Part shown: one piece after another, positions 1-24,504 of the stretch | How the letters are laid out: each line of letters begins with the position of its first letter | Position numbering within the stretch: position 1 is the first letter of the stretch | Virus record (IMG/VR): IMGVR_UViG_2861069343_000004 | Reading direction: 5' to 3' (one strand) | Source: a virus | Taxonomy: Duplodnaviria; Heunggongvirae; Uroviricota; Caudoviricetes | Length of the DNA: 24,504 nt | Made by a program: the position numbers and the translations under genes | Notes under the pieces: model-generated | Told to the model about the DNA's origin: nothing | What the model saw: only the letters and a program-made list of their open reading frames with translations | Database searches by the model: none

Positions 1-1260
1 TCATATTCCTATCACCATGCCATGGGGCATGGATGGGGCAAAGTCCGATAATTTTTGGTTCAACATGGCAATCTGATCGCTGCTGCTGTCGGCCATCCAG
101 GCGCCGTAAACATTGAAAACCATCTGGGCGCTGGCGTGTCCCATCTGGCTGGCAATGAAACTCGGATTGGCCCCGGCAGACAGCGACCAGCAGGCGTAAG
201 TGTGTCTCGACTGATACGCCTTCCGGTGCCTTAAACCTGACCGTTTAAGCGCCGCATCCCATGAGTCACCCACTGAATCGGCTTTGTACAGGTAACCCAC
301 GCTGCCACTTTTTTTAACCAACTGAGGATTGAACACAAATGTACAGTCGTGAATAACCGTTCGGCCATACTCCCGCAATGCCACCTCAATCTGATACTGC
401 CTTCCCAGCCTGGTCATTTCTGCCTGGTTCCTCAAAGCGTCGATGGCAGGCTTGATCAGGTGCACGACCCTGTCGGTACCAGCTTCGGTTTTTGGTAGAG
501 TGAAATCACCGAGTTTCGTATAATTCCGGCGTATGGTCATCGTTCCAGCTTTCAGATCTATATCTTCCCATGCGAGGGAGACCAGCTCACCGTGACGTAA
601 TCCTGTGTATACCGCAATTGACCACAGGTTTTTCGTTTGCTGATGCTTGCAGGCATCAATGAAGCGAACGAATTCATCACGTGTGAGCGGATCTGGTTCT
701 ATCCTAGCCCTCTTTAGCGGCTTGATGCCGTTAAACGGGTTTTCACTCACATAGCCATTATCAACAGCGAACTGAAACATACCCGCGATCGTGGTCATGT
801 AGTAGTTTACCGTCACCACACTCAACCCTTTATCCCCCGCCAGCATATCCTTCCTGATATAGAGAAGCTCTTCTCTTGTCACAGACGAAACCAGCTTATT
901 CGCGCCAACCCTAGGCAGCATGCTTCTCACCACCGATTCATACCTGTTTATGGCATTAGCGCAGATCTCCATCCGTTTAAGCTCAAGCCATTTTTCAGAC
1001 AGATCTTTTACGGTGATATCTTTCTTCCCGATGCCGAAAGTTTTCAGATTTGGCGAGTTGGGGAATTGGGCCGCATAGTCAAAGGTCCCCATGCGGATAG
1101 CGAAACAAACTGACGTTCTCAGCTCCCCGGCCACCTTCCTGTTTTTAGCGGTGTCAGGGACACCGAGGTTTTCCCTGACACGCTTACCTTTAAAAATGAA
1201 CCATATGCGGAGTGACTTTCCGTGGTTCTCAACGCCCGTTGGGTATGATTCTTTACTCAT
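1..1260 (-). CDS. int: Phage integrase, tyrosine recombinase (419 aa, complete; stop codon at 1-3)
   Basis: Full-length ORF with the hallmarks of tyrosine recombinases: an N-terminal arm-type region, a catalytic-domain Arg (YTGLRHGEL), an H-x-x-R segment (RHRKAYQSRHTYA) and a C-terminal Tyr (FNVYGAW). It sits at the end of a phage gene block next to an excisionase-like gene. Confidence 0.9.
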   Translation of the reverse strand: MSKESYPTGVENHGKSLRIWFIFKGKRVRENLGVPDTAKNRKVAGELRTSVCFAIRMGTFDYAAQFPNSPNLKTFGIGKKDITVKDLSEKWLELKRMEICANAINRYESVVRSMLPRVGANKLVSSVTREELLYIRKDMLAGDKGLSVVTVNYYMTTIAGMFQFAVDNGYVSENPFNGIKPLKRARIEPDPLTRDEFVRFIDACKHQQTKNLWSIAVYTGLRHGELVSLAWEDIDLKAGTMTIRRNYTKLGDFTLPKTEAGTDRVVHLIKPAIDALRNQAEMTRLGRQYQIEVALREYGRTVIHDCTFVFNPQLVKKSGSVGYLYKADSVGDSWDAALKRSGLRHRKAYQSRHTYACWSLSAGANPSFIASQMGHASAQMVFNVYGAWMADSSSDQIAMLNQKLSDFAPSMPHGMVIGI

Positions 1261-1302
1261 TTATCCCTCCCGACGTCCAGGAGCGTTGCAAGTTTACCTG
1301 TT

Positions 1303-1548
1303 TCATACCGCCCGATCACCCAATGGTTGCTTTTGCGCCTGAATCCATGCGTCTACCGCTTTGCGGTTGTACATGCATTCGCTGGTTGGCTTTGGGTCAC
1401 CTTCAGGGGAAACGTGCTTATACTCACGCCCAAGCAGCCAGGATGATTTGCGGGCCCGTGTAATGGTTCCACGTTTCATCCCTGTGACTGCCATCAGCAA
1501 GTCCTCTGAAACCCATTCGTTTGGCTCGATCTGGATTATTGTCTGCAT
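1303..1548 (-). CDS. xis: Excisionase-like / small DNA-binding protein (81 aa)
   Basis: Small basic protein immediately upstream of int on the same strand, which is the typical int-xis arrangement. The family assignment is from memory, not from a search. Confidence 0.6.
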   Translation of the reverse strand: MQTIIQIEPNEWVSEDLLMAVTGMKRGTITRARKSSWLLGREYKHVSPEGDPKPTSECMYNRKAVDAWIQAQKQPLGDRAV

Positions 1549-1569
1549 GCATCACCTCTGCCGCACTCT

Positions 1570-1695
1570 TTAACTGATATAGAATTCCCAGCTACTGGCG
1601 ACGGAATTCATAACCTTAATCGCCATTTCAGCCGTTTCCCTGCTGTCGTAACACTGGAAATACATCTCCTGCCCAGTACGTTTAAGCTTCATCAT
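1570..1695 (-). CDS. Hypothetical small protein (41 aa, MMKLKRTGQEMYFQCYDSRETAEMAIKVMNSVASSWEFYIS)
   Basis: ORF translated by hand; it falls below the 60-aa cutoff of the supplied track. It fills the gap between xis and the TraR-like gene on the same strand, but the ribosome-binding site is weak. Confidence 0.3.
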   Translation of the reverse strand: MMKLKRTGQEMYFQCYDSRETAEMAIKVMNSVASSWEFYIS

Positions 1696-1707
1696 TACCC
1701 ACATACA

Positions 1708-1926
1708 TCACCTCAGGTGCTTACCACGTTCTTCAAACTCTTCTTGGCAATCAGCACAGCGCTGGCATCCCGCCACCAGTTCCCGGCGCCGAGCCGCTAT
1801 CTCTTCCCCGCAGTCGCGGCAGTGAGTAGCCGAAACCGCCGAATGGTTGATGCGACATTTCGCAATGGCGGCTTCCCGCTGGAGTTCCGCTAACTCGTTG
1901 GCCTGATCGATGATTTCTGCGCTCAT
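1708..1926 (-). CDS. TraR/DksA-family C4 zinc-finger protein (72 aa)
   Basis: Two CxxC pairs with the spacing typical of phage TraR/DksA-like proteins (CRDCGEEI ... CQRCADCQ). Its stop lies 12 nt from the start of the next gene in the leftward operon. Confidence 0.8.
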   Translation of the reverse strand: MSAEIIDQANELAELQREAAIAKCRINHSAVSATHCRDCGEEIAARRRELVAGCQRCADCQEEFEERGKHLR

Positions 1927-2123
1927 GCTGCACCGCCTTGCCAGTCGACCAAAAATGAACAGTCTTTTTTATGCTCGTTACAAGACCAGATCACTTCGTC
2001 GTCACCACGGAAAACATTTACTTCCACCGTGGTTTTAAACTTCGCAACTGCACCGCACTTGCATTTGGCAGAGGTATTTTTGCTTTTGGCGGCAACACTG
2101 CCGACTCTTGGGTATTTGCTCAT
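1923..2123 (-). CDS. Hypothetical small Cys/His-containing protein (66 aa)
   Basis: Its stop overlaps the downstream TraR-like start in an ATGA junction. A GGAG lies 7 nt upstream of the ATG. Contains CKC ... C..H..C residues. Confidence 0.55.
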   Translation of the reverse strand: MSKYPRVGSVAAKSKNTSAKCKCGAVAKFKTTVEVNVFRGDDEVIWSCNEHKKDCSFLVDWQGGAA

Positions 2124-2272
2124 GATTCCACTCCATACCGCTCATTCATGCGGCCAATAACACTGACAAATTTCACCAGGCTGACACCCATCGGCTTTAC
2201 CTTCTCGTAGTGCTTGCGAAGGATGGGGGGCATACAGCGTTCCACTTCGGTTAGCCATTCTGGGATGGGCAT
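2120..2272 (-). CDS. Hypothetical protein (50 aa, MPIPEWLTEVERCMPPILRKHYEKVKPMGVSLVKFVSVIGRMNERYGVES)
   Basis: Hand-translated ORF whose stop overlaps the next start (TCATGA). There is no clear Shine-Dalgarno, and it competes with the track ORF 2142..2330 in another frame. If it is real, the divergent junction at 2272/2278 leaves no intergenic space. Confidence 0.3.
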   Translation of the reverse strand: MPIPEWLTEVERCMPPILRKHYEKVKPMGVSLVKFVSVIGRMNERYGVES

Positions 2273-2277
2273 ACATC

Positions 2278-2481
2278 ATGGTTAAAACAGGCCAGTGGAT
2301 TACCAAAAATGCTCTGAGGCAGTGGGACAAGCGTCGTAAGGAATCTCGCCGCCAGAAAGCTGTGAATGAGTTTTATGACGCCTTTGAGCTTAACAGCCTG
2401 GAACCTGGCTCTACCGTTCGCCTGGCTACTAAAGGCGACCTGACAATCATGATGTTCCGCAGCGAGGAGGCCGACAAATGA
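2278..2481 (+). CDS. Hypothetical early protein (67 aa)
   Basis: First ORF of the rightward block. Its stop overlaps the next start in an ATGA junction. No recognisable helix-turn-helix. Confidence 0.5.
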   Translation: MVKTGQWITKNALRQWDKRRKESRRQKAVNEFYDAFELNSLEPGSTVRLATKGDLTIMMFRSEEADK

Positions 2482-2591
2482 TTACCGGGACTGCTAACTA
2501 TGACGATGTGGCAGAAGTCCGCTGCAATTTGTGCGGCGGTTATTACAAAGCCGACGATCCGGAAAGTCACGAATGTGAGGATGCAGCATGA
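2478..2591 (+). CDS. Hypothetical small zinc-ribbon-like protein (37 aa, MITGTANYDDVAEVRCNLCGGYYKADDPESHECEDAA)
   Basis: Hand-translated. ATGA overlaps at both ends join it to the flanking genes. Contains CxxC ... HxC. Confidence 0.4.
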   Translation: MITGTANYDDVAEVRCNLCGGYYKADDPESHECEDAA

Positions 2592-2971
2592 CTGATATCA
2601 CCGAACTGGCGCTGATTGCCAAAATCAAAAAACAGACCGAAAACTTTGACACTGTAGTGCTGAAAGAGTGGGAAGCCCTCGCGCTGGTAGAGGCGCTGGA
2701 GAAGGCGCAGAAGCGCATCGCCGAACTGGATAGAAAAAACTGCGAGCTTGATTCGCTTACTCAGCGATGGGCTGTTGAGCGCGCTGAAAATGCAGACCAT
2801 ATCGCCGAGCTGGAGTCCCACCTAGAGTCTGCTGACAAACTGCAGGACAGTGCATTCCGTAGCGGATTGCAACACGGGTTTAGTCTCGGACAGACAGATG
2901 ACCAAAAAGGTTATGAGCAGAGCATGGCCGCTTATAGCCCCGACGCTGGCATCAAGGTGGAGGATGAGTGA
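2588..2971 (+). CDS. Hypothetical coiled-coil protein (127 aa)
   Basis: ORF with a heptad-like, charged, helical composition (IAELDRKNCELDSLTQRWAVERAENADHIAELESHLES). Translationally coupled to both neighbours. Confidence 0.6.
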   Translation: MTDITELALIAKIKKQTENFDTVVLKEWEALALVEALEKAQKRIAELDRKNCELDSLTQRWAVERAENADHIAELESHLESADKLQDSAFRSGLQHGFSLGQTDDQKGYEQSMAAYSPDAGIKVEDE

Positions 2972-3165
2972 TGGCTACCGTAACAGAAATTCGAGCAAAG
3001 CTGCGTGCCGGTGAGGTAGTGATTATGCCGGAAAATTCTGTATTCCTGTTCATGCGTGAATGCGAGCGCCATCCAGAAGGTGATGAGTGCTACAAAATTG
3101 AACCCCACTCTTATGGGTACTCAAAAGTTTTCGACCCCAAGCGAGCGAACGGAGCCAACCAATGA
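2971..3165 (+). CDS. Hypothetical protein (64 aa; the track shows a GTG start at 2968)
   Basis: The ATG at 2971 overlaps the upstream stop (TGATG) and follows a GGTGGAGGA ribosome-binding site. Confidence 0.5.
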   Translation: MATVTEIRAKLRAGEVVIMPENSVFLFMRECERHPEGDECYKIEPHSYGYSKVFDPKRANGANQ

Positions 3166-3363
3166 CCAAATCAACCATAACCAGAGAGCGAATATCCGGG
3201 TTTATATTGCCTGGGAGTCATTAATCAATCTGGCGTGGAGTGCGATTCGTGGCTAAATCCCCCGCCGAACGCAAAGCCGCGCAGGAGGCAAAGATCTGTT
3301 TGGCTGGAAGTGAGGGCGTGGTAATGTGTTTACCTATTCTTCATTTGCTTAGGTGGCGTGAAA

Positions 3364-3561
3364 ATGCTGTATACAGTGACGTTCAATGAGACAGAGCGGA
3401 AGGAAGATATTGAACTTAGCGCGGATGTCAGGGCGGGTGATTTGCTGTCATTAACGCTCGATGGCGTGAAAGATGACTACACGGTGATGACAGTAGGCGG
3501 TCCTATCATTGGCAATACCTGTGTCCCATCAATAATCCGGGTAAAAAAAGCTCAGAAATAA
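3364..3561 (+). CDS. Hypothetical protein (65 aa; alternative GTG start at 3358)
   Basis: ATG preceded by GGTGG at 7 nt spacing, and followed by a hairpin terminator. Confidence 0.5.
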   Translation: MLYTVTFNETERKEDIELSADVRAGDLLSLTLDGVKDDYTVMTVGGPIIGNTCVPSIIRVKKAQK

Positions 3562-3570
3562 TAATGTATA

Positions 3571-3597
3571 ATCCCCTCCACAGCAGAGGGGATTTTT
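3571..3597 (+). terminator. Intrinsic terminator-like hairpin (8-bp stem ATCCCCTC/GAGGGGAT, loop CACAGCA, then TTTTT)
   Basis: Perfect inverted repeat followed by a T-run, read directly from the sequence. The 3' arm contains the GAGGGG Shine-Dalgarno of the gene starting at 3598. Confidence 0.6.
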
Positions 3598-3780
3598 ATG
3601 ACAAACAAAAAAATGACACCTGCCGAAAAGCTCAAAGCTTCGCGGAAGCGGTATAAAAAAATCTGGCTTCAACTGGATATCGCTAACGCCAAGCGATTTG
3701 GCGAGAAAGAAGTGCTTTCCGTTGACACCTACAGATCGCCCTATGAAACGCGCAAGAAAAGAGGGAGGACAGCAGATTGA
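3598..3780 (+). CDS. Hypothetical small basic protein (60 aa)
   Basis: ORF starting directly after the terminator T-run. Lys/Arg-rich. Confidence 0.5.
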
Positions 3781-4040
3781 CAACATCATCCTGGAACATA
3801 GCAGCCAAATCGAAAGACGAGCAGGACAAAGTCAACGTTGACCTCGCCGCGTCCGGCGTCGCTTACAAAGAACGCCTGAACATGCCGGTTGTCGCCGAAG
3901 TGGTGGCCAGACAACAGCCTGAACACCTGCGGGACTACTTCATGGAGCGCGTCCGCTACTACCGCGAGCAGAGCATCCAGCTTCCCCGCGCATCCGATCC
4001 GCGCTATCTGGAAATGGCTGAGCAGAACGCCAAGAAATAG
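3777..4040 (+). CDS. Hypothetical protein (87 aa, TTG start)
   Basis: TTG start overlapping the upstream stop (TTGA), with GGAGG 8 nt upstream. Confidence 0.45.
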
Positions 4041-4146
4041 CGATTTCCTCGCCTATGCTCATTTTGCTTTTATCCCCGGGAGGGGCGATAATTACTTAGT
4101 CAGTCTGGACAACTGACAACTTTACCCCGGCGCCAAGTGGGGACAC

Positions 4147-4743
4147 ATGGCGCAAACACTGCAATTTGAGAAAAGTTATCAAAACGTACTGATTCCCGCA
4201 GAGCCGGGAACCAGCGAATACCTGCAACTTATCCCCGTAGGGCAACTGCTTTGCGGTGAGTTCCGCAAGCCCAGGAATTACGCATTCCACAAGAAGTTCT
4301 TCAAACTTCTGACTCTCGGGTATCACTACTGGACGCCTTCCGGTGGTCTCATTGAGCCCGCGGAGCGTACCCTCATATCCGGTTTTATCGACTTTCTCTC
4401 ATCCGACCTCGATCAGCGCGCTGCACTCCAGAACGCCGCGGAGATGTATCTCTCCTCGGTCGGTATATCCCGTTCCCGCGATATGGCGCTGCTGAAACAC
4501 TTCGAATCCTTCCGCGAGTGGGCAACCATTCAGGCTGGCTTTTATGACGAATACCAGATGCCTGACGGCAGCCGTCGTCGTGTCGCAAAGTCGATCTCCT
4601 TCGCCAGCATGGACGACAGCCAGTTTAACGGCGTCTACAAATCAGTGCTGAATGTGCTTTGGAACTACATTCTGCGTCGCAAGTTCCACTCGCCGTCTGA
4701 GGCTGAAAACGCCGCCAGTCAGCTGCTGAGCTTTGCGGGGTGA
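4147..4743 (+). CDS. DUF1367-like nin-region protein (198 aa)
   Basis: Resembles, from memory, the conserved lambdoid nin-region protein found upstream of ybcO/rusA/Q (as in DLP12-type prophages). The gene order supports this. Confidence 0.7.
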   Translation: MAQTLQFEKSYQNVLIPAEPGTSEYLQLIPVGQLLCGEFRKPRNYAFHKKFFKLLTLGYHYWTPSGGLIEPAERTLISGFIDFLSSDLDQRAALQNAAEMYLSSVGISRSRDMALLKHFESFREWATIQAGFYDEYQMPDGSRRRVAKSISFASMDDSQFNGVYKSVLNVLWNYILRRKFHSPSEAENAASQLLSFAG

Positions 4744-4949
4744 TGGCGATGAAATACTCATGGTTCCAGCATCCCGACTGCACAACCGAGCAGGCCGAAC
4801 AGTTAGTGTCCAGATATCAGGCGCGAGGCATTGTCACAGAGAAAAGCCTTAACGCGGATTATCTGAGTTGGACGGTCAGCGCCCGGCTGCCGGTTTGTGT
4901 TCGCCCGGAGCATACTCCGCGATCACTTCGTCAACGTATATGGGGGTGA
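4743..4949 (+). CDS. Hypothetical nin-region protein (68 aa; alternative GTG start at 4740)
   Basis: ORF translationally coupled to the upstream gene (TGATG). Confidence 0.5.
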   Translation: MAMKYSWFQHPDCTTEQAEQLVSRYQARGIVTEKSLNADYLSWTVSARLPVCVRPEHTPRSLRQRIWG

Positions 4950-4951
4950 GC

Positions 4952-5242
4952 ATGGCCAATCTTCGTAAAGCAGCTCGCGGTCGTGAATGCCAGGTTCGCA
5001 TCCCGGGCGTCTGCAACGGCAACCCTGAAACCACGGTATTGGCCCATATCCGCATTGCTGGATTGTGCGGGACGGGGATTAAGCCGCCTGATCTGCTCGC
5101 CGCTATCGCCTGTTCATCCTGTCACGATGAAATAGACCGCCGCACGCGCCTGGTAGATGCGGAGTATGCGAAGGAGTGCGCGCTGGAGGGAATGGCCAGA
5201 ACGCAGGTTATCTGGATGAAAGAGGGGTTGATAAAAGCATGA
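4952..5242 (+). CDS. YbcO-like (DUF1364-like) zinc-binding protein, putative nuclease (96 aa)
   Basis: Cys/His-rich motifs ([11 protein letters not shown] ... CSSCHDEID) and a position directly upstream of rusA, as for YbcO in lambdoid prophages. GGGGG ribosome-binding site before the ATG at 4952. Confidence 0.7.
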
Positions 5243-5601
5243 ACCAATATCGCATTTCATTACCCTGGCCGCCAAGCAACAACCGCTACTACCGGCACAA
5301 CCGGGGACGCACACACATCAGCGCGGAAGGGCAGGCATACCGCGACAGCGTCGCCAGAATCATCAAAGACTCGATGCTTGATATCGGCCTGGCCACGCCA
5401 TTGAAAATCCGTATTGAGTGTCACATGCCGGATCGCCGGCGCCGTGACCTGGACAATCTGCAAAAGGCAGCATTCGACGCCCTGACGAAATCGGGTTTCT
5501 GGCTCGATGACCAGCAGGTTGACTACTACAGCGTAAAGAGAATGCCTGTCGTCAAAGGTGGGCGGCTTGAGCTAACCATTACCGAAATGGAGTCCGCATG
5601 A
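5239..5601 (+). CDS. rusA: Holliday-junction resolvase RusA (120 aa)
   Basis: Size, position in the nin region and an acidic catalytic segment ([29 protein letters not shown]) fit RusA. ATGA overlap with the upstream gene. Confidence 0.85.
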
Positions 5602-5738
5602 GCCGTGACGTTATCGAACGCATCCGCGACCGCTGGCAAAAGCTTCGCCTCCTGCGTAGCCGCGGCACCGTGCTGGTCGACTACAAAATATTACGCAATT
5701 TCGTCCGTATCTATAAGCGCCTGGGAGAAGCAGCATGA
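5598..5738 (+). CDS. Small YlcG-like protein (46 aa, [46 protein letters not shown])
   Basis: Hand-translated. ATGA overlaps at both ends. A small gene of this size sits between rusA and the Q-like gene in DLP12-type prophages. Confidence 0.5.
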
Positions 5739-6424
5739 CAGCTCAATACTTGGAATTTGTTCGCCAGCAGCTGATAGTGGCCACCGCCGATCTGAGTGGT
5801 GCGACGAAAGGGCAACTGGTAGCTCTTGCAGAGAACGCGCAATTTACCGCTACGGCGCGCAGCCGTGGCCGGAAGAAGGTATATAGCGAGGTGAAGCAAA
5901 AAATGGTTAACCCGGATGGACCGCCGATGAGCGGCAGCCAGTCCCGCGCTAAGGGTTCCTCAATCGCTCTCGTTCTGCCCGTTGAATACTCGACAGCCAG
6001 CTGGCGTCGCGCCCTCCTGTCGCTGGAAGACCACCAGAAATCCTGGTTGCTGTGGAACTACAGCGACAATATCCGCTGGGAGCACCAGGAGACGATAACC
6101 CGCTGGGCATGGGAGCAATTCAGCGACAAGCTGGCCGGTGTGCGCATTGCAAAGAAAACAGTCGATCGCCTCTGTCAACTTATCTGGCTGGCCGCACAGG
6201 ACGTCAAAGCCGAGCTGGCAGGACGGGAGACGTATGAATACCAGTCGCTGGCGGAGCTGGTTGGTGTAGCAAAGTCCACATGGACAGAAACCTACCTCCC
6301 TCATTGGCTGGCGCTGCGCAGCAGTTTTGTGAAGCTTGATAGCGACGCTCTCATGGCGGTAACGCGATCACGTTCACAACAAAAGGCGTCAAATTTAGAT
6401 GTAAGTCTTGCAAAACCGAACTGA
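5735..6424 (+). CDS. Putative late-gene antiterminator (Q-like) (229 aa)
   Basis: Last gene before a promoter plus terminator and the lysis cassette, which is the canonical Q position. The family call is positional plus weak recollection. Confidence 0.5.
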   Translation: MTAQYLEFVRQQLIVATADLSGATKGQLVALAENAQFTATARSRGRKKVYSEVKQKMVNPDGPPMSGSQSRAKGSSIALVLPVEYSTASWRRALLSLEDHQKSWLLWNYSDNIRWEHQETITRWAWEQFSDKLAGVRIAKKTVDRLCQLIWLAAQDVKAELAGRETYEYQSLAELVGVAKSTWTETYLPHWLALRSSFVKLDSDALMAVTRSRSQQKASNLDVSLAKPN

Positions 6425-6436
6425 AAGGCATATATT
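6408..6436 (+). promoter_or_regulatory. Candidate sigma70 late promoter (pR'-like): TTGCAA, 17-nt spacer, TATATT
   Basis: Hexamers read directly from the sequence. It overlaps the 3' end of the Q-like gene and lies about 55 nt upstream of a strong terminator, matching the lambda pR'/tR' arrangement. Confidence 0.4.
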
Positions 6437-6491
6437 TCATGTAAATCTGATATCGTCGCCATAGCTTCGATTGTCGACACATAAAGAATTC

Positions 6492-6520
6492 AAGCCCGAG
6501 GTTAACGCCTTGGGCTTTTT
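6492..6520 (+). terminator. Intrinsic terminator (tR'-like): 10-bp stem AAGCCCGAGG/CCTTGGGCTT, loop TTAACG, then a T-run
   Basis: Inverted repeat with one G-U pair followed by TTTTT, read from the sequence. Confidence 0.7.
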
Positions 6521-6527
6521 CATTTCA

Positions 6528-6602
6528 GGGTCAGAAGCACAGCGGTTGTGCGTTCGGCTGTTAACCGAATGGTAGAAGGTTCGAATCCTTCCTGTCCCGC
6601 CA
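6528..6602 (+). tRNA. tRNA-Asn (anticodon GTT)-like gene, 75 nt including an encoded CCA
   Basis: Hand-folded cloverleaf. The D stem (GCAC/GTGC), anticodon stem (TTCGG/CCGAA) and T stem (GAAGG/CCTTC) are all perfect. The anticodon loop is CTGTTAA (E. coli tRNA-Asn has CUGUUAA) and the T loop is TTCGAAT. The acceptor stem GGGTCAG/CTGTCCC has one T-T mismatch at 4:69, and position 8 is A rather than U. Confidence 0.6.
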
Positions 6603-6736
6603 AATAATGGCCTGACCTGATGACGGGCTCATAATCCAATCCATCAGGGGCGCTGCTGCAACAGCGTCACAGGCCGCCAGACCAAGCCTGGGTATTTTCG
6701 GTCATCACCGACATTGCTATTACCCTCATACTTATT

Positions 6737-6765
6737 GCCTGCCTAACCGCAGGCTTTTTTATTTT
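6737..6765 (+). terminator. Second intrinsic terminator (stem GCCTGC/GCAGGC, loop CTAACC, TTTTTTATTTT)
   Basis: Perfect 6-bp inverted repeat plus a T-run. Its tail repeats the ATTT(T)CAGGGTC motif that follows the first terminator. Confidence 0.6.
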
Positions 6766-6867
6766 CAGGGTCGCGGGAATCACCCTCGACGCTTTGTTGG
6801 TAAATCAGCCCGACGGCCCTGACCTTCTCACACACAGCTTCCCGATCTTTCATCGGAGGCGGTAACT

Positions 6868-7179
6868 ATGGCTAAGCGTATGCAAGACAAAGAGAGCATT
6901 GCCGGGATGTCCTGGCTGGTTCTGCTGATCATTGCTGGTTGGGGCGGCCTTGTCCGATTCCTGATGGACGTAAAGCAGGGCAAAGCAAAATGGAGCTGGA
7001 TAAATGCTTTTGCGCAGATTGTGGTTTCGGCTTTTACCGGGGTTATTGGTGGGCTCATCAGCATTGAAGGTGGCCTGAGTATTTACATGATACTGGCCAC
7101 TGCCGGTATCAGTGGTGCTATGGGTTCCGTAGCGCTCACGTATTTCTGGGAACGAATCACCGGAGTGAAAGCACAATGA
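6868..7179 (+). CDS. Holin, three predicted transmembrane segments (103 aa), with a possible dual start (M1 / M5)
   Basis: Three hydrophobic segments, a charged C-terminus, GGAGG ribosome-binding site, and a stop overlapping the endolysin start (ATGA). The N-terminus MAKRM resembles a holin/antiholin dual-start motif. Confidence 0.8.
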   Translation: MAKRMQDKESIAGMSWLVLLIIAGWGGLVRFLMDVKQGKAKWSWINAFAQIVVSAFTGVIGGLISIEGGLSIYMILATAGISGAMGSVALTYFWERITGVKAQ

Positions 7180-7715
7180 AAGCAGACCAGACTATCGAGG
7201 GGATCCTCGGCAAAGAGGGCGGTTATGTCGATCATCCGTCGGATAAAGGCGGGCCGACCCGCTGGGGCATCACGCAGACCACAGCTCGAGCACATGGTTA
7301 CACCGGTGATATGAGAAACCTGCCCAGGGAAACAGCAAAGCAAATTCTGCTCAGCGATTACTGGACCGGCCCCCGATTCGATCAGGTGGCAAGTTTATCT
7401 ACGTTACTGGCAGATGAGCTTTGCGACACTGGCGTGAACATGGGGCCATCGGTTGCAATTAAGTTTTTCCAGCGCTGGCTCACTGCCCTTAACATGCGTG
7501 GGAAGTTGTATCCCGATCTGATCCCGGATGGCGCCATTGGCCCCCGAACCATCACTGCGCTTAAGGGATATCTTTCAGCCCGCGGGAAAGAGGGGGAACA
7601 GGTTCTGTTACGTGCGCTGAACTGCAGCCAGGGCGCCAGATACCTCGAACTGGCGGAGGGCCGCGAAGCCAACGAGGAGTTCCTCTACGGCTGGGTTAAG
7701 GAGCGCGTGCTATGA
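7176..7715 (+). CDS. Endolysin, GH108-like catalytic domain plus peptidoglycan-binding C-terminal domain (179 aa)
   Basis: N-terminal motif EGGYVDHPSDKGGPTRWGIT matches the GH108 lysozyme-family signature as I remember it. Placed between holin and spanins. Confidence 0.8.
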   Translation: MKADQTIEGILGKEGGYVDHPSDKGGPTRWGITQTTARAHGYTGDMRNLPRETAKQILLSDYWTGPRFDQVASLSTLLADELCDTGVNMGPSVAIKFFQRWLTALNMRGKLYPDLIPDGAIGPRTITALKGYLSARGKEGEQVLLRALNCSQGARYLELAEGREANEEFLYGWVKERVL

Positions 7716-8059
7716 AGATGATCATCTTCGCTTTGCTCGTGGTGGTGGCTGTGCTCGTTCTGTTACTGCTGCGCAAATATACCCGGCTGGAGTTCGTTGC
7801 CCATGCCAGCCTGCTGCTGAAAACGTGGTCTGTAAAGCTGGGGGCTATCGGTGCGCTGGTTGGCATGTGGGCGCAGTCGTTCCCGGATGCTGCGCTGCAC
7901 GCCTGGGCGATGCTGCCGCCGGATATCAAAAACATTCTGCCTCCAAACATTGTTGCGTTGATTAGCCCTGCGCTGGTGGTGCTGGCGGTGCTTTCGCAAT
8001 ACGTACGCCAGCCAGCATTGAAAGCTAAGGCCGAAGAACTGAAGGAGCCGCAGCAGTGA
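7712..8059 (+). CDS. Lysis-cassette membrane protein (LysA-like accessory protein) (115 aa)
   Basis: N-terminal transmembrane segment (IIFALLVVVAVLVLLLL) plus further hydrophobic segments. ATGA-coupled to the endolysin and GTGA-coupled to the i-spanin. Its position matches P2 lysA. Confidence 0.5.
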   Translation: MKMIIFALLVVVAVLVLLLLRKYTRLEFVAHASLLLKTWSVKLGAIGALVGMWAQSFPDAALHAWAMLPPDIKNILPPNIVALISPALVVLAVLSQYVRQPALKAKAEELKEPQQ

Positions 8060-8331
8060 GCTTCGAAATTATTTCTGGTCTGGTGGTCGTCATCCTGGGC
8101 GCTATAGCTGGCGCGTTCGGCATTGGTCATGCTCGCGGGACCAGTAAGGCGCAAGCCAAAGCCGATCAGCAGCGTACCGAAGAGAATGCCGCCGCCACCG
8201 TCGCCGCAGCAGAACGTAAGGCAGAAGTCACGAAGGAGGCAAGCGATGTACAGCAAACCGTTAGCCATATGCCTGATGACGATGTTGATCGGGAGCTGCG
8301 CGAAAAGTTTACCCGCCCCGGTAGTCGTTGA
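8056..8331 (+). CDS. i-spanin (Rz/LysB-like), GTG start (91 aa)
   Basis: N-terminal transmembrane segment followed by a charged, Ala/Gln/Glu-rich periplasmic region. AAGGAG ribosome-binding site. Contains the start of an out-of-frame lipoprotein gene. Confidence 0.7.
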   Translation: MSFEIISGLVVVILGAIAGAFGIGHARGTSKAQAKADQQRTEENAAATVAAAERKAEVTKEASDVQQTVSHMPDDDVDRELREKFTRPGSR

Positions 8332-8479
8332 TACGGCCTGCAGCTGGGTGCGGATCATCTACCTGACCGACCACGACATCGACGTGCTGGATAAGCAGAC
8401 CAAGCGCGACATCCTGGCGCATAACAAAGCTTGGCAGGCGAACTGCCAGAAACCAACAGCCGTCACCATTCCAAAATGA
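8246..8479 (+). CDS. o-spanin (Rz1/LysC-like) outer-membrane lipoprotein, overlapping the i-spanin in the +1 frame (77 aa)
   Basis: The ATG at 8246 is preceded by AGGAGG. Signal peptide with an LIGSC lipobox-like motif, and Pro-rich. It starts inside the i-spanin gene and extends beyond it. Confidence 0.7.
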   Translation: MYSKPLAICLMTMLIGSCAKSLPAPVVVDTACSWVRIIYLTDHDIDVLDKQTKRDILAHNKAWQANCQKPTAVTIPK

Positions 8480-8576
8480 TAAGCATGACAACTGGCATTC
8501 AATTATTGCCTATGATGATGCTCTTTGATTTAGTTGCTGATATAATCCCCCTAAATGATTTCAGGAGGGTTCTGCG

Positions 8577-8885
8577 TTGTCCGCGATAAACCACATAAAA
8601 AACCCGTTAACGATTATCGGTATTTTTGCGGGGATAGTAGAGGTCTCTGCAAACCTCGTATTACCTTTTCTTAATGATTCCCAACAAAGTACATATCTTT
8701 GGTTTTTAATGTTTTTCCCGGCAGGGCTTGTAATAGTGTTTTTTTTGACGCTGAATTTTAATCATGTTGCACTTTATGCTCCAAGCGATTATAGCAACGA
8801 TAAAGGATTCATGCAGGCCAATGGTAAAATGATCGGTAATGATGTCAAGGATACTGATGCAACGCAAGGCTTTGAATTAACATGA
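8577..8885 (+). CDS. Hypothetical small membrane protein, AT-rich moron gene 1 (102 aa, TTG start)
   Basis: ORF in a visibly AT-rich segment with AGGAGG 7 nt upstream of the TTG. Two hydrophobic segments. ATGA-coupled to the next gene. Confidence 0.45.
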   Translation: MSAINHIKNPLTIIGIFAGIVEVSANLVLPFLNDSQQSTYLWFLMFFPAGLVIVFFLTLNFNHVALYAPSDYSNDKGFMQANGKMIGNDVKDTDATQGFELT

Positions 8886-9148
8886 ATAAATTTATTTCAA
8901 GCACTTTTAATAATACTGTCGTCGAACTGGATGGCAACCATTTCGAAAAGTGCGTTTTTGAAAATTGCGAAATTGTATATAAAGGATTGCAGCCTTTTAA
9001 TTTAATTAATTGTAATTTTATTGCATGTAAATGGAAATTGGAAGGTGCAGCGTCAAACACAATTAACTTTTTAAAGGTTATGTATAAAGATATGGGTGAG
9101 TTTGGAAAGAAAATGGTAGAAGCCACTTTCGAAAACATAAAAAAATAG
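8882..9148 (+). CDS. Hypothetical small Cys-containing protein, AT-rich moron gene 2 (88 aa)
   Basis: ORF translationally coupled to the membrane protein. It has a repeated FENCEIVYK / LINCNFIACK pattern and is followed by a hairpin plus T-run. Confidence 0.5.
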   Translation: MNKFISSTFNNTVVELDGNHFEKCVFENCEIVYKGLQPFNLINCNFIACKWKLEGAASNTINFLKVMYKDMGEFGKKMVEATFENIKK

Positions 9149-9179
9149 TTTCATCCATTTACTTTCAGTTTATGAGATA

Positions 9180-9206
9180 CAGCCCTGCAATCGCGGGGCT
9201 TTTTTA
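9180..9206 (+). terminator. Terminator-like hairpin (AGCCC ... GGGCT) followed by TTTTTT
   Basis: Inverted repeat plus a T-run directly after the moron cassette. The stem boundaries are approximate. Confidence 0.45.
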
Positions 9207-9317
9207 TGCGCATCGCTCGCGCACATCAAAGAAAGTATTTCAGCGGTGAGCTTGGGCAAACCGTTAACTTTCGGCGGCTCTGCCGTGCGACAGGCTCACA
9301 TCTAAAAGGAAAACAGC

Positions 9318-9746
9318 ATGAAAAAGTTTTTAATCGACATGATTGATAAGGGCCTCTATTACGCGTTGCTTGCGGCGCTGGCTTTTGGGTCGGTCACAGG
9401 GCAAAGCAACGTCCTTAACGTGGCTGCTGCTGCGTTTTGGGTGGTGGTATTTCTTGGTGGGGTGGTTGGCATTATCACAATATTTCTCGCACATGGTGCA
9501 GAGCATATAACTGATGAGAAATCACGTCAGTCTGTGCTGGAGTCGCTGAGGAAGATTGTCCGGCGTAAGAACGTCATTGCTCGATGGTGGGGCTGGTTCT
9601 GCATGATGGCGACCATCGCTCTACTTGCCTACGGCGGCTGGGTATTTACCGCAGTGTGTTATGCGCTTTCATCCCTGTTTGTGCGGTTCTGCATTTCTCT
9701 GGCCAGAGACAAAGTAGAAAAACAGACGGTCGGCGTTTTAGCTTGA
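9318..9746 (+). CDS. Hypothetical integral membrane protein, about four transmembrane segments (142 aa)
   Basis: AAGGA ribosome-binding site and four long hydrophobic segments. Located between the moron cassette and the small terminase gene. Confidence 0.6.
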   Translation: MKKFLIDMIDKGLYYALLAALAFGSVTGQSNVLNVAAAAFWVVVFLGGVVGIITIFLAHGAEHITDEKSRQSVLESLRKIVRRKNVIARWWGWFCMMATIALLAYGGWVFTAVCYALSSLFVRFCISLARDKVEKQTVGVLA

Positions 9747-9804
9747 TGGCATTACAGAGCCACTTCAAGAGGTGGCTCGATAATGTCAAGGCGAGGACAA
9801 AATT

Positions 9805-10581
9805 ATGGCAAAACCGGACTGGGAGGCCATCGAATCGGCATACCGGGCCGGAGTCCTTAGTCTCCGTGATATAGGCGATAAATACGGCGTTACTGAAGGG
9901 GCTATCAGGAAGAGGGCTAAAAAATTTGACTGGGTACGCAATAGCGGTACGCAGGTACGCAAAAATGGTACGCAAAGTGGTACGCAAAAGAGTAAGGCGC
10001 GTACCAGCGAAAAGCCTGCCAGCGCTGGCCGCACGCAAAAAAGTACGCAACCAAAAGCCGAGCCTCCACCAGATACGAAACCGATACGCGGGGTGCGTAC
10101 CGATCCGCCGACCAACCCATTCCAACCCGGCAACCAGCAGGCGTTAAAGCATGGTGGTTACGCCCGGCGTCTTCTGCTTAAAGATGAGGTCATTGAAGAC
10201 GCGAAAGCGTTGACACTCGAAGACGAATTATTTCGCCTTCGGGCTAACAACCTTGTCGCCGCAGAGAATATTGGCCGGTGGTTGACCAAGCTGGATGATG
10301 CTGAAGGGGACCAGGAAAGAAAGGTGTTGATGGAAAATATCAGCGCCGCCGAGAAGGCGATGATGCGCAATACCGTTCGTATTGAGTCTATCGTCGGCAC
10401 GCTTGCGACGGTAGGCAAAATATTTGCTGATACAGACTATCGCAAGGCTGCTACTGATAAGGTGTCGCTGGAGGCCGATCGTCTTCGCCGTGATGCAGGT
10501 ATTGATGATGGCAACGGAGAGCGTGACCTCAATGACTTCTACTCTGACATCCAAACCGACGCTGAATCCGGTCCTGCGTAG
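9805..10581 (+). CDS. Putative terminase small subunit (258 aa)
   Basis: N-terminal helix-turn-helix-like segment (LSLRDIGDKYGVTEGAIRKRAKKFDW), a low-complexity basic linker, and a position immediately upstream of, and overlapping, the large terminase gene. Confidence 0.6.
   Translation: MAKPDWEAIESAYRAGVLSLRDIGDKYGVTEGAIRKRAKKFDWVRNSGTQVRKNGTQSGTQKSKARTSEKPASAGRTQKSTQPKAEPPPDTKPIRGVRTDPPTNPFQPGNQQALKHGGYARRLLLKDEVIEDAKALTLEDELFRLRANNLVAAENIGRWLTKLDDAEGDQERKVLMENISAAEKAMMRNTVRIESIVGTLATVGKIFADTDYRKAATDKVSLEADRLRRDAGIDDGNGERDLNDFYSDIQTDAESGPA
9933..9986 (+). repeat. Array of five perfect GGTACGCA octamers at spacings of 13, 8, 13 and 12 nt, plus degenerate copies (GCACGCAA, GTACGCAA) at 10031-10050
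   Basis: Counted directly in the sequence. Lies inside the putative small terminase gene, where it encodes the GTQ-repeat linker. Confidence 0.8.
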
Positions 10582-11932
10582 CTTCTGGACGACGCAGGCG
10601 CGTAACAAAGTGCTTTATGGTGGCCGGTCATCGTCAAAATCGTGGGATGCCGCTGGCATAGCCATATTTCTGTCGAATAAATACAGCCTGCGCTTTTGCT
10701 GTGCACGTCAGATCCAGAACAAAATTGAAGAGTCGGTATATACCCTGCTCAAAATTCAGATTGACCGCTTTGGCCTGCGGCATCGTTTCCGCATTCTGAA
10801 CAACAAAATCATTAACCGGGTGACCGGGTCTGAATTCGTCTTTTATGGGCTCTGGCGCAACATTGAAGAGATTAAGTCTCTGGAGGGTATCAGCGTTCTG
10901 TGGCTTGAAGAGGCCCACGCGCTGACGGAATACCAGTGGAAGATACTGGAGCCAACCATCCGTAAAGAGGGATCAGAGTGCTGGTTTATCTTTAACCCCG
11001 GGCTGGTGACTGATTTCGTGTGGCGTAACTTTGTGGTCGATCCGCCAGAAGATACGCTGATACGCAAAATCAACTACGATGAAAACCCCTTTTTGTCCGA
11101 CACCATGCTGAAGGTTATCGACGCCGCTAAACGCCGGGATCCGGATGGGTTTAAGCATGTCTACGAAGGCGTGCCAGAGTCGGATGATGATGCGGCCATT
11201 ATCAAGCTGTCATGGATTGAGGCGGCCGTTGATGCCCATAAAGTCCTTAATTTCGAGCCGAGCGGGCGCAAGCGTATTGGCTTCGACGTTGCTGATAGCG
11301 GCGCCGATAAGTGCGCTAACGTCTATCGTCACGGCTCCGTCGTGTATTGGGCGGATGAGTGGAAGGCGAAAGAAGACGAATTGCTGAAGAGCTGCCAGCG
11401 TACGTATCAGGCGGCACTGGAGCGTGATGCTGATATTGTCTACGACTCAATCGGCGTTGGGGCATCTGCTGGCGCGAAATTCTCAGAAATTAATGAGGAT
11501 CGTAAGCGCGAAAACATGAATGCATCCCGCATCAATTATCAGCGATTCAATGCTGGCGCTGGTGTGAATGAGCCGGACTACGAATATATTGGCATCCCGA
11601 ACAAGGATTTTTTCGCCAACCTCAAAGCGCAAGCCTGGTGGCTGGTGGCGGATCGCTTCCGTAACACCTTCAACGCGGTAAAGAACGGCGAGCAGTACCC
11701 GGTAGATGAGCTGATAAGCATCGACTCATCTTGTCCGCTGCTGGAAAAGCTCAAGCTGGAACTTACCACCCCGCACCGTGATTTTGACAAAAACGGTCGC
11801 GTGATGGTGGAAAGCAAGAAAGACCTCGCCAAGCGTGACGTACCATCGCCGAACGTGGCCGACGCGTTCATCATGGCGTTTGCTCCAACCGATACGGCAA
11901 TGGATATCTGGGAAGCGCTGGGAAACAGCTAA
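10532..11932 (+). CDS. Terminase large subunit (about 466 aa from the ATG at 10532; in-frame alternatives at 10505 and 10424)
   Basis: Walker-A-like YGGRSSSKSWD near the N-terminus, a Walker-B-like VLWLEEAH segment, a C-terminal nuclease-like acidic region, and a length typical of large terminases. Confidence 0.85.
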   Translation: MTSTLTSKPTLNPVLRSFWTTQARNKVLYGGRSSSKSWDAAGIAIFLSNKYSLRFCCARQIQNKIEESVYTLLKIQIDRFGLRHRFRILNNKIINRVTGSEFVFYGLWRNIEEIKSLEGISVLWLEEAHALTEYQWKILEPTIRKEGSECWFIFNPGLVTDFVWRNFVVDPPEDTLIRKINYDENPFLSDTMLKVIDAAKRRDPDGFKHVYEGVPESDDDAAIIKLSWIEAAVDAHKVLNFEPSGRKRIGFDVADSGADKCANVYRHGSVVYWADEWKAKEDELLKSCQRTYQAALERDADIVYDSIGVGASAGAKFSEINEDRKRENMNASRINYQRFNAGAGVNEPDYEYIGIPNKDFFANLKAQAWWLVADRFRNTFNAVKNGEQYPVDELISIDSSCPLLEKLKLELTTPHRDFDKNGRVMVESKKDLAKRDVPSPNVADAFIMAFAPTDTAMDIWEALGNS

Positions 11933-12154
11933 ATACCTGGAAATAACCGTTTCACGCAAAATTCACGCTATTCATTTTTCGACCCTGTTTATGCATGTTT
12001 TATTCACGCGCTTTTAGCCACTTAACCCAGATAAATAAGCCTTTGGCGGACATTTCATGAACTGAATTTCCGCACAACATAAGTTAAATCGGGTCATTTT
12101 TTAACAAATTATCCTATCCGCCACGAGTACCAAAAAAGCCGGAGAATAGTCACC

Positions 12155-13606
12155 ATGGCGAAGAAAACAGGACGAGTCGCCACGGCGGATTCGTACGATA
12201 ACTTTGTTGCCCGTGTCGGAATGCAGCAGCCTAACCAGCATGCCGCATCGACCTACAGGGCGAACTATACCAGCCGCAACCGCCTGCTCATCGAGTGGGC
12301 TTATCGTTCCTCCTGGATTATTGGTGCCGCAGTCGATTCGAAAGCGGACGATATGACCAAAAAGGGCGTGCGGATCACCAGTGAGATTGACCCGAAACGT
12401 CGTGGCATTCTGGAATCACGGTTCGATGAGCTTCAGCTTTGGGATTGCATCAACGAGACGCTGAAATGGTCCCGGCTGTATGGCGGGGCGGTGGCGCTGA
12501 TTCTGATTGAAGGTCAGGCACCGCTGACGCCGCTGGTGCTGGATAAGGTTGGCAAGGGCAGCTTTAAAGGTCTGGCTGTACTTGACCGCTGGATGATTAA
12601 CCCACAGCTCACCAGGCGCATTAAGGCGCTTGGCCCCAATCTCGGCAAGCCAGAATTCTATGACATCGTGACGACGGCGCAGGGGCTTCCTGCGTGGACC
12701 GTTCACCACAGCCGACTGATTCGCATGGATGGTGTGAAACTGCCCTACCAGCAGAAAATCACCGAAAACGAGTGGGGCATGTCCATTGTCGAGCGCATCT
12801 TCGATCGCCTGACTTCCTACGATAGCACCAGCGTCGGCGCCGCCCAGCTTGCCTACAAGGCACATCTGCGAACGGCAAAGATTAAAAAGCTGCGTGAAAT
12901 TATCGCCATGGGCGGTAAACCATTCGAAGCGCTGGTTAAACAAATGGAGTTAGTTCGCCAGTACCAGACGAACGAGGGTATGTCCCTGTTTGATTCGGAG
13001 GACGAATTTGAAACACATTCCTATTCTTTCGCGGGCCTGTCTGACCTGCTTAGCGAGTTTAAAGAGGATATCGCGGGTGCTGTTGGCATTCCTCTTGTCC
13101 GTCTGTTCCGCCAGTCACCGAAGGGTTTTTCAACCGGTGACGCTGACCTCGCGAACTACTACGACGACGTTGGAACGCTTCAGGAGCGAGATTTACGGCC
13201 TCACATCCGCCTGTTATTCGATGTACTGCATCGCTCAGAGTTTGGCGAGCCGTTGCCGCAAGATTTCACCTTTGAGTTTAACCCCCTGTGGCAGATGAGC
13301 GACACCGATCGCTCCACGGTGGCAACCAACACAACTACCGCTCTTGCAACCGCGGTGCGTGATTTGGGCATGTCGCCGGCTGCTGCTCTGACTGATTTGC
13401 GCGAGCTGTCTGACGTTACCGGCATCGGTGCTTCAATTAGCGATGAGGATATCCAGAATGCGGCGAAACAGTGGCAGGAGACTGAATCTGAAACCAGCCC
13501 TCCGCCGCCGATCGGAGGTCCAGTATCAGAAAAGCCTACTGGCGATAGTCGACCAGATAAATCAAATCGTCACGGGTTCCTACGATGGTTCACAGGCAAG
13601 CGCTGA
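12155..13606 (+). CDS. Portal protein (483 aa)
   Basis: Large ORF directly downstream of the large terminase with a GGAG ribosome-binding site, followed by a Mu-F-like head morphogenesis gene. Size and order fit a portal. The C-terminal 60 aa are low-complexity and overlap the next ORF. Confidence 0.75.
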   Translation: MAKKTGRVATADSYDNFVARVGMQQPNQHAASTYRANYTSRNRLLIEWAYRSSWIIGAAVDSKADDMTKKGVRITSEIDPKRRGILESRFDELQLWDCINETLKWSRLYGGAVALILIEGQAPLTPLVLDKVGKGSFKGLAVLDRWMINPQLTRRIKALGPNLGKPEFYDIVTTAQGLPAWTVHHSRLIRMDGVKLPYQQKITENEWGMSIVERIFDRLTSYDSTSVGAAQLAYKAHLRTAKIKKLREIIAMGGKPFEALVKQMELVRQYQTNEGMSLFDSEDEFETHSYSFAGLSDLLSEFKEDIAGAVGIPLVRLFRQSPKGFSTGDADLANYYDDVGTLQERDLRPHIRLLFDVLHRSEFGEPLPQDFTFEFNPLWQMSDTDRSTVATNTTTALATAVRDLGMSPAAALTDLRELSDVTGIGASISDEDIQNAAKQWQETESETSPPPPIGGPVSEKPTGDSRPDKSNRHGFLRWFTGKR

Positions 13607-14210
13607 GAGCATTGCTAAATCGCTTGTTGACTACTCCGGGGTGATCGACGACTGGGCCGAAATGGTCGGTCGAAAGATGTTTGCCCAGGTGGAGCGTGAA
13701 GAGTGGAATCAGTGGCGCTCTGTTTCGGAAGAAATATCCGCTGGTCTGCGTGACGTGATTAGTAACACTCCTGTCGGCATGGTGGCACAAGACACCGTTT
13801 ACCGGCAGATTCGCTATATGAAATCTTTGCCATTAGAGGCGGCCGGACGTGTCAGGGAGATTCAGGAGCGTGCGATAAAGGCTGTCATCCATGGTGAGCG
13901 TCCAGATCAGCTTTACGAGATGATCATGCAATCCGGTGACGTGGCGGCCAGCAGGGCGCGGATGATAGCCCGCACTGAGATAGGCCGCGCAACTACCGCA
14001 TTAACTCAGGCTCGGGCGCTGTCAGTTGGCTCTGAGGGGTACTGGTGGCGCATCAAGGGGGCTGGTACCAGGCCATCGCACCGAGGAATGAAAGATAAAT
14101 TTGTGCGCTGGGATAACCCGCCAACGCTTGACGGCATGACCGGACACGCCGGATGCCTGCCGAACTGCGATTGCTGGCCAGAAGTGCAGATCCCTGAGTT
14201 TAGAAAATAA
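13428..14210 (+). CDS. Head morphogenesis protein, Mu-F / SPP1-gp7-like (up to 260 aa; true start uncertain)
   Basis: C-terminal Cys/His motif (HAGCLPNCDCWP) characteristic of Mu-F-like minor head proteins. The ORF as drawn overlaps the portal by 178 nt; in-frame ATGs occur at 13443, 13458 and 13662. Confidence 0.7.
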   Translation: MLQLAMRISRMRRNSGRRLNLKPALRRRSEVQYQKSLLAIVDQINQIVTGSYDGSQASAESIAKSLVDYSGVIDDWAEMVGRKMFAQVEREEWNQWRSVSEEISAGLRDVISNTPVGMVAQDTVYRQIRYMKSLPLEAAGRVREIQERAIKAVIHGERPDQLYEMIMQSGDVAASRARMIARTEIGRATTALTQARALSVGSEGYWWRIKGAGTRPSHRGMKDKFVRWDNPPTLDGMTGHAGCLPNCDCWPEVQIPEFRK

Positions 14211-14241
14211 TGCATTAGTAACAACTCGATAGGGATAGCAA

Positions 14242-14664
14242 ATGAAGCAAAACATACATAAGCTTAACGGGTTAGAATTCACCCATGAACGCGATTTTAT
14301 CAACGGGCAATGGGTATATTCTTGGTATTTTAGACCCCTAGAGCAATCTGAATGGTGCCCATTCTCGCTGCCAACGGGGAAAACAAGAAAATCTGATATT
14401 GAGAATTTCTTAAAAAATTGTGAAGAAGCTACCAATTTCTATTTAGAGTGGTTAAGAAATGCCTCTGATGTGGAAGGTGCTGAACGCTATTTATTATCCG
14501 CAAAACAAGCTTGGGAAAGGATATCTAGCCCGGACTGGGGAGGGCGTGGAAATAATCCAAACAAGGATGCCAGGAGGGTGCAACAAGCAAGAGAAACTCT
14601 CGAATCGGCAAAAGTAAAGCTTGAGAAAGCCAAGATATTACGAGAAAGATTAAATAGTAACTAA
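14242..14664 (+). CDS. Hypothetical protein, AT-rich moron within the head module (140 aa)
   Basis: ORF with visibly lower GC than the flanking structural genes and its own downstream terminator. No family recognised. Confidence 0.6.
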   Translation: MKQNIHKLNGLEFTHERDFINGQWVYSWYFRPLEQSEWCPFSLPTGKTRKSDIENFLKNCEEATNFYLEWLRNASDVEGAERYLLSAKQAWERISSPDWGGRGNNPNKDARRVQQARETLESAKVKLEKAKILRERLNSN

Positions 14665-14669
14665 CAACG

Positions 14670-14697
14670 AGGCCGCTATTCAGCGGCCTTTTCTTTG
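14670..14697 (+). terminator. Intrinsic terminator (stem AGGCCGC/GCGGCCT, loop TATTCA, TTTTCTTTG)
   Basis: Perfect inverted repeat plus a T-rich tract immediately after the moron gene. Confidence 0.65.
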
Positions 14698-14719
14698 CCC
14701 GCCATTCAGCAGGTAACCC

Positions 14720-15922
14720 ATGAAATATTTCTTTAAAACCCGCCTGGGTAATACTCGCTTTCAACTTACTGATGGGTCAGTCCTGTTTAAGGACGTCCCG
14801 ATCGCAAGGACTGGTGAGCTGGAGTACGACGCCACAGAGCGGCCTGAGCTTGTCCCAAACGACAGAGGGAAGGTCATCGTACGCCGGACGCCAGAAGAGG
14901 TGTTCAGCGAGCGAGCCATGGCGTCATTCGAAGGAATGGCAGTCACTATCGGCCATCCGCGAGATTTTGACGGGCAGATCATCTTTGTTACCCCTGATAA
15001 CTGGCGCCAGCTGGCTCACGGGCACATCCAGAACGTACGACGTGGCACGGACGATAAAACCGATCTGCTGCTGGCTGATGTCATCGTCAAAACCCCGGAA
15101 GCCCTGCAGGCAATTGATGATGGTGATGACGAGGTCAGCTGCGGGTACGACGCCGATTACGAACAGATTTCACCTGGTCTCGCAAAGCAATCTGCGATTA
15201 CCGCTAACCATCTGGCCCTTGTCCCTAACGGGCGGGCCGGTTTCCGTTGTGCAATAGGGGATTCTATGCCAAGCACTACTAAAAACTGGTTTACCCGGCT
15301 CCTGAAGGCCCGTAAAACCGGGGACGCTGCCGAAATGGCAAGTCTCATTGATAACCCGCCTGATGATGTCACGGGCGATAACGACGTATCGACCTCTATG
15401 ACACCTGGCGGAGTGGTCATCAACCTTGCGCCGCAAAATCCGCTTCCCGGCCCGGCATTGCCTGGAACCGGCGATGCCGAGGAAGAAATTCCTGCATGGG
15501 GTAAGGCGCTGATTGAGGCGGTGGCCAAACTCACGCCTGCGGCAACTGCTCCTGGAACCGGCGATGCCGAGGACGAAGAGGAGAAAAAGGAAGAAGAGGG
15601 TAAGGTTACCGGCGACGCCGCTTACCGTGCCGATCTGATTCAGCCAGGCATCCAGTTGCCAGAAAAGGCGAAGCCGACAGCATTCAAGCGTCAGGTGCTC
15701 GCCTCTGCCGATCAATCTCTGGTGCGCTCTATTGTCGGTGATGCCGATATCAGCAAGCTGAAAAAAGCCACGGTGGATATGGCTTTCACAGCTGTTTCTG
15801 AGCTGGCTAAAAACCGCAATACCAAAACCGTCGACAGCCTGCAAACGCAGACTGCCACCACTGTTAAAACCATTGCCGGTATGAATCAGGCCGCGCAGGA
15901 ATTCTGGTCTAAACGAGGCTAA
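14720..15922 (+). CDS. Putative scaffolding / prohead-protease-like protein (DUF2213-like) (400 aa)
   Basis: Positioned between the portal/Mu-F genes and the capsid gene. Has an acidic low-complexity centre (PGTGDAEEE repeated) and a helical C-terminus typical of scaffolds. The family name is recollection-based. Confidence 0.6.
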
Positions 15923-15925
15923 CCA

Positions 15926-16420
15926 ATGGGTAATACATTTCTTTACCGGATGCCTGCGGGCATCGCCGGGGCAATTTCTCGTCCGCAGGATCTGACGGTT
16001 GAACCTCAACTGCTGGACTCCTCCAACCTTTTTCCCGCTTACGGCCTTGGCGGCAAGATTTCCTCCGGGAAATTTGTGCCAATCGCTGCGAGCGATACAG
16101 CGTCGGTGCTGGTGGGCATTTACGTTCGTCCGTATCCGACCGCCAGCCAGCCGGATAAAGTCCAGCAGGTAGGCAGCGGTAAAAACTTCACCGGCGATTG
16201 CCTGGTCCGTGGTTACGTCACGGTAAACATCGGCGCGGATGCATCCAGCGTTGCGCTGCATGGCCCGGTCTACATGCGAGTGGCCACACCATCCGCCTCA
16301 AGCCCTCTCGGCGCGTTCCTTGCCGCCGCTGATGGCTCGAATACCGTCCAGATCACTAACGCTTACTTCAATGGCCCTGGCGACACCAGCGGCAACATTG
16401 AGCTGGCCTTCAATATTTAA
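15926..16420 (+). CDS. Hypothetical head protein (164 aa)
   Basis: ORF tightly packed between the scaffold-like gene and the capsid gene. Gly/Ala/Ser-rich. Confidence 0.6.
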   Translation: MGNTFLYRMPAGIAGAISRPQDLTVEPQLLDSSNLFPAYGLGGKISSGKFVPIAASDTASVLVGIYVRPYPTASQPDKVQQVGSGKNFTGDCLVRGYVTVNIGADASSVALHGPVYMRVATPSASSPLGAFLAAADGSNTVQITNAYFNGPGDTSGNIELAFNI

Positions 16421-16431
16421 GGAAATCGCAA

Positions 16432-17373
16432 ATGCCAATGACATTTGACCAGGCGACAGTCGACGGCACTGGTGCCTTTCTTGTCCATGAGCTGGAGCGT
16501 CTCGATCAGACACTGAATCTGCCGCTGGTGAATTTCACCTGGTCGCGCGATATCCAGTTGCGTGAAGACGTGTCTATTGCTGACGAGATCAGCTCTTTCA
16601 CTAACACCACCTTTGCCGCTGCCGGTACACCGAACGCCAACGGTAAAAACTGGCTGAGCAAAATCCCTACCGCGCTGGCTGGCGTTAACGTCGACATCGC
16701 AAAAACTGGCTTCCCGCTTACCCTTTGGGGTATGGAGCTGGGATGGACCGTTCCCGAATTGCAGGCAGCTGCGCAGGTTGGTCGCCCGATCGACACACAG
16801 AAGTACGACGGCATGCAGCTGAAGTGGAACATGGACACAGACGAGCAGGTTTATATCGGCGATTCCGGTCTGGACGTTAAAGGCCTGCTGAACCTGACGC
16901 AGGTAACGCCGACCAACGCCGCGAAGACCTGGGCGACCTCCACCGCTGACGAAATCCGGGCGAGCATTAATGCCGGGTTGAGTGCTGCGTGGGCCAACTC
17001 GGCTTACTCCATGGTACCGACGGACCTGCTGATCCCGCCGGAGCAGTTCTCTCTGCTGGCAAGCACCATCGTATCCAGCGCTGGTAACCAGTCCCTGCTG
17101 ACCTATCTGGAAACCAACACCATCGCATACCACCAGAACGGGCGTCCTCTGAACATCCGTCCGGTGAAATGGGCGAAAGGTCGTGGCGTGTCGAACTCTG
17201 ATCGCATGATGTTCTACACCAACGACAAGAAATACGTTCGCTTCCCGATGGTTCCGCTGATGAGCGTGCCGATCCAGTATCGCGGCCTGTATCAGCTCGT
17301 AACCTATTACGGCAAGCTCGGTGCAGTAGAGCCGGTTTATCCGGAAACTCTGGCCTACGTCGACGGCATCTAA
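16432..17373 (+). CDS. Major capsid protein (313 aa)
   Basis: AAGGA ribosome-binding site, a position after the scaffold-like gene, a size typical of capsid proteins, and a stable GNRA hairpin directly downstream. Assigned by position and recollection. Confidence 0.7.
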   Translation: MPMTFDQATVDGTGAFLVHELERLDQTLNLPLVNFTWSRDIQLREDVSIADEISSFTNTTFAAAGTPNANGKNWLSKIPTALAGVNVDIAKTGFPLTLWGMELGWTVPELQAAAQVGRPIDTQKYDGMQLKWNMDTDEQVYIGDSGLDVKGLLNLTQVTPTNAAKTWATSTADEIRASINAGLSAAWANSAYSMVPTDLLIPPEQFSLLASTIVSSAGNQSLLTYLETNTIAYHQNGRPLNIRPVKWAKGRGVSNSDRMMFYTNDKKYVRFPMVPLMSVPIQYRGLYQLVTYYGKLGAVEPVYPETLAYVDGI

Positions 17374-17379
17374 CCTGCG

Positions 17380-17397
17380 GCGGCCCGAAAGGGCCGC
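17380..17397 (+). promoter_or_regulatory. Stable stem-loop with a GAAA tetraloop (GCGGCCC-GAAA-GGGCCGC) after the capsid gene, with no T-run
   Basis: Perfect 7-bp GC-rich inverted repeat read from the sequence. Probably an mRNA stabiliser or processing site rather than a terminator. Confidence 0.5.
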
Positions 17398-17403
17398 TCA
17401 TGA

Positions 17404-18584
<1,181 letters not shown>

Positions 18585-18585
<1 letters not shown>

Positions 18586-18971
18586 TGCCGTTTCTCGATG
18601 TGACTGATGTTCTGCTTGATCCGGACTTTGTCGACCTGTCCCTGGTGTGTTATCGACAGGTGCAGACGGTGGACGAAGATAATTTTCCGACCAATACCGC
18701 GCAGGCTATTCCGTTCTCTGGTGTCGTAACCGTCGATCGCTCGCTTGAGGCTAAGCGTATGGCCGCCGGACAGAACATCAACGGGGCCATTCTCATCGTG
18801 ACGCAGTTCAGGCTTACTCAGGGGCAACCCGGATTAGATGCCGATATCGTAACCTACCGCGGGCGAGATTATCGTGTGACGTTTGTCGACCCGTATACAG
18901 CGTACGGTGCCGGGTTCGTTCAGGCGCATTGCGAGCTGCTGGAATTTGACGGGGGAACGCCGATTGAGTAA
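18585..18971 (+). CDS. Hypothetical virion protein (128 aa)
   Basis: ORF with a TAATG overlap to the upstream gene. Confidence 0.55.
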
Positions 18972-19506
18972 CGACAGCACAACGGCGGGATATCTGACCC
19001 CCGTCGGTGATTCACCGCCCTACGATGAGGATCTGGAACGGCTAATCAGCCGCTGGATACGGGGTGTGACAGGGCTGGCTGCCACGCTGGTTTACCCACG
19101 CTGGACTGACCCGCAAAAGCAGATACCCAAAAACGGCACCACCTGGTGCGCGTTCGGTATCACCGGCATTCAGGAGGACTTCAACCCGGCGTACGTGCAG
19201 GGCGAAGAGAACACCGAACAGTGGTCGCATGAGACCGTGAGCCTGATCTTGTGCTTCTATGGCCCGCAGGGGCTGGCAATGGCCACGCGCTTTCGTGACG
19301 GTCTGCTGGTCTCGCAGAACAATGACGAGCTCAACCGCTCAGGCCTGACATTTCTGCAGCATGGGCGGATCCTCAATCTGCCCGAACTCATCAATAACCA
19401 GTGGGTGCGCCGGTACGATATCAGCGTTGACCTGCGCCGCAAAATCATCCGCCAGTACGGCATTCAATCGCTGGTCGACGCGCCAGTGCAATTTTTTGGA
19501 GATTAA
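18964..19506 (+). CDS. Hypothetical virion protein (about 180 aa from the TTG at 18964; the track shows a 207-aa ORF from 18883)
   Basis: The ORF extends upstream into the previous gene. The TTG at 18964 is preceded by GGGGGA at about 10 nt, and there is no in-frame ATG near the 5' end. Confidence 0.45.
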   Translation: MSNDSTTAGYLTPVGDSPPYDEDLERLISRWIRGVTGLAATLVYPRWTDPQKQIPKNGTTWCAFGITGIQEDFNPAYVQGEENTEQWSHETVSLILCFYGPQGLAMATRFRDGLLVSQNNDELNRSGLTFLQHGRILNLPELINNQWVRRYDISVDLRRKIIRQYGIQSLVDAPVQFFGD

Positions 19507-19509
19507 AAC

Positions 19510-20400
19510 ATGGCACAGGGCTTACCTGTTTCCAATGTCGTTAACGTTGACGTCATCATGTCACCGGTAGCGGCAACGGGGCGAAACTTCGGTGCGCTCC
19601 TCATTCTGGGAACCTCTACCGTTATTCCGGTTACCGAGCGCATTCGCCAGTATTCGGCCATTGAAGATAAACCAAAGTTCTTTGCACACGTTGACCTGTC
19701 CACCAGGCCACTGAGTGATGTTTCCGATGCAATGTCACGGCTAATACCCGATTTTGATATTGATACAGCCGTAGGCGTGCAACTCGACGTTGTGGGCGAA
19801 TGGGTTGGTCGTTCCCGTCGCGTGGCTACACCGGTAACCGGGATTTATTTTTCGTGGGACACCGAGCGGGTTGGCTGGGATCAGGGGGTTTGGCAGGGAC
19901 CATATGACCCAAACGACGGTTTTATCGATCTAAGCGATGAAATATATCGGCTAATGCTGAAGGTGAAAGTGGCGATAAACAACTGGGATGGTCAGAACGA
20001 TTCGCTGCCTTCAATTCTTGATGCCGCCCTTGCCGGGTCTGGAATCCGCATGGCTATTGTCGACAACCAGGATATGTCGATTTCTATCTGGATACTCGGT
20101 GACCCATCGGTAGCTCTAAGTGAAATAGACCGGTTAATTCTGGATAGCGCCGTCAATAAAGGCCCCTTTATCGCATTACCGGCAGGTTACGTACCATCGC
20201 GCTATGACATTAACCCGATTGACCAGGTTAACAGCGAGCTATGGTGGGCGATTCAGAACGGTTATATGACGGTTAAAGCCGCAGGGGTTCGTGTCCGTGA
20301 AATAGAGACCGTCAGTGATGGTTATCAGTTTTTTGGCTTCGATATCGAAAATGACTATATCGCTGGCTTCGACCGCGGGTCATGGGGAGAGAGATTTTAA
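19510..20400 (+). CDS. Hypothetical virion / tail-associated protein (296 aa)
   Basis: ORF immediately upstream of, and coupled (TAATG) to, the tail-fibre gene. No family recognised. Confidence 0.55.
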
Positions 20401-21281
20401 TGGCGACTAACGATTTTAAACCCTTCGCTACTGGTAGCGGGGCAAACGTATTATCACAAGCTGATTATGACGCACTGTCGGCCAGAACAACTGGCTTTTT
20501 AAGTGGCAAAGCGTCTTCGGCCCAGGTCAACAAAGCTTTAAGGCAGGCATCAACTATTGCGGCGGTTGTGGCGCAGTTTATTTCTGATAACAGCGGCGAT
20601 GACACCCTTGATAACGGTAATTTACCTACCTTACTGGCTAGTCTCGAAAGCGCCCTCCTCAAGTCCTCCCCTGGGCGGTTACAGAATATCGTTAGCTTTA
20701 CCGCAAATGGGACCTACACCCCATCGCCAGGAACCAAACATGTAAAAGTTATTGTTACTGGCGGTGGTGGCGGTGGTGGTGGTTGTCAGGGAACTTCAGG
20801 ATCTGAATCAGTTTCAGGTGGCGGCGGCGGTGCTGGTGGTACGGCCATTGGTTATTTTGCTGTAACTGAATCCAGCTATGCAGTCACTGTAGGTGCTGGT
20901 GGTTCTGCTGGCGTTGGTGCTGTCCAGGGTGGAACAGGCGGAACCTCAATCATTAACGGCATTAGCGGATTGGGCGGAGATGGTGGTCAGAAATCAGGGA
21001 TCACTACGCTGGCTGGTGGGAAAGGCGGTATTTCTATTGGTGGCTCGGTTAACCTTCCCGGAGGTTACGGCACTGATGGGCAAAATGGCTCCCTGATTAT
21101 CCCCGGCAATGGCGGCTCGTCATATTGGGGCGGCGGTGGTCGTGGGGGCGCACGCGGGGGCGTGGCAGGGGATTGTTATGGTGCCGGTGGTGGTGGCGCA
21201 TATGATGCTGCCATGTCTGGCAACTCCTACAATGGCGGACAGGGGAAAGCAGGGATTGTATATATTGAGGAATATTCTTAA
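20400..21281 (+). CDS. Tail fibre protein with a glycine-rich low-complexity C-terminal region (293 aa)
   Basis: N-terminus [25 protein letters not shown] resembles conserved tail-fibre N-termini as I remember them. Long Gly runs (GGGGGGGGCQG ... GGGGAGG ...) are typical of fibre shafts. Confidence 0.65.
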   Translation: MATNDFKPFATGSGANVLSQADYDALSARTTGFLSGKASSAQVNKALRQASTIAAVVAQFISDNSGDDTLDNGNLPTLLASLESALLKSSPGRLQNIVSFTANGTYTPSPGTKHVKVIVTGGGGGGGGCQGTSGSESVSGGGGGAGGTAIGYFAVTESSYAVTVGAGGSAGVGAVQGGTGGTSIINGISGLGGDGGQKSGITTLAGGKGGISIGGSVNLPGGYGTDGQNGSLIIPGNGGSSYWGGGGRGGARGGVAGDCYGAGGGGAYDAAMSGNSYNGGQGKAGIVYIEEYS

Positions 21282-21451
21282 TGGTAAGCAAGTATGCAGT
21301 CCTGAAAGAATGCGTGGTAGAAAACATTATTGTTGCTGATGATAATTACTCTCCTGATGATTTCGAAGTCGTAAAATATAGCGACGAAACATTTTGCCAG
21401 CCAGGCATGTTGTACAATAAAGAGGATGGTTTATTTTATGATGATAAATAA
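21281..21451 (+). CDS. Hypothetical small protein (56 aa, MVSKYAVLKECVVENIIVADDNYSPDDFEVVKYSDETFCQPGMLYNKEDGLFYDDK)
   Basis: Hand-translated, AT-rich, TAATG-coupled to the tail-fibre gene. Resembles small proteins often found beside fibre genes (recollection only). Confidence 0.4.
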   Translation: MVSKYAVLKECVVENIIVADDNYSPDDFEVVKYSDETFCQPGMLYNKEDGLFYDDK

Positions 21452-21498
21452 TCATCAAGAATAAATAACATTATCTACATATCTACACATTACCAATC

Positions 21499-21521
21499 AA
21501 CCGGCTTATGCCGGTTTTTTA
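21499..21521 (+). terminator. Intrinsic terminator (stem AACCGGC/GCCGGTT, loop TTAT, TTTTTTA), 11 nt upstream of the tailspike ATG
   Basis: Perfect inverted repeat plus a T-run, read from the sequence. Confidence 0.6.
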
Positions 21522-21532
21522 TTGGGGCGACC

Positions 21533-23617
21533 ATGAGTGAATACGATACCGGCAATCCTGTGCCGTCTGCATCAATACCTGATGCATGGGATAATATGCA
21601 GACTATTGACAGGTTCGCTAATAGTAGTGATGAAACTATTACCACGCGTACAGGTAAGCAGTTAGACACTCTGCATGGCATCAATGTAAAGTCTGATAAC
21701 CAACTTAATGAACAACAAGATACCTTTGAATTATCTCAATCCGAAAGGGAATCCTCTTTCGAAGAAAAATCAAATGAATTTGAATCGCGCTTCTCCTCTC
21801 AGTTATCGGCGCAGGAATCAACATTTTCAGAATCTCAATCTGATAAAGAAAACCGCTTTCAGCAGTTCCTGAATACTTCAGGATACGTGTTCCTTGGCGA
21901 TTATCAGGACGGCCCATTCCAGTTTAGTGCCCGTAACCAGTACATCCGTTACGACAATGAGTATTACCGCCTGAATGCTGCTACTGACGTCGGCTTTACG
22001 ACCACCGGAACCGATGCGACCAGCTTTGCGAACGACGTTACTCACTTCGTTCTGATGGATGGTGATACGCTTCGCCAAGACCTGGGTTCAGGCGAAGGAG
22101 CAATGAAGGTTTACCGGAACGCCTCACCTCTGGCCAGAATCATTCGCTCCTCGATTTTTGAATACCTTACTGAAGCTGATCAGCAGGCGTTGCTCACAAT
22201 TCCTGGCGTTAATGTTATCGCTGACTACGCGTTAAAAAAAGCTATAGCTGATGGAGTGATGGTACTGGATATTCCGTGGAATGTCGGTGCGTTAAATTTC
22301 GGGCTTGACCCCGCAATGCTTCCATTAGGTTTTCAATTTATAGGGTGGGGTTGCCGACGCCCATATACAATTGATGACGATAACAGTTTTCTGAATTGCG
22401 GAGTCGTCATCCGCGTAGCAGCTGGTGCAAGTTTTCCATTTTATTCAACAGGCAGGCATGTATTCCGGGATATTGTTTTTGATGGCCGAGATAAAACAAC
22501 GTACCTTTTTTATTCGCCAAATACTGCAACCCAGTTCAACGGCACCCGACTTGAGGGGTGCGGATTTTATCGGTTTGCGATCGGGATTGGCTGGGCTTCA
22601 GGAGGAACAGCCAGGTACATCGGAACAATGAAAGCATATTTCTGCTCAATATCCGGAAACGGGGATGGAGTCAGGAATTTAATAGACTCCATGATGTTTG
22701 GTTGCACAATCAATGCTAATGATCGAGGAGTGGCCCTTACCGGTGGGGCAAACAATAACTTTTTTGGAGGATGCCGGAACGAATGGAACACCGGCGATAA
22801 CTGGTATGCGTACCAGTCGGTGGAGAACCAGATTTTCGGCGAACTGTGCGACAGGGCCGGAAGGGGAGGTGTGGTCGCCGGGGCGAAATCCTCATGGATT
22901 TTAAACGGCGTTAACGTCCGGCGCAGTGGTGCTAATCAACCCGTGGGTAATGACTATTCCGCAAACTTTATTATTATTGATGACGGTAAAATTGAACTCT
23001 CAGGGGTAAGAACTGGTGTCGGTGCGAATGACAGCGGTGACGGAGGGACAATCTCGCCATCCTACAACGTATCGGCTCTTGGCTCTGGCGGGGGGACCTT
23101 GCAGGTTTCCGGAAGTGACATGACTGGTTTTGTTACTTCAGCAATTAACCAGAAGGCGACCACGTTAAATAAGTCGATAACCGGCAACCTTGGTATGGAC
23201 GACGATGTAAATATTGGTATGACCCAGGTTGTTAAAGGCAGGCGAATTATTGGTTCACAGTCATCAGGTACGTTAGCAGGCTCTGCGGGCGCAACGTTAT
23301 CGCTGACCAAGACCAACATATTCCAGAATTCTTTCGATACATATATTACCCGTTCAATCCTAATTGAATGTCGAATTGGTAGCCAGTCATTTGGTGACGA
23401 TATTAAAATTCCCGTCAGATTCAGAAGGGAGAATCTTTATTATCTGGATATCCTGACCTCGGGAATTGTTGCCAGCTCTGCACGCATTGGGCTTTCAGGG
23501 ACTGGCGTAACGGTATCATTGTCCATTAACAGCTCAACCGGTCTGGTTACTGTTCAGTTGACAAATGTTGATGGTCTGGAAAGAACCGTTAATGTATCAA
23601 TGTTGCCCTCAATGTAG
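21533..23617 (+). CDS. Tailspike-like receptor-binding protein / putative polysaccharide depolymerase (694 aa)
   Basis: Large, lower-GC ORF after the tail fibre. The acidic Ser/Glu-rich N-terminal region is followed by repetitive Gly/Asn-rich segments (FGCTINANDRGVALTGGANNNFFGG, NFIIIDDGKIELSGVRTG) compatible with a beta-helix. The fold is inferred, not demonstrated. Confidence 0.6.
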   Translation: MSEYDTGNPVPSASIPDAWDNMQTIDRFANSSDETITTRTGKQLDTLHGINVKSDNQLNEQQDTFELSQSERESSFEEKSNEFESRFSSQLSAQESTFSESQSDKENRFQQFLNTSGYVFLGDYQDGPFQFSARNQYIRYDNEYYRLNAATDVGFTTTGTDATSFANDVTHFVLMDGDTLRQDLGSGEGAMKVYRNASPLARIIRSSIFEYLTEADQQALLTIPGVNVIADYALKKAIADGVMVLDIPWNVGALNFGLDPAMLPLGFQFIGWGCRRPYTIDDDNSFLNCGVVIRVAAGASFPFYSTGRHVFRDIVFDGRDKTTYLFYSPNTATQFNGTRLEGCGFYRFAIGIGWASGGTARYIGTMKAYFCSISGNGDGVRNLIDSMMFGCTINANDRGVALTGGANNNFFGGCRNEWNTGDNWYAYQSVENQIFGELCDRAGRGGVVAGAKSSWILNGVNVRRSGANQPVGNDYSANFIIIDDGKIELSGVRTGVGANDSGDGGTISPSYNVSALGSGGGTLQVSGSDMTGFVTSAINQKATTLNKSITGNLGMDDDVNIGMTQVVKGRRIIGSQSSGTLAGSAGATLSLTKTNIFQNSFDTYITRSILIECRIGSQSFGDDIKIPVRFRRENLYYLDILTSGIVASSARIGLSGTGVTVSLSINSSTGLVTVQLTNVDGLERTVNVSMLPSM

Positions 23618-23625
23618 GAGTGAAA

Positions 23626-23805
23626 ATGGAAGACGAAACAGAACTGACCGAACCGCCATTTGAAACCTGGTTCAGAGACGTGGTTGAACTGGTTAAAAAT
23701 GGCGGACATTCAATGGATATTGTTGCCTATAAGGGGGAATGGGTTGATTATTTTTCGGAAGGATTAACACCAGAAGATGCGTTTATAAAAAGAATGGCTC
23801 TTTAA
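23626..23805 (+). CDS. Hypothetical small acidic protein (59 aa; the track shows a GTG start at 23620)
   Basis: ATG preceded by AGGAG at 5 nt. Located directly after the tailspike stop. Confidence 0.45.
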   Translation: MEDETELTEPPFETWFRDVVELVKNGGHSMDIVAYKGEWVDYFSEGLTPEDAFIKRMAL

Positions 23806-23918
23806 ATAACCGACCGAAAATAAATGTCAGGGAGTAACGTATTGATAATTTTCGACAAAACGGCAGAGCATAGTGAAAACCGCCTGTGGATGATGGCCAA
23901 CATGGGGAGGATTCTGTA

Positions 23919-24236
23919 ATGGGCTTTCCATCACCCGCGACGGATTACACGGAACAGCGATTAACGGTTAACTCGATCTGCAATGTCGGTCCAAATACGC
24001 GCCTCTTCGAGCAATCTGGCGGTTACGTTGTGCTGGATGTCTCCCTGAAACCAAAGCAGGCCAGTCAGGTTCTGATCCAGCACGGCGGCGGGACGGAGCT
24101 TGCCACGCTGAGAGGAAGGTCGCTGATTACCGAAGATGGTGAAGCGATCGAGGGCGAGGCCCTGGACGATGTTACTGTCATCGGTGTAGTGACGTTTACT
24201 ATCTGCGATGTGCGCCAGGACAATGCGGTTGTTTAG
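23919..24236 (+). CDS. UmuD'-like protein (HumD-like): lacks the N-terminal arm and the catalytic Ser (106 aa)
   Basis: Begins MGFPSPATDYTEQRLTVN (E. coli UmuD has CGFPSPAADYVEQRIDLN) and has a C-terminal beta-strand region resembling UmuD. The position aligning with the UmuD GDSM nucleophile motif reads SGGYV. GGAGG ribosome-binding site 9 nt upstream. Confidence 0.7.
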   Translation: MGFPSPATDYTEQRLTVNSICNVGPNTRLFEQSGGYVVLDVSLKPKQASQVLIQHGGGTELATLRGRSLITEDGEAIEGEALDDVTVIGVVTFTICDVRQDNAVV

Positions 24237-24504
24237 TTGCAGTCAATTGATGGAAGATTTCGCGTGGCAGGCGTCTTGGGGCATGGGTGGGGCATGAGAA
24301 ATCAGTGAATTTCGCCAAACATTGCAAACAACGTATGTTGGATGCTATCTCCAGCCATTAAAAATGGCGCTCCTGGACGATATTTGTCGATTTTTAAATT
24401 TACCGCGTCACGCAGTTAAAGTGGCGGGTATACTCTTCAAGGCTGGTGATCCCCAACCGCACCCATTTAGGATGCGACCATTGCGGTAGACCGATGTAAA
24501 TCAT

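Follow-up and report, generated by a model that had tools for sequence, protein, structure and literature searches.

A phage-borne tRNA-Asn(GUU) gene and neighbouring structured RNAs between the late antiterminator and lysis genes of a lambdoid prophage

The window (the whole stretch analysed, 24,504 nt of a Caudoviricetes virus, IMG/VR record IMGVR_UViG_2861069343_000004) carries a series of RNA features between the late antiterminator gene Q and the lysis cassette, as summarized in Table 1. In an identical E. coli prophage, the Q product bears the annotation "bacteriophage antitermination protein Q". The sigma-70-like site at the end of its gene, located directly 5' of the start of an isrJ-like RNA, was the sole promoter-like site in a scan of 5500-7500; the conservation of this stretch extends to Gifsy-1. 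The leader RNA, which the Rfam isrJ model matched over 6440-6518 at 57.1 bits (gathering score 37, model positions 1-75), displayed a fold z-score of -3.9 and ends in the first terminator, a hairpin at 6492-6517 comprising 11 pairs (6 of them G-C), a loop of 4 and a T-rich tail forming the U-tract. The order of Q, promoter, terminator, tRNA and lysis genes, all on one strand, was the same in 10 annotated phages. The placement of the tRNA just past a late terminator, proposed in an earlier sequence-only reading of this DNA, was borne out. The gene lies between Q and the holin and endolysin genes, which corresponds to the known slot of lambdoid prophage tRNAs between the antiterminator and holin genes (PMC7371120).

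Table 1. Coordinates of the features found from the Q gene to the endolysin gene of the window
Feature	Position	Strand	Basis and details
Late antiterminator gene Q, 229 aa	5735-6424	+	Pfam PF06323 Phage_antiter_Q, E 9.5e-82
Late-promoter-like sigma-70 site	6408-6436	+	TTGCAA, 17-nt spacer, TATATT; overlaps the end of Q
Short leader RNA, late promoter to first terminator (Rfam isrJ)	6440-6522	+	RF01393; terminator scan; fold
Motif copy 1	6514-6532	+	First terminator from its last stem bases through the U-tail, then tRNA bases 1-5
tRNA-Asn(GUU) gene	6528-6602	+	ARAGORN; Rfam; RefSeq annotation on these bases of an identical E. coli chromosome; conservation and compensatory changes
tRNA-shaped three-way-junction RNA (TLE), 71 nt	6609-6679	+	Fold; covariation
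TLE outer stem P1	6609-6614/6670-6675		Followed by GCCA at 6676-6679
TLE long hairpin P2	6616-6622/6642-6648		Tip GGG 6625-6627, loop CUCAUAA 6628-6634, UCC 6635-6637
TLE short hairpin P3	6650-6655/6662-6667		
Spacer of about 80 nt ending in a second terminator-like hairpin	6680-6765	+	Terminator scan; stem 6737-6754 and U-tract
Motif copy 2	6753-6772	+	U-tail of the second terminator, plus first holin-leader stem bases
Conserved structured holin-leader RNA	6765-6822	+	Outer stem 6765-6777 with 6809-6822; central hairpin 6786-6790/6796-6800
Holin gene, first of the lysis cassette	6868-7179	+	Pfam PF16083; RefSeq
Endolysin gene	7176-7715		After the holin gene; Pfam PF05838 and PF09374; RefSeq

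ARAGORN detected a single tRNA in the window, tRNA-Asn (gtt), on exactly the bases where the sequence-only reading had drawn its cloverleaf. The Rfam tRNA model (RF00005) scored the same segment at 61.4 bits (E 2.8e-11), well over the gathering score of 29, and left the 4:69 pair as the only non-canonical one in its alignment. Direct reading of the sequence gave A at position 8, T-T at 4:69, U21, A48 in this copy, the discriminator G73 and an encoded CCA. Of the near-universal tRNA core, A14, G18-G19 and UUC at 54-56 were present, while A8 stood in place of U8, U21 in place of A21, and U-U at 4:69. Asparaginyl-tRNA synthetase (AsnRS) recognizes a 7-nt anticodon loop with U33, the anticodon GUU, a purine at 37 and the discriminator G73, all of which were found in the 6528-6602 tRNA; its loop CUGUUAA, G73 and encoded CCA are the same as those of the host tRNA-Asn at these positions. 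The tRNA-Asn itself is ordinary and already known: E. coli chromosomes of 100% identity carry a RefSeq tRNA-Asn annotation on these bases, the segment containing it is carried by 90 of 5426 complete genomes, with E. coli WCHEC035148 and an ST540 strain among the carriers of the identical sequence, and GenBank annotates the same tRNA-Asn in the Klebsiella phages ST11-VIM1phi8.1, Chronis, GZ7 and ST13-OXA48phi12.5. In this respect, our analysis confirms routine annotation.

An exact 34-mer from the tRNA-Asn gene occurred in at least 120 IMG/VR contigs. The comparisons below cover 117 tRNA-Asn copies, with 110 loci for counting motif copy 2 and 90 loci for array order and terminator stems. Of the 117 copies, 99 were mutually identical and one base apart from that of the window; position 48 is C in most of them and A (opposite G15) in the window. 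The 5' end GGGTCAGA, the 3' end CTGTCCC-G-CCA, the 4:69 mismatch and A8 were essentially invariant over the 117 copies. A second type of tRNA-Asn, annotated as such in phage Mulock and others, shares 51 of 75 bases with the window type and keeps the cloverleaf. Between the two types, about 10 stem pairs were altered on both sides with Watson-Crick pairing kept, namely 6:67, 7:66, three anticodon-stem pairs, three T-stem pairs and at least one D-stem pair; the D-stem pair 13:22, which became U-U in the Mulock-like type, was the exception. The Mulock-like type also retains U4:U69, the loop CUGUUAA and G73. These compensatory changes indicate that the structure of the tRNA-Asn is under purifying selection. 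The T-T mismatch and A8, which had been raised as possible signs of a decoy or of a sequence that is no working tRNA, are better regarded as fixed features of the lineage than as decay, because both are invariant in the 117 copies, as is U21, and the mismatch is kept in the compensated second type as well. A8 and U21 are nevertheless unusual, and with A48 opposite G15 the window allele may have reduced function.

The tRNA-Asn gene is common to many Klebsiella and E. coli phages and is always the first gene after the late terminator. Among the 90 loci it was invariably the first tRNA, 7-12 nt after a terminator tail and behind 37 distinct terminator stems; the tail TTTTTCRTTTCA stood before it in nearly all 117 copies, whatever the terminator stem. 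Lambdoid arrays of Klebsiella and E. coli (ST11-VIM1phi8.1, Chronis, GZ7, Mulock, ST16-OXA48phi5.2 and HK639) occupy the same slot between Q and the holin gene, and copies of the window's sequence type in them are identical at 74-75 of 75 bases, with the same position, strand and terminator tail; the HK639 copy bears no annotation in its record. In contrast to the window, where Asn is the only tRNA gene and carries A48 instead of the common C48, such relatives add tRNAs for Arg(UCU), Thr(UGU), Gly(UCC), Phe or Ser. The content between the first terminator and the holin leader differs from phage to phage, and the cargo modules of the slot appear to have been joined at terminator tails.

Comparable arrangements are known from other phages. 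In the Stx phage 933W, the tRNA genes ileZ-argN-argO lie downstream of the late promoter and are followed by a toxin gene. The Salmonella prophage BTP1 has two central tRNAs directly before the late operon (bioRxiv 10.1101/787010). As in the window, the tRNAs of both phages stand behind a Q-controlled late promoter and terminator and ahead of the late genes, an arrangement that would entail late co-expression; unlike the window, they are other tRNA species (Ile and Arg, for rare codons) without sequence relation to it. In Stx-type prophages, the late-leader slot holds STnc100/PasD, and the small RNAs PasA/PasC immediately precede the holin gene (bioRxiv 10.64898/2026.05.13.724894); these resemble the window in being non-coding cargo that ends in intrinsic terminators between Q and the holin gene. 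STnc100 fills the slot in the close relatives L001, L002 and HK639, while the window has none.

The spacer at 6680-6765 is one of two alternative modules found at that place in relatives and is possibly a processed small RNA. It lies where PasA/PasC sit, just upstream of the holin gene; an identity as a PasA homologue was rejected, as its sequence bore no resemblance to the pasA region that precedes the holin gene of phage YYZ-2008. Next comes the holin-leader RNA, of which four divergent versions adopted the same fold, with z-scores of -3.6 to -5.2; its outer stem covaries across 42 variants, and it matched no Rfam family. Its structure was taken from single-sequence folds of the four versions, in which stem lengths differ; MAFFT/RNAalifold misaligned the 5' strand. 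The leader was found as well in four phages without the tRNA, ST15-VIM1phi2.1 (L134), L002, L135 and L136.

We consider it very probable that the phage-borne tRNA-Asn(GUU) gene at 6528-6602 is functional and heads a lambdoid RNA-cargo slot, in which it is here the sole tRNA, that it is expressed late by read-through, and that the repeated motif marks two terminator tails. The tRNA begins 10 nt past the end of the first terminator stem and about 7 nt past its T-run, so that the 8 nt given in the sequence-only reading was approximately right. Since a gap of about 10 nt leaves no room for a separate promoter, the expression by terminator read-through suggested there is the natural expectation from the sequence. 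Having no promoter of its own, the tRNA-Asn would be transcribed by polymerase that starts from the late promoter (about 6408-6436) and passes the terminator at 6492-6522, efficiently after modification of the polymerase by Q and presumably only as leakage in the lysogen. Host tRNA-processing enzymes would then cut it out of the late transcript, and charging by AsnRS is to be expected because the GUU anticodon and G73 are identity elements of that enzyme. The phage would benefit by adding to or replacing the host tRNA-Asn in late protein synthesis.

The repeated motif had led the sequence-only reading to a different history for this region, in which a tRNA-containing segment of about 240 bp arose by insertion or duplication. 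In full, the tRNA, the downstream RNA and a terminator would form one discrete unit, inserted or tandemly duplicated, with the motif copies as its junction repeats. The coordinates given in that reading for the 19/20-nt motif proved exact: the only two occurrences of GCTTTTTYATTT(N)CAGGGTC in the window are 6514-6532 and 6753-6772. One substitution and one additional base separate the copies, and the motif appeared in none of 100 dinucleotide-preserving shuffles (0 expected by chance). Together with the variable content between terminator and leader, which is as inserted cargo would behave, this near-identity is what speaks for such an event. On the other hand, the two copies do not travel together as a constant flank of the tRNA: copy 2 was present in only 26 of the 110 tRNA-Asn loci, and in the remaining 84 the copy 1 tail accompanied the tRNA without it. 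Copy 2 belongs instead to the holin-leader RNA, since the identical sequence occurs without the tRNA or copy 1 in ST15-VIM1phi2.1 and a variant form occurs in the tRNA-less L002, L135 and L136. Past CAGG, the other leader versions carry different bases, which change in step with those they pair with, and the GGGTC match is therefore specific to one leader version. An "empty site" with the terminator joined to the leader was sought with a synthetic terminator-to-leader junction against 50,697 phage records and by an exact pattern scan of 2.9 million IMG/VR viral contigs, and no contiguous match was obtained in either. The insertion or duplication reading is thereby largely refuted and appears very unlikely. 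As that reading had also stated, each copy ends a terminator; the two are the U-tails of different intrinsic terminators that arose independently of each other, so the motif pair is no scar of an insertion. The CAGGGTC after each tail has a different cause, the tRNA 5' end in one case and the 5' strand of the covarying leader stem in the other. Nonetheless, the 7-nt identity of CAGGGTC exceeds what a terminator needs and may mark an old recombination joint at microhomology.

The remaining alternatives concern what the tRNA does. Its non-canonical 4:69 pair, A8 for U8, U21 and, in this copy, A48 could be those of a tRNA-like sequence that does not decode, whether a pseudogene, a decoy or a pure RNase P signal separating the leader RNA from the late mRNA; 10 nt behind the terminator hairpin, an RNase P cut would set the 3' side of the leader. 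Such a sequence would hardly be expected to score twice the Rfam threshold, to remain near-invariant in 117 copies including the encoded CCA, anticodon loop and G73, or to keep its anticodon and, bar one D-stem pair, its cloverleaf through compensatory changes in the second type, and its neighbours in the arrays, listed above, are ordinary tRNAs. A processing role may coexist with decoding, yet by itself it leaves the conservation of anticodon and discriminator unexplained, and we regard the non-decoding alternative as highly improbable. With neither an insertion scar nor a pseudo-tRNA at this place, a false lead is removed. For a functional tRNA-Asn, the selective reason may be codon supply or resistance to host tRNA nucleases. 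Compensation through Asn codon usage was rejected as too weak an explanation, because Asn codons are not rare and their late enrichment is slight (44.7 per 1000 codons in late ORFs versus 33 in early ORFs). Defence evasion, in which altered acceptor and anticodon stems resist a nuclease of the host or a prophage that depletes the host tRNA-Asn, agrees with this weak enrichment and with the comparison to the host genes that the sequence-only reading had called for. E. coli tRNA-Asn (asnT/U/V/W) shares the loop CUGUUAA, G73, CCA and the T-loop UUCGA-U with the phage tRNA, whereas only 48 of 76 bases are identical overall, the acceptor stem is entirely different (UCCUCUG in the host, GGGUCAG in the phage), and in the host tRNA positions 8 and 21 are U and A and 4:69 is a Watson-Crick pair. 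Two divergent phage types keep the unusual U4:U69, and the slot often carries tRNA-Thr(UGU), which rescues cells from P2-OLD, the nuclease in P2-lambda interference (PMC12445682); phage tRNAs are also known to evade tRNA-targeting defences (PMC10264068). Against this, no tRNA-Asn-specific nuclease was identified here, and the anticodon loop is identical to that of the host, unlike in the cases of loop mutation. Defence evasion is a tentative and rather doubtful explanation. That a tRNA-Asn is always the first cargo, with a conserved tail attached and with U4:U69 in two lineages, nevertheless points to a specific selective pressure, possibly a nuclease.

Between the tRNA-Asn and motif copy 2 lies the TLE, which we regard, from its fold and covariation, as a predicted second and undescribed RNA gene beside the tRNA. 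It folded with an MFE of -32.4 kcal/mol (z-score -3.25), and among 32 distinct copies 98.6% of the cells were paired with 5 pairs changed on both sides, which none of 500 shuffles matched. In 36 of 90 loci the tRNA array ended with the TLE; this tRNA-slot form has a 6-bp acceptor-like stem with GCCA and takes the last "tRNA" place. It contains no D arm, and the short-hairpin loop CUGCAA is no T-loop; ARAGORN was negative in bacterial, relaxed and mitochondrial modes, and a search of Rfam yielded no family match and no tRNA match even at E<=10. An identity as a D-armless tRNA was accordingly rejected. The CUGAUGA in the TLE was considered as a hammerhead or C/D-box element and likewise rejected, because a G to A change in it is matched by its pairing partner, which places it in a stem. 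Related TLE copies follow a boxA-like string that is a variable terminator tail; the idea of an HK022-type put antiterminator RNA, which this had prompted, was rejected, the HK022 putL sequence being unrelated. A literature search did not find the TLE sequence in any paper. The slot thus holds two conserved structured RNAs outside Rfam families, the TLE and the holin leader.

A second form of the TLE was found in prophages of E. coli, Shigella, Enterobacter and Leclercia, where an STnc100-like RNA is immediately followed by a 19-bp stem that encloses the same two inner hairpins; the gene downstream had no Pfam match and falls in a PHROG family without known function. In this second form the tip of the long hairpin (CGGGCUCAUAACCC) matches the initiator tRNA-fMet anticodon stem-loop base for base, and the tip in the window resembles the initiator-tRNA anticodon arm with one G-C pair replaced by G-U. 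It is conceivable, if unlikely, that the inner module is excised, by tRNA-processing enzymes in the tRNA-slot form and perhaps by RNase III in the second form, as a small stable RNA that mimics this arm. If such mimicry were true, the module could be a decoy for an anticodon-arm nuclease or a ligand of a translation-initiation component.

As for the leader RNA, positions 6440-6518 match the model of IsrJ from the Salmonella prophage Gifsy-1 end to end, with a promoter upstream and an intrinsic terminator at the 3' side. IsrJ is functionally comparable to the lambda 6S RNA. A role of IsrJ in Salmonella invasion has been reported, which cannot be transferred to the leader of the window. In Gifsy-1, isrJ follows anrP and not directly a Q-like gene (PMC4825925), whereas the "IsrJ" Rfam family here corresponds to a short promoter-to-terminator transcript directly after a Q gene. 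The tRNA-Asn locus as a whole offers a clean example of lambdoid RNA cargo placed past the late terminator and thereby switched on by Q.

The tRNA-Asn gene lies in what was identified as the late-gene control segment of a lambdoid prophage, in the order antiterminator gene Q, late promoter, short leader RNA ending in a terminator, cargo and lysis cassette. This identification rests on Q, a promoter-like site, an isrJ match, and holin and endolysin genes found in that setting.

Features of the late control region and its RNA cargo
Feature	Position	Strand	Basis or remark
Q antiterminator ORF	5735-6424		Pfam PF06323, E 9.5e-82
Sigma-70-like promoter site	6408-6436		only such site within 5500-7500
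isrJ match	6440-6518		Rfam isrJ family, full length, 57.1 bits vs 37
First terminator-like hairpin	6492-6517		11 pairs, 6 G-C; T-rich tail after
Motif copy 1	6514-6532		last bases and U-tail of first terminator, then tRNA bases 1-5
tRNA-Asn (GTT)	6528-6602	+	ARAGORN, whole window
tRNA-shaped three-way-junction RNA, 71 nt	6609-6679	+	directly after tRNA-Asn (CCA, then AATAAT)
Stretch of ~80 nt ending in second terminator	6680-6765	+	5' end would come from processing at preceding CCA
Second terminator-like hairpin	6737-6754		terminator scan
Motif copy 2	6753-6772		U-tail of second terminator and CAGGGTC
Structured leader RNA 5' of holin gene	6765-6822	+	folds, covariation
Small hairpin CCGAT/ATCGG	6842-6859	+	3' arm overlaps holin Shine-Dalgarno GGAGG
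Holin gene	6868-7179		PF16083
GH108 endolysin gene	7176-7715		Pfam search

The sole tRNA of the window called by ARAGORN had exactly the coordinates proposed in the sequence-only reading, and the Rfam tRNA model matched 6528-6599 with 61.4 bits (E 2.8e-11), so that the search score, put forward there as a check, lay far above the gathering score of 29. The sequence could be read as acceptor stem GGGUCAG/CUGUCCC with U4 facing U69, A8 and A9, D arm GCAC-AGCGGUU-GUGC, anticodon arm UUCGG-CUGUUAA-CCGAA, variable loop UGGUA, T arm GAAGG-UUCGAAU-CCUUC, and discriminator G73 followed by an encoded CCA. The T-T acceptor mismatch and A8 remarked on earlier were both present, and Rfam flagged pair 4:69 alone as non-canonical.

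Several complete E. coli chromosomes matched segment 6490-6700 with 100% identity, and exactly the bases of the gene bear a RefSeq tRNA-Asn annotation there; 90 of 5426 genomes carried the segment. GenBank records of the Klebsiella phages ST11-VIM1phi8.1, Chronis, GZ7 and ST13-OXA48phi12.5 annotate this gene in the corresponding position, and it is present without annotation in E. coli phage HK639; furthermore, an exact 34-mer of it occurred in at least 120 IMG/VR contigs. Being already annotated and described, the tRNA-Asn and its position are ordinary, and the adjoining RNAs without an Rfam family, together with the conserved oddities of the tRNA, add modest interest beyond routine tRNA annotation.

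Among 117 copies, 99 were mutually identical and one base off the window copy (C48 instead of A48, which the window shares with three others), and the 5' sequence GGGTCAGA, the 3' end CTGTCCC-G-CCA, the U4:U69 mismatch and A8 were nearly invariant. Mulock, ST16-OXA48phi5.2 and ST101-KPC2phi6.1 carry a second type of tRNA-Asn. It has only 51 of 75 bases in common with the window type, and about ten stem pairs were altered on both sides with pairing kept, namely 6:67 (A-U to G-C), 7:66 (G-C to A-U), three in the anticodon stem, three in the T stem and at least one in the D stem; D-stem pair 13:22 became U-U, and loop CUGUUAA, G73 and U4:U69 were retained. Host tRNA-Asn shares 48 of 76 bases with the phage tRNA and differs in its acceptor stem. 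Judged from this near-invariance and these compensatory changes, the mismatch and A8 are fixed traits of a selected gene rather than damage. All the comparative evidence thus favors a gene that works as a tRNA, although the near-universal U8 and A21 are both substituted and the A48 allele is a minority form. The same near-invariance, and a compensated second type keeping the anticodon loop and G73, argued against the suggestion that the RNA is a decoy.

The stem of the first terminator ends only 10 nt before the tRNA begins, and scanning 5500-7500 revealed no promoter-like site in between; transcription would therefore have to arrive through the terminator. The tRNA-Asn was the first tRNA in 90 of 90 loci with sufficient flank, and the upstream tail TTTTTCRTTTCA was conserved while the terminator stems varied (37 distinct). 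Expression would be Q-dependent and late, with a small leak in lysogens, and RNase P with 3' processing enzymes would excise the tRNA. Since this cleavage would also part leader RNA and late mRNA, the proposed "processing signal" may hold as a side effect of excision. The earlier observation was thus accurate, and both its tRNA-Asn identification and its late-expression logic were judged sound. In addition, the isrJ family corresponding here to a short promoter-to-terminator transcript (6440-6522, + strand) directly 3' of Q suggests that IsrJ-type small RNAs are late-leader transcripts, which we take to be comparable to lambda 6S RNA. A different, conserved spacer lay ~95 nt after the first terminator in the related phage sequences L003, L004, L005, L006 and L134 (ST15-VIM1phi2.1); its carriers have tRNA-Asn of the second type or tRNA-Gly, and within it an 11-bp hairpin, CAGGGCTCTTG...CAAGAGCCCTG, precedes the first tRNA.

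As to why Asn is supplied, codon demand offered little, as Asn codons are not rare and show a slight excess in late over early ORFs (44.7 vs 33 per 1000). A reasonable rival is that a tRNA-Asn whose acceptor stem has been re-built evades a host defence, because phage tRNA-Thr(UGU), a species that resides in the same slot between Q and holin alongside Arg(UCU), Gly(UCC), Phe and Ser tRNAs, was shown to rescue cells from P2-OLD, the nuclease responsible for P2-lambda interference (PMC12445682), and phage tRNAs are generally argued to evade tRNA-targeting defences (PMC10264068); this rival postulates an Asn-specific nuclease.

The motif GCTTTTTYATTT(N)CAGGGTC occurred at exactly the two sites reported and at no third in the window (0 of 100 shuffles). 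The sequence-only reading took the ~240 bp between them for an insertion or duplication, which the distribution of copy 2 did not support. The CAGGGTC of copy 2 serves as the 5' strand of a long holin-leader stem. Copy 2 occurred exactly in the leader of L134, a phage without any tRNA, and as variants in those of the tRNA-less relatives L002, L135 and L136. Across relatives the copy-1 tail was conserved, but copy 2 lay downstream of tRNA-Asn in only 26 of 110 loci. When a synthetic terminator-to-leader junction representing the empty site was searched against 50,697 phage records, nothing matched it contiguously, and its exact pattern was absent from 2.9 million viral contigs. The pair arises only where the tRNA module and one particular leader version share a phage; we read the copies as the tails of two terminators, each at a junction of modules, their extra GTC identity being either coincidence or an old microhomology joint.

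In the tRNA-shaped element, GCCA follows the outer stem GGCCUG/CAGGCC; the other parts are a long hairpin with tip GGG-CUCAUAA-UCC and a short hairpin (minimum free energy -32.4 kcal/mol, z-score -3.25). In 32 distinct copies 98.6% of cells were paired and five pairs changed on both sides, as in 0 of 500 shuffles; slid controls were 31-53% paired. It was the last array unit in 36 of 90 loci. A tRNA identity was ruled out by Rfam (no match at E<=10) and ARAGORN (negative in every mode), and neither an Rfam family nor a published occurrence of the sequence was found. A second form with the same two inner hairpins occurred in at least 100 viral contigs and in E. coli, Shigella, Enterobacter, Leclercia and Pseudocitrobacter genomes, where an outer stem of 19 bp, which covaries, encloses them. 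In this form the short hairpin varies in length and CCA is absent, and the whole lies directly 3' of an STnc100-like RNA and its terminator. Over 14 nt its tip CGGGCUCAUAACCC was the same as the E. coli initiator-tRNA anticodon stem-loop (initiator sequence verified); in the window element one G-C pair of this stem is replaced by G-U. Speculatively, an excised small RNA might mimic the initiator anticodon arm.

STnc100 (RF02076) is an alternative or additional cargo of the slot in close relatives (L001 1501-1693, L002 1499-1694, HK639 2234-2439), the order in L001 being first terminator, STnc100, terminator, tRNA-Asn, tRNA-shaped element, terminator and holin leader. Stretch 6680-6765 could be a processed small RNA; its position is like that of the PasA/PasC small RNAs of Stx-type prophages, although its sequence did not resemble the pasA region examined, and in relatives its place is taken by another module, unrelated but about as long. 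In HK639, positions 1897-1975 directly 3' of tRNA-Asn resembled tRNA-Gly(UCC) of phage RAH1 and may be a decayed tRNA, ARAGORN making no call there.

The holin leader, which matched no Rfam family, adopted the same fold in four divergent versions (window, P22-like UPF_BP1, mEp237 and GZ7; z-scores -3.6 to -5.2). Its 13-15-bp outer stem covaried among 42 variants (CAGGGUCG/CGGCCCUG, CAGGUUC/GAACCUG, CAGGCUUC/GAAGCCUG, CCCAGACCCU/AGGGUCUGGG) around a conserved loop (GGGAAUCA...GCUUUGUUGNUAAAU) and a small central hairpin. The leader, preceded by its own terminator in almost all copies, occurred with or without tRNAs in Klebsiella phages, E. coli (mEp237) and P22-like Salmonella phages. Further downstream, the overlap of hairpin 6842-6859 with the Shine-Dalgarno sequence, and the occurrence of hairpins of other sequence at this position in further holin-upstream versions, suggest that such hairpins control holin translation.

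Follow-up and report, generated by a model that had tools for sequence, protein, structure and literature searches.

Between its spanin genes and a terminator of the phage backbone, a lambdoid prophage of E. coli carries a self-contained, horizontally mobile, AT-rich two-gene moron (ORF A and ORF B; Table 1), which we delineated within a window of 24,504 nucleotides, the whole stretch of DNA that was analysed. The first gene is predicted to encode a membrane hairpin and the second a small pentapeptide-repeat protein. The explanation that best accounts for the findings overall, which we hold with about even confidence, is that of a mobile moron whose two products form a membrane-tethered unit and serve, when expressed from the prophage, as a phage-exclusion device at the inner membrane.

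An AT-rich accessory cassette at a variable prophage slot

The host element lies next to yecE in the E. coli chromosome and is 100% identical to NZ_CP029369. Of 5426 complete E. coli genomes, 35 contain the region spanning 8400-9320 at no less than 99% identity, as a single copy and on the chromosome each time. The lysis genes are located upstream of the cassette, and a gene for a membrane protein and the terminase genes follow downstream (Table 1).

Table 1. Coordinates of the cassette, its control elements and its neighbours in the window.
Feature	Coordinates	Strand	Details
Antiterminator Q gene and tRNA-Asn			Upstream of cassette
LydA-type holin	6868-7179		Upstream of cassette
GH108 endolysin	7176-7715		Upstream of cassette
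DUF7940 holin-like protein	7712-8059		Upstream of cassette
Rz	8056-8331		Upstream of cassette
Rz1	8246-8479		Upstream of cassette
Conserved block at cassette left end	8481-8523	+	From an alignment of five cassettes
Predicted extended -10 promoter element TGaTATAAT	8538-8546	+	Read from sequence
Shine-Dalgarno AGGAGG	8563-8568	+	8 nt 5' of the ORF A TTG; GGAGG kept in the five-cassette alignment
ORF A	8577-8885	+	TTG start, 102 aa
ORF B	8882-9148	+	ATG start, 88 aa
Intrinsic terminator	9181-9206	+	Stem 9181-9200 plus T-run
Long inverted repeat (GTGAGCTTG...CAGGCTCAC), then TAAAAGGAAA and the next start codon	9246-9299	+	Backbone junction element
142-aa membrane protein, four-helix	9318-9746		Downstream of cassette
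Small terminase	9805-10581		Downstream of cassette; large terminase next

Base composition changes sharply at the cassette, with GC content falling from 0.55-0.60 at 7500-8400 to 0.31-0.39 at 8500-9200 and returning to about 0.5 beyond. Across 8480-9149 (670 bp) GC content is 0.348, as compared with a mean of 0.517 (sd 0.044) when every 670-bp segment of the 24.5-kb window is considered, and the lowest of these segments begins at position 8496. The AT-rich segment that the original prediction had placed at 8480-9210 is therefore borne out, being the part of the window with the lowest GC content (0.35 vs 0.52). In 12 of 13 copies of the cassette, including all of the enterobacterial, Vibrio, marine and Pseudomonas ones examined, GC content was lower than in both flanks (in one example, 0.42 vs 0.61 and 0.54); the sole exception, a Steroidobacter copy, was lower than its left flank only. 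This AT-richness across copies fits repeated horizontal acquisition.

Comparing the locus with its relatives by megablast, we found that the similarity reaches to about 8446-8457 on the left and resumes at 9273 or 9748 on the right, with the segment between not shared. Klebsiella phage GZ7 is 99% identical from 9273 on and has nothing at the cassette slot, Escherichia phage vB_EcoS-733R5 and Klebsiella phage KPP5665-2 carry other small ORFs there, and a megablast of the cassette against phage records returned no match beyond the right flank. Both the composition and the patchy presence in relatives, which hold either different cargo or none at this site, uphold the proposal that this is an accessory cassette of the moron type, in a variable slot that follows the spanins. 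Elsewhere the A-B pair adjoins Tex, a cytosine methylase, NdpA or a tailspike, and it is therefore not tied to lysis genes.

The cassette shares several properties with phage morons of the post-lysis slot, such as lambda bor: it is an extra unit with a promoter-like element, a downstream terminator and deviant composition, is patchily present among relatives, and is sited between spanin and packaging genes. We take its slot to correspond to the position of bor on the lambda map. It differs from bor in being unrelated to Bor in sequence, in lying on the late-gene strand, in consisting of two coupled genes and in circulating outside phages as well.

Control elements and cassette boundaries

The conserved block at the left end follows, in enterobacterial copies, the pattern GCAT.ACA...GGCATTC...TGCC..TGAT.ATGCTCT. 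The inverted repeat at this end has shrunk here to GGCA (8494-8497) and TGCC (8507-8510), as compared with 6-bp stems in relatives, and in the Mixta copy the stem is of different sequence with the pairing retained. Further downstream, an extended -10 element is the putative promoter of the cassette. A good -35 hexamer is absent, and a generic promoter scan missed the element because it demands such a hexamer; the same -10 element (TGATATAAT, TGTTATAAT or TGATATACT) occurs 36-44 nt upstream of the start codon in the cassettes of EKP1, Citrobacter and Mangrovibacter.

The terminator-like hairpin that had been predicted to close the cassette is indeed strong, with an 8-bp stem containing six G-C pairs followed by TTTTTT (-19.6 kcal/mol; z = -3.7 vs shuffles), but it does not belong to the cassette. 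The terminator and the next ~110 bp are also found in the cassette-free Klebsiella phage GZ7, and the cassette therefore does not carry a terminator of its own; the hairpin would end the cassette transcript while being a feature of the phage backbone, and the cassette sits upstream of it. A match to the Rfam family GcvB at 9050-9207 (31 bits vs a cut-off of 42) was judged to be an artefact of AT-rich sequence combined with the terminator. Further to the right and outside the cassette, the inverted repeat at 9246-9299 is a junction element of the backbone, with a consensus fold of 31 pairs, 6 of which stay paired after changes on both sides.

Both genes are protein-coding and under purifying selection

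The start codon of ORF B (ATG, 8882-8884) overlaps the stop codon of ORF A (TGA, 8883-8885) in the arrangement ATGA, and RefSeq/PGAP calls the identical pair of coding sequences (WP_024623185.1 and WP_046659662.1, both annotated as hypothetical proteins), so that the two reading frames and the overlap originally predicted hold in both coordinates and annotation. When compared with three orthologous cassettes, both genes showed a dN/dS of 0.10-0.15 where dS was estimable (0.10 for ORF A), and in the remaining comparisons synonymous sites were saturated with pN still at 0.16-0.19. Given the agreement with PGAP, the Shine-Dalgarno sequence and the low dN/dS, ORF A and ORF B are genuine protein-coding genes, maintained by purifying selection. 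An antisense ORF at 8845-9138 found no support as a gene.

ORF A encodes a predicted membrane hairpin

The product of ORF A is laid out as a short N-terminus, a first transmembrane helix (TM1, ~10-31), a 9-residue loop, a second transmembrane helix (TM2, ~41-61), the segment L66-Y-A-P-S-D71 and a disordered tail of 30 residues. An AF2 model likewise gave a helical hairpin (helices 10-31 and 34-61, pLDDT ~90) with a disordered tail, in keeping with the membrane protein that had been proposed. Across 51 homologues, N9, P10, L11, F17, A18, E22, F47, L51, F55, F56, L59 and L66-D71 are invariant. Counts of lysine plus arginine were 1.67 for the part preceding TM1, 0.16 for the loop and 1.27 for the part beyond TM2, from which we infer that both ends are cytoplasmic (N-in/C-in).

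At curated thresholds, A matched no Pfam, NCBIfam or PADLOC family, and its profile found no match among the sequences of solved structures in the PDB, HalA included. It does match phrog_26238 (E=6e-26), over only the first 80 of 303 profile positions. The original remark that no known family was recognised thus stands for Pfam, NCBIfam and PADLOC at curated thresholds, but not for PHROG, where families of unknown function exist for both A and B. The length of the PHROG profile raised the idea that the pair is a decayed remnant of a 303-aa gene; this was rejected, since short forms accompanied by B are widespread, conserved and subject to purifying selection.

ORF B encodes a predicted miniature pentapeptide-repeat protein

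Structure prediction gave B, with high confidence, the fold of a miniature pentapeptide-repeat beta-helix with nine short strands (residues 2-53), followed by a C-terminal two-helix hairpin (56-70 and 72-87). The tandem five-residue repeats and their right-handed winding in the model indicate that B is probably a small cytoplasmic pentapeptide-repeat beta-helix, and the proteins that match it best, by fold and by profile, have pentapeptide repeats as well. Sequence scores were low, with 18.8 bits to PF13599 (cut-off 38 bits; E=1.7e-3) and 17 bits to the NCBIfam Qnr model NF033086 (cut-off 240 bits), and B fell below every curated Pfam and NCBIfam threshold and had no PADLOC match.

The regular cysteine pattern for which this protein had been singled out is real, but it is the register of the pentapeptide repeat as seen in AlbG and Qnr. 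The cysteines recur every five residues, each two positions before a hydrophobic repeat centre (C24/F26, C29/I31, C44/F46 and C49/W51), and those of AlbG and Qnr are placed likewise (RFEDCTFRQCNF..., FQGCRFIGCNF). They are thus most likely a structural feature of the repeat. A metal site is unlikely on this ground, and a zinc-binding reading was rejected: near-invariance is limited to C29 and C44, and each of the four cysteines occupies the position two before the repeat centre found in AlbG and Qnr.

With the pentapeptide-repeat proteins (the PF00805/PF13599 clan, AlbG/McbG, Qnr, MfpA and the SV2 luminal domain) B shares the repeats, the hydrophobic centre and the small residue or cysteine two positions earlier. 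Whereas Qnr, MfpA and AlbG are chains of 180-220 aa, B has 88 aa, comprising its nine short strands and the two-helix hairpin, and it differs from known pentapeptide-repeat proteins in that it always comes with a membrane hairpin, as a separate partner or in the same chain.

A and B form a conserved unit

The overlap of the A stop codon with the B start codon recurs in every copy examined. The pair is present in EKP1 (an 'Elizabethkingia' phage), with 75% and 70% amino-acid identity to A and B, respectively, in prophages of Citrobacter, E. coli and Klebsiella, and in Vibrio, Pseudomonas, Poseidonibacter, Steroidobacter and marine metagenome contigs.

Members of the A family occur in short forms, like A itself, and in long forms that continue into a further domain, and B accompanies the short forms specifically. 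Among 80 genome loci, seven held a short A followed by B, one short form lay at a contig end, one was a split nuclease-like case and one had an unrelated overlapping partner, while B stood beside none of the ~68 long forms. Among 80 IMG/VR loci, B followed all 40 of the short forms that had downstream room (after correction of ORF-start artefacts) and 0/38 long forms. Since both sets include many near-identical copies, the pooled Fisher p of ~1e-33 is indicative only. Moreover, in the viral contig L180 the A hairpin is joined through a linker to the B domain in one protein of 194 aa, which matches both PHROG families.

The occurrence of B after short forms and never after long forms, together with this natural fusion, suggests that the A-B pair is a split version of an anchor-plus-head design, in which B would be the detachable equivalent of a fused head. 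We regard this architecture, an A hairpin as anchor and B as its head, as very probable. The conserved overlap, the co-occurrence and the fusion likewise substantiate the original view of two coupled genes acting as one functional unit.

The hairpin belongs to a large family with variable heads

An exhaustive profile search matched A to ~2750 representative clusters at E <= 1e-3, with 679 at E <= 1e-30. The family extends over Proteobacteria, Bacteroidota, Acidobacteriota, Planctomycetota, Verrucomicrobiota, Bacillota, Chloroflexia and Patescibacteria, and its best 150 clusters are mostly 250-350 aa in length. In most members the hairpin module is fused to variable C-terminal heads, in the order hairpin, acidic linker and head.

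The commonest head has an invariant D and K within the consensus F-D-G...(V/I)-E-(V/I)-K (42 long forms; E-V-K consensus), and a regular expression for the D...E-x-K motif matched 116 of 235 family members. The motif suggests that this head may be a PD-(D/E)xK nuclease; it had no Pfam or PDB sequence match, with only a spurious racemase hit in the PDB search. Other heads comprise an 'IWLG' domain, winged-helix-like domains and TPR-like repeats. No long form matched a curated Pfam or NCBIfam family, and in a comparison with PADLOC-DB v2.0 eight of nine had no match, the ninth giving only a weak one to MkoB (E=1e-3) over its winged-helix region.

Mean identity among 42 long representatives was 72% in the hairpin and 22% in the heads, although these representatives were picked by hairpin-profile score, a selection that favours the contrast. 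Such a contrast is hard to reconcile with an anchor that is only passive.

Most long forms stand alone as genes, and the neighbour analysis found no conserved partner and no signalling enzyme nearby. Their neighbours are heterogeneous, with a few defence or mobile genes (AAA_21, AAA_15, ResIII, BrxC and integrases) in the minority and housekeeping genes also present, a mixture that counts against a defence role. Phages carry long forms too: Pseudomonas phage F116 encodes one between its portal and head genes (gp41), and Rhizobium phage RHEph21 another. The latter belongs to the Autographiviridae, which are virulent T7-like phages. A virulent phage has no evident use for an abortive-infection effector, which speaks against abortive infection in the case of RHEph21.

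A possible role in phage exclusion

The most plausible role of the cassette, as far as sequence and predicted structure can tell, would be superinfection exclusion or abortive infection, and we lean slightly towards a defence or exclusion function of A and B. In the mechanism that we propose, A and B would act as one membrane-tethered unit at the inner membrane, through a contact between them that is conjectural. B, as the variable head, would be the sensor and recognise a component of the incoming phage, and the A hairpin would be the effector, possibly a self-assembling, membrane-perturbing or ion-conducting oligomer with a conjectural pore. Its working parts would be the invariant intramembrane E22 and the juxtamembrane LYAPSD hinge, and the outcome would be either abortive infection or a block at entry. 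The specific sensor-pore step is a tentative proposal, and one that we consider more doubtful than the role itself.

A constant module joined to fast-varying modules is a pattern of conflict systems (PMC7159879), and the constant hairpin with its variable heads conforms to it, which we count in favour of a defence role. Pentapeptide repeats have been listed as sensor repeats in bacterial NLR-like defence proteins (10.1101/2022.07.19.500537), and SNIPE (PMC13190303) and the HalA channel (PMC13434031) are earlier examples of defence effectors bound to the membrane. Against a defence role, a PADLOC-DB v2.0 scan returned no component match for either A or B.

Several known systems resemble the pair in part. 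B aligned with a region of HalA from the Hailong system (NF051894; PDB 9nyi), a weak and sub-threshold similarity at 21.5 bits vs a cut-off of 250 bits. However, HalA, a DNA-gated ion channel, is one protein with an additional crown domain, and no HalB nucleotidyltransferase accompanies the pair, which is instead flanked by Rz1 and the four-helix membrane protein. SNIPE, composed of a single transmembrane helix, DUF4041 and GIY-YIG, looks analogous to the long forms that join the hairpin to a D...E-x-K domain, but DUF4041 and GIY-YIG gave no match in A, B or 39 long forms, and hence no homology to SNIPE; A, moreover, has two strongly conserved helices, unlike the poorly conserved N-terminal regions of SNIPE (PMC13190303), and the head encoded in the window is a predicted pentapeptide-repeat protein and not a nuclease. 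Like the Abi transmembrane effectors, in which a sensor domain is combined with N-terminal transmembrane helices, the A family has a constant membrane module with an interchangeable cytoplasmic domain, yet it shows no similarity to any transmembrane effector family of PADLOC or Pfam and has no signalling enzyme nearby. In terms of known kinds, the cassette is a phage moron with a membrane effector and a sensor as its proposed parts; the module, its breadth and the split or fused relation to a pentapeptide-repeat head appear to be undescribed in the searchable literature.

The closest competing explanation, which we consider unlikely, is a block or interception at entry like that of SNIPE or T4 Imm, in which the hairpin would only position the head at the site of DNA entry and the head would act, with no cell death. 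Nuclease-like heads would then cut DNA, and B, as a DNA mimic or protein binder, would trap an ejected DNA-binding or tape-measure protein. SNIPE is indeed a membrane-anchored nuclease that cleaves phage DNA during injection (PMC13190303), the commonest head of the A family has the D...E-x-K motif, other heads resemble winged-helix DNA binders, and carriage by RHEph21 fits superinfection exclusion better than abortive infection. A passive localiser, however, should not be 72% identical across phyla with heads at 22%, and the low sequence conservation reported for the SNIPE N-terminal regions (PMC13190303) is unlike that of A. The invariant intramembrane glutamate further suggests that the hairpin itself is active, and B, with nine short strands, is far smaller than the 180-220-aa Qnr, MfpA and AlbG.

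The other explanations fare worse against the same body of evidence. That A is a lysis-timing accessory, a class II holin- or antiholin-like protein regulated by B within the lysis cassette, would agree with its small size, two transmembrane helices, inferred cytoplasmic ends and charged cytoplasmic tail, as well as with the position of the pair in lambdoid prophages, always directly after the spanin genes and in late-gene orientation. Yet the genes upstream in this prophage already include those for a LydA-type holin, a DUF7940 holin-like protein, an endolysin and Rz/Rz1; GZ7, a close relative, has no such cassette, and the composition of the cassette is foreign to the lysis operon. The family, moreover, is mostly fused to large heads, and the pair as well as the long forms turn up well away from lysis genes (on bacterial chromosomes, and in the portal/head region of F116), making a lysis function quite improbable. 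A toxin-antitoxin or addiction pair, with A as a small membrane toxin and B as a cytoplasmic antidote that together stabilise the prophage, strikes us as very improbable, even though the genes are small and translationally coupled and join a membrane product to a soluble partner. The classical logic of such pairs needs separable partners, whereas the hairpin and its partner domain usually form one polypeptide and a fusion of A with B is known, which also weakens the toxin-immunity reading offered originally; B lies downstream of A, and no known toxin or antitoxin family was matched in Pfam, NCBIfam or PADLOC. Scarcely credible, finally, is lysogenic conversion, whether through B as a topoisomerase protector of the Qnr/MfpA/AlbG type or through the pair as a Bor-like envelope factor. 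In its favour, B resembles Qnr and AlbG weakly in sequence, and the slot corresponds to that of bor on the lambda map, as originally pointed out. Against it stand the length of B (88 aa vs 180-220 aa) and its Qnr score (17 bits vs a 240-bit cut-off); A would expose only a 9-residue loop to the periplasm, a lipoprotein box and a signal peptide are absent from both proteins, and neither is similar to Bor.

Implications of the proposed phage-exclusion role

If the pair does protect against phages, its hairpin would represent a new and very widespread membrane module for bacterial and prophage immunity (~2750 clusters in many phyla and in phages), in which one conserved membrane hairpin is coupled to swappable recognition domains. 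Extended to the whole family, the A hairpin could be the constant effector of a large unrecognised immune family, in one-protein or split form, whose heads would gate an ion-conducting or membrane-breaching module around the invariant intramembrane Glu and act as interchangeable sensors of nuclease-like, winged-helix-like, TPR-like or pentapeptide-repeat type. We put this joint claim forward as a possibility about which we remain doubtful; were it true, A and B would be a naturally split and genetically tractable member in E. coli. With ~0.7 kb, its own predicted promoter and an anchor and head that are naturally separate, the E. coli cassette would allow the proposed sensor and effector functions to be tested independently.

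In addition, the cassette marks a site in the lambdoid prophages of clinical E. coli lineages that can be reused for insertions and has a conserved junction element. Across lambdoid loci, the element at 9246-9299 precedes at least nine different downstream genes.

A conserved element at the cassette's downstream junction

Downstream of the cassette, the AT-rich two-gene moron formed by ORF A and ORF B, lies a conserved junction element in which a terminator, a long-range inverted repeat with arms GTGAGCTTG...CAGGCTCAC, TAAAAGGAAA and a start codon follow one another (see table). The consensus fold of the inverted repeat contains 31 pairs, with compensatory changes in 6 of them, and a search of the element against Rfam returned no match. 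The element is also carried by the Klebsiella phage GZ7, a close relative free of the cassette, and at least nine different genes were found 3' of it among lambdoid loci; two loci with an A-family gene, L114 and L121, have it roughly 1 kb 5' of that gene. A GcvB match spanning the 3' end of ORF B and the terminator (9050-9207) scored 31.1 bits, below the Rfam gathering score of 42, and was set aside as an artefact of composition and the terminator.

Features of the window and of two other loci
Feature	Record	Position	Details
tRNA-Asn gene	window	6528-6602	between Q antiterminator and holin genes; from annotation of identical RefSeq record
Junction element	window	9182-9317	
Inverted repeat	window	9246-9299	54 nt
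Multi-pass membrane protein	window	9318-9746	142 aa; between cassette and small terminase
Small terminase ORF	window	9805-10581	258 aa; phrog_370 match
Tail-fibre protein	window	21533-23617	694 aa; phrog_6518
UmuD-like gene	window	23886-24236	3' of tail-fibre gene
Kaiserbacteria split pair	L101	3986-4817	111-aa short hairpin form overlapping 176-aa ORF
Prolixibacteraceae split pair	L097	3989-4853	95-aa hairpin ORF, then separate D...E-x-K head ORF

Cassette copies and other split forms

The same cassette, at 75% and 70% amino-acid identity and with the same promoter block and terminator, occurs in 'Elizabethkingia phage EKP1' (OM284015.1), which also encodes lambdoid lysis genes and has flanks of 47-53% GC. 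Because its composition and gene content look enterobacterial, the host label of this record may need checking. In one E. coli genome (NZ_CP060969.1), an IS1A is inserted somewhere within the region homologous to 8400-9320.

The membrane hairpin of ORF A is also encoded apart from its partner in other arrangements: the Kaiserbacteria partner ORF is unrelated to ORF B, and the Prolixibacteraceae separation of hairpin and head may reflect either a frameshift or a true split.

Annotation of neighbouring genes

The 142-aa membrane protein matches phrog_162, whose label 'endolysin' is probably a misnomer; same-position counterparts in E. coli relatives are assigned PF28015 'LysA' in precomputed Pfam annotation, and its NF038378 score falls slightly below threshold. 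A deletion of about 300 bp shortens its gene in some ST361-type genomes, in which the cassette is intact. As phrog_370, a small-terminase family, aligns with residues 1-257 of the 258-aa ORF (E=2e-100) and the RefSeq CDS, named hypothetical, comprises the C-terminal 162 aa alone (10093-10581), the true start probably lies 5' of the one given in RefSeq.

GC also dips, less strongly than in the cassette, across 21000-24000 (0.43-0.49), a region that contains the tail-fibre gene. At the tRNA site, GZ7 carries tRNA-Asn and tRNA-Arg.

Follow-up and report, generated by a model that had tools for sequence, protein, structure and literature searches.

The terminase locus

The window, a 24,504-nucleotide stretch of Caudoviricetes DNA (IMG/VR record IMGVR_UViG_2861069343_000004), carries a packaging module composed of small terminase (terS), large terminase (terL) and portal genes (Table 1). 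The prophage it represents is common, with a match to the window terS in 206 of 5,426 complete E. coli genomes.

The assignment of the terS product to PHROG 370 bears out the first-pass annotation, which had placed a repeat array inside a small terminase gene. TerS begins with an N-terminal helix-turn-helix (HTH), which is followed by a disordered linker and then, towards the C terminus, by a helical body. No Pfam family was matched above threshold, and sub-threshold HTH matches cover aa 7–42 (Sigma70_r4, E 0.0017, and others). A single-sequence AF2 model of modest confidence, usable for secondary structure and disorder only, places helices at aa 6–14, 20–27 and 31–38 and long helices at aa 119–230, with pLDDT below 50 throughout aa 48–130. 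Foldseek searches with this model returned generic helical bundles only, none at E ≤ 0.001, and none of the solved TerS structures matched the window TerS in sequence. TerL aligns over aa 18–459 with PDB 4idh ('Gene 2 protein', E 1.7e-79), which we take to be gp2 of Shigella phage Sf6. Together with the Pfam Terminase_3 match, this marks it as a headful-type large terminase, kin of Sf6 gp2 or P22 gp2; Sf6 is a headful packager. The terL start at 10505 coincides with that of an annotated CDS in phage RCIP0098.

Table 1. Features of the packaging module and of the octamer array in the window (nt positions)
Feature	Position	Strand	Basis or remark
terS, small terminase, 258 aa	9805–10581	+	ORF; PHROG 370 'terminase small subunit', E 1.9e-100
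Recognition-helix codons, E31-G-A-I-R-K-R-A-K39 (predicted)	9895–9921	+	Model helix 31–38; sub-threshold HTH Pfam matches; covariation
Octamer copy 1, GGTACGCA	9933–9940	+	Frame W-V-R-N
Octamer copy 2, GGTACGCA	9946–9953	+	Frame G-T-Q
Octamer copy 3, GGTACGCA	9954–9961	+	Frame V-R-K; abuts copy 2
Octamer copy 4, GGTACGCA	9967–9974	+	Frame G-T-Q
Octamer copy 5, GGTACGCA	9979–9986	+	Frame G-T-Q
Inverted copy, GGTACGCG	9998–10005	−	One mismatch; encodes A-R-T
Degenerate direct copies, CGCACGCA (10030, two mismatches) and AGTACGCA (10042, one mismatch)	10030–10049	+	
Distal part, CAGATACGAAACCGATACGCGGGG, then perfect inverted GGTACGCA (10094–10101, −)	10066–10101	.	
terL, large terminase	10505–11932	+	Overlaps terS 3′ end; Pfam Terminase_3, E 7.2e-40
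Portal protein gene	12155–13606	+	Pfam Phage_portal_3, E 9.7e-102; completes the packaging module

An octamer array directly after the HTH codons

Five exact copies of GGTACGCA lie within 54 bp (9933–9986, terS nt 129–182) in the 5′ third of terS, directly after the HTH codons, which end at about nt 129. These copies and the two degenerate ones downstream are as the first-pass annotation had described them; to them we add two inverted copies, at 9998–10005 and 10094–10101, that it did not contain. Neighbouring copies are spaced 12–13 bp apart, and Tandem Repeats Finder reports mixed periods of 8, 12 and 21 without a single regular tandem unit. The proximal cluster is clear; the distal part comprises the two degenerate direct copies (10030 and 10042) plus the perfect inverted copy at 10094. 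A chance cluster can be dismissed: both strands of the window hold seven GGTACGCA against 0.45 expected, dinucleotide-preserving shuffles gave at most three (0 of 100 reached seven), six of the seven copies fall within 170 bp of terS, and the cluster is conserved across hundreds of loci.

Constraint acts on the DNA rather than on the peptide

The first-pass annotation read the array as encoding a GTQ-repeat linker in which DNA-level and protein-level repetition coincide. This is correct for the copies at 9946, 9967 and 9979, which encode G-T-Q, and fails for those at 9933 and 9954, which begin at codon position 3 and encode V-R. The array is not a protein repeat, since its five direct copies are read in two frames, as G-T-Q or as V-R, and its inverted ones encode R-T; the constraint lies at the DNA level. 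Codon choice is likewise frozen. At the sites of SEN34-type TerS genes (31 loci with three sites each), Val is encoded by GTA in 93 of 93 cases, compared with 69 of 279 in the rest of these genes, and Arg by CGC in 93 of 93, compared with 182 of 523. Copies conserved in non-coding DNA, described below, complete this picture of constraint in two frames, in both orientations and at synonymous positions.

Comparison of repeat number among relatives, which the first-pass annotation had proposed, yielded four to eight perfect copies per locus within the first 330 nt of terS in 80 close relatives, and a single octamer in the remaining 263,203 nt of their flanks. Differences among these relatives include indels of whole units, and the stretch at 10030–10049 corresponds to a 12-bp KSTQ unit that is expanded up to fourfold. 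Since copy number is polymorphic, no single copy is essential. Further away, terS of Aeromonas phage pAEv1818 shares about 66% DNA identity with the window gene and keeps five direct and one inverted perfect copy; at the equivalent of 9998–10005 the inverted octamer is perfect in this phage, in E. coli C25 and in the satellite-like loci.

The variation by whole 12-bp units, the predicted disorder of the encoded segment in the modest-confidence model, and the occurrence of the octamer in chance GTQ collagen-like and AQVRT repeats elsewhere would all suit a slippage-prone low-complexity linker without cis-acting function, in which replication slippage or a repetitive peptide gave rise to the DNA repeat as a side effect. 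The first-pass annotation had offered this as its alternative. We regard it as extremely unlikely and insufficient, given the two frames, both orientations and irregular periods, synonymous positions frozen at 93/93 against 25–35% elsewhere, octamers invariant at 66% gene identity, covariation of the site with the HTH helix, and arrays that also stand in non-coding DNA.

The sites follow the TerS HTH

SEN34, GF-2 and HK639 have only the ~45-aa HTH in common with the window TerS, and their TerS bodies are unrelated to it; each carries three or four GGTACGCA directly after the HTH-coding part. Unrelated TerS bodies that share the helix EGAIRKRAK have the same octamer. The Pfam matches of HK639 TerL are different ones and below threshold, and SEN34 TerL has none. 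Conversely, RothC and Chronis share a TerS body and differ in the HTH, and RothC has no GGTACGCA, with TGCGAATTCGCA repeats at the equivalent place. As read from these sequences, the sites track the TerS HTH and not the remainder of TerS or the TerL.

The search was also run in reverse. Among 85 IMG/VR arrays of three closely spaced GGTACGCA, 67 lie 41–99 nt 3′ of xEGAIRK helix codons or in a truncated equivalent. Triple-GGTACGCA arrays outside terS are for the most part tandem repeats in unrelated coding sequence (collagen-like GTQ, AQVRT). A few family members, namely PdC23, Orisa03, L168 and L177, have no clear array.

Two further loci, L187 and L211, contain 11-bp tandem GGTACGCA units together with one inverted copy; in both, a helicase-like ORF lies downstream and no HTH is close by.

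Covariation of recognition helix and site

In a set of 87 TerS genes, drawn from diverse Gamma- and Betaproteobacteria, the correspondence between helix and octamer variants is nearly one-to-one; its purity is 0.977, whereas 10,000 shuffles of the labels gave 0.575 at most. Covariation with the octamer involves helix positions 1, 2 and 5 (E31, G32 and R35 in the window TerS). By the first five helix residues, E/D-G-A-I-R goes with GGTACGCA, H-G-A-I/V-N with GGTATCCA, H-T-A-I-N/G with GGTTTCCA, both H-T-A-I-Q and H-Q-A-I-S with GGTTGCCA, H-V-A-I-A/N with GGTTACCA, E-S-G-I-R with GTGCGCA and D-T-A-I-R with GGTTCGCA. Single correspondences recur in separate backgrounds: G or T at helix position 2 accompanies A or T at octamer base 4 in N and R backgrounds alike, and R accompanies CG in EG, DT and ES contexts. 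At Val-Ser sites base 4 is synonymous, and the codons nevertheless divide by helix, GTA TCC in 81 of 82 sites where position 2 is G or S and GTT TCC in 31 of 31 where it is T. All copies within an array change together. The set holds 113 pairs whose bodies are at least 75% identical and whose helix and site differ, and 134 pairs in which helix and site agree although the bodies are at most 40% identical. Joint change of helix and site is thus seen across the 87 genes, with the caveat that part of the association could be linkage, because the HTH segment and the array would be inherited together as a single recombination module.

Such linkage speaks for the idea that the octamers serve another DNA-binding protein of phage or host, and that they track the HTH merely by adjacency within one recombining module; with HTH codons and array only 10–100 nt apart, linkage is expected. 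We consider this highly improbable. It is countered by the recurrence of the residue-to-base rules given above (helix position 2 with base 4, R with CG) in independent backgrounds and by the concerted change of all copies in an array. The same HTH–site pair is also found in phages with no other detectable common genes, including those with differing TerL, and no other conserved DNA-binding gene accompanies the module.

We tentatively propose, at somewhat less than even confidence, that TerS proteins use a modular and readable code in which helix positions 1, 2 and 5 specify bases 4–7 of a GGTNNNCA octamer, and that small integrative satellite-like elements exploit it. Its reach may extend to hundreds of proteobacterial prophages, taking in two or more unrelated TerS bodies and TerL proteins of different types.

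Arrays in satellite-like elements

At the satellite-like loci L203/L386, L387, L388 and L398, the array is found in non-coding DNA upstream of an HTH-less TerS-like gene. Octamers are conserved at these loci and spacers have diverged. Their non-coding copies retain the distal part of the window array (10066–10101) at L203/L386 and L388, and in slightly diverged form at L387; we infer that it belongs to the signal, where it may act as a second TerS site or as the cleavage region. Arrays of other specificities adjoin the GGTACGCA array, and these elements may string together several specificities (GGTACGCA, GGTTTCCA, GGTTGCCA and TGCGAATTCGCA-type) beside an HTH-less TerS paralogue. The satellite-like region of L203 had no copy in the E. 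coli genomes, and no description of concatenated multi-specificity pac-type arrays accompanied by an HTH-less TerS paralogue was found in the literature searched.

Known satellites are reported to redirect the helper terminase (PMC6739421, PMC9026076). The satellite-like elements, which combine a helper-type packaging signal with a TerS-related gene, fit this general idea of packaging piracy, known from E. coli PICIs (Rpp/cos) and SaPIs (TerS). They differ from known enteric PICIs, which have cos sites and Rpp, in having concatenated pac-type arrays and an HTH-less TerS paralogue.

Comparison with characterized packaging sites

P1 offers an experimentally mapped precedent for this layout. Its pac consists of 'seven hexanucleotide repeats' (PMC11260489), and the annotated P1 record has TGATCA/G hexamers at pacA nt 194, 201, 213 and 228 and at nt 324, 336 and 347, flanking an IHF site and the mapped pac cleavage sites (nt 276–285), just 3′ of the HTH-coding part. 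As in the window array, a short motif is repeated inside the small-terminase gene within about 60 nt of the HTH codons, its copies fall in different frames at spacings of 7–15 bp, and further copies lie about 100 nt downstream of a proximal cluster. The window array is best read as a pac recognition site of the repeat-array kind, arranged as in P1, with several copies of a short motif in terS just 3′ of the HTH codons. Other traits of P1 are missing from it. The window motif is an asymmetric octamer with a defined orientation, and as it contains no GATC, no Dam control is expected. The IHF consensus WATCAR-N4-TTR had no match on either strand of 9800–10600, in a scan that can miss weak sites; the distal cluster, unlike that of P1, is degenerate or inverted, and the TerL is Sf6-like rather than PacB. 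Homology of TerS to PacA was considered and rejected (best BLASTP E 0.36). The related Stx-phage terS contains GATCAT repeats, and its product resembles PacA only weakly, in the HTH (27% over 45 aa, pairwise E 0.008); P1 was absent among the tblastn matches of this Stx-phage protein. Lacking PacA homology to the window TerS and absent from these matches, P1 is an analogue and not a family member.

In the lambda family, the recognition helix and the R sites of the specificity classes change in matching ways (PMC4669245), and the helix–site code would represent the same principle at a much larger scale. Lambda cosB also resembles the window array in that a site for the N-terminal HTH of TerS, a putative one in the window, is present several times, including once in inverted orientation. 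The R sites of lambda, however, lie upstream of the TerS gene, by cosN, and serve cohesive-end cutting, whereas the window sites lie inside terS and the accompanying TerL is of the headful, Sf6-like Terminase_3 type and not of the cos type. Lambda-family TerS and the window TerS are not detectably related.

With P22 and Sf6 the window would share a pac signal within terS and, judging by TerL kinship, a headful mechanism. P22 has one asymmetric pac site of ~22 bp (sequence, PMC5261728; consensus, PMC11260489), unlike the window's array of 8-bp units, in which no single site of ~20 bp is seen; a synonymous 'pac-wobble' phage has been made for P22 (PMC11260489). In Bacillus phage SPP1 (PMC4737164), pacL and pacR boxes bound by G1P flank the cut and an HTH ring engages several sites; repeated boxes for TerS would thus be a common feature, the binding being putative in the window. 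The same source attributes SPP1/SF6 recognition to sequence-independent contacts, in contrast to the strictly conserved 8-bp sequence of the window, which co-varies with the helix, and the proteins are not homologous.

A candidate pac recognition site

The first-pass annotation had nominated the array as a candidate pac or TerS recognition site. That reading gains strong support from octamers that are conserved regardless of frame, orientation and codon choice, that accompany the TerS HTH across unrelated bodies and co-vary with recognition-helix residues, and that recur in the non-coding DNA of satellite-like elements. On this comparative evidence, the array is very likely the cognate recognition site of the TerS encoded around it, and the recognition part of the prophage's pac site. 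Weighing against this are the possible share of linkage in the association, the missing IHF consensus, the family members that lack a clear array and the polymorphic copy number.

Everything that argues for TerS binding would fit equally well if TerS bound the octamers for regulation rather than for packaging, autoregulating terS or the late operon or coupling translation to assembly, and the location of the sites within the coding sequence of terS itself would suit such a role. We hold this to be very unlikely. The satellite-like elements lack the gene that would be autoregulated, and their non-coding arrays stand beside arrays of other TerS classes, an arrangement that is sensible for a packaging signal. 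In P1, moreover, the same layout marks a mapped cleavage site, and TerS proteins are defined by their task of recognizing pac or cos (PMC13595956).

With the array as a pac recognition site, packaging could proceed as follows. The N-terminal HTH of TerS, through helix E31-GAIRKRAK, would read GGTACGCA, and several HTHs of the TerS oligomer would occupy neighbouring copies, 12–13 bp apart, together with the inverted copies, so that concatemer DNA wraps on the TerS ring. Array-bound TerS would then recruit the Sf6-like TerL, which would make its first cut nearby and start headful packaging in the terS-to-terL direction. The cut itself may be imprecise and distant, as made by an Sf6-like TerL. 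TerS binding, wrapping, cut position, headful packaging and its direction are all parts of this model that we infer. The sites lie in codons for the disordered linker (aa 43–100), which would tolerate such sequence constraint.

A break inside terS in the records of RCIP0034 and RCIP0098 (query nt 688/689) was considered as a physical terminus and rejected. Because the record starts 12 nt before the TerL CDS, the break reflects a re-orientation convention. Packaging termini were sought in the Mulock announcement and the RCIP records, which give none. In the literature searched, no description was found of the GGTACGCA motif, of this TerS family or of the family's pac site, and the octamer string matched only unrelated primers and sequences.

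Implications

Experimentally defined pac sites are available for only a handful of phages. The pac site of ES18 was still unknown according to a 2024 paper (PMC11260489), and the genome paper of SEN34 could not locate its packaging sequence (PMC5261728); SEN34 is a member of the family analysed here, with three GGTACGCA in its terS. An 8-bp site, a spacing of 12–15 bp and the helix–base match in 87 genes would make the pac recognition site locatable from sequence alone in a large group of prophages of E. coli, Klebsiella, Salmonella, Pseudomonas, Acinetobacter and Burkholderiales, and a located site would in turn indicate where headful packaging and lateral transduction start and which way they run. 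The array family also lends itself to work on the open question of specific DNA reading by a TerS HTH ring, and offers a route to engineered packaging specificity of transducing particles. If the proposed code is true, packaging specificity, helper–satellite pairing and the origins of lateral transduction would be predictable from sequence, and a few helix substitutions would re-program packaging specificity. If satellite-like elements do string several specificities together, their arrays would let helpers with different terminases package them.

The small terminase gene and its octamer array

PHROG 370 ('terminase small subunit') covers the whole terS reading frame (E 1.9e-100), with no Pfam family above threshold, and terS is followed by a Terminase_3 large terminase gene (terL) and then a portal gene (Pfam). 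The large terminase matches PDB 4idh (E 1.7e-79), an entry for gp2 of the headful-packaging Shigella phage Sf6. terL begins at an ATG within terS, and the two genes share 77 nt at the terS 3' end in different frames; the longer, TTG-initiated ORF of the mechanical ORF list probably does not mark the true start, and the annotated RCIP0098 CDS begins at the position corresponding to 10505. An E. coli prophage, the window has 100% identity to several chromosomes; terS has a match in 206 of 5,426 complete E. coli genomes, and Klebsiella phage GZ7 is 99.5% identical to the window.

The octamer GGTACGCA occurs seven times in the 24.5-kb window against 0.45 expected on both strands (shuffle maximum 3, n=100). 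The five perfect and two degenerate downstream copies described in the first-pass annotation were recovered, the degenerate pair being CGCACGCA and AGTACGCA. Tandem Repeats Finder returned mixed periods of 8, 12 and 21, so the array is not one regular tandem unit. The sole copy beyond terS is compatible with chance.

Octamer copies and associated genes in the window
Feature	Position	Strand	Basis
terS	9805-10581	+	
terL	10505-11932	+	
Overlap of terS and terL	10505-10581	+	
TTG-initiated longer terL ORF	from 10424	+	mechanical ORF list
GGTACGCA, perfect direct copies	9933, 9946, 9954, 9967, 9979	+	exact match
GGTACGCG, inverted copy	9998-10005	-	mismatch-tolerant search
CGCACGCA, degenerate direct copy	10030	+	mismatch-tolerant search
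AGTACGCA, degenerate direct copy	10042	+	mismatch-tolerant search
12-bp unit AAAAGTACGCAA (K-S-T-Q)	10030-10053		
Perfect inverted octamer	10094-10101	-	exact match
GGTACGCA, sole copy beyond terS	22807-22814	-	

Comparison of repeat number, as had been proposed at first pass, revealed 4-8 perfect octamers within the first 330 nt of terS in all 80 IMG/VR relatives (87-100% protein identity) and a single octamer in the remaining 263 kb of their flanks. Units of 12 bp are gained or lost whole among these relatives, KSTQ expansions included; slippage thus does occur, yet all 80 retain the array. In the terS of Aeromonas phage pAEv1818, with DNA identity of only ~66%, five perfect direct octamers and one perfect inverted octamer occupy the same places as invariant islands. 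The AAAAGTACGCAA unit is present in 2-4 tandem copies in some close relatives (L039, L046; terS genes of 789 and 813 nt), which gives extra one-mismatch octamers (AGTACGCA) in the distal region.

Helix–site pairing across the TerS family

The repeat sequence shifts along with divergence of the N-terminal helix-turn-helix (HTH) in other phages. Thirteen SEN34-type TerS were aligned and one genome per species was then scanned, which yielded 80 loci (Enterobacterales, Pseudomonas, Acinetobacter, Burkholderiales and other groups). Unbiased counting of k-mers 3' of the HTH-coding part disclosed three copies of a single octamer in nearly every locus, and their positions are constant (nt 162, 177 and 189 counted from the DWE motif). 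Classes were defined by positions 1, 2 and 5 of the predicted recognition helix (E31-GAIRKRAK in the window), the base-contacting positions of classical HTH proteins; the lambda Cro helix, QSAINKAIH, is similar to HGAINKRAK.

Recognition-helix classes and their repeated sites
Helix	Site	Loci
E/D-G-A-I-R	GGTACGCA	31
H-G/S-A-I/V-N	GGTATCCA	27
H-T-A-I-N/G	GGTTTCCA	10
H-T-A-I-Q and H-Q-A-I-S	GGTTGCCA	10
H-V-A-I-A/N	GGTTACCA	4
E-S-G-I-R	GTGCGCA	2
D-T-A-I-R	GGTTCGCA	phages Shamal, PseuP_222; outside counted set
H-A-T-I-L	GGTAACCA	phage ENT1; outside counted set
H-N-T-I-L	GGTGACCA	phage PS-1; outside counted set

Class purity of the helix–octamer pairing was 0.977 against a maximum of 0.575 over 10,000 label shuffles. 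Arg at helix position 5 pairs with CG at bases 5-6 across EG, DT and ES contexts, and Gly/Thr at position 2 with A/T at base 4 in Asn and Arg classes alike; these residue–base rules recur across independent backgrounds. The association is independent of the remaining TerS (the body): 113 TerS pairs with body identity of ≥75% differ in helix and site, and 134 pairs with ≤40% have both in common. Helix and array are adjacent and are moved together by recombination, and this linkage accounts for their co-inheritance; it leaves unaccounted the concerted change of all array copies and the repeated residue–base rules.

Four family members carry divergent helices: Pantoea phage PdC23 (L101; EGAIRKQAK, in an otherwise different HTH), Orisa03 (L100; HVSIHKRAK), L168 (HTLVARKAK) and L177 (HGTVTRRAG). 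No clear three-copy array was found 3' of their HTH-coding part, and any recognition sites that they have may be degenerate or situated elsewhere.

Constraint on DNA rather than peptide

DNA and peptide repetition had been said to coincide in the array. This holds for the octamers at 9946, 9967 and 9979, which start at codon position 1 and encode G-T-Q, and fails for those at 9933 and 9954, which start at codon position 3 and encode V-R, and for the inverted copies, which encode R-T. That one octamer recurs in both of these frames and in either orientation points to constraint at the DNA level. At the sites of the 31 E/D-G-A-I-R loci, Val and Arg codons are GTA and CGC in 93/93 cases, versus 25% and 35% of those residues' codons in the rest of the same genes. 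Val-Ser is encoded by both GGTATCCA and GGTTTCCA, the Val codon being GTA in 81/82 sites where helix position 2 is G/S and GTT in 31/31 where it is T. Because the base that follows the helix residue is synonymous, the tracking cannot be a peptide-level effect.

A single-sequence AlphaFold model of TerS had a mean pLDDT of 62 and was therefore used for secondary structure only. The modelled HTH comprises three short helices at the N-terminus (aa 6-14, 20-27 and 31-38), and long C-terminal helices follow a stretch (aa 48-130) with pLDDT below 50, for which reason the array (aa 43-61) is predicted to encode the start of a flexible linker.

Natural exchanges of the HTH

Salmonella phage SEN34, Edwardsiella phage GF-2 and coliphage HK639 have only the first ~45 TerS residues in common with the window (MAKPDWEAIE.AYRAGV.SLREIA...EGAIRKRAK); the remainder is unrelated. 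The TerL of SEN34 gave no Pfam match, and that of HK639 different, sub-threshold ones. Each of the three phages nevertheless carries 3-4 copies of GGTACGCA immediately 3' of the HTH-coding part. Conversely, Klebsiella phage RothC joins another N-terminal HTH to the C-terminal body of phage Chronis TerS, a close relative of window TerS. GGTACGCA is absent from RothC terS, and palindromic TGCGAATTCGCA / ATTCGCA repeats encoding ANSQK (L008 590-650) lie where the window has octamers. This second HTH type (GLNYSSAKRYIK) is always accompanied by TGCGAATTCGCA / ATTCGCA repeats on the same body (~70 further IMG/VR loci, L305-L376), and a sub-variant helix, NSARRYIK (GMEFNSARRYIK, L312), pairs with TGCGCAA repeats. 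Helix–repeat covariation thus holds for the RothC-type HTH too.

Comparison with known packaging systems

Among characterised systems, P1 pac comes closest. According to the P1 annotation, the HTH of PacA covers aa 1-45 and TGATCA/G hexamers occur at pacA nt 194, 201, 213, 228 and 324, 336, 347, and an IHF site (256-268) and the mapped cleavages (276-285) fall between the hexamer clusters. The layout is that of the window in that a short motif recurs inside the small terminase gene, 3' of its HTH-coding part, in more than one frame and at 7-15-bp spacing. Unlike P1 pac, the window octamer lacks GATC and the array region lacks an IHF consensus; PacA and window TerS show no detectable relatedness. 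Stx phages (933W, VT2-Sakai) form a bridge between the two systems: the body of their TerS has 37% identity with that of the window TerS, and their HTH is weakly similar to PacA's (27% across 45 aa; pairwise E 0.008). Directly 3' of the HTH-coding part, Stx-phage terS contains four 12-bp tandem [C/T]GATCAT units (VT2-Sakai, L102 866-913) encoding IDHE/IDHK/TDHE/IDHD, the same in 933W and ~200 Stx phage records; these Dam-site-bearing repeats recall the P1 hexamers. P22 and Sf6 resemble the window in TerL type and in a site within terS, but theirs is a single long site. Lambda, 21 and N15, with matched recognition-helix and R-site changes (PMC4669245), follow the same matching principle but use cos packaging.

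Arrays outside terS

Scanning IMG/VR for three closely spaced GGTACGCA copies returned at least 120 stretches, from which 85 arrays in 80 loci were examined. Sixty-seven of these lie 41-99 nt 3' of sequence encoding an xEGAIRK-type helix, or in a terS of this kind at the edge of a contig; the others are mostly unrelated coding tandem repeats (collagen-like GTQ; AQVRT). Two high-GC viral contigs (L187 6792-6850, L211 3520-3570) carry 3-4 tandem 11-bp CCGGTACGCAG units followed by an inverted TGCGTACC, directly upstream of a helicase-like ORF (MSFTPRPYQLDAIEAL), with no EGAIRK-type HTH in the sequence examined; the architecture, direct copies plus an inverted copy, is like that of the window, whereas the context differs.

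The 8.9-kb contig L203 (IMGVR_UViG_2597490214_000015) contains a homologue of window 9940-10101 outside any terS ORF. This homologue retains the octamers as well as the distal CAGATACGAAACCGATACG...TGCGTACC segment; its spacers are diverged and its reading frame is disrupted. L203 and its twin L386 bear three separate non-coding arrays (L203 6690-6930 and 8400-8434): three GGTACGCA with inverted copies; immediately downstream, three AGTTTCCA with an inverted GGTTTCCA; and, further downstream, three GGTTGCCA at 15/12 spacing. These three arrays are the cognate sites of three distinct TerS helix classes. L203 encodes a DUF927 primase, a few tail-tip-like proteins, a DUF2280 protein and a 148-aa protein (ORF 7213-7659) that resembles the TerS body without the HTH. 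Non-coding arrays lie 200-650 nt upstream of this HTH-less TerS-like gene or its relatives in 10 of 17 loci (L203 and its identical twin counted), and are often concatenated in the order GGTACGCA, GGTTTCCA, then TGCGAATTGCGCA / CTGCGCAA / ATTCGCA. L387, L388 and L398 combine GGTACGCA with GGTTTCCA; L390, L396, L397, L398 and L400 carry the RothC-type motifs TGCGAATTGCGCA or ATTCGCA (array distances in these seven loci were taken from position 2501 of each). In L387, an integrase adjoins the TerS-like gene.

Interpretation

The array is very likely the recognition site of TerS and, with somewhat less assurance, probably the full pac site at which packaging would start. As repeat-array sites for a TerS HTH, in or beside terS, are well known, we class the array within this kind of element. 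In the literature searched, we found no description of the octamer motif, of a pac site for this TerS family or of the helix–site code; few pac sites are known (PMC11260489), and the packaging sequences of SEN34 could not be identified (PMC5261728). The grouped non-coding arrays are hard to explain otherwise than as cis-acting signals recognised by TerS. We infer that L203-type loci are satellite-like integrative elements with packaging signals for several helper terminases, and the array stretch upstream of HTH-less genes may be a 'polyglot' pac region serving several helpers.

What the first reader, a model, noticed from the sequence alone, without database searches (positions are those of the whole stretch)
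14220..14700. AT-rich single-gene moron with its own terminator inserted inside the head-assembly operon
A 140-aa protein of clearly lower GC sits between the Mu-F-like gene and the scaffold-like gene and is followed by a strong intrinsic terminator, an unusual interruption of a structural operon. The sequence has an N-terminal aromatic-rich half and a C-terminal charged helical half, with no recognised family. Anti-defence or defence cargo is plausible.
Basis: partly seen in the sequence, partly recalled or inferred. Interest (0 to 1): 0.6.

Follow-up and report, generated by a model that had tools for sequence, protein, structure and literature searches.

The report
Optional cargo gene in phage head operon
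A small AT-rich gene of unknown function sits in a swap-in/swap-out slot between two head genes of an E. coli/Klebsiella prophage. The gene is real, under selection and dispensable, which makes it a reasonable lead for a phage-host conflict protein, but not the freshly inserted, self-contained "moron" it first looked like.

Summary
A 140-aa ORF (14242-14664, +) has GC 0.40, against 0.55-0.58 for its neighbours. It lies between the short MuF gene and the DUF2213 protease/scaffold-like gene, and a GC-rich hairpin with a T tract follows it (14669-14698).

- **Terminator:** the hairpin is not the gene's own. Relatives with an empty slot have it, it shows compensatory changes, and it marks the edge of a hypervariable slot.
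- **Slot contents:** of 76 related head modules, 36 have an empty slot, 9 carry ORF140 and 31 carry other cassettes.
- **Promoter:** no sigma-70 promoter precedes the gene, and a Q antiterminator lies upstream, so late co-transcription is the likely mode of expression.
- **Age:** the gene is not a recent import. Homologues occupy this slot in head modules that are only 42-60% identical in protein, and all of them stay AT-rich. Its dS is nonetheless lower than that of the flanks, which points to cassette exchange.
- **Other settings:** distant homologues occur in a Vibrio phage accessory region, an integrase island with defence-type genes, a plasmid, and a phage early region.
- **Structure:** the AlphaFold2 model (pLDDT 94.8) shows a four-stranded sheet plus helices ending in a long hairpin. 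It matches no Pfam, PHROG, NCBIfam, PADLOC, PDB or BFVD entry.

Best guess: a non-enzymatic binding protein used in phage-host conflict. Function is untested.

The parts
5735..6424 (+). Q antiterminator gene (context: it explains how a terminator can be tolerated inside the late operon)
   Evidence: NCBI's genome annotation pipeline (PGAP) labels the identical E. coli sequence 'bacteriophage antitermination protein Q'. The window differs from that record by 1 base in 24,504.
13662..14210 (+). Short MuF-family head morphogenesis gene (182 aa, no C-terminal toxin extension); left border of the slot
   Evidence: PF04233, E 2e-12; phrog_324. Relatives and PGAP use the 549-nt start. Homology with empty-slot relatives ends exactly at 14210.
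14211..14669 (+). The 459-nt present/absent segment: a 31-nt leader with a Shine-Dalgarno motif, ORF140, and 5 nt
   Evidence: blastn against seven empty-slot relatives. Alignments stop at 14210 and resume at 14670, and the relatives have a single C in place of this segment.
14242..14664 (+). ORF140: 140 aa, 16.6 kDa, pI 8.9, soluble; a four-stranded sheet plus helices ending in a long hairpin with the conserved tip loop SPDWGGRGNNPNKD
   Evidence: Identical to WP_046659655.1 'hypothetical protein'. dN/dS is 0.11-0.22. The family has 48 representatives among 1.84 billion proteins.
14669..14698 (+). Conserved GC-rich hairpin plus T tract (intrinsic-terminator-like); right border of the slot
   Evidence: It is present in empty slots and next to other cassettes. 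Four of 7 pairs show compensatory changes in 17 variants.
14699..14719 (+). Conserved non-coding motif GCCCGCCATTCAGCAGGTAACCC, which includes the ribosome-binding site of the DUF2213 gene
   Evidence: It is nearly invariant at the nucleotide level across loci whose proteins are only about 45-55% identical.
14720..15922 (+). DUF2213/Pa193_gp24 protease/scaffold-like head gene
   Evidence: PF09979, E 1e-35; phrog_1961 and phrog_530.

Best explanation
ORF140 is a real, selected but dispensable cargo gene. It occupies a hypervariable slot at the junction between the MuF gene and the protease/scaffold gene in a group of enterobacterial temperate phages.

**Shown**
- The slot is bounded on the left by the MuF stop codon and on the right by a conserved terminator-like hairpin.
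- Cassettes are gained, lost and swapped there. ORF140 is one long-standing occupant.
- ORF140 moves between related head modules as a cassette: its synonymous divergence is several-fold lower than that of its flanks.

**Inferred**
- It has no promoter of its own. It is transcribed with the late head genes by Q-modified RNA polymerase, which also reads through the hairpin.
- In a lysogen, the hairpin and the AT-rich composition would keep it and the downstream capsid genes quiet.

**Inferred, weakest step**
- The product is a small, soluble, non-enzymatic protein that works by binding. The likely binding surface is the strictly conserved loop at the tip of its helical hairpin.
- It serves phage-host or phage-phage conflict, most likely counter-defence during lytic growth, rather than building the capsid.
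For: **Optional gene in a hotspot**
- All 13 closest GenBank phages lack it: 12 have an empty slot and one has a different ORF.
- Among 76 IMG/VR modules, gap classes run from 49 to 934 nt. Thirty-six are empty, 11 carry a 249-nt cassette, 8 a 261/262-nt cassette, 9 carry ORF140, and the rest are other classes.
- The indel has clean edges at 14211-14669.

**Selected protein:** dN/dS is 0.11-0.22.

**Cassette mobility:** ORF140 dS is 0.012 against 0.10-0.19 in the flanks, 0.115 against 0.97-1.40, and 0.157 against 0.44-1.63.

**Function not tied to heads.** Homologues occur in:
- a Vibrio phage accessory region near a transposase and Phd/RelE genes;
- a Vibrio crassostreae integrase-AlpA-VapE island that carries GmrSD and AAA_15 genes;
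- a Rep3/ParAB plasmid;
- a phage early region downstream of a DNA methyltransferase gene;
- a locus beside AAA_15/FRG genes.

Head modules with and without the gene are 97-99% identical, so no co-adaptation is needed.

**Late expression:** no promoter was found, the leader is 31 nt, and a Q gene lies upstream.

**Binder rather than enzyme:** the model is confident (pLDDT 94.8) and has no catalytic fold. Only generic helical-hairpin matches were found.

**Positional precedent:** the anti-CRISPR loci of Mu-like Pseudomonas phages lie between gene G and the protease/scaffold gene and are low in GC (PMC3993853, PMC4378225).
Against: - No functional evidence of any kind exists. PADLOC and all other family libraries are negative.
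- Late expression is unusual for counter-defence genes, which are normally early.
- The same family has stayed in the same slot across head modules only 42-60% identical, with r 0.82-0.91 against core genes. That could instead mean a functional tie to head assembly.
- The promoter scan is a simple consensus scan and could miss a weak or non-sigma-70 promoter.
- Neighbouring defence-type genes in two distant loci are only circumstantial evidence.
- AFDB structure libraries were unavailable.
Confidence: 0.4

Rival explanations
1. **Prophage-encoded defence or superinfection-exclusion protein.** ORF140 is expressed at a low level in the lysogen and protects the host against other phages. The terminator insulates the capsid genes.
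For: - It has moron-like traits: AT-rich, optional, and followed by a terminator.
- It is retained intact in a roughly 24.5-kb prophage remnant that has lost its tail and immunity genes, and its exact sequence is seen on 655 contigs.
- Homologues lie next to GmrSD/AAA_15 genes in an integrase island and next to AAA_15/FRG genes.
Against: - No promoter was found, and the leader is only 31 nt.
- It is co-oriented inside a Q-dependent late operon.
- There is no PADLOC hit in 38 members, apart from single-member hits with E > 0.02.
- It has no enzymatic or membrane domain. Known single-gene defences of this size are mostly membrane or exclusion proteins, and this protein is predicted to be soluble.
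Confidence: 0.2
2. **Optional head-associated protein.** ORF140 is an assembly helper, or an internal protein packaged with MuF and the portal and ejected into the next host. This would explain why it stays next to MuF and is made late.
For: - Synteny between MuF and the protease/scaffold gene is strict in all 27 phage loci examined, down to 42% identity, with co-divergence.
- Expression is apparently late.
- From my own knowledge, not checked here: MuF-family proteins are minor head proteins packaged near the portal.
- Packaged anti-restriction proteins of P1 and T4 are a precedent, mentioned in PMC4378225.
Against: - The gene is absent from 36 of 76 related modules and from all 13 closest GenBank phage isolates, which are viable phages.
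- Flanking head genes are 97-99% identical with or without it.
- Homologues occur on a plasmid, in an island and in a phage early region with no head genes nearby.
- It resembles no known head protein.
- Its low dS relative to the flanks fits cassette exchange better than a co-evolving structural partner.
Confidence: 0.2
3. **Orphan immunity protein of a MuF polymorphic-toxin system.** Small ORFs directly downstream of MuF toxins are thought to encode immunity proteins.
For: An ORF of fewer than 150 aa lies immediately downstream of a muf gene. This arrangement is seen after 89% of MuF toxin genes and after 25.5% of short MuF genes (PMC5576092).
Against: - The MuF here is short (182 aa). The Pfam match runs to within about 10 residues of its C-terminus, so there is no toxin domain.
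- Homologues occur with no muf gene nearby.
- No MuF with a C-terminal extension was seen next to any homologue.
Confidence: 0.05

Closest known systems
Morons of lambdoid phages (the Hendrix/Juhala concept: an extra gene between conserved late genes)
   Same: An optional single gene sits between two conserved late genes. Its base composition is deviant, a terminator lies at its 3' end, and close relatives lack it.
   Different: No promoter of its own was found. The terminator belongs to the slot and is present when the slot is empty. The gene has held this position through deep divergence, so it is not a recent addition.
Anti-CRISPR (acr) locus of Mu-like Pseudomonas phages (JBD30, D3112 group)
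   Same: A variable, low-GC accessory region lies inside the head-morphogenesis genes immediately upstream of the protease/scaffold gene. Different small unrelated genes occupy one fixed position (PMC3993853, PMC4378225; compare).
   Different: There is no aca-type helix-turn-helix regulator gene. There is no sequence or fold match to any Acr: AcrIF24 and an AcrIF protein appear only at Foldseek E > 0.2. The head module family and the host are different. Activity is untested.
Hypervariable hotspots of P2-like phages and P4-like satellites
   Same: A fixed intergenic position flanked by conserved genes holds many alternative cargo cassettes (bioRxiv 10.1101/2024.10.15.618418; compare).
   Different: Those hotspots carry recognisable multi-gene defence systems expressed from the prophage. 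Here the cargo consists of single small ORFs, or a non-coding element, of unknown function inside the late operon.
Tad1 (Thoeris anti-defence sponge)
   Same: The size is similar. The gross layout is similar too: an N-terminal antiparallel sheet followed by C-terminal helices (PMC10680739; model).

Membership tests
Moron (classical definition) | Extra gene between two genes that are adjacent in close relatives | tested here: met
   Empty-slot relatives join the MuF stop to the hairpin with a single C. The indel is 14211-14669. The slot is empty in 36 of 76 modules.
Moron (classical definition) | Own promoter | tested here: inconclusive
   The consensus sigma-70 scan found 0 sites in 13000-16000. 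The leader is 31 nt, and no upstream promoter-like motif is conserved across clades. Weak or non-consensus promoters are not excluded.
Moron (classical definition) | Own terminator | tested here: not met
   The hairpin is present in empty slots, lies upstream of the cargo in the 249-nt class, and is structurally conserved.
Moron (classical definition) | Deviant nucleotide composition | tested here: met
   GC 0.40 and GC3 0.38, against 0.55-0.58 and 0.57-0.70 in the neighbours. The same holds in all 27 loci.
Moron (classical definition) | Expression from the repressed prophage | not testable with these tools
   Needs RNA-seq or 5' RACE of lysogens.
Acr-aca anti-CRISPR locus | Adjacent aca helix-turn-helix regulator gene | tested here: not met
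   There is a single ORF between MuF and DUF2213, with no HTH family hit.
Acr-aca anti-CRISPR locus | Homology to a known Acr | tested here: not met
   The profile search of the PDB found no Acr. Foldseek found AcrIF24/AcrIF only at E 0.22-0.62 and TM <= 0.30.
Acr-aca anti-CRISPR locus | Inhibition of CRISPR-Cas | not testable with these tools
   Needs a plaque or transformation assay.
Tad1 sponge family | Sequence or fold match to Tad1 (PDB 7UAV/7UAW) | tested here: not met
Tad1 sponge family | Binding of gcADPR or cyclic oligonucleotides | not testable with these tools
   Needs a binding assay.
MuF polymorphic toxin / immunity pair | Upstream MuF carries a C-terminal toxin domain | tested here: not met
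   The MuF is 182 aa. The PF04233 match spans residues 144-249 of the 260-aa extended reading, which runs close to the C-terminus. The same short MuF is seen in all homologous loci.
Known head accessory / decoration proteins | Conserved in relatives and similar to a known head protein | tested here: not met
   It is absent from half of the related modules. No PHROG 'head and packaging' hit and no structural match.
Known anti-phage defence proteins (PADLOC-DB) | Match to a defence-system model | tested here: not met
   0 families for ORF140. Among 38 members there are only single-member hits, with E >= 0.027.
TPR repeat proteins | Pfam TPR match above the gathering score | tested here: not met
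   At most 3 of 38 members hit TPR_12/TPR_14, with best E 0.005. A designed consensus TPR scores E 2e-4 to the profile, but each domain has i-E 0.84.
Intrinsic (Rho-independent) terminator | GC-rich stem-loop followed by a U tract, structurally conserved | tested here: met
   Termination efficiency and read-through by Q-modified polymerase are not testable here.

The most novel reading that the evidence does not exclude
ORF140 founds a new family of phage counter-defence proteins with a previously unseen fold: a four-stranded sheet packed on a helical bundle that ends in a long hairpin with an invariant P-D-x-(D)-P-G-G-x-x-N-N-P-x-K tip loop. It would be made together with terminase, portal and capsid proteins. 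It would either shield these known triggers of abortive-infection sensors or soak up an immune signal. It is kept AT-rich so that it stays silent in the lysogen. The MuF|protease-scaffold slot would then be a reservoir of such genes in Klebsiella and E. coli temperate phages, comparable to the acr locus of Mu-like Pseudomonas phages.
Probability: 0.25. Interest if true: 0.65.

Novelty: new member of a known kind. Interest (0 to 1): 0.4.

Why it matters
If ORF140 and the other cassettes in this slot are conflict genes, the MuF|protease-scaffold junction becomes a defined, easily mined hotspot. It sits in temperate phages that are common in clinical Klebsiella and E. coli: the exact protein occurs on 655 contigs. 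All of the slot's cargo is currently unannotated.

Three results from this work also stand on their own:
- A terminator next to a moron-like gene need not belong to it.
- Low GC need not mean recent acquisition. Here it persists after synonymous sites have saturated.
- Such a gene can be both old in its slot and mobile as a cassette.

Tried and rejected
**Family and fold searches that found nothing specific**
- Pfam, PHROGs, NCBIfam and PADLOC, on ORF140 and on 38 family members.
- A profile search of PDB sequences gave only weak TPR-like or compositional hits.
- The AFDB libraries were not available.

**Collection searches**
- Rfam on the window and on four relatives found nothing in the slot.
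- PLSDB plasmids: no hit.
- GenBank phages, using three family members as queries: only one Vibrio phage.
- Scans of the GTDB species-representative genomes found 0 and then 1 locus.
- Two alignments were too diverse for pattern scans.
- Context look-ups for P0024, P0017 and P0010 returned contigs too short to be useful.
- Literature searches by accession number and by phage name found nothing.

**Other checks**
- Pfam on the alternative cargo ORFs of the slot gave nothing.
- Promoter scans around distant homologues were at chance level.

**Ideas rejected**
- MuF-toxin immunity protein: the MuF has no toxin domain.
- DNA mimic: the pI is 8.9, so the protein is not acidic.
- P-loop NTPase: the GG..NNPxK loop lies between two helices and does not fit the Walker A motif.

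Full report
**1. What the window is.** The 24,504-base window differs by one base from E. coli WCHEC035148 chromosome 1949327-1973830. It is a prophage remnant between yecE and yecD. In order it carries:
- integrase and excisionase genes;
- a few early genes, then RusA and a Q antiterminator (window 5735-6424);
- a tRNA gene and the lysis genes;
- terminase, portal (12155-13606) and a short MuF (13662-14210);
- the ORF in question;
- a DUF2213/Pa193_gp24 protease/scaffold-like gene (14720-15922), a cement protein and the major capsid protein;
- neck genes, a truncated tail region and a tail fibre gene.

**2. The observation.** It is correct in every particular.
- ORF140 is 14242-14664 (+), 140 aa, with a Shine-Dalgarno-like AGGGA motif 8 nt upstream.
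- Its GC is 0.404 and GC3 0.376. The five neighbouring genes have GC 0.55-0.58 and GC3 0.57-0.70.
- Against all 423-nt windows of the late operon this is z = -3.6, and it is the lowest value in that operon.
- A 9-bp hairpin (6 G-C pairs) with a T tract follows at 14669-14698. As RNA it folds at -22.5 kcal/mol, z = -3.4.
- No Pfam, PHROG, NCBIfam or PADLOC family matches.

**3. Is it an insertion?** Compared with close relatives, yes.
- The 13 GenBank phages that match the flanks at 90-97% nucleotide identity (Klebsiella phage Mulock, Wanchaivirus PDP110P2, the ST11/ST16/ST512 prophages and others) all lack the ORF.
- Twelve of them go from the MuF stop codon through one C straight into the hairpin. 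One (ST16-OXA48phi5.2) carries an unrelated 64-aa ORF placed after the hairpin.
- blastn against seven empty-slot relatives places the difference at exactly 14211-14669.

I then surveyed 80 IMG/VR loci retrieved with the MuF protein, of which 76 could be scored.
- Thirty-six have an empty slot (49-57 nt, hairpin only) and 9 carry ORF140 (509-516 nt).
- Eleven have a 249-nt cassette, and 8 have a 261/262-nt AT-rich cassette with no ORF longer than 37 aa.
- Two have a 332-nt cassette with a 54-aa ORF.
- The rest are 455-934-nt classes: a 477-nt class and composites of the other elements.
- Modules with and without ORF140 can be 97-99% identical in MuF and DUF2213 protein.

So the MuF|DUF2213 junction is a true hypervariable cargo slot. 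In complete E. coli genomes, 78 of 5,426 carry this head module, and 43 of those include the ORF140 segment.

**4. The terminator is not the gene's own.**
- The same hairpin follows the MuF stop codon directly in empty slots.
- It follows ORF140 and the 261-nt element, and it precedes the 64-aa ORF.
- Seventeen distinct variants fold to one consensus stem. Four of the 7 pairs keep pairing through changes on both sides, and almost all variants are followed by a T run.
- It is therefore a selected structural element of the backbone that marks the edge of the slot.
- A Q antiterminator gene lies upstream. From established knowledge of lambdoid phages, Q-modified RNA polymerase reads through intrinsic terminators across the late operon. 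A terminator here therefore need not starve the capsid genes. This is inference; it was not tested.

**5. It is not a recent import.**
- Homologues at 77%, 59% and 55% identity (K. oxytoca/aerogenes, an unnamed isolate, Citrobacter) lie in exactly the same slot. So do 23 IMG/VR loci spanning 42-100% identity. Their portal, MuF, DUF2213, cement and capsid genes have diverged in parallel.
- Pairwise distances of ORF140 correlate with those of MuF, DUF2213 and portal at r = 0.82-0.91 (Mantel p about 0.0005). Core genes correlate with each other at 0.73-0.94.
- In all 27 loci the homologue stays at GC 0.39-0.47 and GC3 0.32-0.43, beside neighbours at GC3 of about 0.5-0.7.
- Synonymous sites between clades are saturated. 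The AT-rich codon usage is therefore being maintained and is not a fading mark of transfer. I cannot explain this. Possibilities are H-NS silencing in the lysogen, throttled translation, or re-import from an AT-rich pool. The Vibrio homologues sit at native GC of 0.40-0.41.

**6. Yet it moves as a cassette.**
- dN/dS is 0.11-0.22 in the informative pairs, so the protein is under purifying selection.
- In six of the seven pairs compared, ORF140's synonymous divergence is several-fold lower than that of both flanks. In the seventh (L008/L029) its synonymous sites are saturated.

| Pair | ORF140 dS | Flank dS |
|---|---|---|
| WIN / L022 | 0.012 | 0.19 and 0.10 |
| WIN / L025 | 0.012 | 0.16 and 0.16 |
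| L004 / L027 | 0.115 | 1.40 and 0.97 |
| L035 / L038 | 0.157 | 1.63 and 0.44 |
| WIN / L004 | 0.64 | 1.40 and 1.29 |
| L030 / L032 | 0.58 | 1.46 and 1.05 |

The simplest reading is exchange of the cassette by homologous recombination in the conserved flanks. The candidates are the 3' end of MuF on one side and the hairpin plus the invariant GCCCGCAATTCAGCAGGTAAC motif on the other. Exchange would be limited to phages whose flanks are similar enough, which would also produce the deep co-divergence without any functional tie to the head.

**7. The family elsewhere.**
- A profile search of 1.84 billion representatives finds only 48 proteins, nearly all 125-160 aa.
- The family is absent from PHROGs v4 and from PLSDB. 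It is present in one of 50,697 GenBank phage records.
- Distant members are not in head operons. They occur in:
  - the accessory region of Vibrio phage Va_90-11-286_p16, near a transposase and Phd/RelE genes;
  - a V. crassostreae island, between an integrase gene and AlpA-VapE genes, with GmrSD and AAA_15/DUF3696 genes alongside;
  - an Enterovibrio Rep3/ParAB plasmid;
  - a metagenomic phage early region, after DUF551 and a DNA methyltransferase gene;
  - a locus next to AAA_15/FRG genes.
- Two further contexts were uninformative.
- The function therefore does not depend on a head module, and the family travels on mobile elements of every kind.

**8. The protein.**
- AlphaFold2 with the 38-sequence family alignment gives pLDDT 94.8 and pTM 0.82.
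- Strands lie at residues 6-8, 11-20, 23-32 and 39-41. Helices lie at 50-58, 60-74, 77-95 and 106-139.
- The last two helices form a long hairpin. Its tip loop (SPDWGGRGNNPNKD; family consensus PD-x-DPGG-xx-NNPGK) is the most conserved part of the family.
- The protein is 16.6 kDa with pI 8.9, so it is not an acidic DNA mimic.
- The layout recalls Tad1 (N-terminal antiparallel sheet, C-terminal helices; PMC10680739). Tad1 does not appear in any hit list, so this is a resemblance and not membership.

**9. Mechanism.**
- **Shown:** ORF140 is an optional, selected cargo gene in a recombination slot bounded by the MuF stop and a conserved terminator hairpin.
- **Inferred:** it is co-transcribed late with the head genes. 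No promoter was found, the leader is 31 nt, and Q lies upstream.
- **Weakest step:** it is a non-enzymatic binder used in phage-host conflict, probably counter-defence.

The best positional precedent is the anti-CRISPR locus of Mu-like Pseudomonas phages. That locus lies between gene G and the protease/scaffold gene and is also low in GC (PMC3993853, PMC4378225). Here, however, there is no aca regulator and no homology to any Acr.

Rivals:
- A prophage defence or exclusion protein (0.2).
- An optional head-associated or packaged protein (0.2). The strict synteny favours this. Dispensability, unchanged flanks and the non-head contexts disfavour it.
- An orphan MuF-toxin immunity protein (0.05). 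The MuF is short. In PMC5576092, small ORFs follow 25.5% of short MuF genes and 89% of MuF toxin genes.

**10. Verdict.** This is a new, uncharacterised member of a known kind of feature: accessory cargo in a phage hypervariable slot. It is a fair lead for experiment, and so is the slot as a whole, but nothing here shows a new mechanism.

Noticed in passing
window 1-24504: The whole window is a roughly 24.5-kb prophage remnant between yecE and yecD of E. coli (1 mismatch to strain WCHEC035148). It has integrase, Q, lysis and head genes. It has no repressor or replication module, and its tail region is cut down: PGAP marks a truncated ORF after the neck terminator gene, and sheath and tube genes seen in relatives are missing.
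   Followed up: partly
window 6440-6599: An isrJ-family Hfq-binding sRNA match (57 bits, above the gathering score of 37) lies directly after the Q gene, followed by a tRNA (annotated tRNA-Asn). This is the usual position of the late promoter/terminator region.
   Followed up: no
window 8370-9426: A second, even more AT-rich stretch (GC 0.34-0.41) lies between the lysis genes and the terminase genes. It holds two small ORFs: 8577-8885 (102 aa, hydrophobic) and 8882-9148 (88 aa, weak pentapeptide-repeat hit, E 0.002). In K. oxytoca relatives this position holds a different gene (KTSC domain, opposite strand), so it looks like another cargo slot.
   Followed up: partly
window 21158-21998 and 23387-23936: Further low-GC stretches (<= 0.42) at the 5' end of the 694-aa tail-fibre-like gene and downstream of it.
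   Followed up: no
L103 3047-3307 and the same slot in L094, L098, L099, L052, L109, L120: A recurrent AT-rich element of about 210 nt, with no ORF longer than 37 aa and no Rfam match, occupies the same MuF|DUF2213 slot upstream of the hairpin, alone or combined with other cassettes. It is a candidate small RNA or regulatory element.
   Followed up: partly
L066 slot (249 nt), L002 1857-2051, and part of the L098/L052 slots: A 64-71-aa ORF (MKKVHIESKRAGDRR...GRGNVRQVKALLREFIRN...) is inserted after the hairpin in 11 of 76 modules. It has normal GC (0.56). A second small ORF in L120 shares the GRGN-RQ-K-LLREFI motif. Neither has a Pfam match.
   Followed up: partly
window 14699-14719 and all related loci: The non-coding motif GCCCGC(A/C)ATTCAGCAGGTAAC, between the hairpin and the DUF2213 start codon, is nearly invariant even between head modules whose proteins are only about 45-55% identical. 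That is more conservation than a ribosome-binding site alone would need.
   Followed up: no
L095, L099, L102, L052 slots (528-934 nt): In these relatives an ORF starting MVRINFVDEDRWITVHPNGG... runs with no stop codon through the rest of the gap, up to the inferred DUF2213 start. The frame relative to DUF2213 was not checked. It may be an alternative N-terminal extension of DUF2213 or a different gene boundary.
   Followed up: no
GenBank phages versus E. coli genomes: None of the 13 GenBank phage records with this head module carries ORF140, whereas 43 of 78 complete E. coli genomes with the module do. Clonal sampling of E. coli lineages is the likely cause but was not checked.
   Followed up: no
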